The notes beneath the pieces were generated by a model, which saw nothing but the letters and a program-made list of their open reading frames with translations, was not told the DNA's origin and searched no databases. A DNA stretch of 64,000 bases. Source: Octopus vulgaris. Lineage: Eukaryota. Location: NCBI GenBank assembly GCA_951406725.2, contig OX597826.1, positions 41,230,001 to 41,294,000 on the forward strand, given 5' to 3'. The position numbers and the translations under genes are program-made. This document shows, piece by piece, positions 1 to 64,000 of the stretch (position 1 is the first letter of the stretch; each line of letters begins with the position of its first letter).

Positions 1-629
1 TTCATCCTGGATATATTAATTAGGACAAACTTAAGATGAAGATAAAATCGTTTACAACAATGGAGCAGGCCAATAGTCGTGAGTTAAATGCGAATCCAGA
101 GTGAGTTTCTCGGTGTATAAGCACAACGGTTTGGTTGAAGAGTAAAACAAAAATGTGTTGAATTTTTCACAGCCGACTATCAGCTTTGCTTTTTGCTCTT
201 TCCTTCAACGTTATTTTGGTTTAATATTAAAGAATCTGACTATGTAGAGACATTGGAATGCAGGTATTTTACACTAGACTTCTGACTTTGGCGAAAAAAC
301 ATTTTCTGTTTCACATTTTCTCCTCTTCCGAAATGAAATTCTAATATGCAATTAATCCTGTCATTATTTCAAAGGGAAGTATTTGCTCTGTAAATTCTGG
401 GTCATATTTCTTCTGATTTAGTTTTACTATTGAGAACTACAAATATAGGTACTTAACGTAGATATATATGTAGATGTATATGTGTGTATATATAGTTATA
501 TAATAAGAATAATAATGGAATTGAAAAAAAGACATTGTCAGAGTTGATTATAAAATCCGAAACCATGGAACTATTATACTTCTTTCATGTAAACCTGTTT
601 ATAAACAACTGATGCTTAAAATGTATCTT

Positions 630-674
<45 letters not shown>

Positions 675-740
675 TATATATATATATAATACACACACAC
701 ACATATATATATAATACACACACACACATATATATATAAT

Positions 741-784
<44 letters not shown>

Positions 785-856
785 TTATATATGTATGCAT
801 TATACACACACTCTAACACATTGTGTACGTCTATACGTATTTGAGTCTGTACGCCA

Positions 857-903
<47 letters not shown>
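630..903. repeat. Compound (TA)n/(CA)n microsatellite field
   Basis: Direct reading: alternating TA and CA/TG runs. Confidence 0.95.
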
Positions 904-1309
904 GCGAAAGATAGGTCAGTTTAGGTTTTCTTAAACGGAGATTATTTCATCTGTGCATTCTAAATTATTTCCATCTCAGATCTGTAACTTTTTCTTTAGG
1001 TTTATTTAATCATTTCACTGTCTTCAGATTCTGTATTCTTATACACATAGATGGCACCAACTCACATCCCTCCCTGCAGCCGCTCAGAATCCAACCTCAC
1101 CTACCCCCCTGCCTTTCCTACTACAGATATTGTAAACAAGATTTATGTCTATCTATCTATCTTCATTGTGATAGATCTGTATCTTTTGTCAATAATCAAT
1201 TTAGTTTCAACTCAAATAGGCGTGTGTTGTGGAACTGTTTTCCATTGTTAGCTGTTTGATGCGTTTTTGCATCTATTTTTCCTTGTCCATCTTGCCAAAG
1301 GTAGCAGAC

Positions 1310-1446
1310 ATATATGTTTGTGTGTGTTTCTGTATGTATGTATGTATGTGCTTATATATATATATATATATATATGTAATTATATTTGTGTGTTTGTGTA
1401 TGTATGTAAAAATTTGTGTATATATGTGCATGATAATAATATATAT

Positions 1447-1480
<34 letters not shown>

Positions 1481-1523
1481 CACGTATGACTACATATGCA
1501 TATAATATATGCACATAGTACAC

Positions 1524-1561
<38 letters not shown>

Positions 1562-1679
1562 GATGTATGTATATAGTTCTGTAGTTGTATGCAAATATCT
1601 ATCCATATATTTAAGCGTATATATATATATTTATGCATTAATATTTGTGTCCTTACATATTTTTGTATGGTATACACAC

Positions 1680-1730
<51 letters not shown>

Positions 1731-2075
1731 TACTTATTTCTGTATGTATCTATATATATATATCCATATATTTGTATGTATAAATGTCTGTTCTATATAT
1801 ATTTGTGTATGTATATAACACACACACGTGTGTTTGGAGCAAAAAAAAGAGTACTCAATAAGGTGTGTAGTTTTCACAACTGCTGTTAATAGCCGCTTAT
1901 GTCACCAACTTTTCATTACATGTGTGTGCGTGTGTATCTATTTATCTGTACACATACACAATGTATTGAAATGCTTTATGAACTTCATGTGATAATCTAC
2001 CATTTTCTGTATCGAGTGCTTCTTTAGTTCGTCATACAAACGTGTGTGTGTATATATATATATATATATAATACA
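1310..2075. repeat. Compound (TA)n/(TG)n/(TATG)n microsatellite field
   Basis: Direct reading; source of the many YIYI/CVCV ORFs here. Confidence 0.9.
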
Positions 2076-2878
2076 CACATTTGTGTGGTTTCTGTCTTCA
2101 ATATATTTGTGGCAATATACGAGTACAATAAATAATTGTTTACTGCTATTATTATTAGTATTATTATTGCAATACATTTGGCGATATTTGGTCTTCTTGT
2201 GAAAGAGTTAAACGAGGCAGGAAGAATCATCGTTGATTCTGTTATTAAAGCTAAGAAAGTGATGAAGAATATTGACTGTTTAATAGAAGACGACCATCGG
2301 AATGGTAGTTCTTTTTTTTTTTTTGTCTCTTCAACACCTGACATAGCGAACGCTTCTTCGGCACCTCACATCGAGACATGGAACTGTGTGGTGTGTATGT
2401 ATAACGTCTGCATACATCAATGACATTGTAGAGTAGCGAATGTTTAATGTCGGTGTAGATGACTCTACCTTTCCTCTCTGCAATTTTTTAATGTAACCTA
2501 AATAATCCTCTATGTCTAGCAAGAAATAAATACTTTGTTTTTATTTATTTACGACTTTATTTCGGTTTTGTTTGTCCCTCTTTGTCCTGGCACATTATTG
2601 TTTAAGACAAACATTTCACAAACTTTTCTTGAAGCCAAGAAATTAGTTTCACTTTTTAATCGACCTCATTTGATATTTACGTTATTTTAAAACAACCTTT
2701 TTGTTATTCCATTTCGTAAATCCCAAACAAAATATTGAAATAAAATTTCTATTTTCATTTGTTACCCTATATTTATCTATATTTGTTATTTATTTCTCCG
2801 TTTATTGTTTATAATTCTTTGATTATATTCACAACCTATATGTAGGATGTGTTTGATAGACCTAAATACTCGCCCCTT

Positions 2879-2879
<1 letters not shown>

Positions 2880-2920
<41 letters not shown>
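2880..2920. repeat. (TC)n microsatellite
   Basis: Direct reading. Confidence 0.9.
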
Positions 2921-2939
2921 TCCAAAGAACTGGTATAGC

Positions 2940-3420
2940 TGGATTGTAGTTTCAAATAAATAGTATAACTTCCATGCGACTACTTGTTAGGAATAACAGC
3001 CAAATCTCCCTCAAGTCACACCCTATTGTTTTAAAGGGACACTTCGTCCTATGTTATGATTAAAACAGAGATGATGATCGCGGCTTGAATACTTTTAATT
3101 ATAGGTCTACTCGGTTAGGGCAGAACTGGTATTAACTACAAGTGCTCTGTCCGAATCACCGAACTCTCCCTCGTCTCGACACATGTTTTTACACATTTTA
3201 CTGTTTCGAATACTTGGGCTCTGTATTAAGACGATGAGTTTTATTTATATAATACGATGTGAATAACAGCATCATTGACTAAGTTTTCTATAACTTGCGA
3301 ATCGGTTCCAATGTCCGCTTGTTGCCATTCCACTGGTAGAAGTGAAGGTAAGAACATGATTTCCTTAAATAAATCACAGCCCAGGTATTTATAAATCGAC
3401 TATTCGACCCCCGGTAAAGA
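2940..3420 (+). promoter_or_regulatory. Probable promoter / first-exon region of the PHRF1-like gene
   Basis: CpG dinucleotides look more frequent here than in the downstream introns (by eye), and a strong donor AAG|GTAAGA lies at 3347/3348. Inference only. Confidence 0.35.
3311..3347 (+). CDS. PHRF1: PHRF1-like putative exon 1 (MSACCHSTGRSE, phase-1 end); could instead be a 5' UTR exon / uORF
   Basis: ATG at 3311 and donor GTAAGA at 3348. Phase 1 fits acceptor ttttgcag|AT at 4338/4339, but the frame is then broken by the A14 run at 4361-4374. Confidence 0.45.
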
Positions 3421-4338
3421 TTAATTATAAAGAGATTATAGGATTTATTTTGCTTACTTTTTGTCACACCTTTAATTTCTTTAAATCTTTCTTTTTATTT
3501 ATAAGTTTCAAGTTTTATGTTGTGAATAATCTAGCAAAGTGAAATTTTGATATCAAATATAACTTTAATTGTAATTATCAATTTCTTTTGATGAGGTTCT
3601 GAATTCCAATGTTTTTGTTGAGAGAAGGATTTAATAAAATAAGTATTATAGTAATATGGTTTCTGATTTACTGATAGAATTTGAACTTGGAATTGTGATA
3701 TAGAAATTTATAATATAGCACAGTTTTTAATATTCTGTACACTTGGTCATCTCTAATGCCCTTACAGTTATTGCTTTCTGAGATGCAACCCCTATTTCGT
3801 TTATTGATTGTATTAAAGGAGTATATTTCTGGAACTTAATATATCAACTCTGGACTTGAGTAACGACAGTAGTGTGATCTAACGGGGTGGGGGTGAGACG
3901 TGAATTAGTATTGTGTTACTAACTTTAACCACCTCTCTCATTTCACTACTCTCTAATTTATTGACAGAGATGAATTGCTGATTTCTTAGACAATTACATG
4001 TTTAGAAATGATATATTGTTTTATTATTTACATCTACATTCCAGTTTAATTGATTTCACCAGTCTTCATCAGGTATCTTATTCTTGAATGTGTGTAAACA
4101 CTACCAGATTGAATTAGAAGTAAAAATTTATAGTTTGATTTCTGTTTCATAATCATATAACATCATCCAGGAGTAAAACGTTTGCTAGTGATTGATTGAT
4201 GAAGCTATTCCAAATGTAATAGGTGTTAATATTAAAATATTTTTGTTAATGAGAAGCGTAAATTGATAATTTTCCTCCTTGTTATTGCTGTTGGTTTTTG
4301 TTATGTATTGTTTCAACTGATGACACCATCTTTTGCAG

Positions 4339-4634
4339 ATGATTCTGTTTGGCCCAGATTAAAAAAAAAAAAAACGAAAAGATACCCAGCTTTTCTGGAA
4401 AGTTACTACATGAAGTGCTACTGGAAATGGAAGAAGAACGATTAAAGAGAGATGCACAAGGTAAAGCTTCTGCATTACTTTCTTGTTCTGGCAGTGAATC
4501 TGAAGGTGAAGAGGTGAAATCTCAATTCCATTGTAAAGGTGATGAAGTTATGATGGAGGAGAACCCTAATCCTGAAGATCTAGAAGAGGATGATGACTCA
4601 GATGATGATGAAGAAACTGATGATGAGGACGAAG
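4339..4634 (+). CDS. PHRF1: PHRF1-like exon 2 (acidic N-terminus; in-frame ATG at 4427, MEEERLKRDAQG...DDEDE)
   Basis: Acceptor ttttgcag, donor GAAG|GTAAAA phase 1 matching the next exon; D/E-rich reading frame. Confidence 0.75.
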
Positions 4635-4965
4635 GTAAAATAAATGGTTTTAATTTCTCTGAAAGCTTTCCTCTTTTCCTTGTTCTTTTTCCTTAATATT
4701 TCTCTGACAAAAATTTTTTTTCTTGGACAACACCAGTGCTGTCTTCTATTGTGCATTCCTTTCAAACTTAGTGCTCATAGGCCTCTACACTTGTTTGTTG
4801 TTAACTAAATAGTCATATTCAGGTGATGTACACGAGCCCAAAGTTATGTTAAGTCCTTTACACAACTGGTATTTTATCAATTCCAAAAGGATAAAGGCAA
4901 AGTAATACTGAGTGGGCTTTGAACACAGGAAATAAGGGGCTGTAATGCAGCGCAGCAAATATATA

Positions 4966-5366
4966 GACGCAGGAGTGGCTGTGTGGTAAGTAGCTTGTTT
5001 ACCAACCACATGGTTCTGGGTTCAGTCCCACTGCATGGCACCTTGGGCAAGTGTCTTCTACTATAGCCTCGGGCTGACCAAAGCCTTGTGAGTGGATTTG
5101 GTAGATGGAAACTGAAAGAAGCCTGTTGTATATATGTATATATATATATATATATGTATGTGTCTGTGTTTGTCCCCCTAGCATTGCTTGACAACCGATG
5201 CTGGTGTGTTTATGTCCCCGTTACTTAGCAGTTCGGCAAAAGAGACTGATAGAATAAGTACTGGGCTTACAAAAGAATAAGTCCTGGGGTTGAGTTGCTC
5301 AATTAAAGGCGGTGCTCCAGCATGGCCGCAGTCAAATGATTGAAACAAGTAAAAGAGTAAAGAGTA
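4966..5366 (+). mobile_element. tRNA-derived SINE, family A (full length, internal TA/TG microsatellite)
   Basis: A box TGGCTGTGTGG and B box GGTTCAGTCC; close copies at 24262, 42519 and 61150; tail ...CAGCATGGCCGCAGTCAAATGA.TGAAAC + GTAAAAGA repeats. Confidence 0.9.
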
Positions 5367-6654
5367 TATAGGATTATTTTGAGTCAAAGACAGCTCCTAA
5401 TAATCCATTAGGGGAAGCATTTACAGTGTTTTCATAGGAAGTAAAAGATTTCTTGTTGCTTTTCCTAAGTTTAAATTTATCATTGGACAGTATCAGAATT
5501 TCTATTATCATTATATAAGAATACATATATAATGTTGATTTACTTAATTTGTTAATTATATAGTTCTCCTTTGGTTATTGTAATGAGCTATGCAACTTAC
5601 TGATATGATAACTCTTTACAGACATCTCAGTGAATTGGATAGCAAGAGACTGGCAGTGTAACTGTTGGGTTATATATTGTCACTGGTACTGTGGACATCT
5701 GGCTCTCAGTAGCTGAGTATTTCTGTTTTTTGTATAGCCAGAGGTCAACTCGCTTCAAGCATATCTATGATCATAAAGCATTCCAGCTGTGACTATCCCA
5801 TTTTTTTCTCTATCCACTTTGTGTCTAGCATCACATTATCTAATGCATATCTCCTTTTGTAAGACAACAGGGTGTGAATCAAGGAAGATTGTGGCTATCT
5901 GTAGTAGATTGTGTGGTCACAAACAGATTCCTTTTTCATCTTAGCAAGTTCTAAATATGTTAAACAAACAATCCAAGTGGAAAGTGATTGTGGATGAGGA
6001 GTATTCTAAGACACAGCTCTTCTATCTTTCCTTCCTCTACTTTCAAATTTCCACCTGGCAACCATGCAGTTTATCATTTAGTTAAGCTGTGGGTTCTATT
6101 CAAGTAATGTGTTAAAGAGAATTCTTTAGATTTAAATAGTTTTATTACAGCACTCATCTATTTTGCTTGATTTTGTTGGTGATAGTTCAAAAATTTTAAG
6201 CAATATGTTTGTGAAGTCTGTTCCAAAGTTGGGAAGACAATTGTTTTGGTGCCAGTAGAACAGAGAAGCCAGTCACCTTAATCTTAGTCGGAGTGGGGCA
6301 ACAGGAAAGTGTTTTTTTTTTTGCTCAATTCAATAATAAAACATAATTTTGCCTAATATTATGAAATATAGTGTGTGGGGTAAGTTGCTTTAATGCAGGC
6401 ATATCCAAACCATTCTTCTGAAGGGTCCTGGTTTATACCATAATTTCACAAATGGCTTTCAACCTGGATTATTGGATTGTTTTGTAATTGACTGATTGCT
6501 TTTAAGAAAAGCATTTGGCTGTAGAAGTTTATGAATGTCTAAGTTATCTAAAAATTTTAGCAACACATTGCAAGAATGTGCCTCTTGTAAATATATTTTA
6601 TATAAACCTGTTCCTATGTTAACCATCATAAGCACAAATTCACACTCAAACATT

Positions 6655-6712
<58 letters not shown>

Positions 6713-6713
<1 letters not shown>

Positions 6714-6925
6714 CAGCGAGTTGGCAGAACCGTTAGCACGCCGGCCGAAATGCGTTGCAGTATTTCGTCTGCCGTTACGGTCTGAGTTCAAATTCCGCCG
6801 AGGTCGACTTTGCTTTTCATCTTTTCGAGGTCGATAAATTAAGTACCAGCTACGCACTGGGGTCGATGTAATCGACTTAATTCGTTTGTCTGTCCTTGTT
6901 TAGCCCCTTGTGGGTAATAAAGAAA
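6713..6925 (+). mobile_element. tRNA-derived SINE, family B (Meta-domain-like core)
   Basis: Head GAG.TGGCAGAA...GAGTTCAAATTC, core CTTTTCATC...GGTCGATAAATTAAGTACCAG; other copies at 51177, 52958 and 60270. Confidence 0.88.
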
Positions 6926-7599
6926 CATATATATACACACACTATTCACTCAGATGCTATAATTATATGAAAGTGAAACTGAACATATTTCACCCCTTTC
7001 CCCCGCCACCTTTTTGCACTCCTGCTTATTCTCCTTGGAGTCACTTTGTTTTTTGCATTCTGAATAAAATCCCATACCATCTTATTTTCTGCTGAATGCC
7101 CCTTTTACCTCCATTCTTCCCCTGTATACTTTCTCTTTCTGCCAATGGCAGCCTTCACTACTTATGTTTATCTCTTACTCATATCTCCCCACATGCTTCT
7201 GATCTTGTCCCTGGCAATGTGCATTTCTTGCACATCACCCACACTTCCCACCACCTGTGCCATCACCTGTCACTTCCTTTTTCAATCTTATTTTCTCCAC
7301 ATTTCCTCGTGAAACTGATATTCACCATTGACCTCACCACTGTCCCTATCTTGATCTAGCAGCTGCTATCTTTTGACACGCTTGCAATCTTGCCTGCCTA
7401 CTCACCCAGTCTAATCCTCTGAACCACCTTTGCTCACTTTCCTGTGACTGAGGCTACTCTCTGAAACCTCTTCACTATCTTCTTTCCTTTACCAGCAGGG
7501 TAGCCGTATACCTCTTCTTCTGAGACACCTGTTTCTGTCTCTGTATTTTACTTCTACTGCTCACTACTTGGCATATAGCCACCTCCAATCAATACTACA

Positions 7600-7800
7600 C
7601 CCACTTCAGTTGAGGGTTCTTGTCTTGCAAGTTACCTGGTGACTTCACCAGTGCCATGTAAAAGACATCCATTACACTGTAAAGTGGTTGGCATTGGGAA
7701 GGGCATCCAGCTGCAGACATTGGAGCTTGGCACAGTTTTATGGCTCATTGGTTCCTATCAATCCATACAGTCCATGCCAGCATGTGAAACATGAGTGATG
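7600..7800 (+). mobile_element. Old RTE-type 3' tail fragment
   Basis: GTGGTTGGCATTGGGAAGGGCATCCAGCTG motif shared with the RTE 3' ends in this window. Confidence 0.6.
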
Positions 7801-7905
7801 ATTGTGCATGTGTGTGTGTATTTAACGACTCTTACACAATTAAAAAAATATTGCTGTTGCAATCTTATTTTTTTTTTCATGGAATTTCAATTTGTTTTTT
7901 CATAG

Positions 7906-8099
7906 AAACTGATGACGACGACGATGATGTTACGAAAGGTGTTTGTGACAAAGTCAGCCTTTTAGAAGATGAATCTTCTGATCAAGGAGATGGTGATGAT
8001 TGTCCAATTTGTTTAAATCGGTTAAAATATCAAGATATTGGAACTCCAGAATCTTGCGATCACAGTTTTTGTTTAGATTGTATTCAACTTTGGGCCAGG
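7906..8099 (+). CDS. PHRF1: PHRF1-like exon 3, RING finger N-part (CPICLNRLKYQDIGTPESCDHSFCLDCIQLWAR)
   Basis: C3HC4 RING signature; catag| acceptor and AGG|GTGAGT donor. Confidence 0.95.
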
Positions 8100-8694
8100 G
8101 TGAGTTACTGGACAGCTTTATTTGATCCTCTCCAAATTCTGAATTTCTATCCGCTGTAATAGTGCTTTCTTCTTGTCTTTAGTCTATAAAAGAATATTTT
8201 CTTGAATAAATGTGTTGAAGAACAGTGGATCTTTTTTATGTAAGAAAATTGTTTCATAAATTGGTTTCTCTTTTCAGTTAAAACTGTTTTGCATCATTGA
8301 AATATGGTGCAAACATTTTTGTGAGAAAGGAATGTAACAGAATAGGACCTGTTACTATGATATAATCTGTAATATTCTCTTGTTGTACATAGGTGGGTGT
8401 TAAATATGGAATGAAACTGAATACGTAATTGAATGTTTCAACATAGCAAGCAAAACATTGTTATAAAAGTTATAAATAAAACATTTATAGAATATGTAAT
8501 TTCCATGAGTGTCGCTTGTTATAACCATATTGTGAAGTTTCAAAGTAGAAGAAACTCTGTTATTTAAATCAATATGTAGAAGAGGTGTTTTCACTGATTT
8601 GGACATGTGTAAATACATGATACTGGGTGAGGTAAGTGTTGTGTGTTTACTTGGAAGTTCCCTTGAAATAAGTATATATACATATATATATGCC

Positions 8695-9132
8695 CGTGCC
8701 TGACTGGCACCCATGCTGGTGATACATAAAAAATACCATTCAAGCGTTGCTGATGCCAGTGCCACCTGACTGGCTCCCATGCTGGTGCCACCATTTGAGC
8801 GTGGCTGATACCAGTGCTTCTTGACTGGCACCCATGCCGGTAGCATGTAAAAAGCACCATTTGAGCATGACCAATACCAGTACTGCCTGACTGGCACCTG
8901 TTCCGGTGGCATAGAAGAAGCACCGTTTGAGCATGGTCGATGCCAGTGCCGGTGGTGCATAAAAAGCATCCACTACACCCTTGGAGTGGTTGGTGCTAGG
9001 AAGGGCATCCATCTGTAGAAACCTTGCCAAATCAGATTGGAACCCGGTACAGCCTCCTGGCTTGCCAGTCCTCAGTCAAACTGTCCAATCCATGCCAACA
9101 TGGAAAGTGGACGTTAAATGATAATGATGATA
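8695..9132 (+). mobile_element. 5'-truncated RTE LINE 3' UTR with ~5 hairpin repeat units
   Basis: Repeated GCCAGT...ACTGGC...TAAAAAGCACC units, then the GGAAGGGCATCC motif and (GAT)n tail. Confidence 0.85.
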
Positions 9133-10517
9133 TGTAAGGGATGGGATAACTTGGTTCATCCATTGATGAACTGATGTGAATTACATGTCTCGGTGAACAT
9201 TAGCACCTTGAATATGCATTATGACCCTGGGATTCTGACTGGTCGAGTAGTGTACTCCAACCCATACCAGCATGGAACACATTAAATGATGATCACATAG
9301 ACACAAATTTAGTTGTACTACTTGGATACTTCTATTTCCATTTGGCATTTCTTCACTGTTTTTATATATATCCTGTCATTTAAGTGTATGTGGGTGTGAA
9401 TTAAAATAATAGCAGACAACCATCTGAGAGAACTACTATTCATTACCAGTATTCTGTTGCACTCCTTGGTCAACAAACATTAACTTTAAAATAATTGCCA
9501 AGTAGTTCATTTAGCTGTAGTTGTCCATGCTGAAAGTTAAGAACTAATCACTGTAAGTAGTGATATCACTATAAATTTGATGGCTTTGGTAGTTTGTACT
9601 ACTGAGTTGAATTCCTTTTGTGACTATTTCTTGGAGGCACTGTTTTTGCCAAGTTTAGCTGCTGTAGCTGCACTACATAAAGAAGTTACGCTTCACAGTG
9701 ATACCTTCATAACTCGATGGATTATGGGAGTCATCACCTTATCTTTGATAGTAACATTTAAATGCTATGTTTAACATATCCTGCTTCACTGTTCAAAGTA
9801 TGTCTCTGGTAAGACAACAACAAAGCCTTGGGATTGGTTTTAGAAGTTGAATAATTGAAGATTATAATACAAAGGGTTCTTAATTGTAAGCTTGGCTCCT
9901 TCATTAACACCAATCTTTGAGATAATGTTTTCTTAATGATTAATGTTGATGATAATTATATACAGTAACAATATATTCTATTAATCTGGTCAATGGCATT
10001 ATCATGTGTAACCTATTGTATTTTAACTTCTTTCTGTATTACATGTATATCTCATGAGAATGTTACTTTTAGAATGAGCAGTTTAAGACAACTATAGCTT
10101 TTGTTACAATTAATAATGTGCTAAAATTAAATATATACTTCTTCAAAAAGAATAATAGATTGTTTACTATTACTACTACAACTGTGACAACTAAAGGCAA
10201 TATATCATCCTACCCGCCAATCATATTTGTATACTTGTCCACTGTCCAGTTATCAGCTTTACTAAATAAATTTCATTGCTTTTGTGATAAAATATTGTTT
10301 CCAAGTTGAACTACATCTTCACATATTTGCATGTTATAAATTGTGTATAATTTTTTAAAATAAATAAGACAAAAAAAAAATTCATGCTGTATTTTTTTAA
10401 GGTTTAAATAATTTTTTTTACAAAATATGTTGCGTAAAATCTTTAATCTATTGCATTAACGAGAATTTTAAAGAACATTTTTGTGCCTTAATGATACCAA
10501 TTTTTGTTTTTCTTTAG

Positions 10518-10601
10518 AATGTCAATACTTGTCCTGTAGATCGACGAGAATTTGAATTAATCTTGGCTAGACATGCTGGTGAAGATGAGATTTTTAAAAA
10601 G
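10518..10601 (+). CDS. PHRF1: PHRF1-like exon 4, RING C-part (NVNTCPVDRREFELILARHAGEDEIFKK)
   Basis: tctttag| acceptor, |GTGTGT donor, phase 0-0; CPVDR ending is typical of PHRF1/SCAF11 RING fingers. Confidence 0.93.
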
Positions 10602-11505
10602 GTGTGTTACATTTTTTTTTTGAGAACAGTAAATATTGCATTCATTCTATATTTTATAGCCGATAACTATGTATTTTAGAATTAGTTTTGAATTAACACA
10701 ATTCTCAGGTTTCTTTTTGATTTGCTTTACTAATTAATACTGAGTTAGAGATTTAAATTTCTCAGTTTTATGATTATGGTGCCAATAAAAATTCTAGACT
10801 GTTTAAATGTATTTGTATTTTACAGTTTGGCTTAGTTCTTCTCTAAATTAAGGCTCATTGACAAGCACACTTGTCAATGAACCTTAATTCAGACTGATAT
10901 TTTGTATATTAGGATATAGTAAAGGTTGTTCTTGATATACTTTATTTCCTGAAGGTTCTTATTTGTTAACAGTATTAGAAGGTTCTTGCAAATTTGGAAA
11001 ATGGCATGCTGTACGAATTATTTTTATGATAGTAACTGCTCTTTTTTTGCAAATAACTTGAATTTAATGTAAGGGTGGAACCTGTTATATAAAAATAAGG
11101 GTATTAAGGATGTGTTTAGAATTATGTTGTGGTTTATCTCTTGCTTTATTATCAGTAACTCAGCTAATTTCAAAACTGAATTTTAGATTTTAATTTTCAC
11201 ATGTGAAGGTCAACTATAAGTACTTGTAGGAAACCTGTGGTTCAGTTTACATGGTTTCACATCCTGTAGTGCATGGAAGACGCTATGATGCCTACTTTTT
11301 TATGCATGATCAATGCACTTGATACATTATATGACTCTCCCTTCTCTCTTCTCACCTAGAAATGGCTTGTTCCTCAATTTAAATAATTGTGGTATTGTAA
11401 CCAATAAATGTTATTGAAAACTTGATTGTAATTTTCATAAAGTATTATCAGATTGCGATTAATATATTTAATCAATATTTTTGTTCAAATTTCTTGTCTA
11501 TTTAG

Positions 11506-11639
11506 ATTCCTGTGGCTGAAAAGAGTTTTGAGGCTGAAGAAGATGCAGGTGAAGCGGAAAATGATTTGACTTACTGTGAAGTTTGTGGCCAAAGTAACCG
11601 AGAAGATAGGCTTTTACTGTGTGATGGGTGTGATCTAGG
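11506..11639 (+). CDS. PHRF1: PHRF1-like exon 5, PHD finger N-part (TYCEVCGQSNREDRLLLCDGCDLG)
   Basis: PHD signature; tttag| acceptor, GG|GTATGT donor phase 2. Confidence 0.95.
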
Positions 11640-12776
11640 GTATGTTAATTATCAGTATTGTGTGATGGTGTGGATTATATTACCATTATATAGTTATTGC
11701 TAAAACTGATGGGTGTGGTGTAGGGTATGTTAATTATTGTTATATACAGGTAGGTCGCTAATATTATATGATGAGTGTGATAATAATCTTAATTTCAACA
11801 TTTCATAAATTTTTATTTATATTGAAATGGTAGATTGGTAGTATTGCTTGAACATCGAATAAAATACCTTGTGGTGTTTGGTTATGTCCAGTGGTGAGCT
11901 AGTCTCTGCATTCACACAAATCAATAATTAACATCTTTTTAAAAGTGAGAACCAGTTGTTAACTTATTGCTGGAAGGTGAAATGAGACTTACTCAGGAAA
12001 GTTAGGGTGTTAATCACACTACAAAATCTAGTCTATTTGCTGTACAAAATTGTCCATTTTAAAATCAAACTTGGAAGGTTTATAAGCATTATTTACTGTG
12101 ATGAAACTAAATGTACAAGTGTGTGTATGTGTATTTGGATACTTGTATGATTTGTTTGTGTGTGTGTTAGTGTGTTCCCACCTCACCTATTGTTTTTCCT
12201 CTATTTGTACTCATCCCCACAATATTTGAACATGTTATGTATGAGGGGCATATCAAAACTTTATCAATCTTCCAAACATTGGTATTTCTTTTCCCCAACA
12301 CTGACCATCACAATTTTCATTCGACTTGGGATTTTACCATTATTTTATTGTTGAAGGAGAGATAAATTGTCAAATTCTTCAAAATCTTTTATTCTGAATC
12401 CTTGGTTAACAGTTTTGTAACTCAGTCCAGCTGAATGAACTGATTGTTGAAACTTTAGCTGCTCACCACTGGTTATGCCTGTATGTTGAGAGGTCAACTG
12501 TGCTATTTCTCTTTTTGGGGTTGATAAAATGTCTGACTGAAATAAACAGTTGACTAACTGAAAGCCATGAAGAGGGCAGCAATCCAATAGCTGGAAAAGA
12601 GCAGGGTGGGGATTTTTTTTAGTATTTCATATAAGAATTTAGTTAGTAGCTAACACTTTTGAAAACAGCTTTTTTATCAATTGAAATTTTCAACTTTGAA
12701 AAATTATTTGCAAAAATTCTTTTTACTTTAAATGAAAAGCTTGTTTTTAAATTTGTTCTTTGAAAATCTTGAACAG

Positions 12777-12868
12777 ATTTCACTGTGAGTGCTTGGACCC
12801 ACCTCTTGATAGTGTTCCAGTTGAAGAGTGGTTCTGTCCAGATTGTGCTGAAGCTAACGATTCACATC
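12777..12868 (+). CDS. PHRF1: PHRF1-like exon 6, PHD finger C-part (FHCECLDPPLDSVPVEEWFCPDC)
   Basis: Completes the C4HC3 PHD; aacag| acceptor, C|GTAAGT donor. Confidence 0.95.
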
Positions 12869-13872
12869 GTAAGTAATAGAAATGGAAGAGAAACTTTATG
12901 GAAATTACAGTAAAATAGAGGGACATTGTTTTGTCCTGATAAACTAGAATATTGTGTGTGTCATCTTTCAGTTGCTGTTGTTTTTGTTGTTTTAATATCA
13001 GTAGTGTGGATTTATACAAACACACATGCACTGAAACAAAAGAAACCTGTAGTAGTTTATTTGTTTGGTTAAAACTGATTACTCCTTGTCAGTATGATGT
13101 TGCACAAAATGTGGATGCTTTTTGGTGGGTAGAAAGCTACAATCTGCTGGATATGCAATATTAGTCTGCAAGACCTGCTACAAGTGAGGTGAGAAGGCAT
13201 TAATGAGGCAGTATTGTTGTAGAAAATAATGTAGAGTTGGTGCATATTGACCGTGTAAGAGATTAAGGACTTAACAATGTGATACAAGATTATAAAATAG
13301 TTTTACAGTACAGTATATTACCATATATAGTCTTATTAGCCTATTTCACCTTAAAGTAAAGGGCTCAGGAGCAGTTCTCTTAACTGCTTGTGGCTGGAAA
13401 TCTTGAAGGTGAAGCTAAGCATGCGTGAAGACACATGCCATCCAATAAACTGAAATACAAACTGCAAAATTCTGCTCAAATGTTTTACCACCATCATATC
13501 CACATACTAGTGAAGGAATTTCTATACAATCTCTTGTTATGAGAAATAGCAGCTAAATTCCTACAAAAAATCACAACTATCTTTAAAAAAGGACTCCTTG
13601 GGCAGTGTAGTCCTAGATGTACAAAAAGTGATGGTTTTGATCATAGTTTTACTCAGAGTTGATATAGGGTTAAATACCATCACTAAGCATCTTCATATCC
13701 ATAACCCGCCTCTTTTGTATCCTCAGTTTTTTCTGTCCTAATTTATTTAGAGAGGGTTACAAGAAATGAACAAACACAATTAGTAGTAATTTTATTAGAC
13801 ATAAGGATGAAACTATCATAATACAGTTGTTGATGTTTATTTATTGACTCTGCATAAATTTTTTTTGTTTAG

Positions 13873-14075
13873 GTTGTGTATTGAATGATTTTGAATATGA
13901 ACCACAATATTTATTAGAAGAAAACTCCCCCTCAGAAGCTCTTCCTTATCTACGTCCAAGACGAAGACAAATCGCTCGCACAAGGATCAGTGAAAGAGTT
14001 CGCGCTCGCATTCAGGAATACCGTGAAGGCTTAGCACGTCTTGTATGTGATGATAAAGATTCTGGAGCCTTTGAG
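13873..14075 (+). CDS. PHRF1: PHRF1-like exon 7 (RRQIARTRISERVRARIQ)
   Basis: IARTRxSERVR motif as in PHRF1; splice phases 1 to 0 consistent. Confidence 0.9.
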
Positions 14076-14855
14076 GTATGGCCAATTTTCTGATTTGTTT
14101 CTGGTCTGCAGTTATTCCTGCATTTTTTATTCTATTGTCTATGTTGCTTAGCTTTTCTACTTTGGGAAAGCCATGCTTCATTGCAGATTTTATTGCACTA
14201 CCAGGATTAAATTTCAAAATACAAAAAAATGTTTTAAATGACTTGGAAAATTAATTAATTAACCATTTTTTGGTGTATTCACATACTTATAAAGAAGGTA
14301 TCAGCTTATTTCTCTTTATTATTATTATAATGATGATAACAGAAAGAAATGGTTTTAGGATTTGGAGACAAATTACAAAGCAAGACTGCAAATATCTCAA
14401 AAACTACATTGTATTAAATTAGACACTATATTTTGATGATATTAAAGTATTTTATTTTAAGATAAAGAATTAGTGACAGCAGTAGCAGCAGTAGAACTTT
14501 GTTTCCTTATTGGTGTAAGTTTGAAGATGTCTTGTTAGAACTGGTGTTTATATTGTCTTTTTCAATTGCGAATTAATCATAAAGTAACTGCCATTTAATT
14601 TGTAGCTGTAAGTCATGTACAGTACTAAAAGACAGATCAGAGTATCTGTTATATGAATTATGCTGTGTTAATAAAAGAGGTTATACTATAAAATTTCATT
14701 TCAGAACTCTGGTATCTCTTGACTGGTTTTTGAGTTGTTAGTTGATGGCAGTAGTTTAACTAATGCATACATTGTTAATTGAATGCTTTAAAGAATAGTC
14801 CAGTTATAAATATTGGCTGATGTTGTACAAATGAATTTTTTTTTATGTCTTTCAG

Positions 14856-15020
14856 AGAGGGAGTACATCTACAGAATTAAGTCGAACACGAAGCCAGACT
14901 CGGCAGTCAGAGGCAAGCAAAAAACAATCAACAAGAAGGAAATCCAAAAGATTGGCATCTGGTAAAAAAAAAGTCCTCTCCAGGAGAAAACAGCAACGGC
15001 GTGCCAAGACCTTAAAAAAG
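14856..15020 (+). CDS. PHRF1: PHRF1-like exon 8 (basic, K/R-rich, NLS-like)
   Basis: ttcag| acceptor, AAG|GTTTTT donor, 55 open codons, phase 0-0. Confidence 0.8.
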
Positions 15021-15625
15021 GTTTTTGTTTTATCTATGTCTAATATATAATTGATATTTGAAGTGAAGATTGCCATTGGCAGTCATTAAAGTGCAGGCTT
15101 AACTGATGATCTGTAGTTGATTTTTAGACACATATAGCCAATTGACTCCAGAGTACTACTGCTACCTAATCAGTATTTGGTCTATATAGCTATCTAATTA
15201 AGAAGGTTGCTTTTCATGCATGTGGATTCAGGTTTGATCCTACTACAAGACCTCAGATAAGTGTCTTCTATTCTAGCTTTGGAAAAGTGGATGTAAAAAT
15301 GATATATATGCGAGAGAGAGAGAGAGAGAGACAGTGTGTGTGCATCTGTTGTAAACTGGTGTGATGAGCTGAAGAGGTTGGTGTTAGGAAGGACATCCAG
15401 CTGTAGAAACCATGATAAATAGCCATTTAGAGCTTGGTGCAGCCATCTGGTTTATCAGTTCATGTTGAACCATCGAACATGTCAGCTTGATGATTGAAAA
15501 AAATTATTTTTAATTTGTAGGGAGTGGGGTCAGGTATATTGAGATGGATGTATAAAACTATTTTATTTAAATGTAATGATCCTTTTCCTTTTTGTTTTTT
15601 CTTTTTTTATCTTCCCTTCCACTAG

Positions 15626-15813
15626 AATCAAATACTAGACAGACTCTGCAATACAACTAAGAGCCCTAAATCCCGTCTTGCTGGTAAACTTGGATTAACC
15701 AAGTCAAGGAAATCTGAGCGAACAACAGCTGAACAAGTAGCCAAAGAAAACTTGTATGGAATAAAACCTTTGTCAATTATGGGACACAAGCATGAATTGG
15801 ATCAATTTGATGA
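15626..15813 (+). CDS. PHRF1: PHRF1-like exon 9 (KSRLAGKLGL...LSIMGHKHELDQFD)
   Basis: Polypyrimidine tract + actag|, GA|GTAAGG donor; open frame, phase 0 to 2. Confidence 0.85.
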
Positions 15814-16409
15814 GTAAGGAATAACATTTATCCCTGCTTTGTTCTTTTATAAACATAGCTTAGAATTTCTTGATAGTAATGGATTATTTTTTCAGTCATA
15901 GAAACTGTCCTTTGTCAGTTTAATTTTTGTGACTTTTATTATTTTGTTGAGCTGGGTATTGATATTGTAAATCTGTATTGATGGCAGTAGCATCACTAAT
16001 GGTGATTGTTCTCTGAAGTATCCACAAGATTCCGCATTACATTTTTTAAAATTCTGAACTAAGAATTAGATTTATCTATCCCTGAACCTCATTGGGACAT
16101 TGTTGCTTCAGTGAAATTCATTATATTGCAAGAAAAATATTGCTGAGTTACAGATGGTAATGTTAAAATTTCTTTGTCAATGAACTGTCTGGTAGCTTTG
16201 TGCTTTGAAAGATGTGTAGAACGATAACTTCCTTACTTCAAATGAAGTAATGGTTAGTAAAAGGAAGACCATTTGGCTGTAAAACAGTGTCTCACTAATA
16301 TGTATTCATGTAACCCATACTTGCTTGGCAAACTGAACATAAAATGAACTAACAAAGTTTACAACTTTCTGTAATTTCTTTTATAAACACATTACTCTGT
16401 GTTTTATAG

Positions 16410-16547
16410 AGATGATTCCTTTGGTCGATCAAGTGAACCACAAGCAAGTACTTCAATGTTATCTGCAGCAGCCTCAAAAAGATCTTCAAAATATTCAGCC
16501 TCTGCGTTACTCTCCCGACAACCGGTTGCTCGCCCGTTGTTATGCAA
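16410..16547 (+). CDS. PHRF1: PHRF1-like exon 10 (SASALLSRQPVARP)
   Basis: ttttatag| acceptor, AA|GTAAGG donor, phase 2-2; resembles the ALRSHQPVARP segment of PHRF1. Confidence 0.85.
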
Positions 16548-16975
16548 GTAAGGACGTTACCAAATATTTATGTAACTCTCTATTAGCTGTTCTCTTTGTG
16601 TTGAGTTTATGTAATATATATGTAATTGTGTTTGCATAAAGTATATATAATGTGTTTCCTGCAACTGTAGTGTGTCTGGCCAGTGAAACACACTGCTCTT
16701 TGAATTGAATTCTCTCAAACAACTTGCACTGAGAACATTTTAACACACATGCACATGCTACACGTTTCAAACGAATCAAACTTGTAACACTTCTTCCTAT
16801 CTCCTATACATGCACAGTCACAGTAAAACAGTAACTTGGTTTTACTGTTTGACCATTGATAACTTTTGCAATTTAATCATGACTCATTGCAGATTTTTGT
16901 TCTGTTTTCTCCCATATCATGTAGTGTTTCTCTTAAATGCTGAAAGTAAGTTTCTTTTCTCTATTTTTATAATAG

Positions 16976-17148
16976 GTTGCCAGATGATAAAGCCAACAGT
17001 AGTCTTTTCTCTTGTCAGAGTAGCAGCTCTGGTGCCAGTAACAGCAGCAGTGGTGTTGGTGGGGCTGGACTTGATTTGTTAGGAACTATTATGATGGAAC
17101 AAAGTATTCTTCATATGAAAAGTAAAGACATCAAAATAAACCGAGATG
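16976..17148 (+). CDS. PHRF1: PHRF1-like exon 11 (DLLGTIMMEQSILHMKSKDIKINRDG)
   Basis: Matches the conserved DLLGSI...Q...I.RDGSL block of PHRF1; G|GTATGT donor. Confidence 0.92.
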
Positions 17149-18592
17149 GTATGTGAGACTTCTAAAATTAACCCTTGACTCCTTTTATGTCTTCTCAGAT
17201 CGTACACTCTGCCCTTTATAAATTATTCTAAATTAAATGAATCAAAACTAGGCATTTTCCTCTGTAAATATACATCTAACAACCCAGTGCTACTATCGCG
17301 ACCCTATAATTAAATACTGATCAAGCATAATTTACTGACTTCATTCACGTGTTAATTATTAGTTGAATTAGTAAAGGTTTCTAAGGATTAATTGTACTGT
17401 CACATAGTTGTTGATGGCCTCCAGCCCTGACTTGCACCCTTAAGAGATCATTTCAGTTTTAAATTCCATTACCTTTCTGCACATAGATACCAAAGAAGAC
17501 TCTAAAATCATGAAGTATGTTTGACTTTGGTGACAGCCTATAGTTAAGACACCTTTATAAAATTTAGTCCTTAGTGCTGTTAAGAATATACACACACACA
17601 CACAGTTATTTTTTCCATTCACAATATTGATATTGAATAGATCCTATAGCAAATTGGGTGGGTGGTTGATGCAACTAATGTAAATATTTTCTACATACAA
17701 AGCTTTTTAAACTAAGCACTGTATGATAATACTTGTTAATTTCACAGCACTTCTGTTGGCTGAACTACTGTTATGATACCTATTTATAGTTCAGTGGACT
17801 TAGCCAGTGGTAGATTTTTGTATATACTTAATATATAACTGAGTGCTGTTTAAAATCATGGGAGGTGTTTATATTTTAATGTATATTGCATACTCAATTA
17901 CAGTAAGCTTTATGTTTATTACTAAGAGCTTTTTGTAGTTAATTTCACTTGAACATAGTGTAGACATAAATATCACTGTTTATATTTTCATTATGATTCA
18001 TGATTGTTTGATAAAACTGTCATTCTTGTTTATACCAATCTTCAATTTTATGTACTGTAACTTATGATACCAAATCAAACAAGGAATCGATTATTGGCCT
18101 GTATCATACACTATCATAATGGAAGAAAAGACCTTTGCTTAATTGTTCTCCTATCACTGATCATTTATAAATAATTCCTTGAATAGTAAAAAATATTTTT
18201 ATTCAAATCTTAGGTATCAAGGTCATTACATTAGTGACAAAGATACAAACCCTTCAGCAAGGAGGCCTGCATCGTGTTAACTTATTGGCTAAAACTTTGT
18301 TTCCTTGTAACTTATCAAAATAATTCATATTTTTGCACATGCAAAAGAATCAACCAAATTATTTGCTATTTTAATTTTTTGTTTAGGAGCTGATTTTCTG
18401 GGATGTCCTTTCTATCTCTATACTATCTTTTCATTGGTTTAATCTCTGACCCTAAATGTAGATGTAAATATTGAAATATCTCTTGAGATAGGGCTAATGG
18501 TGTGAAAAAGGTCTATCTGTGATTATTTACTTTCATGTTTAAAATTTTGTTGAACAAGAATTCTTTTTAAATGATGCACTCTTCTTTTTTAG

Positions 18593-21500
18593 GTTCATTG
18601 ACTGCCAAGAAGCCAGTTCCTGTCAGTGTAGAAGAATGCCAAAGCAAACCTTCACAGTTGCATTTTGATTACTCAACATCTAAAGAAGATGAAAATTCCA
18701 AAATCCAGGTGGATAATGATTCTGAAAAGAATCTAGAATCTCCTGAGGAGGAAAATTCTACCACTTCTGTTGCAAGTCCTCAGAGTAAAAATGATCATGA
18801 ACTTGAAAAGATTCATAACAGTTCTAGTGAATCAAAAGAGGAAAGATCTCCTGTAGCATCTGGTGAGAGTGAACCAGAGGCAAAGGTATCCGAACCAGAA
18901 GAAGAAGAAGAAGTAGAGACGGAATGTTCCGAAACTGTTGATGAAAATCTTGCTTGTGTAAATGAGGAAGAGGAAGCGGAAGAAGAGGAGGGTGAAAAAG
19001 AAGAGGAGGAAGATGAAAGGGAGGAGGACATGGGTGAGGAGGAAGAATGTAAAGGAAATGTCAGCGATGACACTAAAATTAATAACAATAACAACAACAA
19101 AAGTGTTGGAGATGAAAGTCAGGAAGAAACAGAAGACAGTTCACAGGATGGTGTGTTAGATGCAGCAACGGTGAGTAATAACTCAGATGGTGAGGATATC
19201 AAGAGTGCTTCACCAGATACAGAAATGAACAGCCAACTATACAAGAGTGATGACAGCTGTGCTGCGGAGAACAATAAGGAAATTACTGAACCAGAAATGG
19301 AAAATACGTATGATCCAATACTAGAAGAGAAAACTATTTCCGAGGTGGATTCTGTTGGCTTCAGTCCTGAACTTGATCTGGAACAACAGAGTGAAGCTGA
19401 GGATACAGCTCCTATTAAGGAAGGAGAGTCAAGTTGTGAAGATGCTTCTTCTGTGAATGTTGACAGTGAGAGAAATAAAGTAGAATCTGAAAGTATTGGT
19501 GAACAGCAAGAGGACAGTGATGAAGATGAGGGCTGTCCTGATGAGGTGGACAAATCAGACAAGGAAGAAGACGCGAAACAAACTGGTGAAACTTCAGATA
19601 TTGAAGACAATATTAAATCAGCTGAGGAAGATGTTGATGAGGAAGTGCCTGAGGAAGAGTGTAAATTTGATACAGAAGATGACAATGCTCAGAAGGAGAG
19701 CACTGTTGATGAATTAGAGTCATCAGTTGATTTTGACAAAGCTGATAGTCATAAGGACCTTGCTGCCGACGATCAACCTTCAAAAGAAATGTCTCCGCTA
19801 GACAACTTTGAGAAATCTGAATCTGTGAGGGATGAGGAATCTGATGAAAATGTCGACTCTGGAGTTGCAGGAGAGAATTTAGTATCTGATGAACCAACTT
19901 CTAAGAAGTTTGAGATTATTGAAGAAATGTCAGACCATTTTGATGATGCAACATCTACAAATATGACTGATTTAGAAAAAGTTTATCAAGAAAGTTCTGA
20001 AAACTATGAAGAAACCAATGAAATGGTAGAGAAAGAAGCATCTGGCAGTGAGAGTGAGGCCAGTTCTGTTGCAGAGGGTGAGAGAGAAGGGGATAAACCC
20101 AAAGTACCAATTTCTGAGCTACCAAGGATCCCTAAGAGAAGTCGAAGGGAATTGTATAAACGGGAGAAATCATCCAGAAGTGATGGTCCTGAGTTGAAGA
20201 GTGTTCTTGGAAGAGTAGACATGTCTGATTATAAAATGAAACGAGGCTGGGGAAAGAAAGATCGTAAAAGTCGGTGGGATCCTGATGACTGGAATCAATC
20301 GGAAAGGGATCTTGATTTTATCAGTAGCCGAGACCGTAAGTCAGATGGAAATAAAAGTTACCATTCAGATCGTTCTGAAAGTAGTCACGAGAGTGAAAAA
20401 TATGGCTTTGAGTACAAAGAATCAAGATCTCGGAAGAAACGACATGATATTTCTCGAAGTCACTCAAAAAGCCATAAAGAAAGTACAGTAGATTACAGAG
20501 ACATTCCACACTGTCGTTATTCTCCAGAGAAATCCAAAACCCGAAAACGAGAGCGTAGTCGTAACCACAGTCGCTCATGTTCTCGGGATAAAGTCTTTGA
20601 TTATGACAAATCAAGCAAGAGAAAGAGTAGAGGGCGTAGCAGGGACAAAAGTCCCGGCAGAAAGTCCAAAAGACATCGCTCTTACTCTAGAAGCCCATCA
20701 CGTAAATCTCATAAAGACAGAGGTTTGAGTGATAAAAGGCGGCACAGAGATGAACGCAAGAGAGTTGAAGACCGTGTCCATAAGCGATATTCTGACAGAT
20801 TGGAATATGAAGAGAAAAAAAATAGACATCACCCAGAAGAATTTGAGGAGTGGGATGATGGTTCTTGCCAAGTTATTGATTATCCTGTAGAACAAAATGA
20901 ATCCCCTCCAACAACTAAATCAGAGCGAAGCAAAAAATCCTCTGACCGTTTCTATAAAACTTCTCCAAATGATAAAGTAAGTGAAAATTTCTTTGAAAAA
21001 AGACCGTCACAAGAAAGAAGTGCTTTTAAAGGAAATAAGGTAGATGATACAGGGCATTTCTACAATGCACGCTCAACAACTAAAAAGCAAAAATTTGTTG
21101 ATCGCTTTTATAAAGCTCCGCATCTCCGAGATGCTGGTACAGAAAAATTCCCAATTCATCTGTCTGAAGATGAAACTGAAGCTGAGCCAACTGCCAGCAA
21201 ACCTGAGACCGAGGAAGTCCAGAAGAGCAATGATGATGAAAATCAAGTGAAAGAAAATGAAACTGACAGTGGAAATAGTGAGTATGATCCTGCATTCCCA
21301 ACAGAGTCAGGAAGTCCAATGCGACGCGAAGCGGCTCCACAATTGCTTGAAAAAGTTGAGGAAGAGAGCACACCAGCTTTGTCTGAATCTGAAAGTAGTT
21401 CTGCACCTTGCGCAACTATTGAAGACACTTCACCTACTTGCACACAGGCTGTTGTAGCAAGTGACCCTCCATTCATACTCCAAGAAAACCCCAGTGTACA

Positions 21501-22830
21501 AAATCTTCCAGTGCAATCCCAGAACATTACATTTCCTATGGGACTTCGAATGATGCCCCCCAATATGCCTCAGCATCTGATGATGAACCCCATGTTTTTA
21601 AGTCGCCCTCCTCCATTCGGTAGGTTACCTCGTATGGCTGGACCTGTAAATCGAATGGGTTGGCCCATGAATCCTTCAGGAATGATGCAGTTACCTCCCA
21701 ATCGTTTTGGACCAGCACGTATGGGTCCTGGTGGTGCAATGCCTCCAAGGCCGGGTCTACTCAATGGAGGGTTTGAGAGCATGTCTCAAGAACCTGGGCA
21801 ACCTATGTCTTCTTTCAAGCAACACCCATGTGACCCCAGACACCTTCCTTCCCAAAGCCACTCGCCTGGACAAATTTCTCGCACTGGCCTTCCCACCCCA
21901 CCCAATATATCACACATACCTCCTCCTGGGCCTTTGCTCACACAGCAGCACCCTCCTCCTCCCCCTCCAACCTCACAAATGCATATGCCCCTACCCACCA
22001 CATCACTTGCAACGACATCGTCTCAATCTCTGAACTTGGAATTAGACGATGGTCAAAGCCCAGCCTCAGTTCACTTGCCACAGCACCAGCAACAGAGTCT
22101 TGGCACGATAGGGATTAGCAAAGCTCAACCGTCCTCTGAAAAGTCTCTGCCACCAAATTTCATTGTACCTGAAATGAATCAGTTAACAAAACTGCTTGAA
22201 GCCCAGGCACAACTGGCAATGTTAGCTGAAGACGGCAGCAAGAGCGAGGGCAAGCAGAGGAACAAACAGCCGTCTATCTCTCAGAACAGTGATATTGATG
22301 TTTTTAAAATTCCCTTGCCTCCCATGGCCCCACCCACTATACCACCTCCAGCTTTAGCATTACAGTTAATGCCACCCCCAGATTCTCTTACTTTCTCTAC
22401 TAACACCACTTCTACTACTAACAATTCTGTTACTACCAATACATTTAGTAATAGTAATAGTAGTAGTAACAATATCAGTAGCAGCAACAACAACAACAAC
22501 AGCAGCAGTGGTGGTGGCGGTGGCAGCAGCAGTAGTAGCAGCAGCAACACTACCAGTAATAATGTAAAAGTCTATAAAAGCCATCAATTGAAATTATCGA
22601 ACAGCCACAGGTCATCAGAACCACCATCAGAGTCAACGGAAGTGGTGGACATGGATGTTGCTTCACCCCTTGATGATGATGTTGAAATTGAATTGCCTGC
22701 ATCACCAGAACTTGATGATATTGATGACAGTAAGCTGAGTTCCAAAGACTCTTCTGTAATAGAATTGTCTGTAGTTGAAGATATGCCTGCATCTGCAGTG
22801 GAATTGACCAATTTAACCAACAAAGAAAAG
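18593..22830 (+). CDS. PHRF1: PHRF1-like exon 12, 4238-nt exon encoding acidic, RS/K-rich, Pro/Met-rich and Ser/Asn-rich low-complexity regions
   Basis: Lies within the 1466-aa ORF; tttag|GT acceptor continues RDG-SL; AAG|GTAGGT donor follows SAVELTNLTNKEK. Confidence 0.95.
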
Positions 22831-23046
22831 GTAGGTACTCCTCTTTTTATCTTGCAATTAACATGTTTTCTTCTTCTTCCTCCTCCACCTCCTCCTCTCT
22901 CTCTCTCCATTGTTACAGGTGAAAAAAAGTCAGTTATCACCTGTTTATTGTGGTTTTTAAACCTGTTTTAATTTTAAGTGAGGTATGAATGAAACAAATT
23001 TCTCAGAAAGAACCAAAACAAAAAACTGAAGATTTGGGATTATTTA

Positions 23047-23237
23047 CCCTCTTACCATTTGTTTCAGTTAATCGTGAAAACAGTGAAGAATTTAGCAAAA
23101 TCACTTTGTCATTATTAATGCAGGCGTTAAATAAACATGAAACTTTGATAAAAACTCTTAATTTGGATCACTTTAAAACGAGAAGCTTATCTGGTAGAAC
23201 CAGAGGTGGTTTCAGGTGGGTTTGGTATTAGAAGGGG
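23047..23237. mobile_element. Possible degenerate piggyBac-type MITE
   Basis: TTTA-CCCTCTTACCA ... TGGTATTAGAAGGGG-TTAA, imperfect terminal inverted repeats. Confidence 0.35.
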
Positions 23238-23604
23238 TTAACTTCGTCAGGTTAGCTTGCTTGCTTGCTTGCTTCTATATAATTGCTTCTTAGTGCCTCA
23301 TGCTGTGTTTGATTTCATCTAAGACACATGTTTAAAGGAAAAAAATGTTTGAAATAAATCACTCCAGGTCCTTTATGTGGAATTGAACCTATATAACATG
23401 CTTTAACCCTTTAGCATTCAGATTTCTTTTTCAAATGTAAGGCTTATTTATTCACATTGTTTTGAATTATGCATATATCAAATTAACACACAGTAAACCT
23501 GTGGGGAAGGATATTCTAATCATGCTCATTCCATCTTTTTATTTTCCACACAGTCTCTCTCTGAGAATATTATTTGATATGTTTTAATTTTATTTTTAAG
23601 ATGA

Positions 23605-23830
23605 GCCAAGTGAAGCCATGGCCATTGCCAGTGTCATGTATATGGCACCTGTATCAGTGGCATGTAAAAATACTCAATACACTCTCAGAGTGGTTGGCAT
23701 TAGGAAGGGCACCCAGCTGTAGAAACCATGCTAAAATAGATTAGAACCTGGCGCAGCCCTATGGCTTACCAGTTCCAGTCAAACCGTCTAATTCATGCCA
23801 GCATGGAAAGTGAACGTTAAATGATGATGT
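23605..23830 (+). mobile_element. RTE LINE 3' tail
   Basis: Same conserved tail and (GAT)n end as the other copies. Confidence 0.8.
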
Positions 23831-24261
23831 AGGGTATTATTTAATGAAGATTTAGCTGCTATTTTTTGGTGGTATAAGCTGTTTTTTTGATTTTCCCCAA
23901 AAGTTCTAACTCAAGTAATCTCTTCTACTTGTCCTTTTGAATGGTTGTATGAGTAGACTGTTGAGCTTTGGTGTTCATACATTAACCGTTCAAATCCTTT
24001 GTATTCAGTTTGTGATGTTTATGGGTAAGACACTTTAGTCTGCATGGTTTTAGTGCATGTAGCTTATTGAGCAATAGCTGTCAGATTTAGGAAAGGATCA
24101 ATAGAATTGGTCATCCATTGATTTTTAAGACCACTGATTGGGAAAAGTCAAGAAACTGACTTGGTTACTTTTATTAAGAGAAGCAAAATATCTTCAACCA
24201 GGAATTGAAATTATATCTCAAGCTTGGGTAACCAGGAGAAAAATAATATAATTAATATATA

Positions 24262-24660
24262 GGCACAGGAGTGGCTGTGTGGTAAGTAGCTTGTTTACCA
24301 ACCATATGGTTCCGGGTTAAGTCCCACTGCGTGGCACCTTGGGCAAGTGTCTTCTACTATAGCCTCGGGCCGACCAAAGCCTTGTGAGTGGATTTGATAG
24401 ACGGAAACTGAAAGAAGCCCATCGTATATATGTATATATATATGCGTGTGTGTGTTTGTGTGTCTGTGTTTGTCCCTCTAGCATTGCTTGACAACTGATG
24501 CTGGTGTGTTTATGTCCCCGTTAACTTAGTGGTTCGGCAAAAGAGACCGATAGAATAAGTACTGGGCTTACAAAAGAATAAGTCCCGGGGTCGAGTTGCT
24601 TGATTAAAGGCGGTGCTCCAGCATGGCCGCTGTCAAATGACTGAAACCGGTAAAAGAAAT
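24262..24660 (+). mobile_element. SINE family A, full length
   Basis: Aligns end to end with 4966-5366. Confidence 0.9.
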
Positions 24661-25479
24661 ATAAAAAGTTCATAAAGGACTGTTACAGTTAAGAATTTGC
24701 AATTGTAGTGAATATTGATGTCTTATATTGATTTCACAAGTTTGTAGAGATGGAGTTGGGGTGAAGAAATTTAGTCTTTAATTTTGACTGGAGCTATTAA
24801 AAGGAAGCCAACTCAAAGTAATTTGAACTCAGAGCATTTGTTAGTTGTGGTAAGTGCAACTAAACACTGTCATTCAAGCTAGTATTCACTATTGTTTTGT
24901 CAGTCCACCCTTGAGCCACTGTAATATTAGTTACTGACAGCAATATTGCTTCTCTCTTGTCAATCCACTCTTTTCAGCCACTGTAATATTAGTAACAATA
25001 GACAATATTATGTTACTCCCTTACACAACCAACAATAATAGTAATTGTAAGTGCAAGTTTTCCATATATATATATGCCAGCTATTGCCATGCAGATCTTA
25101 CAATTTTCAGATTGTTATATTGGTAATGTTAGCTGTTAATGCCATAGTAGGAAAGTCTCAATAAGCTTGTAATTCTTTGTCCTAATTTCATTTCCTGGTT
25201 GGAGCTATTTCTGTTTTCAAGTGATGTGTGAGTGTTTTGAACTTGTAGGTGTTGTCTGTTGTCATTTCCTTGTCAATAAATTGTCTAGTAGGTCTGAAAT
25301 TCCAAAGACAAGCAGAATGAAAATTCCCCAGTTTGAAAAACAGGTAAGGATTAGTGGCAGGAAGGGCATCTGGCTGTAGTGTAACAATGCCTTAATAATG
25401 TGTGTTTGTGTGTGTGTGTGTGTGTATAACCTGTGCTAGTTTGGGAACATGGATGTAAAACAAACAAGGTGAACAGATA

Positions 25480-25685
25480 TCATCATCGTCTGCTTTCCAT
25501 GCTAGCATGCGTTGGACGTTTTGACTGAAGACTGGCGAACCAGATGGCTGCACCAGGCTCCAGTCTGATCTGGCAAAGTTTCTACAGCTGGATGTCCTTC
25601 CTAATGCCAACCACTCTGAGTGTAGTGGGTGCTTTTACGTGCCACCGGCACAAGGGCCAGTCTCGGGTGGTACTGGCAACGGCCT
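25480..25685 (-). mobile_element. RTE LINE 3' tail (one hairpin unit)
   Basis: (CAT)n...GCTTTCCATGCTAGCATG...CTTCCTAATGCCAACC...CTTTTACGTGCCACCGGC. Confidence 0.85.
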
Positions 25686-25884
25686 ATGAGCATAAGCATG
25701 TCTGAATGGCTAAGTAGTTTTCTTGCAACTATGAGGTCCCAGGTTTGATCCCACTTCAGGTTATTTGAAGCAAGTGTATTTTCCATAGCACGGAATTGTG
25801 AATCTAAGTTGGCAGGGGCTGTATTGAAGCCTGCCAGAAGGATTGTATTTTGGAATTTAAAGTCCAGCCTTGTCATGAGTCACC

Positions 25885-26268
25885 ACCACCATGATCGTTT
25901 TAATGACCACTTTTCCACACTCAGATGGAATTTGTTGAAATGGATTACCTATGGCTGGATGCCCTTCCTGTTGCCAACTCATGTTTCCAAGAGTAATATT
26001 TCCCCATGACCAGACATATTATTCTAGAATATTGGAAATAGACACTTTACATGAGTGACATTTGTTTACAACCATCATGCAGTGTTAAGGCATAGAAATA
26101 GTAACACAGACAAACAGGCTTCTTTCAGTTTCTGTCTACCAAATCCACTCACAATGCTGTGATCAGCCTGGGGCTATAGAAAACACTTGCCTAAGGTAGC
26201 ATACAGTGGGATTGAACCCCAAATCATATGATTGGGAAGTAAACTTCTTACCACACAAACTTGTGCCC
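25885..26268 (-). mobile_element. SINE A-like head joined to an RTE-like tail (degenerate)
   Basis: Reverse SINE A head at ~26115-26268; GGATGCCCTTCCTGTTGCCAAC motif at ~25957. Confidence 0.55.
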
Positions 26269-26358
26269 TTGTGTGTATATATAAATGGCATGTGGTTAGT
26301 AAGTAAATACATAATGTGTGGATGAGAGGACTCTTTAGTTTTATTGTGGATATGTGAA

Positions 26359-26680
26359 GGCATGTGGCTTAGTGGTTAGGGCATTCAGCTTACGATCGTA
26401 TGGTCGTGAGTTCAATTACTAGTGACACATTTTGTCCTTGAGCAAGACACTTTATTTCATGTTGCTCCAGTCCACTCAGCTGGCAAAAATGAGTAGTATC
26501 TGTATTTCAAAGGGTTGGCCTTGTCACACTTTGTGTCACGCTGAATCTCCCTGAGGACTACGTTAAGGGTACACATGTCTGTGGAGTGCTCAGCCACTTG
26601 CACATTAATTTCACGAGCAAGCTGTTCTCTTGATCGTATCAGCTGGGACCGTTGTCGTCATAACCGATGGAGTGCTCCTT
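26359..26680 (+). mobile_element. tRNA-derived SINE, family C
   Basis: TGGCTTAGTGG A box and GAGTTCAATT B box, followed by TGTCCTTGAGCAAGACACTTTA...CCACTCAGCTG central domain. Confidence 0.75.
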
Positions 26681-26927
26681 GTTGTGGATATGATCTCCTC
26701 TTCTGTGATGGTGCCACAATAAAATGTACCTGATATGATGTGTAAAAGGGTTGGTGTTAGTACTTCTCGCTGTACAAAGCATGCTAAACAATAGTATGTA
26801 TGGAACATAAGTTACAAAGTAAATATAACCTGCAATAAAGATTTTATCTCTGGTTTTCAATATATATAATGGCGGTGCCCCAGCATGGCCACAGCTCAAT
26901 GAGCTGAAACTAAAATCAAATCAATCA

Positions 26928-26930
<3 letters not shown>

Positions 26931-27024
<94 letters not shown>

Positions 27025-27043
27025 ACACACACACACACACACA
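26931..27043. repeat. Compound (TA)n-(GAT)n-(CA)n microsatellite
   Basis: Direct reading. Confidence 0.95.
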
Positions 27044-30000
27044 TCCATGTGTACATATATACAGGCTTTGTTCATGCTAGGGCACTTATTTATTTATTTT
27101 TTTTTTTGAGAGCAAGTGGTGTGTGGGACAAAAATGTTGAGTCACTGCACTAAACATAGGATAAATTTTGAAAATTTGAATGCAATGCTTCTGAATAGTT
27201 AAAATAAATACTTAATATGAAATAGATAGCAATAGTGTATCTGAATGCCACTCCTTAAATATACATCTGGTTGTCAGTAAGTCTGTTATACACATTACAG
27301 ATGGAATATAAGCTATTTAGACATTTTCTTTGCATTTTGCTTTCCTGTAGATATTGCTTTATTAAACCTACCTCTTAGAATATTGCTCTTCACCATATTG
27401 GCAAATAGTTGTAACCAAAACCAAATATCATTCCAAATAAACAGGAATCCAAATTCTCTTACATTTCTCATTTGATTTTGTTGTCTCTCACACACTCTCC
27501 ATTTTTCTTTAACTCAGGGTTTAACTGTATTTAAAAAAAAAGCCTTGAATAAAATTAGTAGAGCATTGTCTTGCTGGAGTCTAATTATCCAGCCTTTGGT
27601 TATGCAACTAATTGTTCAGTAATAATAAAATGTTATCCAATCCAGAAAGTTTAAAATCCTGTTTTGTAATTCAAGAATACCACTAGAGCAATGTCCCTTT
27701 TTCTCCATATTACTTCTCTCTGGCTAGACTCACAAGTATGTGATGGGTAACAGCTAAATGAAAAATCTAAGAATGCAGCTCCTAAGGAATTTAGCACTAC
27801 TCTTTACCATTCCATATCAAATGCAAGCAGCTTATCTTCACTCTGATTCTTAATGTATGCAATTCACTATTACAGATGTTTTATTTACATGTTAATTCTG
27901 AATAGGAAAATAGGAAAGTGATTGATTATTTCTCTGTTTCATTTTGCTTGTCACCTGATAAGCAGTATTGTAGGGGATATTTAGCACACCTCTTTGGGAT
28001 CACTTTCCTATGAAAGAATGGTGATGAGAAAGTGCTGATTTAACAATCCTTTTAGAGATTAATGGATAATATAGTTGTTAAATCAGTTAAACGATTTAAG
28101 ATATTGTCCACCACAAATGATTGTTTAATATTGTTATTGTACTGAGTTTAGATTGTAGTTGAGTGGGGTCAGTGTTTGTTGCTTTCATTTGCTGTACTTG
28201 ACCACTGGTACTCAGCTCTTTCATTGCACATTTCAAAATAACATGTCAAATATACCAGGTAGGTGATCCTTTAGTCTGGTCTTAAAAAGTTGAGCTGCCA
28301 TATAGATTCTGTCTTGGCTCATTGACCAGTGTTTGTGTGGAACACTCTGTGGAAGTTACAGCATGTCTTTTATGCAGCTTCTGAATGTGTACATATTTTG
28401 ATTGTATTGAAACTGAGACTAGATAATGGAATTGATGCAGAAGTTTTATTTTGAAACAGTTGACCCAGGAAAGTTTTTTAACTTAATTTGTGAATACCAG
28501 TTAGCAATTTTCTTCATTTTTTTAAAAAAGTTACTAAGCTTCAGTATATAATGCTATTACATAAATATCTAAGAAGACTATGTTGATGTATTTTTGGTAC
28601 TTACTGAGGTGTAATTCCCAAATATTTGTTTAAAGAGTGACTTCATGCTGGAAGTTTGTGAGGTTTTAAAGGAGGACAACATGAAGTTGTTGATGTTTTA
28701 TTTCTCCACAAAAGCATTAACTATTTAAAAGAAGTGCAACTGGTTCGGTAAGAATATAGCAATGCACACTGTCTAACTGTCCCAAGATGAAATCTGCATG
28801 GCACCAATTTGTCTTTCTGGTGTTGAATAAAATAGTCAATAAAATTCACTAAATAATGCCTTCTCATTTCCATTCAGCTTGGAAATTTGTTGCTATTTCT
28901 TTGAAAAATATTCCTGTTCCCAGATTATTTTTAATCTGTGAGCATCACAACCAACTCTTTTCTCTCCCTTAAAACCTTTAGGATATTTATCACTGAAAGA
29001 ATCTACCATTTTCCATTATCAATAAGTACCAATAATATACTCAGTTAGTCACTCACCTCTATCTTTCTCCTACAAATTGGTAAACTTAAGTTAATGTGAT
29101 AAATTGCTGTTATGTCCCTCATTCTGATTTCAAGTCTCACCCGGGTCAACTTCTATCTTATCTATTGTAGTTGATTTAATTAACTACATGTAGCCTCCCA
29201 CAAAATTTGTGACTTTGTACCTGTGTTAGAAACCATTTTTGTTGTTATTGCAGGTGCTGTGATATAGTAAAGTTATGATTAAAGTCATATCTTCTAGCTG
29301 GTTTCAGTTCACATCACATCTTCTACCACCTGTCTTTTCAAAAAAAAAAAAAAAAAAGGCATATCTCTTTTCTCTTGTGAATAAATATAATTTTGTACAT
29401 AAGAATGAGATCCTTACTCGAGGTCTGGAATTATCTCTGGAAGAGGCAGAAAGAGGCCAAGTTGAATCTAATGTGGTTGAAACATGAAATACAGCGTGTC
29501 CTACCATTACAATTTGAAAAATTCAGTAAGAATTAACAACTAAGGTCAACTCAGCTGAGTATATTGGAAAAAAGGCAAAATTTTATGAGAAACATCAGAA
29601 TACTTCTATGTGTGTGCTATTGGTTGCATGCAAGTTGATTGATGGATGTCAATTTCAATAGATACAATAAATTGTGGAAGTTGTAAATATAATTTATGAA
29701 CATACTGTAATATATAGCCTTAGCCATCATTGACTTGATACTGACAATAGCATCATCTGGTAGGGTGGTGGACTTAATGCATTGAGTGTTTGGTCTCATT
29801 TTGCTGGGTCAGGTTTGCCTTTGATTGTTCTGGGGATCAATAACTACTGTTTAAAGTTGAACCACAGAAATGATACAATATTAGACTAAATTACTTTGCT
29901 CAATATACTTCTCAGTTTAGTTCAATAAAATACCTGTAATGTATTACTGCACCTTTCCCTGTAACTCTGTCAGAAATCTCTATTTTTATCATTCATTCTA

Positions 30001-30130
30001 AAATTTGTGATCTGTCATATATATATTCAGCACTCTTTCACATGATGTCATTTGTGTTTCAATTTATAATTTGTCTTTTTCATTCAAACCTAAATTAGTA
30101 ACATTATTATTATTATTATTATTATTATTA

Positions 30131-30325
30131 AGGCAGTGAGCTGGCAGAATTGTTAGTACATTGGATAAAATGCTTAGTGGCATTCCTTCTGGCTCTACAT
30201 TCTATGTTCATATTTCACAGAGATTGACTTTGCCTTTCATCCTTTTGGTGGTTGGTAAAAGTACTTGGGGCAATGTAATCGACTCCCTCCCATAAAACTG
30301 CTGGCCTTGTCCAAAATTTGAAACC
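30131..30325 (+). mobile_element. Old SINE family B-related copy flanked by (ATT)n
   Basis: GAGCTGGCAGAAT head and GACTTTGCCTTTCATCCTTTTGG core. Confidence 0.7.
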
Positions 30326-31121
30326 ATTATTATTATTATTATTATATTTTATGTTAGTAGTATTATTGTCATGGCACAACTATTTTTGCTAAATTGGTTT
30401 GATTACCACTTTAGGCACTTTTTGTTTCACTTAGCTCACTGATGCTGTTGAGAAAAAAATCATGAACATGACCCTTGTATACCTCTCCTGTTGTCTCACT
30501 GCTAAAGGACGATCTCGGTCATCTCGAAATATTATGTAACAAGGAAAAAAGTCTCAAGTTTGTTTTCTTCATAGAAATATCATTTCTCCATGAAATTGAT
30601 ACTTGATCAAAAAAAAAAAAAAGAATTTTTATTTCTCTTTATTGATATGCTAAAGAGAATGACTAAAATTCTGTTATTATGAACAGAGATGCCACTTATT
30701 TGTAGAGTTATTTAGAATATTCATGCAAAAAAATACAAAAATTAGATTTCTTGTAGTTTCCCCATCTTTAGGTTAAAATTATTTCTTTTCAGCACTAAAT
30801 ATATTTGTCTTTCTTTTATAAACACACACATTTCTGTACATATGTATATGCACGTGTGTGTGTGTGTGTATGTATATATATGTATATATTATGTATATGC
30901 ATATATAAAATGTGTATACAAATATGTTTAAATTGTGTGTAGCTAGTGATGCAGTAGAAAGCTATTTCTTTGGTTGTTTGTTTTAGGCCATTAGTATTGT
31001 TGATAAAATATCTTCATAAATCTCTCTGCCTGTCTCATCTTTGTTGCAATTATTTGGCACAAAGATATGGACCCCCTGAATTGATCAGATTTTCTTAGCG
31101 CTATATTTATCATCCCCACAG

Positions 31122-31193
31122 CACGCATCAAGGCTCGCAAAGGGCAATCGAAAGACATGTCAACAACGAACCCTATCACCCACATCTACCAAG
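31122..31193 (+). CDS. PHRF1: Candidate 72-nt in-frame cassette exon of PHRF1 (HASRLAKGNRKTCQQRTLSPTSTK)
   Basis: Pyrimidine-rich acceptor ...tttatcatccccacag|, donor AAG|GTCAGC, phase 0-0, no stop, GC/CpG richer than the surrounding intron. Confidence 0.45.
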
Positions 31194-32537
31194 GTCAGCT
31201 ACATGGGGGTGAGCATTCCAAATTTTTGAATTATTTCATTGCAAAAGCTGCCTTCCGTCACTCACGGATTGTTCTCATATCTCCTGTTGTTTATTTGTTT
31301 AAGCTACATAACAGTTTAAAAGAAATTTGTCTTATATATATATTTATCTGCTTAATTTACTTTTTGTATCTCTAAAAATAAAAATCTTTTGGTTTTGTAA
31401 ACTCTGTTTCCAAAATTATTACCACTATATTTAATCGAGATGGTAGTGTTCGATTGTGTCTTGTGTTTCTATGTTCAATTCATGACAGTATTGAATTCTC
31501 TGCCACCCCTACAACAACGTTAAGTAAATTCCATTAAGATATATTCTAACATTGATTTAGCCTCTCCTTTATAAAAACAACATAAAAGGAATAATTTGCA
31601 AGAAGATCTAATCAACTTTTGATAATTTTATTTTAATGTCAGGTAATAATGTGACAAATGAATTGTGTTAGTTTTTATATGTTGATGAGGTACAGCTTTC
31701 AGCCTAACTCCATTGACAGCTTTCATTGTTTTCCTGATTTACAAAATGAACCTTCAGTAAGGTTGCTGTGGTATTTTATTTGATAGAAAATTGTTATTAT
31801 TATTTATGTAAAAAAGAAGAAAAAAAAAGAAAGGAGAATCAGTGTAGTTGTCCAAAATATGTTTAGCTTTCTAGAAATTATTTTCAAGGTTTTAGATTAG
31901 AAATAGAAATACTAACAATTTGGGTAAAAAAAAACCCAATCCTGTTATAATAATTTGACCAGGAACTTTTGTAATTTCTATTAAAATCAGACAGAATTGT
32001 TTCTGAAGCAATACTTTGGAATTAATTTTCTTTTTAATAATTTTATATAAAATTAGGTCAGCACAGTTATTTTAGTGCTTTTAGTTAACATGTGGCATCT
32101 CTGAAAAAATTCATTGATACAGAATTTTATCTTTTCCTTTTGTTAAAAATATTGATATTGTTCCAGTTGTACTTTTGTGTGTATAGACTGTTTCCTACTT
32201 CAAAGATTTATTTTTTTCCTTAAAACCAACCAAAATAAAGATCTTGTGATAGAAGAGGATATTTGGTTGATCAAAGTCATTTTTGCAACACCTCAGTTTT
32301 AGTCATAAGTTCTCACTAGTTAGTGTTTGGCAAGCTGAGACCATTACTTCATAGTTTTGATTCTGTTTCACTTCACATTCTTAACGATTTTTGTAAATTC
32401 AGATATTACTGTCAGAATCCTATTTTGCATGCTCTTTAAATGTTCAACTTCGTGTCACTTGGAAGAAACAGAACGGAACTATTGAAGCATTAATTTTTTA
32501 ATCCAACTAGTGTATATTTTAACAAGTTATGTCTATT

Positions 32538-32650
32538 TATCCTCTGAAGAGACATACGACATATCTGCACCATTGGATGCTCCTGAACGAGTTAAGTATC
32601 CCACCTGTGAGGGATTGATGCTAGATGTGTTGAAACAATTGTAGTGATTA
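32538..32650 (+). ncRNA. Degenerate Penelope-type hammerhead ribozyme with long stem II insert
   Basis: CUGAAGA 32544-32550, GAAAC-AAUU-GUA 32632-32643, imperfect stem I aucCU/GUgau. Confidence 0.5.
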
Positions 32651-32890
32651 ATAGAAATTCTCGTATTTTCCGTCTTCTGTCTTTCATTTACCATATGGAT
32701 ATTTAGTCAGGAGGGAATGCAGTGTCTATAATCCTTAATAGGGTCTCTGAGAACTTTGAGGGGGAAGAGGGCATAAGGTACCCACAACAAAATGGTTTCT
32801 GCTAAAAGCACTCAAAGAGCCATGTGGTGGTATTAAACCAGGCAAAAGGTTCAATTTGCCACCCTTAGTGATTCACTCTTCGTTAAGTCT

Positions 32891-32933
32891 ACTTTGCTGA
32901 TGAGGTCTCATAAGACCAAAATGTGTTAAGAGT
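32891..32933 (+). ncRNA. Decayed minimal type I hammerhead ribozyme (Penelope-type)
   Basis: CUGAUGA, stem II GGUCU/AGACC, then CAAAAUGUGUU, which is CGAAACGCGUC after transitions mostly at CpG. Confidence 0.55.
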
Positions 32934-33030
32934 TGTTTTCCATATGTGTTCAGATAATTTATATCATTTAATCAGTGACTAACGTTGTTCTTTCTTCAAT
33001 GTATAAATGTGAAATTTTTCTGTTTTTCAG

Positions 33031-33159
33031 TATATGAAGAAGTTGCAAATACAAGAGCGTGTTGTAGATGAAGTGAAATTGGCCATAAAGCCTTTTTATA
33101 GTGGCAAAAAAATAGACAAAAACGAATATAAAGAAATTCTACGGAAAGCTGTTCCGAAA
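33031..33159 (+). CDS. PHRF1: PHRF1-like exon 13, C-terminal SRI-like Pol II CTD-binding domain ([23 protein letters not shown]...[12 protein letters not shown])
   Basis: Very close to the PHRF1/SCAF1/SCAF11 C-terminal domain; tttttcag| acceptor and |GTAAGT donor. Confidence 0.95.
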
Positions 33160-33450
33160 GTAAGTCACTTTTTTCTTTTTGTTTTTCAAATTTCTCTTAT
33201 CAGATTTTTAAAAGACTAATTAATATTAATGGGTGAATCTTTTCTGAACTATAGCTGTTAGGTAATGCACATAAAAACAAGGAATTTTGTTTTTAATATT
33301 GCCTGAGGAAGAGGAGCAATACTCAACTATTCCAACCTGTCTTGTACTGATGAGGGGTCAATATAATAATAATAATCTTATTGTATACAATGCTCAGGTG
33401 CTTTACAACTCATCAGAAGAGGGTAAAAGAGTGGTAGAAAGCAGTGATAG

Positions 33451-33848
33451 GCACAGGTGTAGCTGTGTGGTTAAGAAATTTACTTCCTAACCACATGGTT
33501 TCTGGTTCAATTCCACTGCATGGCACTTTGGGCAAGGGTCTTCTATTATAGCCCTGAGCTGACAAAACCCCTGTGAGTAGGTTTGCAAGATGGAAACTGA
33601 AAGAAGCCTATCGTGTATGTGCGTGTGTACATCATGTGATAATTGTAGAATGAATGTCACTGTCATACAATCAATGTCCTTCATTTCCAATATTCTGCAA
33701 AATCATGTCTCACCATGAGGAATATTACCTTGCTTGGAAACAAGGTGAGGCTTGGTGACTGGAATGGCATTGAATTGTAGAAAATCTGTGGTCTCAAACT
33801 CTTTTTGACCCATGCAATTATAGAAAAGCAGATGTTACGTGATGATGG
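33451..33848 (+). mobile_element. SINE A-like head with alternative RTE-like tail (degenerate)
   Basis: Head aligns with SINE A to ~33620; tail TTACCTTGCTTGGAAACA..GTGAGG.TTGG recurs at ~25335, ~34995 and ~43068. Confidence 0.6.
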
Positions 33849-34059
33849 AGTCAAGTAAAGAATGACAACAGTGAAAGTAAAAAGTGCCTGCACAGTAGAC
33901 AGTTACAATTAGTTTTAAGCTTGTGTCAGAAAGTATGGGGACAGAGGGAATTCCGGATGGTTTTTGTTCTTGAAAAGATTTGGAGAATATATCAAAGGAT
34001 TTGTAGGTGTAGTGATGCTTACATGTCAGATGGAATTTCTTGAGGCAGATTTTCTATGG

Positions 34060-34240
34060 GTTGGGTAGTTTGACAGGAGTGTGTTGAGCTCCAATGTCCA
34101 CTTTGGCATGGTTTCCATGGCCTTGATGCCCTTCCTAACACTAACCTCTTTACAGAATGTACTGGGTGCGCGTTTTGCTTGGCACCAGCACTAGCGAGGT
34201 CATCAAGTAGCTCACAAGACAAGCCTCCTCAACTGAGTAA
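34060..34240 (-). mobile_element. Old RTE-type tail fragment
   Basis: GATGCCCTTCCTAACACTAACC motif. Confidence 0.6.
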
Positions 34241-34250
34241 AATGTATTAA

Positions 34251-34834
34251 CCCCTTACCCGGCAGAAACGAATATATGCGTTTTGACCGAAATCGTTTTT
34301 TTCTATCTCTGGCGAGTTAACTCGTCAAAAGATAGACTCGCCAAAATCGACAGCAAACGAGTTCCTTTGTCTATTATAAACTCTTTTTTGACATATACGA
34401 GTATGTTCGCTTACTTTATACGTCTGGCAGTGACGATTTCTGCCACCTTTCGCTTGAGTAAGGCATTGAAGACCGAGTATGATTTAGTCACCTGGAGACA
34501 GTCGAAGGGTTGGAAGGCACATTTTATGAATAGAAGTATTCACTTTGTTTTTACGTTGTTTTTTTTATACCTTTATATTATAACCCCCACCATGTCGATA
34601 ACCAAATAAAATAACATGATTTTTTGTAAAAGTAATATGATTTATGGAAAAAACGGGTTAACTCGTTTCTGTCCAAAGCGGTAATTTAAAATCAATATTA
34701 TTGAATTAAAATTCATAATAAATAAGGTTTGAAATATACCTCGAAATCACCATTCAAAACATAGTAAAATAAAACAATTAAAAAATATGTCTGAAAAAAT
34801 ACATTTATTTTCAAAATAATTGTTGGGTAAGGGG
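34251..34834. mobile_element. piggyBac-type non-autonomous element (MITE), 584 bp
   Basis: TTAA target duplication at 34247-34250 and 34835-34838; TIR CCCCTTACCC(GG/AA)CA at both ends; no transposase ORF. Confidence 0.85.
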
Positions 34835-35134
34835 TTAAGGAAGGTGGCTTTACACATGCATACATGTATATGCACATATATACACACACATAATACATGT
34901 ATGTGTTTGTCTCTGTCTTGACATTGCATGATAACTGTAGACAAGTGTCACCATCATAGAAGCAGTATTATTTGCTTCCAGTCTTCTGTGAAAACCTTGC
35001 TTGGAAGTAGGTGAGAGTGGGCAACAGGAATAGAATCTGAGCGTAAATTTATTTCAATGAATTCTATCTGATCCATGATGATATATATAATGAATACACA
35101 AGCATATAATGCATTAACTATTTTTGTATTTCAG

Positions 35135-35293
35135 ATCTGCCATAGCAAGAGTGGAAACATCAACCCGGCCAAAATCAAAGCTTTAATTGAGGCATATGTG
35201 GACAAACTGTGTAAAACGCGCCGGTGTTTGGAGCGCAGAAAGAAAAGCAGTGTCAAAGCAAATGGTGAACGGGTAAAGAAACCTTCAAGATAA
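35135..35293 (+). CDS. PHRF1: PHRF1-like last coding exon (ICHSKSGNINPAKIKALIEAYVDK...stop)
   Basis: CHSKSGxINPxK...AYVDK family motif; TAA ends at 35293. Confidence 0.95.
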   Translation: MCHSKSGNINPAKIKALIEAYVDKLCKTRRCLERRKKSSVKANGERVKKPSR

Positions 35294-35779
35294 CTAGCAG
35301 CATCTGACTAGCTTTCAAAGAAAACCTAGGACCATTTTACTAGCCTTCAGAGAGATAACTGGGATCATCCGACTGTTTTGAAAATTTGGTTTTGTAAAAT
35401 ACATGTGTATGTGTGTGTCTGTGTATGTGTGTGTATATACATACACACATATATATATATATGTATGTATGTATGTGGAGTGGGGAGGGGTGTTCAAAGC
35501 TGTTCAAAAATGCATTTTTAATCACACAAGGAAAGAGGAGAAGAGAGAAGAAACAAAGGAACACAAAAAGAGGAGTAAGTGAAACAATGAGTTTTGATGG
35601 CCAGCAGTATCATTATTTTACTATTTTGATGAGTGGCCACCTCACTGAGACTCTCCTAAACCTCATTTAAATCAAACTTGCATAACAGTGTGGCTCAAGC
35701 TTCAAACTTTCTGCATTTTTTTACTACCATGAAACTCATTTTTCCATCCGTATATCTTCATATTATTATTATGGTGGTG

Positions 35780-36800
35780 AGTGGCAGAATTGGTAGAGCA
35801 CTGGACAAATGCCTTACAGTATATATATATAGTTATGTCCCTTCGTGTTTTGGGTTCAAATCTTGCTAGGGTCAACTTTGGCTTTTATCCTCTCCCAAGT
35901 AGCATAGGAAAGGTCTTCATCACCCAGGAGCAAAGACAGTTTCGGCACCCCGCCATTACCACCATGGTAAATGTGGGTGACTGCCACCTTATCATGCTAG
36001 ATCTTTGTTTTCTGAGATGATATCAAATGAACAACCAGTCAACTATTGATGTTGATAAATTTGACTTCTGCCCTGTGCTCTTGTAAGCCTTTATTTTATT
36101 TGACAATAGCATAATAGAGCATGTTCTTTGAGAAAGGAAACCAAAGGGTTAGGATGGTAGATTGGCAGACTTGTCAGAGCAAGGGAGGCAATGCCCTGTG
36201 GCATTTCATCTAATTCTTTACATTCTGAGTTCAAATCCCCACTGTGGTCAACTTTGTACTACTTAACATGCTCATGTCGATGGTATCCACTAAGTCCCCT
36301 CCCTTCAGAATTGCTGGCTTTGTGCCTAAATTAGAAACTATTATTGTTATTATTAATTTTATTAGAAATTATTACTAAGGCAGAAATGGTAAAGTAAATC
36401 ACTAAATATGTTTATGGTGTTTACTCAGTTCTGATCCCATCAAGTTCTGCTTTGATGTGTCACATTGTGATGAGGATCCTTAGTCTATAAGAACCTCTAT
36501 ACCAGTGATATATTGGCAATTATACTCAATAGACTACACCTTCCATTCCTACAAACATTGGTCTTGAATTTCTGAATCATTTTCATTAATTAAAATAAGT
36601 AATCAAAGAGTAATGGGCAGCAGGCAAAGTGGTGAATGAAATGCCTCGTGGTATTACATCCCATCCCTTTTAAAGTGAAATTTTTATCTGGGCCTGACTT
36701 TACCTTTCATCATTTTAACATTGTGGCAATGAGTTCCAGCCAAGTATGGCGCGAAGGGTTCAATATCTATATGTGGCTTTGTACCAATGTTAGGATTATT
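35780..36800 (+). mobile_element. Cluster of about four old SINE B-related copies downstream of the PHRF1 stop
   Basis: Repeated GGCAGAA.TGGT...TTCAAATC...GGTCAACTTTG motifs starting near 35780, 36155, 36380 and 36615. Confidence 0.55.
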
Positions 36801-39019
36801 ATTAAAGTATTTTTCTTCTGATATAAACCAATCTAAAATGGGACCCTGGAAATACAAGAATAATGAACTACATCTGAGAGACCTGACATATTTCGTTGTG
36901 TGGACAATAACTTAATTCTCTGTCAATTTTTGGGTCTCTTGTGCTTGTGTCACTCATAACTATTGGCTTTTCAGTCAGTTTTTAGACATCGGATAGCATC
37001 TTCTGCCGCGACGATGCTGTCTCTCTCTCTCTCTTCATCCATTCATAGAAAAATCTACTCCAGCATAAATGTTACCAAATTCTTAGTGAGACTGACTGCT
37101 GCCAGCCACACTGCCTTCTTTTAATGATGTTACCATGGATACTGGTTGACGTTTATTTTTTCTTTTGGCTACATTCTACACTTGACAACATTGGGTCTAG
37201 CTAGATATTTTCAAAACTGGTTGATTTATACACACGTGTGTATGTGTGTGTGTGTGTTTATATATGTGTATATATATAGAGAAGTATGTATATAGGTGTG
37301 TATAAATGTGTATATAGATGTATATATATATATGTATGTACTGATGTGTATATGTACATAGATATATATATATAATATAGGTAGATGTATGTATGAGTGT
37401 GTGTGTATATAAAATACCTTGTTGGATTTTTTGTCCTGTGTACTAATGCCAAGACTAAGTGTGATAAAGATTCAACATTTTCAGTGATATAAAATGGGGG
37501 GTACAAAAAGAAAAATATGTAAAACAAACAGTAATAATAATAATAATTAGTAACAGAATATATAAAGAAAAAAAACATTGAAGTACAATAAACGAAACCA
37601 ACAAACAATTGATGGTTATTGGTCGCAGTTACTAGCTAAGATTACTTTTGATCTGTGATTGATGATTGTTTTGTTATCTGTGAAAACCTGAAGGAAGGGA
37701 ATAATAACCAGAAACGGACTAAAATATGCGAAATTCTCTTGAAAACCTGAGCAAAATGATACGGATTTGAAAAATAAAAACCGAATGCAACAGAGATGTA
37801 TCAAAGACAATTGATGTTTGAGATTTTCTTGTTTTAAAGAAACAAATTGAAACTGGTGAAGAGAGGAAAATATAAATCATTTTTTGTTTTTGTTTTTATG
37901 TGTGGAAAAATAAGTGACTGAATGAATGCCTAAAGGACATCAACATCAAGAACAACAATAAAATCAACATGTAAACATTTCTTATGATTTTCCAACTAAA
38001 TTATATTGCAGTTTACATGCTAGTGGTTCTAGCAGACTCTCTTTCTCTCTACCTCTCTCTCTCTCTCTCCATAAATTTTCTAAACTGTAAATATTTTTCT
38101 GGTATTTAAAGAAGAGTGAACAATAAACTCCGTAGTGCTGCCATTTCCATTAGTTCTTCAAGAACTTTTTCCTAAGACTAAAGGCAATGAAGAAAAAAAG
38201 AAATTTTATTTTGTTTTGTTTTGAATAATTCAGTCACGTTTGAATTTTTCCTTTATTTTTTTTTAATTAATTAATTCAACAAACTGTTTTAGTCGAACTG
38301 TTTTCAAAACGACTAAAAGAAAATGATAAAAAACCCAAACAAACCACAAAACAATTCAGACTTTGAAGAAATGATTAAACAATAATAAATTATTAAAGTG
38401 TAAAATTATTATTATTAATTCATCTTCACTCTGCAATTCATAATCATGTTACAAACAAAAGAAAAAAAATTGAGTTGGTTTTTCTGGAAATAGTCTTTAA
38501 TTCCTGACTTGTTTTATTGTCTACCATAAAAAAATAAAAAAAAATTGATAGATGTAAAATAAATTTTGACTGGGATGTTTTCCAAGTGACAACCTTATCT
38601 TTTTGTATAATTAGTTCATCTTCTTGCTTCTGTTCTTTCTTTTCTAATTTTAATTAGTATTGATTAATCTGATTTTAATGTTCATGTAATTGTTAATTAG
38701 TCATGTTTCTACACAGCTTCATCTTATTACTTTTCACAATGTTCAACTGTATCTCGTGTACCAAAGACACCCACCTCAGCTCTCCCCCCCCCCCCCCAAT
38801 AATTGTCCTTGTTGACCTTATAGCTGCCTTTCATACAAACTCAGCTAGAACATAATTTTTCTATTTTAAACAGTTTACACAATCCTTACTATTAATCATT
38901 CTATTCAGGTATTTAAGTGCCTCAACACTTCTCCATATCATCTTTTATAATTTCCTTTTTTTTCCTCACTTCAATTAGGTTGCCTTCATGTTTCTGATTA
39001 GATGATTCATCATCATCAT

Positions 39020-39360
39020 CATTCTGAAAGATCAAATGCATCAGTCAAACTCCACCATTTTGATGGGGTGTCACTCATAAAGATGTATTCATCTGCAAAT
39101 TATCATCCTGGAATGGATTACATTTTGTGGTAATGGTATAGAAGTGGTTGTCTGTTAACAACTGATGTGTTCCCTCCATACTGTGTCCAGTTTGTACTTA
39201 GACTTACTGTTCTCCAAAGCAACCTGCTGTCACTACAGCTAGCTAAGTCTTCCCAGTCCACCATTTGTTGAATCACATTCAAAGGTATGACATGCTGAGG
39301 AAACTGTTGTAGGGGAGAGAGAGGAGCTGTTCTTACTTGCCAAGATAAGGGGCTACTCAT
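39020..39360 (-). mobile_element. Highly decayed RTE-BovB-like ORF2 C-terminal remnant
   Basis: Minus-strand ...DWEDLASCSDSRLLWRTV resembles WEDLAxDRxxWR of BovB-like RTEs. Confidence 0.4.
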
Positions 39361-39844
39361 ATTTGTGAGTAGTAGTAGTTGGTTCTGTCACCATGATAGA
39401 ATTTATAGAAATCAAGAAGTGTTAATAAAATACCAGTCAAATATCTGGGGCTTTGTATCTAAATCAGAATCCATTATAAGAATATCATTTGTTCTAGCTT
39501 TTTATATTCTGTGTTCAAATCCTACCCAGATCAACTTTTTCTTTCATCCTTTTGGGGTTGATGAAATAAAATACCAGCCAAGTATTAGGGATTTCCCCTC
39601 AGAATACTGCTACTGTGCCTAGATTAGCAATCATTTACTCCTGAGAGTAAACATTTTTTAAAGTGCCTCTACCGTATTAAATCAGTCACATCTAAAGACA
39701 AGTGTGGGATTTCAACTGGTGCCAACCAACTCACTACTGTGGATGTAAACAAGTTTATTGCTGCCAATACATATTTCAACCAAAATATGGGTCTCTTACC
39801 ACCAACATAGATATTTCAATTAAAAGGAGAACCTCCATTACCAT

Positions 39845-41312
39845 CAACATATTGGACGGTTTGACTGAGGTTTGGAGAGCCAGTAGCTGCACAAGGCTCC
39901 AATCTGATCCAGCAACATTTCTACAGCTGGATGCCCTTAATGCCAACCACTCCAAGAGTGTAGTGGGTGCTTCTTACGTGCCACCAGTGCAAGAGGCAGG
40001 CCTGGCATTGACCATGTTTGGATGGTGCTTTTTACGTGCCAATGGCACAGGAGCCAGTCAAGGGACACTGGCATCGACCATGTTCAAATGATGCCACTGG
40101 GAGCCAGTGGATGGTGCTTTTTATGTGCCACGGGAACATGAGCCAGTCAGGGGGCACTGCCCACAGCTATGATTTTGGTTTTACTTGACTCAACAGGTCT
40201 ACTGAAGCATATCATATTGCCTGACGCATCAAGGGTACTCTTAAATGGGCCAGACATGAAATACTGGCATCGGCCATGGCTGTGATTTCTTTTTAGTTGT
40301 CGGGTCTTCTCATTCACAGCATATCTTCAAATGTCTTGATCTCCTGTCATTGCCTTTGTGAAGCCCATGCTTCGTCATCTCATTCCATGTCTTCCTCGCT
40401 TTACCTCTTCCACAGTTAGGGAGTGGCACTTCCTCACACAGCTGTCCTCATCCATATGTAACACATGAGCATACCAGCACAGTCGTCTCTCTTGTACACC
40501 ACCTCTGATGCTTCTTATGTCCAACTTTTCTCTCAGGGCACTTACACTCTGTCGTGTATGCACACTGACATTACACATCCAGCAGATCATGCTAGCTTCG
40601 TTTCTTTCAAGCCTACGCATGTCCTCAGTAGTCATGGCCCATGTTTCACTGCTGTGTAGCATGGCAGTTTGCATACATGCATTAGTTGCCAGCAGAGGTA
40701 GGAGCTCCCTGAACTTTGCCCAGGCTACTCTTATTCTAGTCACTACACACTCAGAGCAATCACCTCCACTACAGACTCGGTCACCTAGGCAGCGGAAGCT
40801 ATTAACTACTTCTACTTTTTCTCCCTGGCATGTGATGGAATCTGTTTTCTGTACATCTTTAGTGTTTATTGCCCCTGTGCATCTGCCACATACAAAAACT
40901 ATCTTCCCAGTTAACCTTCCTTTGATATTGCTGCACCATTTTTATGTCCATAACTTTCACTGGGTACATCGTATGGAGTTTCTACCAATATCTTTTCTAC
41001 AAATTGGGCAGGGCCATCTACCTAATGGGGTTTGTGATTTGTCAGCCTTCCTACTTAATAAGACTTAGGTTTTTGCTAGGTTAACCCTAAGACCTTTCGA
41101 TTCTAGACCTTGCTTCCACACCCTAAACTTCGTCTCTAGTTCTGGCAGTGACTCATCTATTAGAGCAAAGTCATCAGCTTAGAGGAGCTCCCAGGGGCAG
41201 CCTATCTTGAATTCCTCTGTTATTGCCTGGAGGACTATAATGAAGAAGAGGGGCTGAAGACTGATGCTTGGTAAACCCTTGCTTCTACCTGGAATTCTTC
41301 ACTATACTCAAT
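39845..41312 (-). mobile_element. 5'-truncated, inactivated RTE LINE (RT core, Cys-rich insert, C-terminus, 3' UTR)
   Basis: Minus-strand SPLLFIIVLQAITEEF...PWELL*ADDFAL (YADD with stop), RIRVAWAKFRELLPLL, LHSSETWA, ERRLCWYAHV; 3' UTR hairpin units and tail at 39845-40165. Confidence 0.92.
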
Positions 41313-41314
41313 AA

Positions 41315-41862
41315 CTGTCGTTATTCAAAAGCTTTGCAGTGCAGTCTTTCCTCTTGTCTTTGATGGCTTGGGATAAAAATTGGCTTTTTCTCATTTTGTA
41401 TGAGGAATACTGAATGTCTTCATGCACTACCTGTCTGATAAGAAACTCAGACACTCACATGTCCCTTGCAATGGACCTGATTGACTTGGAGGGATCGTTG
41501 TCAATCATAGCCTGAATCTCACCAATAAATTAAAATCTTCTCTTATCAGAATGAGTTGCTGTACCTTCTTAATCACCATTAGACTCATCCAACTCTTTCT
41601 GAATCCTCTGCACTGTCCTCAGATTGACACCCAAACACTCTGCAATCTTCATGTTGGAGCTTCCGGTGCAAATGCTGAATGCCAAGTAGCACAGCATGTC
41701 ATTTCCAAATTTCTGATACAATGAATTGTGTCCTTGTGCTGTTTTTCTTACAGACAGTGCTCAGCTGTCATTACTATATAGTGTAGTCAACAAAATCGAA
41801 AACAATGTGCATGCACGAAATTAAAAATATAGAATGATGACAATTTATGCATCACACCCAGT
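41315..41862 (-). mobile_element. Tc1/mariner (maT/DD37D-like) transposon relic: left end and transposase DNA-binding region
   Basis: Minus-strand KIAECLGVNLRTVQRIQKEL...IDNDPSKSIRSIARDM*VSEFLIRQVVHEDIQYSSYKMRKSQFLS (two HTH motifs, in-frame stops); terminus CTGGGTGTGATGCATAAATTGTC. Confidence 0.82.
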
Positions 41863-41879
41863 GTGTATATATATATATA

Positions 41880-42240
41880 AATTAAAGAATGGAGTTGAAC
41901 AACAAATTAACAAAATCCCTTTATTCTCGACATATGTTTGGAAGACTGCATATTCCTAATTTCGAAGGAATAAGGGGTGCATTATGCCGCCTTCTCATCA
42001 GGAAAAACAAGGAACTTGTGTCAACATCAAGATGAACAAAAACTTTTAGATGACTGCCCACAGCGATAATGAGTGTTTCTTTAAAATATTCCGTTATAAG
42101 CAGTGACGTCAAAAATGGTTGAATGTAGAAGATTCTAGAAGGTTCAAGGGTTCAAACAAGGTTTTTCTGACGTGAATTTGCTACCCAGGTATAGGTTAAC
42201 CGAATTATCCATAATAAGATAATTCATTCAACTACTCAAA
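41880..42240 (-). mobile_element. Penelope-like terminal repeat fragment containing a hammerhead motif (41924-42006)
   Basis: Minus strand: stem I UUUUC/GAGAA, CUGAUGA, stem II GAAG/CUUC, (C for G)AAAC-AUAU-GUC. Confidence 0.6.
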
Positions 42241-42282
42241 TACTTATATATACACACACAAACACATACATATATCTACATA

Positions 42283-42500
42283 TGAAGGGGTGATGATATA
42301 AAGTTACTGACTTTGAGGGTATCATGAAAGTCCTGGTTGGAAGCCCAACCTTCTGAGTTCTTTTACAGGGATTAGGAAAACTGAAGAACCACTGCAATAG
42401 TGTGTGAACCGGAGAGGGGAATATGTTGAATACAATCATAATTAACTGGTCCCCTTGTATTTTCATTTACCCAAAGCCAGGAACTTTTCAGCACCCCTCG
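42283..42500. mobile_element. mariner-type MITE, 218 bp
   Basis: TA target sites at 42281-42282 and 42501-42502; imperfect ~30-bp TIR of type CGAGGGGTGCTGAAAAGTTCCTGGCTTTG. Confidence 0.75.
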
Positions 42501-42518
42501 TACATATATGTATATATA

Positions 42519-42892
42519 CTTTTACTTGTTTCAGTCATTTGACTGCGGCCATGCTGGAGCACCGCCTTTAGTCAAGCAAATCGACCCCAGGACTTATTCT
42601 TTGTAAGCCCAGTACTTATTCTATCGGTCTCTTTTTGCCGAACTGCTAAGTGACGGGGATGTAAACACACCAGCATCAGTTGTCAAGCAATGCTAGGGGG
42701 ACAAACACATACACAAACATACATATATACGACAGGCTTCTTTCAGTTTCCATCTACCAAATCCACTCACAAGGCATTGGTTGGCCCGAGGCTATAGTAG
42801 AAGACACTTGCCCAAGATGCCACGCAGTGGGACTGAACCCCGAACCATGTGGTTGGTTAGCAAGCTACTTACCACACAGCCACTCCTGCACC
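42519..42892 (-). mobile_element. SINE family A, full length
   Basis: Reverse complement of 24262-24660. Confidence 0.9.
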
Positions 42893-43177
42893 TATACACA
42901 TATATTTTATTTTTATTTCTTCATTCTAGTCAGTTTTTCTGTGTTTGCCTTTCATCATGCTACCAGGGTTAATATTAGGGTTTCTTGAACATAGAAGTTA
43001 TACTTCATGTGAAGGGGTGTTCTTTGTTGCTAATCTTTCACGTAATCGTCTATAGGCATGGCAAACTATTACCTTGGAAACAGGTTAGGGTTGGTGATGG
43101 AAATGGCATCCAGTTATACAAAATCTGCCTGATCCATATGAGCATAGAAAAGCAAATGTTTCATATATTCACATTAC

Positions 43178-43400
43178 ATCATCATCATCGTTTAACGACC
43201 GCTTTCCATGCTAGCATGGGTTGGACGGTTCAACTGGGGTCTGGCAAGCCCGAAGGCTGCACCAGGCCAGTCAGATCTGGCAGTGTTTCTACAGCTGGAT
43301 GCCTTCCTAACGCCAACCACTCCGAGAGTGTAGTGGGTGATTTTATGTGCCACCGACACAGGTGCCAGATGAGGCTGGCAGATGGCCACGCTCGGATGTT
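43178..43400 (-). mobile_element. RTE LINE 3' tail (one hairpin unit)
   Basis: Aligns with 62481-62700. Confidence 0.85.
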
Positions 43401-43587
43401 AATATTTTCAACTGAGACATTACAGTCATATCTGATTGTTCCAGTGCTTCAAATGTGTATAGGTACATTTATTTACTTGATTGCTGACATTTATCAATGA
43501 TTTCTCCCATTGTTTTGATGATACAGCTATGCTAGTATATAGCTTTTTATGTCCATATAGTTCCCTCTCTCAGTATATATATATACA

Positions 43588-44092
43588 TAGGAAAGTTGTA
43601 AATATAGTCGAGTTAACAGTTCCTCATGAAGATAATATGGACGCTGCTCGGACTCGAAAATTTAACCGGTGTAAACCTCCTCGAGGAATGTGAAGACGCA
43701 GGCTGGAAAGCGGAACATTTTCCAATCGAAGTCGGATGTAGAGGGTTCGTTGGACACAGTGTGAGACGACTGTTGTTATCGCTAGGCCTAACTCATTGTA
43801 TAGTCAATACCACCATGACCGATATCCAATCTACAGTGAAGGCTAGTCACTGGATTTGGTTAAAAAGAGACGATGAGCGATGGCTAGAAGGATATTGAGC
43901 TTTATTTGATAACCAGCTGATCTAGCAAGTGGGGCCTTATATCAGTGACGGGGGCCGGTGCACATTGATGCCGTCGAGAGGTAGGTCCCGAAATGGCGCG
44001 CATTCTCTCCTGATGACCCCATACACTTGCTGGCTTCCAGCATATGGAGTTTTTGACTGGTAGCACTTGCATGTGCAAGTTGTTTGCAAGAC
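43588..44092 (+). mobile_element. 5'-truncated HERO-like (R2 group) non-LTR retrotransposon: restriction-like endonuclease C-terminus and 3' UTR
   Basis: IVELTVPHEDNMDAARTRK / EECEDAGWKAEHFPIEVGCRGFV...KASHWIWLKR (one frameshift) is the RLE signature ELTVPWE...EVGCRGF; stop at 43898; (TA)n on both sides. Confidence 0.85.
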
Positions 44093-44118
44093 ATATATAT
44101 ATATATATATATATATGT

Positions 44119-44405
44119 GGAAGCGCAATGGCCCAGTGGTTAGGGTAGCGGACTCGCGGTTTCGATTCCCAGACCAGGCGTTGTGAGTGTTTATTGAGCA
44201 AAAACACCTAAAGCTCAACGAGGCTCCGGCAGGGGGTCGTGGCGATCCCTGCTGTACCCTTTCGCAACAACTTTCTCTCACTCTTTCTTCTGTTGGCCTG
44301 CTTGCTTAGCCAGCGGGATGGCATCAATTGAAGGCTAAAACAATGCAAAGCGCATTGTGACCAGCGATGTGTAGCAACATCTGATAGCCTGGTCGGTCAC
44401 GGTGA
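44119..44405 (+). mobile_element. tRNA-derived SINE, family D
   Basis: TGGCCCAGTGG A box and GGTTTCGATTCC B box; CpG-rich body embedded in (TA)n. Confidence 0.75.
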
Positions 44406-44453
44406 TATATATATATAAATCTTAAAATAAATAACTCACAAATCTTGTAATTA

Positions 44454-44510
44454 CAGCTACCCATTGTTTCCTGGTCAAAATAATAATCTATTCTGCCACT
44501 TATCAAGCTG
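44454..44510 (-). ncRNA. Decayed Penelope-type hammerhead motif
   Basis: Minus strand: CAGC-UUGAUAA (for CUGAUGA)-GUGG...CCAG-GAAAC-AAUG-GGUA-GCUG. Confidence 0.35.
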
Positions 44511-47500
44511 AAAACATACAGGATCTTTAGGCCTAGTAATGTCTTTACATTTCCATAAAGATGTATACAATGAATTGATAGACATGTATTGCTGGTATAA
44601 ATATATGTATACCAATAATACACACACACACAAATAGTGTGTCACTAGTGTATCAAGTTTGAAATTTGGGAGATAGAATGAGAAACACAGAAACACGAGA
44701 ATGTTCAAAAAAGTTGACATTTATTACAAATATATACCCCCACTACATTGCTGTGTGTGTGTGAGATAGAGATATAGCAACTGAGAGGTAGATACAAAGA
44801 GTTTGTAAAATCTTCATGCATGTGTGTGTGTGTGTATGTGTACACATATATAATGAAATCACTCAATATTTTAATATGAATACAATATTAATAACACACA
44901 CACACACACATACATAAATGTATACATTTAGTTATGTAAAAAAAACCAAGACTTTTTCTTTCAGACATGTAGAAAAGACATTGTGTTTGAGTTTTACATT
45001 GAAAGTTGATCATATTTTCAAAGTTTTGTTCTGAACAATAGCATTTTGAAGTGAATTCAAGTTTCTCAACCTGCTTAGCCTCTTTGTGAAATTAACAGTT
45101 GTGGCATATTATTTGTGCATTTTATAGTGGAACACAAAGGAACATGAGAATAGCATTGTAAATGATAAAAACCACTGCTGTTGGATTTAACTCTAGATAA
45201 ATTTCATAGTTTATGTCAACTTGTATTGTATCAAAATGGTTGAATACATCAGTAAAAACCAGAAAACATGGCTCACATGATATAAACTCACAGAATATAT
45301 TACAAAAACACCAAACTGAAAACTTTTTTATCAACCTGAAACTACCTGAAATTTGCCAACACTACACCTGATATCCCCCACTCCATACACATGCACACAT
45401 GTATATCAGGACTCATACACTGTTTACTTTCCTAACTCTTGTACATAATTCTATGTACTATACCTTTAAGGAGTTGTAGTGCACCTGAGCACTATACACA
45501 ATAATTTCATTATCATTATCATAAACCAACAACTAATGTAATGTGGAAGTTGTAAACTTTCTGTGTCAACCTGTTACATCAGCTACACAAATACAAGTTT
45601 CTCATGGGTTGACCATGTAACTAGGAACAGTCGCAGTCTGTTGTAATACAGGAGATGAAACAAAACTAAATGGAAAAAAAAAGCCATTAGCTGACAATGC
45701 TACCATTCTCTATAGAATTGGTAATACAACCACCTTTGATGGAATTTCATATGAAAATCAGATTAACTTTGCAAAGTTTATTAATAAATAACAAAATACA
45801 AAGAGATAATCCAAAGATACAGACCTGACACATTAAATTAAGTAGAATATATTGTTATCTATTGAACAGTTTTAGAGGTGGCATAAATATTTTATTAGTC
45901 ATAATACTAGTCCCATAATCATTTAGAATCTATGGCAAAATGAGAACAAAATATCACTGCAATAATCATCATGTTCTACCAATGATGAGGCTGAGAACTC
46001 TTTGAAACAAATGAAATTGGGGATGTTAAGGTTCTACTATGAAAAATAAAGGACTAATAGGGATACAGGAAAAATGTCTTTAATAGAAAAAAGTAAACTC
46101 AAACAATTTCACTTTTAATACAATATGTATGTATATACGTAGAATATACAATATACACATATATACACAAACACATATCATGAAGGCAATGAACACAAAA
46201 AGAAAGATGATATGAGAGGAACAAGTTTTAACAATGTTGTATTAGTATAATGCTTGAACATGTCTGTGTGTATGTGTATGTATATATATATATATATATA
46301 TATATACATACACACACACACATAAACTCAGCTGTCTCTCATTAATTTCTCTCCTTTTAACTTTTCTTAGGAGAAGGACTGTCCAAAACAATGAGTTCTC
46401 CACTGTTCATAGTATGTTCAGCTCTCTTTTTATTGATTTTACTACATAATGTCTTGCCAATGCAGACAGACATGTCTGTTTGGAGTCCAGTTGATCACAC
46501 ACACACACACACACACACACACATTAATATTGTCTACATATAAAAAATCTTACCTAAAACAATTAGAAACATATCTGAACACACTTTCAATTCTGTGTGT
46601 GTGAGTTTATGTGCACAATGACACATGATACAGACAATATACATAACCATATACAAACACAAACAAAGGGGGAAATATGTACTCAATACAGAGACAAGAG
46701 TTTATTTATTTAGATTATATTCATTTGAAGCTGAGAAGTGTTTCTGTCATGACTGAGTTTTATAATTTCGTTCTTCACTGCAATATAAGATTGTCATAAC
46801 TGAAGAGTTATAATGGTGACAAACCTCACATTCGTATTCACACACACACACACACGTGTGCATGTCCGTATATCAATCGACATACAAATATACATGGTTG
46901 AAAAAGTTAGTTTGACAAACATTCGAAAATTAGAACCCTGCCTCTCATTCTTGGAATATGTTGAAAAAGTCAATAGAAAATGAAAAACAGGAATTAGCCT
47001 TGCATTCTAATTTAGAGTTGTGGAATGTGTGTGTGATTGACAGGTGAGAGAGAGAGAGAAGGAGAGAGAAGACGCATGAGTGAATCAGGACAGGAAATGT
47101 GAATGACAACTGATCAGTGTAGGTGTGTTTGATGAGAAATTCTTTTTTCAAAAGATCAACAAAATCAAATGTTTAGGATATGTGAATGAAGGAAAAGAAA
47201 ATATATTACAACACACACATGCATGTATGCAAAAGAAGTCTTGTATAGTTAACACCATCATAACTACTAGGTAGCTTTCAACAGCTTAATCCAACTGAGA
47301 GGTGTTGGTAAAACAAAAAAATTAGGAAAAACAATAATTCAATGAAATGTTATTAAAAAGTGCAGCAAACAAAGTAGTGTTGTTGGTGGCGGAGTGGGGG
47401 TTGGGGGAGAGGGGGGTAGACACAGAAGGATTTCTGATCACAATCTCCAGCAAATATAACAGTTGTTGGTAAAAGTGGTGGAGGTGATGGTGGCAATCAG

Positions 47501-47757
47501 AACAATTTCCAGTCACCACTACCAAATAATAATATTGACATAGTGTTGCTGCTGTTGGCTTTTTTCATGGTGGTAGTGGAGGTAGACAGATTAATTCCCC
47601 ACTCCCCACCCTATCACCAAATGATAGTATTGTTGTTAGTAGTGGTGGTGGTGGTGGTTATTTTGGTGGACAGAAGGATTCCCAGATGCCATTTCCACCA
47701 CCACCACCATCACTAAATAAATCATTACACTGTACAATATACCTAAACTGTATGGCT

Positions 47758-47841
47758 TCATCTCTTGGCAAGGCGTTTGCTCTGCCAAGTTTCAAATTTG
47801 TTGTATGCAGCATTTAGCATCTCCTCCATGTGGCCAGTAAG
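47758..47841 (-). CDS. GTF2H1: GTF2H1 (TFIIH p62) last coding exon (LTGHMEEMLNAAYNKFETWQSKRLAKR*)
   Basis: Matches the p62 C-terminus ([20 protein letters not shown] in human); cag acceptor, TGA stop. Confidence 0.95.
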   Translation of the reverse strand, partial: LTGHMEEMLNAAYNKFETWQSKRLAKR

Positions 47842-48285
47842 CTGAATGACAAAGAAAAAAAAAATTATTTGTGTGTATGAGTATGTGCACAAATATATTT
47901 GTATATAAAAATCAATAAGGTGATATACAACATTTATTAATGACATGGTAATTTATAGTACAGAATATATAAGTACAAAAAAATTTTAAACCCTAAAAAA
48001 AAATGGACCAAATTTATAAATCTAAAAACATCATAAAGCATTTTGAATTCCTGGTTCAATAAATCTAATTTTATATAAAGTGCTATCAAGAAAATGACTG
48101 AGGCAAAGGTATAGTCATGTGGTACTTGCCTTGGGGCAAGTGTTATCTAGTGTAGCATTGTAGATAACAATGCTATGGTAGAAATCTGGGAGATGAAAAC
48201 TAAGCAACCTGGCATAAATACATATGTACAGACACACACACCTACATATACATAATATGTGTGTGTGTGTTTATATAGTGTTTGA

Positions 48286-48605
48286 CCGTGTCGGTGGCAC
48301 GTAAAAAGCACCATCCGAATCGTGGCCGAAGCCAGTGCCGCCTCGACTGGCTTCCGTGCAGGTGGCACGTAAAATGCACCAATCCGACCTTGGCCGATGC
48401 CAGCCTCGCCTGGCACCAGTGCAGGTGGCACATAAAAAGCACCCACTACACTCACGGAGTGGTTGGCGTTAGGAAGGGCATCCAGCTGTAGAAACATTGC
48501 CAGATAAGACCGGAGCCTGGTGCAGCCTTCTGGCTTCCCAGATCCCCGGTCGAACCGTCCAACCCATGCTAGCATGGAGAACGGATGTTAAACGATGATG
48601 ATGAT
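48286..48605 (+). mobile_element. RTE LINE 3' UTR with 2-3 hairpin units
   Basis: GGTGGCAC(G/A)TAAAA.GCACC occurs three times, then the conserved tail and (GAT)n. Confidence 0.88.
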
Positions 48606-49225
48606 GTGTTTATATAATGGTGTAAATTGGTGGTTCAAGCCACATTCCAATAAAACTTTGCCTTTTGATAGAGAACAGTTATAATAAATATCAGACTGGA
48701 TATTTATTTATTTTGTATTGCTTCATTTCAGTTTGAAACTCCACCCCTGTTTCTCTGCTAGGATGGGTTTCACTCATTTCATATTTATGTGTATCTATAT
48801 ATATATAATATTAAGTGTCAAAACAAACACCCCTATCCCACCTACTTAGCTATTGGTTTCTTCTGTTTTATAGTCTTCACATCCTTTAATTATATTCAGA
48901 CAATGTTGGTTCTACCACAAACATACTATCAATATAATATTTCTAGCTTTATGTTCAGAGTTCAAATTCTGTTGACGTTAACTCTGCCTTTAATTTCTTT
49001 TGGGTCAATAAACAAGCACCTGCTGAGTAAAGGGGTTGAAGTAATTAACAAGCTCCATCCCATCAAATTTCAGGCCTTGTGCTTATATTAGAAAGACTAG
49101 CTCCTCAAGAAGGCAGAAATTTCAGATAATTTTAAATGGACAAAGTCTGCAACAAAAAAAATAAATAAAAAAAAGACAGAAGAAGAGGGAGAAAAAGAGA
49201 GAAGGGTTAAGTGTTTGTTACTTAC

Positions 49226-49318
49226 ATTAATGGAATAATGCTGACTAATCAAATGTTCTTTGAATGTGTTCAGTTTATTGATATGGAATCTCTCCAAAGT
49301 TGTCTTCATCTTGACAAC
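49226..49318 (-). CDS. GTF2H1: GTF2H1 exon (VVKMKTTLERFHINKLNTFKEHLISQHYSIN)
   Basis: Homologous to VVKMKSNLERF; GT-AG, phase 0-0. Confidence 0.93.
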
Positions 49319-49911
49319 CTGGAAAATGAAACAGGTATTTGAATATATTTGAACATTGCACATCAAATGTGCAATATTTCTTAACTTGTTAGTTCCCCTC
49401 CAATTATGGCTGGTCTTAGTAGATGATGTACGGAGGAGAAATAATTACATTGACATAGTATTATATGACCTTTGGTCGATGTTCACAAAGCAAAATCATA
49501 ATCAGACATTCTTCTATTGCAGTAAATCAATTAAAAACACTTGGCAATTTCAAAACACAGTGGCAGTATATTATGATGCAATACTTTGTCTTGTGGTATC
49601 TGCTTGTAGCTAAGCAGACTGAGGTCAAATATACTGATAGTATATTACTGCTGACTCTTGAGCTAATCATTCAATATAGATCCTTTTAATTTAGCCCAAC
49701 TCTTCCTGATGTGTGCACATTACTATCATAACTGAAATACTCTGACTTTATCTTTACAATTGCTTTATTTATTTATGGCTGTAAACTTTCCTAAAAATTG
49801 CCCAATGCTAGAAACCACTGTGGCCCTCATCAATCTTGCGGCTCTAAGGGCCATATTTTGGTAATCACTTTAGCTGGAGAGTAAATTACTATTATAATTA
49901 TTAAACAAAAG

Positions 49912-50700
49912 TGTTAAGCTGGCAGGATCATTAGCATGCCAGATAAAATGCTTAGTGGCATTTCTTTTGGCTCTATGTTCCAAGTTCAAATTCTGCTGAG
50001 GTCAACTTTGCTTTCATCCTTCTGGGGTTGATAGAATAAGTACCAGTCCAGCGCTGGGGGTCGATTTAGTTGACTGGCCCTCTCCTCCAAAATTTTTGGC
50101 CTTGTGCCTATAGTAGAAAGAACTACTACTAAGGTAGCAAGCTGGTAGAATCATTTGTGCATTGGACAAAAGACAAAGCAGTATTTCTTCCAGCTCTTCA
50201 CATTCTTAATTAAAATCCAACTGAGGTCAACTTTGACTTTCAATGTTTCGAGGTTATTAAAATAAAGTACCAGTCAAATGATGGGGTTAATGTAATGGAC
50301 TACCCACCTAAAATTACTGGCCTTATGCCAAAATTTGAAACTATTATTATTATCAAGGTGATGGATGGGCAGAATTGTTAGGGTCAGACAAAATGCCCTT
50401 TGAGATATTTAGTCATGATTTTTTATGTTCTGTTTTGAAATCCCACTGAAGTTTTTCATCCCTCTAGGGTTGATGAAAGACCAGTAAAATACTGACATCA
50501 ATTTAATCAACTAAACCCGTCACCACAAATTTGTCCTTGAGCCAATAATATTATCATTGATGGAATGAAGGCAATGGAATGGCAGAATCAGAAAAAAGAT
50601 TTTCAGAATTTATTCGGGTTCTGAGTTCGAATTCCACTGAGGTCATCTTTGCCCTTAATCCTTCCATTGCTATTAAAGTATCAGCCATGTACTGGGCTTT
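49912..50700 (+). mobile_element. Four head-to-tail old SINE B-related copies
   Basis: Units start near 49912, 50132, 50357 and 50570 and are separated by (ACT)n/(ATT)n tails. Confidence 0.7.
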
Positions 50701-50772
50701 ACTTAATACATATAAAGGTCAACAATCCAAGATGTCATTTCACGAGAAATTATTAAATTTTTTAGAACAAAC

Positions 50773-50888
50773 CTTCTCTTCTAAGAACTTGGAAGATACT
50801 GGAAAACAGGACCAAAAGTGTCTCAATAGTTCACACAATGCACTGTAGATCTGTTGGAGTTCTTCTTGAGTATCGACAGGAATTATTT
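50773..50888 (-). CDS. GTF2H1: GTF2H1 exon (ELQQIYSALCELLRHFWSCFPVSSKFLEEK)
   Basis: ELLRHFWSCFPV is a conserved p62 motif; phase 1 to 0. Confidence 0.95.
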
Positions 50889-51029
50889 CTAAAATTACAG
50901 AAAATAAAGAAACATTCAAAATAACATTACAAGTCAAATAATAAAAGGGGAGGGAGGTGGTAGTTTACAAATAATCTCATTAATACTGGCTTGAGACTGA
51001 CAACAATTGGTTTTTACAGCTGGATGCTA

Positions 51030-51440
51030 GTACCATGTAAAAAGCATCTAGCACACTGTAAAGTGGCTGGTGTTAGGAAGGGCATCTAGCTGTAGAAACT
51101 AGACTGGAACCTGGTGCAGCTCTCCAATTTGCCAGCTCTTATCAAACTGTCCAACCCATGCCAGAATGGAAAATGGTGGCGAGCTGGCAGAAGCGACAAC
51201 ACGCCGGGCAAAATGCTTAGCAGTATTTCGTCTGCTGCTATGTTCTGAGTTCAAATTCCGCCGAGGTCGACTTTGCCTTTCATCCTTTTGGGGTTGATTA
51301 AATAAGTACCAGTTACGCACTGGGGTCGATATAATCGACTTAATCCGTTTGTCTGTCCTTGTTTGTCCCCTGTGTGTGTAGCCCCTTGTGGGCAGTAAAG
51401 AAATAAAAATGGAAAATGGATGTTAAATGATGATGATGTA
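51030..51440 (+). mobile_element. RTE tail interrupted by a SINE B copy (51177-51407)
   Basis: Target duplication AATGGAAAATGG at 51165-51176 and 51408-51419; the RTE tail resumes after it. Confidence 0.88.
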
Positions 51441-51959
51441 TAGTATAGTCCCTATAATAACTACTCAACTGTGGTGAGTTACATGATCTAGGTTTTATTG
51501 CTATGTCCATTTCATTCTCATCATACTCTTCTTCCTTCCATCACCATCCCATCCCACCTGTTCTAGTCAGTATCCTCTCTCCATTTCCCCTGCAATCACA
51601 TACATACTCTCACCAACTGAGTACTCCATACACCTACATTTACTCCCCTATCCCCCACCTCCCTCATAATCCTTTCTGACAACATCGTTCCCTCTCTAAA
51701 TTTACATTTACTATATACAAAACACTTTCGCCCCACAGTTCACACAATGAAAACAGTTGGTTGAATAAGCTGAATGTGCAGGATTATGAGGTCCCTCTCA
51801 TTTTGGCTCACTGATATCTTTTTAGCCTTTCACAAGAAAAAGGGCACTGTATTTTGGACAACATAAGTAAGTAAAATCCCTAGCTGGCAATTGGAGGGGG
51901 AGACTGTCCTCTCAATCAATACGCTGCTGTGGGTTCCACTGGATGATGGACTCTGTTGG

Positions 51960-52200
51960 TGATGTTATTTTACACTTTCTGATCCATGGTGCTAGCCTTA
52001 GCATGCTTGAGGTCAAGGTGCTGTGACTCCAGGTCTTCTTCAATTTGTTTCACCCATGTCTTCTTTGGTGCACTGGATTCTCCTGTGTGTGGGTCACAGC
52101 CACCATAAAAGTTGGTGTGGTAGTCATCTGGTGCTCATCCTGCAGAAGCGGCCAGTGTAATCCCAGATAAGTGAAAAGATGGGTAAGTCACGGTTAGAAT
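51960..52200 (-). mobile_element. Decayed RTE-like ORF2 C-terminal remnant
   Basis: Minus-strand APKKTWVKQIEEDLESQHL resembles GRPKKTW...EDL. Confidence 0.45.
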
Positions 52201-52743
52201 GTCTTTTGATCTTCGGTCTGCTTAATAAGGGCTGACTCAAGATCAAACAGCTCAACCATTAAGCTTGAATTTTTTCTCCTTTAATTAACACAGCTGCATG
52301 ACATGTGGTAACAGCCTGACAAATGCACTATTACCTTAGAGGCCCTCTTTTAACTGTTGTTGTAGCTTAACCACACAATCAAGCAAATGTATGATCAAAG
52401 GCACTCCAGCCATGACCATCCCATTCTATTTTCAGGCACTGTGATTCTATGGCTAAGCATCCTTCCCACTTTAAAGACAGATGGACAAGGTTTAGCTGCT
52501 ATTCCCAGCAGGCTGTGCAAACGTGTATATTTTCTCAGTGGCTCATCTTTTCACTGTATAGAAAAGAATAAGCATTTGTTTTGTGCCACAACATAAATCA
52601 TTAGAACTGAGAGGTTGTAAGCCTCTCAATGAAAACTAATTTTGTGAATCAGTTAATACACTTCAGATTTATTTACATTGTACAGACTACACTCTCACCA
52701 AATTCTATATATATCCTCCATGAGAATGTATCAATGATTCCAA

Positions 52744-53282
52744 ATGTTGATGTACCCAAATATTGTGGGAGGACACTGGTATGTCAGTGTCCCCTAAATA
52801 TATCAGGGGGTGGACTCTGGTATGTCAATGTCTCCCAAATATAGCAGGGAGAACCCAGATATGCTGATGTCACCAAATGTTGCAGCGAAGACTAGTATGC
52901 CAGTGTCCCCAAATATAGTAAGGGGTATCCAGCTATGTTGATGTACCCCAAATATATATTTCTTTATTGCTCACAGGGGGCTAAACATAGAGGAGACAAA
53001 CAAGGACATATAAAAGGGACTAAGTCGATTACATTGACCATGGTGCATAACTGGTACTTATTCAATTGACCCCGAAAGGATGAAAGGCAGAGCTGACCTC
53101 GGTGGAATTTGAACTCAGAATGCAACAGCAGACGAAATACCACTAAGCATTTTGCCTGGCATTGTAATGATTCTACCTACTCACTGCCCTATGTACCCCA
53201 AATATAGCAGGGGTCTCTGGTATGTTGGTGTCTTCAAATATAACAGGGGCAGACTCTGGTATGTTGATGGCCCCAAATATAT
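52744..53282. repeat. ~38-bp degenerate minisatellite (8 units) interrupted by a SINE
   Basis: Unit ATGTTGATGTCCCCAAATATAGCAGGGG.ACTCTGGT starting at 52744, 52781, 52822, 52861, 52897, 52935, 53222 and 53261. Confidence 0.85.
52957..53190 (-). mobile_element. SINE family B inserted in the minisatellite
   Basis: Reverse complement of 51177-51407; TSD ATGTACCCCAAATATA at 52941-52956 and 53191-53206. Confidence 0.88.
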
Positions 53283-53290
53283 CAACTTAC

Positions 53291-53381
53291 GTTGTAGATC
53301 TTGCTGACTTGTTCTTTGCATCAAACTTCCACCAGGAGAGAGTTCTCCCAACACACTGAGAGCTAAATGAACTGGAAGAAC
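53291..53381 (-). CDS. GTF2H1: GTF2H1 exon (VLPVHLALSVLGELSPGGSLMQRTSQQDLQ)
   Basis: LSPGGxLMQ motif; phase 0 to 1. Confidence 0.93.
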
Positions 53382-53984
53382 CTGCAGAAAAGATATATTA
53401 GAATTTATATATAAAAAAAACAACCCCACATAAGAAAAACAAAAAAAAAAAACAAAAACAAAAAAACAAACAAAATACAGAATAAATATTTAGAAATTTA
53501 TTTGTAGTTTTAATTTGTTGGTGTATATACAGAATTAAAATCCATATCTTGATGATGATGATGATCATCATCATCAACAGTGTCATTAGACCTATTTACA
53601 CAATACCAACTGTTACGAGAAGCCCAGCTTTCAATTAACATGTTAACTACAGGTCATCTCATAATGCAAATCTATTGCTTTGTTTTAATCATTGTGAGTG
53701 TGAAAGAGATAGCAACGTCATTTGTTAACTCTTTCAATAGCAGCCTGCTTCTGACTTCCCAACAACATTTGACTTAAAAGACTGCATTGGCTAGATACAT
53801 CCTGAGATCTTTCTTGTAAAACCTTACTTAATAATTAGTGGCATGTACTATGAAATGATTTAAGTTATTGATATAATTGTAACTAACTTATTTAATAGCG
53901 TTTCCCATTGATGGATGTCTTTTCATATAAGTAAGCTATGAAATTCTTAGATTCTCTTGATTTCCTGTAACTCAGACCACCTCA

Positions 53985-54325
53985 TGGCCCCAGCAGACAA
54001 AAGGGAAAAGGTGTTGTCCTGAAGGATGGCAAGGGAGATGTACTGGAACAGTCACTCTGACTCATGGGGCTCACACTTGATAATAGCCATCTCTGCCCCA
54101 ATAGTGGTGAGCAGAGATATGGTCTGCGGACTGAGAATGCCAGAGGGTCTCCACCGCCACAGGCTTGACCGTAAACCTGTCAGAGAACAACTGACACTTT
54201 GACAGTCTGCTTTTCTTAGCCTGACTGGCAGCTGAACACACCAAACTGTTGCTGGAGAAGGTGCCAACATTTGAGGTCATCCATCCATTCCCACACAAAC
54301 TGCCGATACTAAATGTGTTCATATC
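53985..54325 (-). mobile_element. Decayed CRE-like non-LTR retrotransposon (RLE endonuclease C-terminus)
   Basis: Minus-strand ...VGTFS...SAASQAKKSRLSKCQLFSDRFTVKPVAVETL...SLAILQDNT resembles AAxxAExxKxxKY...FxPVAVETLG...SxAIQRGNA. Confidence 0.65.
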
Positions 54326-54592
54326 TGAATTTAAAATGCTGAGATGGTGTTACTTCCATTATTATAGTGTTAATCATATAAAAAGAACATTTCTTTTTGC
54401 ACATAACATTCTGAGATGATCTGGGATGTATTACTGATAGCTTGTACATAAATCTAAATGTATACATATGGTAGTGCAGTATCACTTGCATGTAAATCTG
54501 CATATAAAGGTGGCAGTAATCCTTGTAAGAAACACTGTCAAAGTTGATTTATTTTTTGAGAAATACTCAAGCAGGTACTCAAGAAGTTGATT

Positions 54593-54975
54593 CATCATCA
54601 TCATCATTTAGCGTCTGCTTTCCATGCTAGCATGGGTTGGATGGTTCAACTGGGGTCTGGGAAGCCAGAAGGCTGCACCAGGCCCAGTCTGATCTGGCAA
54701 TGTTTCTACGGCTGGATGCCCTTCCTAACGCCAACCACTCCGGGAGTGTAGTGGGTGCTTTTACGTGTCACTGGCACAGGTGCCAGACGAGGCTGGCAAA
54801 TGGCCACGATCGGATGGTGCATTTTACGTGCCACCAGCACGGAGGCCAGGCAAGGCTGTCAACGGCCACGATCGGATGGTGCTTTTTACGTACCACCGGC
54901 ATGAAGCAAGTTGGGGCAGCGCTGGCAACGGCCACGTTTGGATGGTTCTCTTATGTACCACCGGCTTTGGTATCA
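54593..54975 (-). mobile_element. RTE LINE 3' UTR with 3-4 hairpin units
   Basis: (CAT)n tail, conserved 3' motif, and repeated TTTTACGTG.CAC...GCCAG...CTGGC...CCACG units. Confidence 0.9.
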
Positions 54976-55043
54976 CAGCTGCAATTTCCATTGATGTTGA
55001 TCGATTTTGATTTTGATTTTTTGATAAATGTTCAAAGCAGTAC

Positions 55044-55250
55044 CTGAGACAAAGCTGGTAACCAATGAGGCAATTTCTGGTGAACCATCTGAGCTGCCTG
55101 AACGACATTGTCATTGGTTGAATATAGAGATGCTGATATAGGTGTTGGCCCATGCAGATAGCGCTCCATTTTTGTCAAACTTAATGAAGTTGCAGATGAG
55201 CTAATGTCTTCCTCAAGGTCTGTGTAGTGAATCTTCTCCATGATTCGAGC
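55044..55250 (-). CDS. GTF2H1: GTF2H1 exon (ARIMEKIHYTDL...ERYLHGPTP...LSQ)
   Basis: RYxHGPTP motif; 207 nt, phase 0-0. Confidence 0.93.
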
Positions 55251-55849
55251 CTGAAAATAACAAATGAAAGGTTACAAAAAGATTCAACATATGCAAACCT
55301 GGACATTTAAAAAGACAGGGTGGTTACAGCAGGCCTGTGGCTAAACAGCAACATACAGACTAGAAGTTACATGTCCGATTTACTTTATAGATTAGAGATG
55401 AAGATTATAACTTGAAATTTCAGTAATTTAAACCTAGAGATTAACAAAACAATTGACAGTAGGATGTTGATTAGAAAATATGGCTTCTGAGTGGCAAATT
55501 TCTGAAGAGGAATGGTCCCAAAAGCACTAATTCAATGAGGCATCTGGATCAATTAAGAAGACATAAGCAAAAGTATTTAATTAGAGGCATTAAATGAAGA
55601 CATTCTTATGGTACAATGGATCTGTTTTATTGTTTCTTTTTTTAAAATTTCCATGGCATTACACTAGGACCTGTTGTGGTGAGCAATGCTATAGAAGGTA
55701 ATAACACTGGAGTGGTGAGGTGTAGAACTAAGGATTCAGTGAATTAAAAAAAAAATGGGGTTCACTAGTTTTGAAGTAGCCATCTCTTTCTACTCCATTA
55801 AATTCACCATTATATGCACATGTATACTATGTGTGAAAGTATCTTCAGC

Positions 55850-56940
55850 CAGTTCAAACCAACAACACCACACTGGTTCTACTGCGTCACACTGTTACCT
55901 CAGAGCTAGCCCATATCCTAGCCAAGTTCTTCAAGTTCTGTCTCTCTCTTGGAATAACCTGATCCCTGGAAACATGCTACTGTGTGCACCATTCTCAAGA
56001 AGTGCAACACTTGTGACCCTGCCAGATACTGTCCTCATTCCAATATCTCAAAGGTGACAGCCATTAACAACTGCCTCCAATACTTTGAATTTTTCCCTCT
56101 CCTTAATGCCCGTCATTCTAGCCAAATCTTCTTCAGTCCTACTTTTCTATATGAATCACATGTGTTCTCTCACTCTCAAGAATTTCAGTGACGCCAATCT
56201 TGCCTTTGATATCAACATAACTTTTGACCATTTGGCATGCAACCCTGCTGGCAAAACTGTTTACCTATTAGTTCCATCTACCTATCCTATCAGATCACAC
56301 TATTGAGGCATGTGTTGAATGAGTTCTCTGAGACTCTCATTCTGTCACCTCTGGTGTGCTCCAGGGTTCGGATTTCCCTTTACACTCTTCCTCCTAGACA
56401 AGCTACAAACTGTGAGCTCCAACAATGCCTATCTCTATGTGGATGATATGTCCCTTCATTCCTCTCTTACCTTATACATTCAAACAACATCCACACCAAA
56501 TCGGCACTACCTCCATAAACAGATATCTCAGAAATATCATTCTTCAACAGGCATGCCAAACTTGTCTCTTTCTACAACTAAAAGGCCTCACCCATCACTG
56601 GGGATCTCTACTGGTGGACACACACATCCTTAATACTGCAAACAAGACTGTACCAGAAAGACTTGCCTACTTCATCAACAACTAATTCTCTTCAAAACCC
56701 AGATGAACCCTACAATAGAGTATTGTTCCCACATCTGGGACAGGGTTGCTGTTGCTATGCATGCAAACATCCAAAGAAAGGTCACATGACTGATCGGCAT
56801 GAAGTCACTCACACCTTATCTCCTCTCTCCCACTACCACAAAAGTATTTTTAGCTCATTCATCTCTCCTCCTCCCCTTACTCATATTATAGTCATTCCCA
56901 TCCAAGAACTACACTAAGTCCTTCTGCCCCTGAACATGGT
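55850..56940 (+). mobile_element. Decayed CR1/Jockey-group LINE reverse transcriptase
   Basis: LAFDINITFD (DISKAFD-like), WHATLLAKL, SGVLQGS (GVPQGS-like) and YLYVDDMSL (YADD-like) occur in order across frameshifts. Confidence 0.75.
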
Positions 56941-57862
56941 TGCTTTGAATACCTCTGAACAACCACATTGAATCTTGTTGGTCACAGATAGCCTGAGGAG
57001 GTCAAAGGGGTTAGTGTTAGAGTGAGTCTGAGGTAGTGGAGAGCACACCAGAAAGAGCCTGAATAGGCTATGGGCACATAGTCTTCCATACCATCATAAG
57101 AAACGGGCAAGGCACATTGAATTATATAGTCCTAGATACATTGTATTGGAAATATCCTGTGACAGTAATATGGAGCTTTGTAACCAAGAAGTAAATTGTC
57201 AGTAAAACTAAAATTCTAAGACCTGAACTGCTTTCTAAGTTGAAAACAGTTTACTTCACAACTGCTGTTAATGTCCTCGAAAATGAGTATAAATGTCACT
57301 ATATCTCATTTCTTTTACTAAGTCAATGAGGGTGGCTGTACATAGTTACTCAATTTTCTGGCAATAGTAAGGAGACTTACTCCATACTGTCTTAAAAAAG
57401 GAAGGACACACTGTTTGAAAGTAGATGTTGTCAAATATAATAAGTCATTATCTGAAGGAAACTGAAGCAAGCAGAATGGTAAACACAGTATAAAATCAGT
57501 TGTATGGAGTTGAAAACAATTGGAAAGTGAATGAATGAAAAAAAAAAGTTGGTCTATCCTTGAAACTCTTATCACCTTTTGTCAATGATGAAAGTGTTAT
57601 CCACTTTTAACAAATACGTAAATATACACAATGGTCCAATATATTGGACTACAAACACCTCATTTGTGTGTCCAACTCTGCTGCAGTCAGTTTAGTGTTT
57701 ATAAGCTGGATCCTTTATACTACTTCCCTTCATCTGATTTGCAGGGAATAGGTACCAGACCATCTGGTGATGTTATGTATGAAAGACTAATATCATATTC
57801 AGAGCTAAATGTTAACTGTCTTGGCTGTTGCAGTATTAAGAGGTAATTCCATAGAAGCATAC

Positions 57863-58105
57863 CTTCTTTTCAGTTGGCTGGTCACTAGCTTCAGAAGGGT
57901 TCGGTTTTGATTTCGTGGCAGTTTGGTCACTGCCATTAAGGCTGGTTGAAGAGACATCACCAGAAGCATTGGCTGCTGCTGCCTCCCGGCTTTGTGCTTG
58001 GCAAGTTTTGAGCACCATTGTGGAATGGTAGTTAAAGCGTCGTATTATTGAAAGATTAGCCAGATTTGTGCTGGTCTGCCTCTCCTCATTCATGGCACCA
58101 TAACC
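57863..58105 (-). CDS. GTF2H1: GTF2H1 exon (GYGAM...IIRRFNYHSTMVL...TEKK)
   Basis: Homologous to IIKRFNHHSAMVL; 243 nt, phase 0-0. Confidence 0.93.
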
Positions 58106-58510
58106 CTAGAAGCAAATGAAGTCACATGAAACAGAAACAAAAGGATTATGTTCACAGGCCATTTTAATTCTCAATTAGTTTAATAAATATAATTGATGTA
58201 AAATGTTACAATTGATCTAAATCATTACAAATAAAATGAAATTTTTCTACATGGTTGTGTGGGTAAGAAGTTTGCTACCCAATTATGTGATGCCAGGTTT
58301 GACCCAACTGTAGAACATCTTGAGTATCAAGACTAATTGTTTGGCATCAGAGATGGGTTGAAGAATGTAGTTAACTGAACTGACTCTCATTAAATTTGTT
58401 CGTTCATTTAAGATTTGTGTTTCCGGTATGGAGTCAGTGTGTGTGTGGTATTGGAAGAAGGAGGTTAAAGATGTATCTTGTTGCCAACCCTTGTATTTTC
58501 TTATTATTAT

Positions 58511-58701
58511 TGCCGGTGGCACGAAAAAAGCACCCACTACACTCACGGAGTGGTTGGCGTTAGGAAGGGGCATCCAGTCGTAGAAACATTGCTAGATCAG
58601 ACTGGGCCTGGTGCAGCCTTCTGGCTTCCCAGTCCCCAGTTGAACCGTCCAACCCATGCTAGCATGGAAAGCGGATGCTAAACGATGATGATGATGATGA
58701 T
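58511..58701 (+). mobile_element. RTE LINE 3' tail
   Basis: Near-exact reverse complement of 54593-54775. Confidence 0.9.
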
Positions 58702-58976
58702 GGTGTTCAAGAGAGCACAGAGTAGCTAGTCAATGTCAAGGAATGCAAACATCATTTCACCACCAAATTCACTCACTAGTTGGCCAGAAGCTATTGTGGG
58801 TGACACCTGACTGAGGTCTCGAACAGTGGAACTGAACAATTAACCTTGGTAGGACAAAAAGTTCAAATCCATCTGCATTTGAACTCAGAATGTAAGGGTA
58901 ATTAAATAGTGCAAAGCATTTTAGTCTACTGCTTCAACTACTTCTACTACTGATAGAGATGACAGTAACAACTTAC

Positions 58977-59056
58977 CTCTCCCAAGGATGTATCTTTGAT
59001 CTGAGTTAAATCCAAGAACGGATTGCACACATTACGATCTATGTCTTGTTTGATCT
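58977..59056 (-). CDS. GTF2H1: GTF2H1 exon (EIKQDIDRNVCNPFLDLTQIKDTSLGE)
   Basis: NPxLDLT motif; phase 1 to 0; GTAAGT donor. Confidence 0.88.
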
Positions 59057-60265
59057 CTGGAAAAAAAAAAAAAAAGGAACATTAATTTCCATCATTAGAA
59101 TGTTTTTTTGTCACAGTGTGAGTTGTTATTCCAGTTGGTGTGTTGCTCTGTTTCTCACTGGAGACCTTTCCTTGTTAACTAACATACAAAGGGCCCCTTT
59201 GCTCACCAACAATACGTGAAATTTGAACCCAGACAACAAAGAATCGCAATGGATACTGCAAGGTGTTTTGTCTAATGCTCAGCAATTCAATCATTGTGCC
59301 CTCCTGGACTGGTCTTTTATTTATTGATCCCCAAACAGATAAAAGTCAAAGTTGACCTTGGTTGGATTTGAACTTGGAATACAGAGAGGTGGAATAAATA
59401 TTGCAAGACAGCATATCCATCACTCTAACAACTCCACTAATCATCACCACTTTCACTGATATCTAAATGAACAGAAACAATAACTTCATTTAATAAAGCA
59501 TGCAGCTATTTTAGCTGTTAGTCCACAACAGGTATAGCCAAAAGGCATGAACTTCAATAAATCACTGGTATTTAATGAGCCCATTTCTACAAATTCACCC
59601 GACCTGTTAGAAATAGCAACCAAATCTCTACTTTGGTTTCATAATATCTGCTCCATTTTCTTAAGCAAATGAAAAGTATGAAAGTTATAAAGATGTCTGG
59701 CAGAAAAAAATACAGAAAATGCCTTCATAATTTGGCTGAATCACATAAATTGACAAGAGATTCTAGTGAAGATTTTGTCCTTGTGTAGTATATTTGGGAC
59801 CAAAGGATCCCTGGTAAGGTGTATCACTCTTGCCAGTTGCTTATGGTGCTAGTTGAAGATAGAACTATAATCTAATGGATGATACATTCATAATGTAAAA
59901 CAGGGTTCCAGCTGCTTCTTGTCAATCTGTAACTACAGTCAGGAACTTATTTACAGTTAGGTACAAAAAGGGATTTAGTAGAAGATTCTAATGATCCAAG
60001 TGGTACTGTTCCATAATTGGAAACTGAGTTTTGGGATTTGTTTGTGCAACAATGGTCTTGATAACCACATGATTTCAGGTTTGATCCCATTGTTTGAGGT
60101 CTTGGGTAAGTGTCATCTACTTCCTGCCTTCATCTGATCAATGGATACCAGTAGAAAAAGATAACTTTGTCGTTCAACAAAGAGGATGGTAAAATAAGTA
60201 CTTGGCTTTATGAAAATAAGAACAAAATTCAAAGGTAGGCCCTGCTTGGCCACCAGCCAATGATT

Positions 60266-60503
60266 AATATATTTCTTTACTGCCCACAAGGGGCTACACA
60301 CAGAGGGGACAAACAAGGACAGACAAAGGGATTAAGTCGATTACATCGACCCCAGTTGGAAACTGGTACTTTATTTATTGCCCCCGAAAGGATGAAAGGC
60401 AAAGTCGACCTTGGCGGAATTTGAACTCAGAACGTAACGACAGATGAAATACGGCTACGCATTTCGTCCGGCGTGTTAACGTTTCTGCCAGCTCGCCGCC
60501 TTT
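60266..60503 (-). mobile_element. SINE family B, young copy
   Basis: TSD AGCCAATGATT at 60255-60265 and 60504-60514; CpGs intact. Confidence 0.9.
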
Positions 60504-60669
60504 AGCCAATGATTTATAGTAAAAAAAGTAAAAGAGAAAATTCTTTTCATTTCTTGTACTTGAACTGCAATATAATTATTTGCAACAATGTTGCAAATGA
60601 TAGACAACAGTCATCTCAAGTAAAACCATTTGCATGTATAGTTTACCATAGTTTACAAATATGACTTAC

Positions 60670-60819
60670 CGTCTTCATCATTTTTAGCACATTCTGAGAA
60701 CATATCTTTGTTACCAATATTGATGCGATCACGGTGAAAATAATGGGATTGAAAAAACTTGGTCCAAAATTCATTTTCTGAACTTTTGTGAGGAACATTT
60801 TCTGCATGCTTCTTCTTAA
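60670..60819 (-). CDS. GTF2H1: GTF2H1 exon, BSD2 domain ([27 protein letters not shown])
   Basis: [16 protein letters not shown] signature; phase 1-1. Confidence 0.96.
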
Positions 60820-61149
60820 CTGAAAATAAAATATTTAAAAGGTTTAATTTCCTCACCGAAATGTTGTTAGTGTGTTAAGGGTTCTCTCTACATACACAAA
60901 CACAGCATTACATGCATGAGTCGATGCAGGGCTGAGTGATAAGTTCCCTTTGCTGTCATATGGTTCTGTGTTGGTTTTCATTGCATGGCAACCTTTGGCA
61001 AGAATCTTCTACCATAGCCTTGAGTTGGCCAAAGCTTTCTGAGTGAAATCGGGTAGATAGAAACACCACAGAAATTCTGCATATATTTAGCAATCTGTAC
61101 AGCTACTCCACCTCTTTCTTTCACTTTGTCTCAGCCATAAAAGTATATA

Positions 61150-61390
61150 TTCTTTTATTTGTTTCAGTTATTTGACTGCGGCCATGCTGGCACACTGCCT
61201 TTAGTCGCATGAATCGACCCCAGGACTTATTCTTTTTAAGCTTAGTACTTATTCTATCGGTCCCATTTTACCAAACTGGTAAGTTATGGGGTCATAAACA
61301 CACCAACATTGGTGGTCAAGCAATGGTAGGGAACAAACACACACACACACATATATATATATATATGTATATACATACATATCTGTATGC

Positions 61391-61433
<43 letters not shown>

Positions 61434-61585
61434 TATGTATATACATGACAGGCTACTTTCAGTTTCCGTCTACCAAATCTACTCACAAGGCTTTGGTCAG
61501 CCCGAAGTTATAGTAGAAGACACTTGCCCAAGTTGCTACGCAGTGGAACTGAACCCGGAACCTACCACACAGCCACTCCTGTGCC
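61150..61585 (-). mobile_element. SINE family A with expanded internal (TA)n and a deletion in the head
   Basis: Aligns with 42519-42892. Confidence 0.85.
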
Positions 61586-61673
61586 TATATATAAATACAC
61601 ACACACACACACACACACACATGTATATCAAATGAAAATACACAAATAAATAACCAAAGAGCAGTTCGCTTAC

Positions 61674-61767
61674 CCATTGGATAAGTCTTAAAAATTGATT
61701 CTATAACATCTGGTGTAAGGTTGTATCTGAGTCCATTACATCCGTCAGTCTGTGGTTTGATATCTGC
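61674..61767 (-). CDS. GTF2H1: GTF2H1 exon ([31 protein letters not shown])
   Basis: [14 protein letters not shown] as in p62; phase 0 to 1. Confidence 0.96.
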
Positions 61768-62230
61768 CTGGAAACAGAGACAGAGAAAGAAAATTGTGTA
61801 TAAATAAATGTATGTATGCATGCATGCAACCATATTTTACTCAAATCACCAAAAGTATTTAATAAAAATACACACAGATAAATATAATATACATTTAATA
61901 CACAATTTTCCCTAGTCACAGGAGTATGGTCATGTTTGGGACTAAGTGACCAGAAGTAAGTTATAGTTACGTCCAAGCAAACAGATGCAAAATGGAAACT
62001 TAAATCAGTATAATTATGCCACAATTCTCTATAATAGTGATAATACATTAAACATTTATTACATTTAATTAAAATGCATTAAAAATATAAATTTTGTTGC
62101 CCACATAAGGGATCATATTGAACAATGTCCGACTCAATAAAGAAAAATTTTGCTTTTAATTTATAGTATGAATGTATGTGTTTATATATGTCTGTAAATA
62201 AACATATATATGTATATATAAGATACTTAC

Positions 62231-62290
62231 TAAAAAAGCAGCAGAAACACCAACAGTTTGATTCTTATCATTATTAGAATTAGAAAATTT
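62231..62290 (-). CDS. GTF2H1: GTF2H1 exon (KFSNSNNDKNQTVGVSAAFL); upstream PH/BSD1 exons lie beyond the window
   Basis: QxVGxSAAFL motif; tttcag acceptor and GTAAGT donor; phase 0-0. Confidence 0.9.
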
Positions 62291-62480
62291 CTGAAAAAGA
62301 ATTTCAAAATAGAAAAATATTGTAGTAAAAAGTCGTCCATTCCAAAAGGTTTTACTATAAACTCTCACAGAAATCATAAACAACTTCTTGTTTACTCAAA
62401 ACATATTTTATTGAACGTTAAATTCAACTTTCGTAGTCTGCTTTAGAAGCATTATCCTGCGTTTGAGAATAAATTTCCTT

Positions 62481-64000
62481 ATCATCATCATTTAGCGTCC
62501 GTTTTCCATGCTAGCATGGGTTGGACGGTTCAACTGGGGTCTGTGAAGCTGGAAGGCTTCGTCAGGCCCAGTTAGATCTGGCAGTGTTTCTACGGCTGGA
62601 TGCCCTTCCTAACGCCAACCACTCCGTGAGTGTAGTGGGTGTTTTTTACGTGCCACCTGCACAGGTGCCAGACAGAGCTGGCAAACGGCCACGAACGGAT
62701 GGTACTTTTACGTGCCACCGACATGGGGCCAGACAGAGCTGGCAAACGGCCACGAACGGATGGTGCTTTTACGTGCCACCGACACGGGGCCAGACAAAGC
62801 TGGCAAACGGCCACGAACGGACGGTGCTTTTACGTGTCACCGGCACGGGGGCCAGCCGAGGCTGGCAACGGACACGAACGTGTGGTGCTTTTATGAGCCA
62901 CCGACACAGGGCCAGACAGAGCTGGCAAACGGCCACGAACGGACGGTGCTTTTACGTGTCACCGGCACGGGGGCCAGCCGAGGCTGGCAACGGACACGAA
63001 CGGATGGTGCTTTTACGTGCCACCGACACGGGGCCAGACAGAGCTGGCAAACAGCCACGAACGGACGGTGCTTTTACGTGTCACCGGCACGGGGGCCAGG
63101 CGAGGCTGGCAACAGACACGAACGGATGGTGCTTTTACGTGCCATTGACACGGGGGCCAGACAGAGCTGGCAAACGGCCACGAACGGATGGTGCTTTTAC
63201 GTGTCACCGGCACGGGGGCCAGGCGAGGCTGGCAACAGACACGAACGGATGGTGCTTTTACGTGCCATTGACACGGGGGCCAGACAGAGCTGGCAAACGG
63301 CCACGAACGGATGGTGCTTTTACGTGTCACCAGCACGGGCCAGGCGAGGCTGGCAATGGACACGAACGGATGGTGCTTTTACGTGCCACCGACATGGGGG
63401 CCAGACAGAGCTGGCAAACGGCCACGAGCGAATGGTGCTTTTACGTATCACCGACACGGGTGCCAGATGAGGCTGGCAGCGGACACGAACGGATGGTTCA
63501 CTTAACCCCTGCTTTCTGATATATAATTTGATTTTGATTGTTCTCACTGGTCTTGCCAGGTCTTCTGACGCACAGCATACTTCCATAGGTCTCGGTCTCT
63601 GGTCATTTCCTTGGTGAGACCTAGAGTTCGAAGGTCGTGCTTCACCACCTCGACCCAAGTTTTCCTGGGTCTACCTCTTCCACAGGTCCCCTCAACTGCC
63701 AGGGTGTGGCACTTTTTCACACACCTATCTTCATCCATTCTCACCACATGACCATACCAGCGCAATCGTCTCTCTTGCACACAACATCTGATGCCTCTTG
63801 GGTCCAACTTTTCTCTCAAGGTACTTACACTCTGTCGACTATGAACACTGACATTACACATCCAATGGAGCATACTAGCTTCATTTCTTGCGAGCTTACG
63901 CAAATCCTCAGCAGTCACAGCCCAAGTTTCACTACCATGTAGCATGGCTGTATGTACACATGCATCATACAGTCTGCCTTTTACTTTGAGCGAGAGGCCT
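62481..64000 (-). mobile_element. Young-looking RTE LINE (ORF2 C-terminus, stop at 63544, and expanded 3' UTR); continues beyond the window
   Basis: MLHGSETWAV...ERRLRWYGHVVRM...GRGRPRKTW...TRDRDLWKYAV is an RTE ORF2 C-terminus without stops; (GAT)n 3' end at 62481. Confidence 0.93.
62641..63497. repeat. Tandem array of 14 GC-rich ~61-bp units in the RTE 3' UTR, order AAA(BA)5B
   Basis: A = GCTTTTACGTGCCACCGACACGGGGCCAGACAGAGCTGGCAAACGGCCACGAACGGATGGT; B = GCTTTTACGTGTCACCGGCACGGGGGCCAGGCGAGGCTGGCAACGGACACGAACGGATGGT. Confidence 0.95.

What the first reader, a model, noticed from the sequence alone, without database searches (positions are those of the whole stretch)
62641..63497. Expandable array of 14 hairpin modules with A/B dimer structure in an RTE retrotransposon 3' UTR
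Seen: 14 units of ~61 bp lie between the ORF2 stop (63544) and the conserved 3' tail, in the order AAA then alternating B/A, i.e. a ~122-bp higher-order dimer. Each unit folds into a long hairpin with an invariant inner stem GCCAG/CTGGC around a variable loop. The outer stem changes on both sides together (B: CGTGTC/GACACG; A: CGTGCC/GGCCACG), and units are joined by a constant linker (TAAAAGCACCATCCGTT on the element strand). Other copies in the window carry 0.5 to ~5 units (58511, 43178, 25480, 48286, 54593, 8695), some with a longer GCCAGT/ACTGGC stem. Inference: the fold is being maintained and the module number is variable, suggesting an RNA element (multivalent ORF2 binding, localisation/stability signal, ADAR or Dicer substrate) rather than a neutral minisatellite. 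RTE-class LINE expression has been reported in octopus brain, which makes the question relevant.
Basis: partly seen in the sequence, partly recalled or inferred. Interest (0 to 1): 0.72.

Follow-up and report, generated by a model that had tools for sequence, protein, structure and literature searches.

The report
Repeated RNA knots in LINE tail
A very common jumping gene in this genome ends in a variable run of 61-base repeats, each likely folding into a small hairpin plus an RNA knot that sits before the start codon in relatives, while the 14-unit length of this dead copy likely comes from ordinary repeat slippage.

Summary
The 14-unit A/B array is real. It lies in the 3' UTR of a 2.1-kb, 5'-truncated RTE-like LINE. 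Young sister copies carry 5-14 units, mostly 9-11, derived from one ~11-unit source by whole-unit loss or gain; longer arrays duplicated locally. The proposed long hairpin is weakly supported: its 'compensation' is one G.G-to-U-A event, and 16 of 21 unit types have G.G there. A better fit is the inner GCCAG/CTGGC hairpin plus a compact pseudoknot with an A-rich loop: 6 of 357 stem cells deviate versus 118 of 462 others, and three pairs change on both sides across families. In other animals the tail's core lies in the 5' UTR of related LINEs, 20-35 nt before the start codon, with the knot beside it in two families. So the module likely came from an RTE leader and is kept by selection on source elements; unit number looks like slippage. 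The family is not the brain-expressed RTE-2_OV. Folding and function are untested. The scan noted this motif before on other DNA of this genome.

The parts
63544..64000 (-). 3' end of the LINE reading frame (stop at 63544-63546); the copy runs 600 nt past the window edge and is 5'-truncated inside the RT domain (357 aa open: RT end plus PHD-like insert)
63498..63543 (-). spacer between stop codon and array, specific to the young subfamily
62636..63497 (-). array of 14 units (B1 A2 B3 A4 B5 A6 B7 A8 B9 A10 B11 A12 A13 A14); each = linker + GCCAG/CTGGC hairpin + predicted pseudoknot; 9 of 14 keep both knot stems (read by eye)
63125..63309 (-). units 4-6: units 4 and 6 share a two-base variant that breaks knot stem 2 and is in none of 56 other young loci, marking a local dimer duplication
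62638..62663 (-). terminal predicted H-type pseudoknot: stem 1 62663-62660 with 62652-62649; stem 2 62657-62654 with 62641-62638; A-rich loop 62648-62642
62621..62637 (-). short variable hairpin between knot and core
   Evidence: read from the alignment
62586..62620 (-). conserved core hairpin plus A-rich run; found in other animals in the 5' UTR of related LINEs, just before the start codon
62481..62585 (-). 3' end of the element with (GAT)n tail; no target-site duplication found
54597..55010 (-). older copy with spacer and complete array of about 3 units
39852..40941 (-). old decayed copy with ORF end and about 3 units
48286..48602 (+). copy 5'-truncated inside the array (2.4 units)
8695..9128 (+). 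old copy 5'-truncated inside the array (about 4 units)
43181..43401 (-). copy 5'-truncated after one unit
25479..25698 (-). copy 5'-truncated within the last unit
58511..58692 (+). copy 5'-truncated at the start of the terminal knot

Best explanation
The array is the 3' UTR of a dead, 5'-truncated copy of an abundant RTE-like LINE; each 61-base unit is predicted to fold as a short hairpin plus a compact pseudoknot that likely came from an RTE 5' leader and likely serves as a docking site for the element's own protein, while the unit number and A/B pattern likely arise by repeat slippage. Steps: (1) shown: the tail core lies in 5' UTRs of related LINEs in other animals and is absent from its place in this family's own leader; inferred: an ancestor took a bipartite (leader piece + 3' end) module as its new tail. 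(2) Shown: the knot-bearing part was duplicated in tandem in all subfamilies seen, and stems stay conserved while loops drift; inferred: selection acted on the source elements. (3) Shown: the youngest subfamily has an ~11-unit source with position-specific A and B variants, and copies differ by whole units even with no point change in 300 nt of ORF; inferred: slippage during or soon after reverse transcription. (4) Shown: long arrays, and this one, repeat copy-private mutations mostly at even unit spacing; inferred: later local duplication in DNA. (5) Inferred only: protein docking as the function; one terminal module likely suffices.
For: Array and order. Source array and whole-unit differences; 12 copies with 0 of 300 ORF mismatches carry 6-11 units. 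Private variants shared by 2 or more units: 7 of 7 runs of 17+ units, 4 of 12 of 12-16, 1 of 38 of 11 or fewer; spacing 2 is the commonest, 41 of 90. Stem conservation: 6 of 357 versus 118 of 462 non-CpG cells over 21 types, ratio about 0.07, against 0.57 among rare variants of young copies. Knot pairing in types: stem 1 78 of 84 cells, stem 2 80 of 84. Across families 90.4% of cells pair and 3 pairs change on both sides; in the related octopus family the outer stem-2 pair is A-U in 11 of 13 and G-C in 20 of 21 motifs. Leader origin: 12 of 110 metagenome loci (63 had 400+ nt downstream) have a related endonuclease N-terminus 150-250 nt downstream on the same strand, 0 on the other; in-frame ATG 20-33 nt after the core in 5 of the 12; L190 and the L176 group carry the knot 16-19 nt before the core, as here (18 nt); L229 is a bipartite form with the same 3' end. 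Core missing upstream of the ORF in 23 of 24 own 5' loci.
Against: No experiment on folding or binding. Nested folding gives stem 1 a probability <=0.01 in 12 of 14 units in array context (the program cannot model knots), and z = -1.39. Within the main family no stem pair shows a non-CpG two-sided change among the 21 types. The cross-family alignment is 14 hand-picked rows; its two stem-1 changes come from two non-octopus families that may be one event, and 'pairs changed on both sides' is matched by 92 of 500 shuffles. A predicted fourth compensation failed: the facing base was A in 1 of 30 and T in 25 of 30. The knot descriptor hits only 4 of 106 non-octopus upstream regions against 8 of 530 shuffles, so most core-bearing relatives lack it. 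Types are related, so the conservation counts are not independent. Internal unit types also keep their stems, which a 'terminal module suffices' model explains less well.
Confidence: 0.55

Rival explanations
1. Multivalent RNA element: every unit in the source elements is under selection, and more units give more protein loading, translation or stability, so the jump to ~11 units helped the young subfamily spread.
For: Internal unit types keep stems while loops drift; the youngest subfamily has 9-11 units in 19 of 27 copies against about 1-6 in 20 older complete copies; A and B differences fall at knot loop or junction positions.
Against: Older subfamilies with 1-3 units were also abundant; count does not track divergence; one internal type lost stem 2; the largest expansions are local and after insertion.
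Confidence: 0.25
2. Relocated translation element: the module recruits ribosomes, as its place before the start codon in relatives suggests, and now acts from the 3' UTR as an enhancer.
For: First ATG 20-39 nt after the core in 59 of 110 loci, in frame with the endonuclease in 5 of 12.
Against: It is kept in a non-coding bipartite element (L229); no ORF follows it in this family; no RNA or ribosome data.
Confidence: 0.12
3. Neutral GC-rich minisatellite: stems persist through mutation bias and conversion between quasi-palindromic arms, with no RNA-level function anywhere.
For: z = -1.39; stems already mutate less among rare variants (46 of 8486 versus 99 of 10451); few independent compensations; recurrent deletions between short direct repeats.
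Against: Type-level contrast is about eight times stronger than the rare-variant contrast; layout, loop sequence and spacing are kept with changed stem 1 in other animals.
Confidence: 0.1
4. One reading: the 5' arm pairs with the 3' arm around the inner stem, with A/B compensation.
For: Forms in 6 of 14 isolated units; with a bulge 113 of 126 cells pair and 11 of 21 types pair fully.
Against: In register only 2 of 21 types pair fully; the core U-A is A.A in 2 types; probability <=0.01 in array context; the non-octopus homologues change stem 1 together with its short-range partner.
Confidence: 0.08

Closest known systems
Bipartite RTE derivatives and RTE 5'-UTR domains in SINE bodies (Kojima 2018, PMC5786205, parts 1-3 of 5 read and supplement searched; Kojima 2020, PMC7245038, passages)
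   Same: A conserved piece of RTE 5' UTR joined to an RTE 3' end; the L176 group shares a 15-nt exact stretch with RTE-21_Croc in that supplement, just upstream of the knot (by eye).
   Different: Here the bipartite module is the 3' UTR of a coding LINE and its front part is tandemly amplified; no pseudoknot or array is mentioned in the parts read.
3' stem-loops that stringent LINEs use for template recognition, including the hairpin shared by plant RTE and Au SINEs (PMC6007223, passages)
   Same: Small conserved RNA structure near the 3' end with compensatory changes, proposed as the RT recognition site.
   Different: Those are single hairpins; this is a predicted knot 150 nt from the end, repeated 1-46 times.
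Short tandem arrays inside retrotransposons that expand toward satellites (Vondrak 2020, PMC7004042, abstract only)
   Same: Element-borne array, mostly short, sometimes expanded locally.
   Different: Plant LTR elements; no conserved RNA fold reported in the abstract.
RTE-2_OV, the octopus brain-expressed LINE (Petrosino 2022, PMC9115989, passages and two supplement files in part)
   Same: Single EN-RT ORF, octopus.
   Different: C2H2 finger and microsatellite 3' UTR; 0 of 5 primers match this family; this family has a PHD-like insert.
Vhc subdomain of V-SINEs (Matetovici 2016, PMC4758252, section 11 part 1)
   Same: About 40-nt cross-phylum hairpin with internal loop; the resemblance of our core is recalled, not shown by a call.
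   Different: Not confirmed: no matching text in the supplements searched; the alignments are figures.
Compact H-type pseudoknots with an A-rich minor-groove loop, e.g. luteovirus frameshift knots (recalled)
   Same: 4-5 bp stem 1, 1-2 nt loop 1, 4 bp stem 2, 7-nt A-rich loop 3.
   Different: No slippery site or frame context; no Rfam match.

Membership tests
RTE-clade LINE | One ORF with APE endonuclease and reverse transcriptase | tested here: met
   Exo_endo_phos and RVT_1 in sister copies L032, L043; relatives of about 1050 aa with the same domains
RTE-clade LINE | Short tandem-repeat 3' tail instead of poly(A) | tested here: met
   (GAT)n ends
RTE-clade LINE | RT groups with named RTE elements in a tree | not tested
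   No labelled reference set was on hand; the RTE label rests on architecture and on the 5' UTR match of relatives to an RTE in PMC5786205
RTE-clade LINE | Target-site duplication | tested here: not met
   Longest shared flank word 5 nt at this copy; other copies not checked
RTE-2_OV | Sequence identity to the published element | tested here: not met
   0 of 5 primers within 4 mismatches in 10 loci
Bipartite RTE module | 5' UTR-derived piece joined to an RTE 3' end | tested here: met
   Core upstream of a related ORF start in 12 loci; same 3' end motif in L229
H-type pseudoknot | Two crossing stems with suitable loop lengths | tested here: met
   (sequence level only)
H-type pseudoknot | Independent covariation in both stems | tested here: inconclusive
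   3 pairs from few events; one predicted compensation failed
H-type pseudoknot | Both stems form together in RNA | not testable with these tools
   needs probing or a structure
Known self-cleaving ribozymes and other Rfam families | Match to an Rfam covariance model | tested here: not met
   0 matches at E<=10 for 62400-63600; only two weak miRNA hits below threshold in 10 metagenome loci
V-SINE Vhc domain | Over 78-80% identity to the 39-bp Vhc block | tested here: inconclusive
   Reference sequence not available as text
VNTR / higher-order minisatellite | Whole-unit length variation and local duplication of variants | tested here: met

The most novel reading that the evidence does not exclude
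An RTE lineage moved a pseudoknot module from its leader to its tail and turned it into a tunable, multivalent RNA array: each added knot raises protein loading or translation in cis, and the jump to about 11 alternating A/B units drove the youngest burst of this LINE.
Probability: 0.25. Interest if true: 0.72.

Novelty: new variant of a known kind. Interest (0 to 1): 0.42.

Why it matters
How RTE proteins pick their RNA, and why RTE leader fragments recur in SINE bodies, are open questions. This family offers a natural series (1 to 46 modules, 21 source types, leader versus tail position) in which a predicted RNA fold can be tested directly, and RTE UTRs are being engineered for gene insertion (PMC13708176, passages). 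At roughly 1e5 copies (16 in 400 kb of evenly spaced stretches; rough, clustered) the module is also a large part of this genome's intronic RNA. If number proves neutral, it is still a clean case of a LINE tail seeding minisatellites.

Tried and rejected
Long-hairpin model: rejected as main fold. Progressive gain of units with age: no trend among 20 older complete copies (by eye) and none with divergence in young copies. RT stalling at the structure: 5' truncation points of 52 copies are spread over the unit. A U-A compensation in stem 2, suggested by two loci, failed in 30 loci. Ribozyme identity: no Rfam match. Identity with RTE-2_OV: rejected. Vhc identity: could not be shown (one file each of PMC4758252 and PMC4824008 was not searchable and figures are not held). 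Octopus-type unit arrays upstream of the core in other animals: none. Viral contigs: no relative of the N-terminus. Public runs: 11 of 23 listed hold half or more of the words, under four organism codes; all are short contigs, so they cannot give array length, strand, level or editing; the 3' junction is reached by one contig with only 28 letters inside the element; the ORF end is in two runs only guessed to be RNA. A first regex parse of units mis-split loops and was dropped. In one search some arrays were counted by their longest unbroken run, so a few are undercounted. In one search one type's downstream bases were mis-parsed, which lowers the stem-2 count by one type.

Full report
Observation. 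The array is at 62636-63497 on the minus strand: 14 units of 59-62 nt, period 61 x 14.0 at 82% and period 122 x 7.0 at 92%. On the element strand the order is BABABABABABAAA. The inner inverted repeat occurs 23 times in the window against 0.23 expected.

The element. The frame ending at 63544 continues 600 nt beyond the window and stops at a 5' truncation inside the RT domain; the copy is 2120 nt, has no target-site duplication, and its ORF part is 91-94% identical to 34 of 37 long matches and 97% to two. Longer sister copies encode APE endonuclease, RT and a PHD-like insert in one frame; 1626 relatives were found among 7988 candidates scored, the best at 49-60% identity. Ends are (GAT)n. This is RTE-like architecture; no tree with named RTEs was made. 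It is not RTE-2_OV: that element has a C2H2 finger and a microsatellite 3' UTR (PMC9115989, passages) and 0 of 5 of its primers match 10 loci of this family.

Unit number. A search with the whole stretch returned 30 loci with 10-31 linkers, and one extended locus has 46; that sample favours long arrays. A search with the ORF end only (2512 candidates, 30 loci) is blind to the array: 27 loci reach the tail and carry 5-14 units, 19 of them 9-11. In the 12 arrays printed, position-specific variants line up to an ~11-unit source, and copies differ by whole units. Twelve copies with 0 mismatches in 300 nt of ORF carry 6-11 units; count and divergence are uncorrelated (rho 0.18, p 0.40; 25 of 30 loci, leaving out the window copy, three without tail and one irregular). 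Variants private to one locus recur in two or more of its units in 7 of 7 runs of 17+ units, 4 of 12 of 12-16 and 1 of 38 of 11 or fewer, mostly at even spacing. In the window copy units 4 and 6 share a variant absent from 56 other young loci. In 76 position-sampled copies (window plus 80 ten-kb stretches) 21 arrays are complete, 52 are 5'-truncated and 3 are cut by the stretch; the 20 older complete ones span about 1-6 units.

Which fold. From 946 aligned units, 808 fell into 21 types seen in three or more loci. Across types the inner hairpin pairs in 103 of 105 cells. An alternative uses the same 3' strand locally: stem 1 (4 bp, 78 of 84 cells), a 2-nt loop, stem 2 (4 bp, with the first four bases of the next unit or of the tail, 80 of 84 cells), and a 7-nt A-rich loop, i.e. 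an H-type pseudoknot. The A/B differences fall at its loop and junction positions. Non-CpG stem columns deviate in 6 of 357 cells, other columns in 118 of 462. Among rare variants of 502 young units the same contrast is only 46 of 8486 versus 99 of 10451, so mutation bias alone does not explain it, though types are related and not independent. Against the knot: nested folding of the whole array gives the inner hairpin 0.45-0.98, the outer stem <=0.01 and stem 1 <=0.01 in 12 of 14 units (knots cannot be modelled), and z = -1.39 for 365 nt. In this dead copy 9 of 14 units keep both stems (by eye); in young copies 419 of 502.

Relatives. An older family in the same genome (7277 candidates) has two tandem copies of the whole knot-hairpin-core module; its stem 2 is shifted by one pair and its outer pair is A-U in 11 of 13 and G-C in 20 of 21 motifs. 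A third family has a U.U there (facing A in 1 of 30), so a compensation I predicted failed. Sporadic changes in the main family are uncompensated (27 of 30 keep C). In 12 of 110 distinct loci a related endonuclease N-terminus follows 150-250 nt downstream on the same strand, none on the other; the first ATG lies 20-39 nt after the core in 59 of 110 and an ATG at 20-33 nt is in frame in 5 of the 12. L190 and the L176 group carry the knot layout 16-19 nt before the core, as here (18 nt), with the same loop letters and stem 1 changed on both sides; L223 runs into the ORF start and L229 is bipartite with the same 3' end. But the descriptor hits only 4 of 106 upstream regions against 8 of 530 shuffles. 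On 14 hand-picked rows, 90.4% of knot cells pair (shuffles 81.4%), 3 pairs change on both sides (92 of 500 shuffles reach that), 10 cells (0 of 500); the core hairpin is conserved without two-sided change. The family's own 5' region lacks the core in 23 of 24 loci; the one exception was not examined.

Mechanism. Shown: leader position in relatives, tail position here, tandem amplification, stem conservation, whole-unit variation, local duplication. Inferred: capture of a bipartite leader-plus-end module as the new tail, as described for SINEs by Kojima (PMC5786205, parts 1-3 of 5; PMC7245038, passages); selection on source elements; slippage at or after insertion. Least certain: function. I favour docking of the element's own protein, because the module sits near the 3' end and is kept in a non-coding bipartite element; multivalent action of all units (0.25) and a translation role (0.12) remain open, as does neutrality (0.10).

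Prior knowledge. No Rfam match. Ten full-text searches, chiefly, listed no paper that, by title or abstract start, describes this array or knot; Repbase and Dfam could not be searched and may hold the consensus. PMC13282606 (part 1 of 3) counts 13 recently active RTE families in Octopus vulgaris and, in the part read, does not describe their UTRs. The likeness of the core to the Vhc block (PMC4758252, section 11 part 1) is recalled; supplement searches found no text to test it, and unsearched files or figures may bear on it. Earlier notes of this scan reached the same knot and leader-origin reading on other pieces of this genome. I had noted both before that look-up; the notes are not independent support, and they prompted.

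Verdict. Real feature, new variant of a known kind. The module is the interesting part; the 14-unit A/B form at this locus is most likely a by-product. Interest 0.42.

Noticed in passing
window 18571-22971 (+) and 7788-8159 (+): A 1466-aa exon-like frame (acidic, RS-rich, Pro-rich; no Pfam hit) and a RING-finger exon, probably one host gene (SCAF11/PHRF1-like, recalled).
   Followed up: partly
L041 (G000:C1:7827500-7837499): Another subfamily's ORF end plus array is itself repeated three times in tandem; units have a 7-bp inner stem, a mismatch in stem 1, and a recurrent 15-nt deletion between short direct repeats.
   Followed up: partly
G000:C10:117773520-117774612 and L295: The 5' UTR of this family also forms tandem repeats (74-bp array; about 150-bp repeats).
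   Followed up: no
G000:C2:178612445-178612967: Six matches at 100-bp spacing, i.e. a tandem array of the whole module of the older related family.
   Followed up: no
L123:293-352 (-), L124:9032-9091 (-), L115:409-474 (+): Two-sided changes in the inner hairpin (A-U to G-C in two loci; G-C to A-U in one unit) that fell below the three-locus cut-off for types.
   Followed up: partly
L058 (G000:C2:180000001-180010000): Copies cluster: 6 tails in this 10-kb stretch while most evenly spaced stretches have none.
   Followed up: no
window 25949-25978 (-), 15373-15410 (+), 51062-51176 (+), 7642-7720 (+): Other repeat families that share only the tail core or the core plus 3' end.
   Followed up: partly
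L192, L260, L274 (metagenome loci): The same core follows a tRNA-like head, i.e. it is also a SINE body in other animals (by eye).
   Followed up: no
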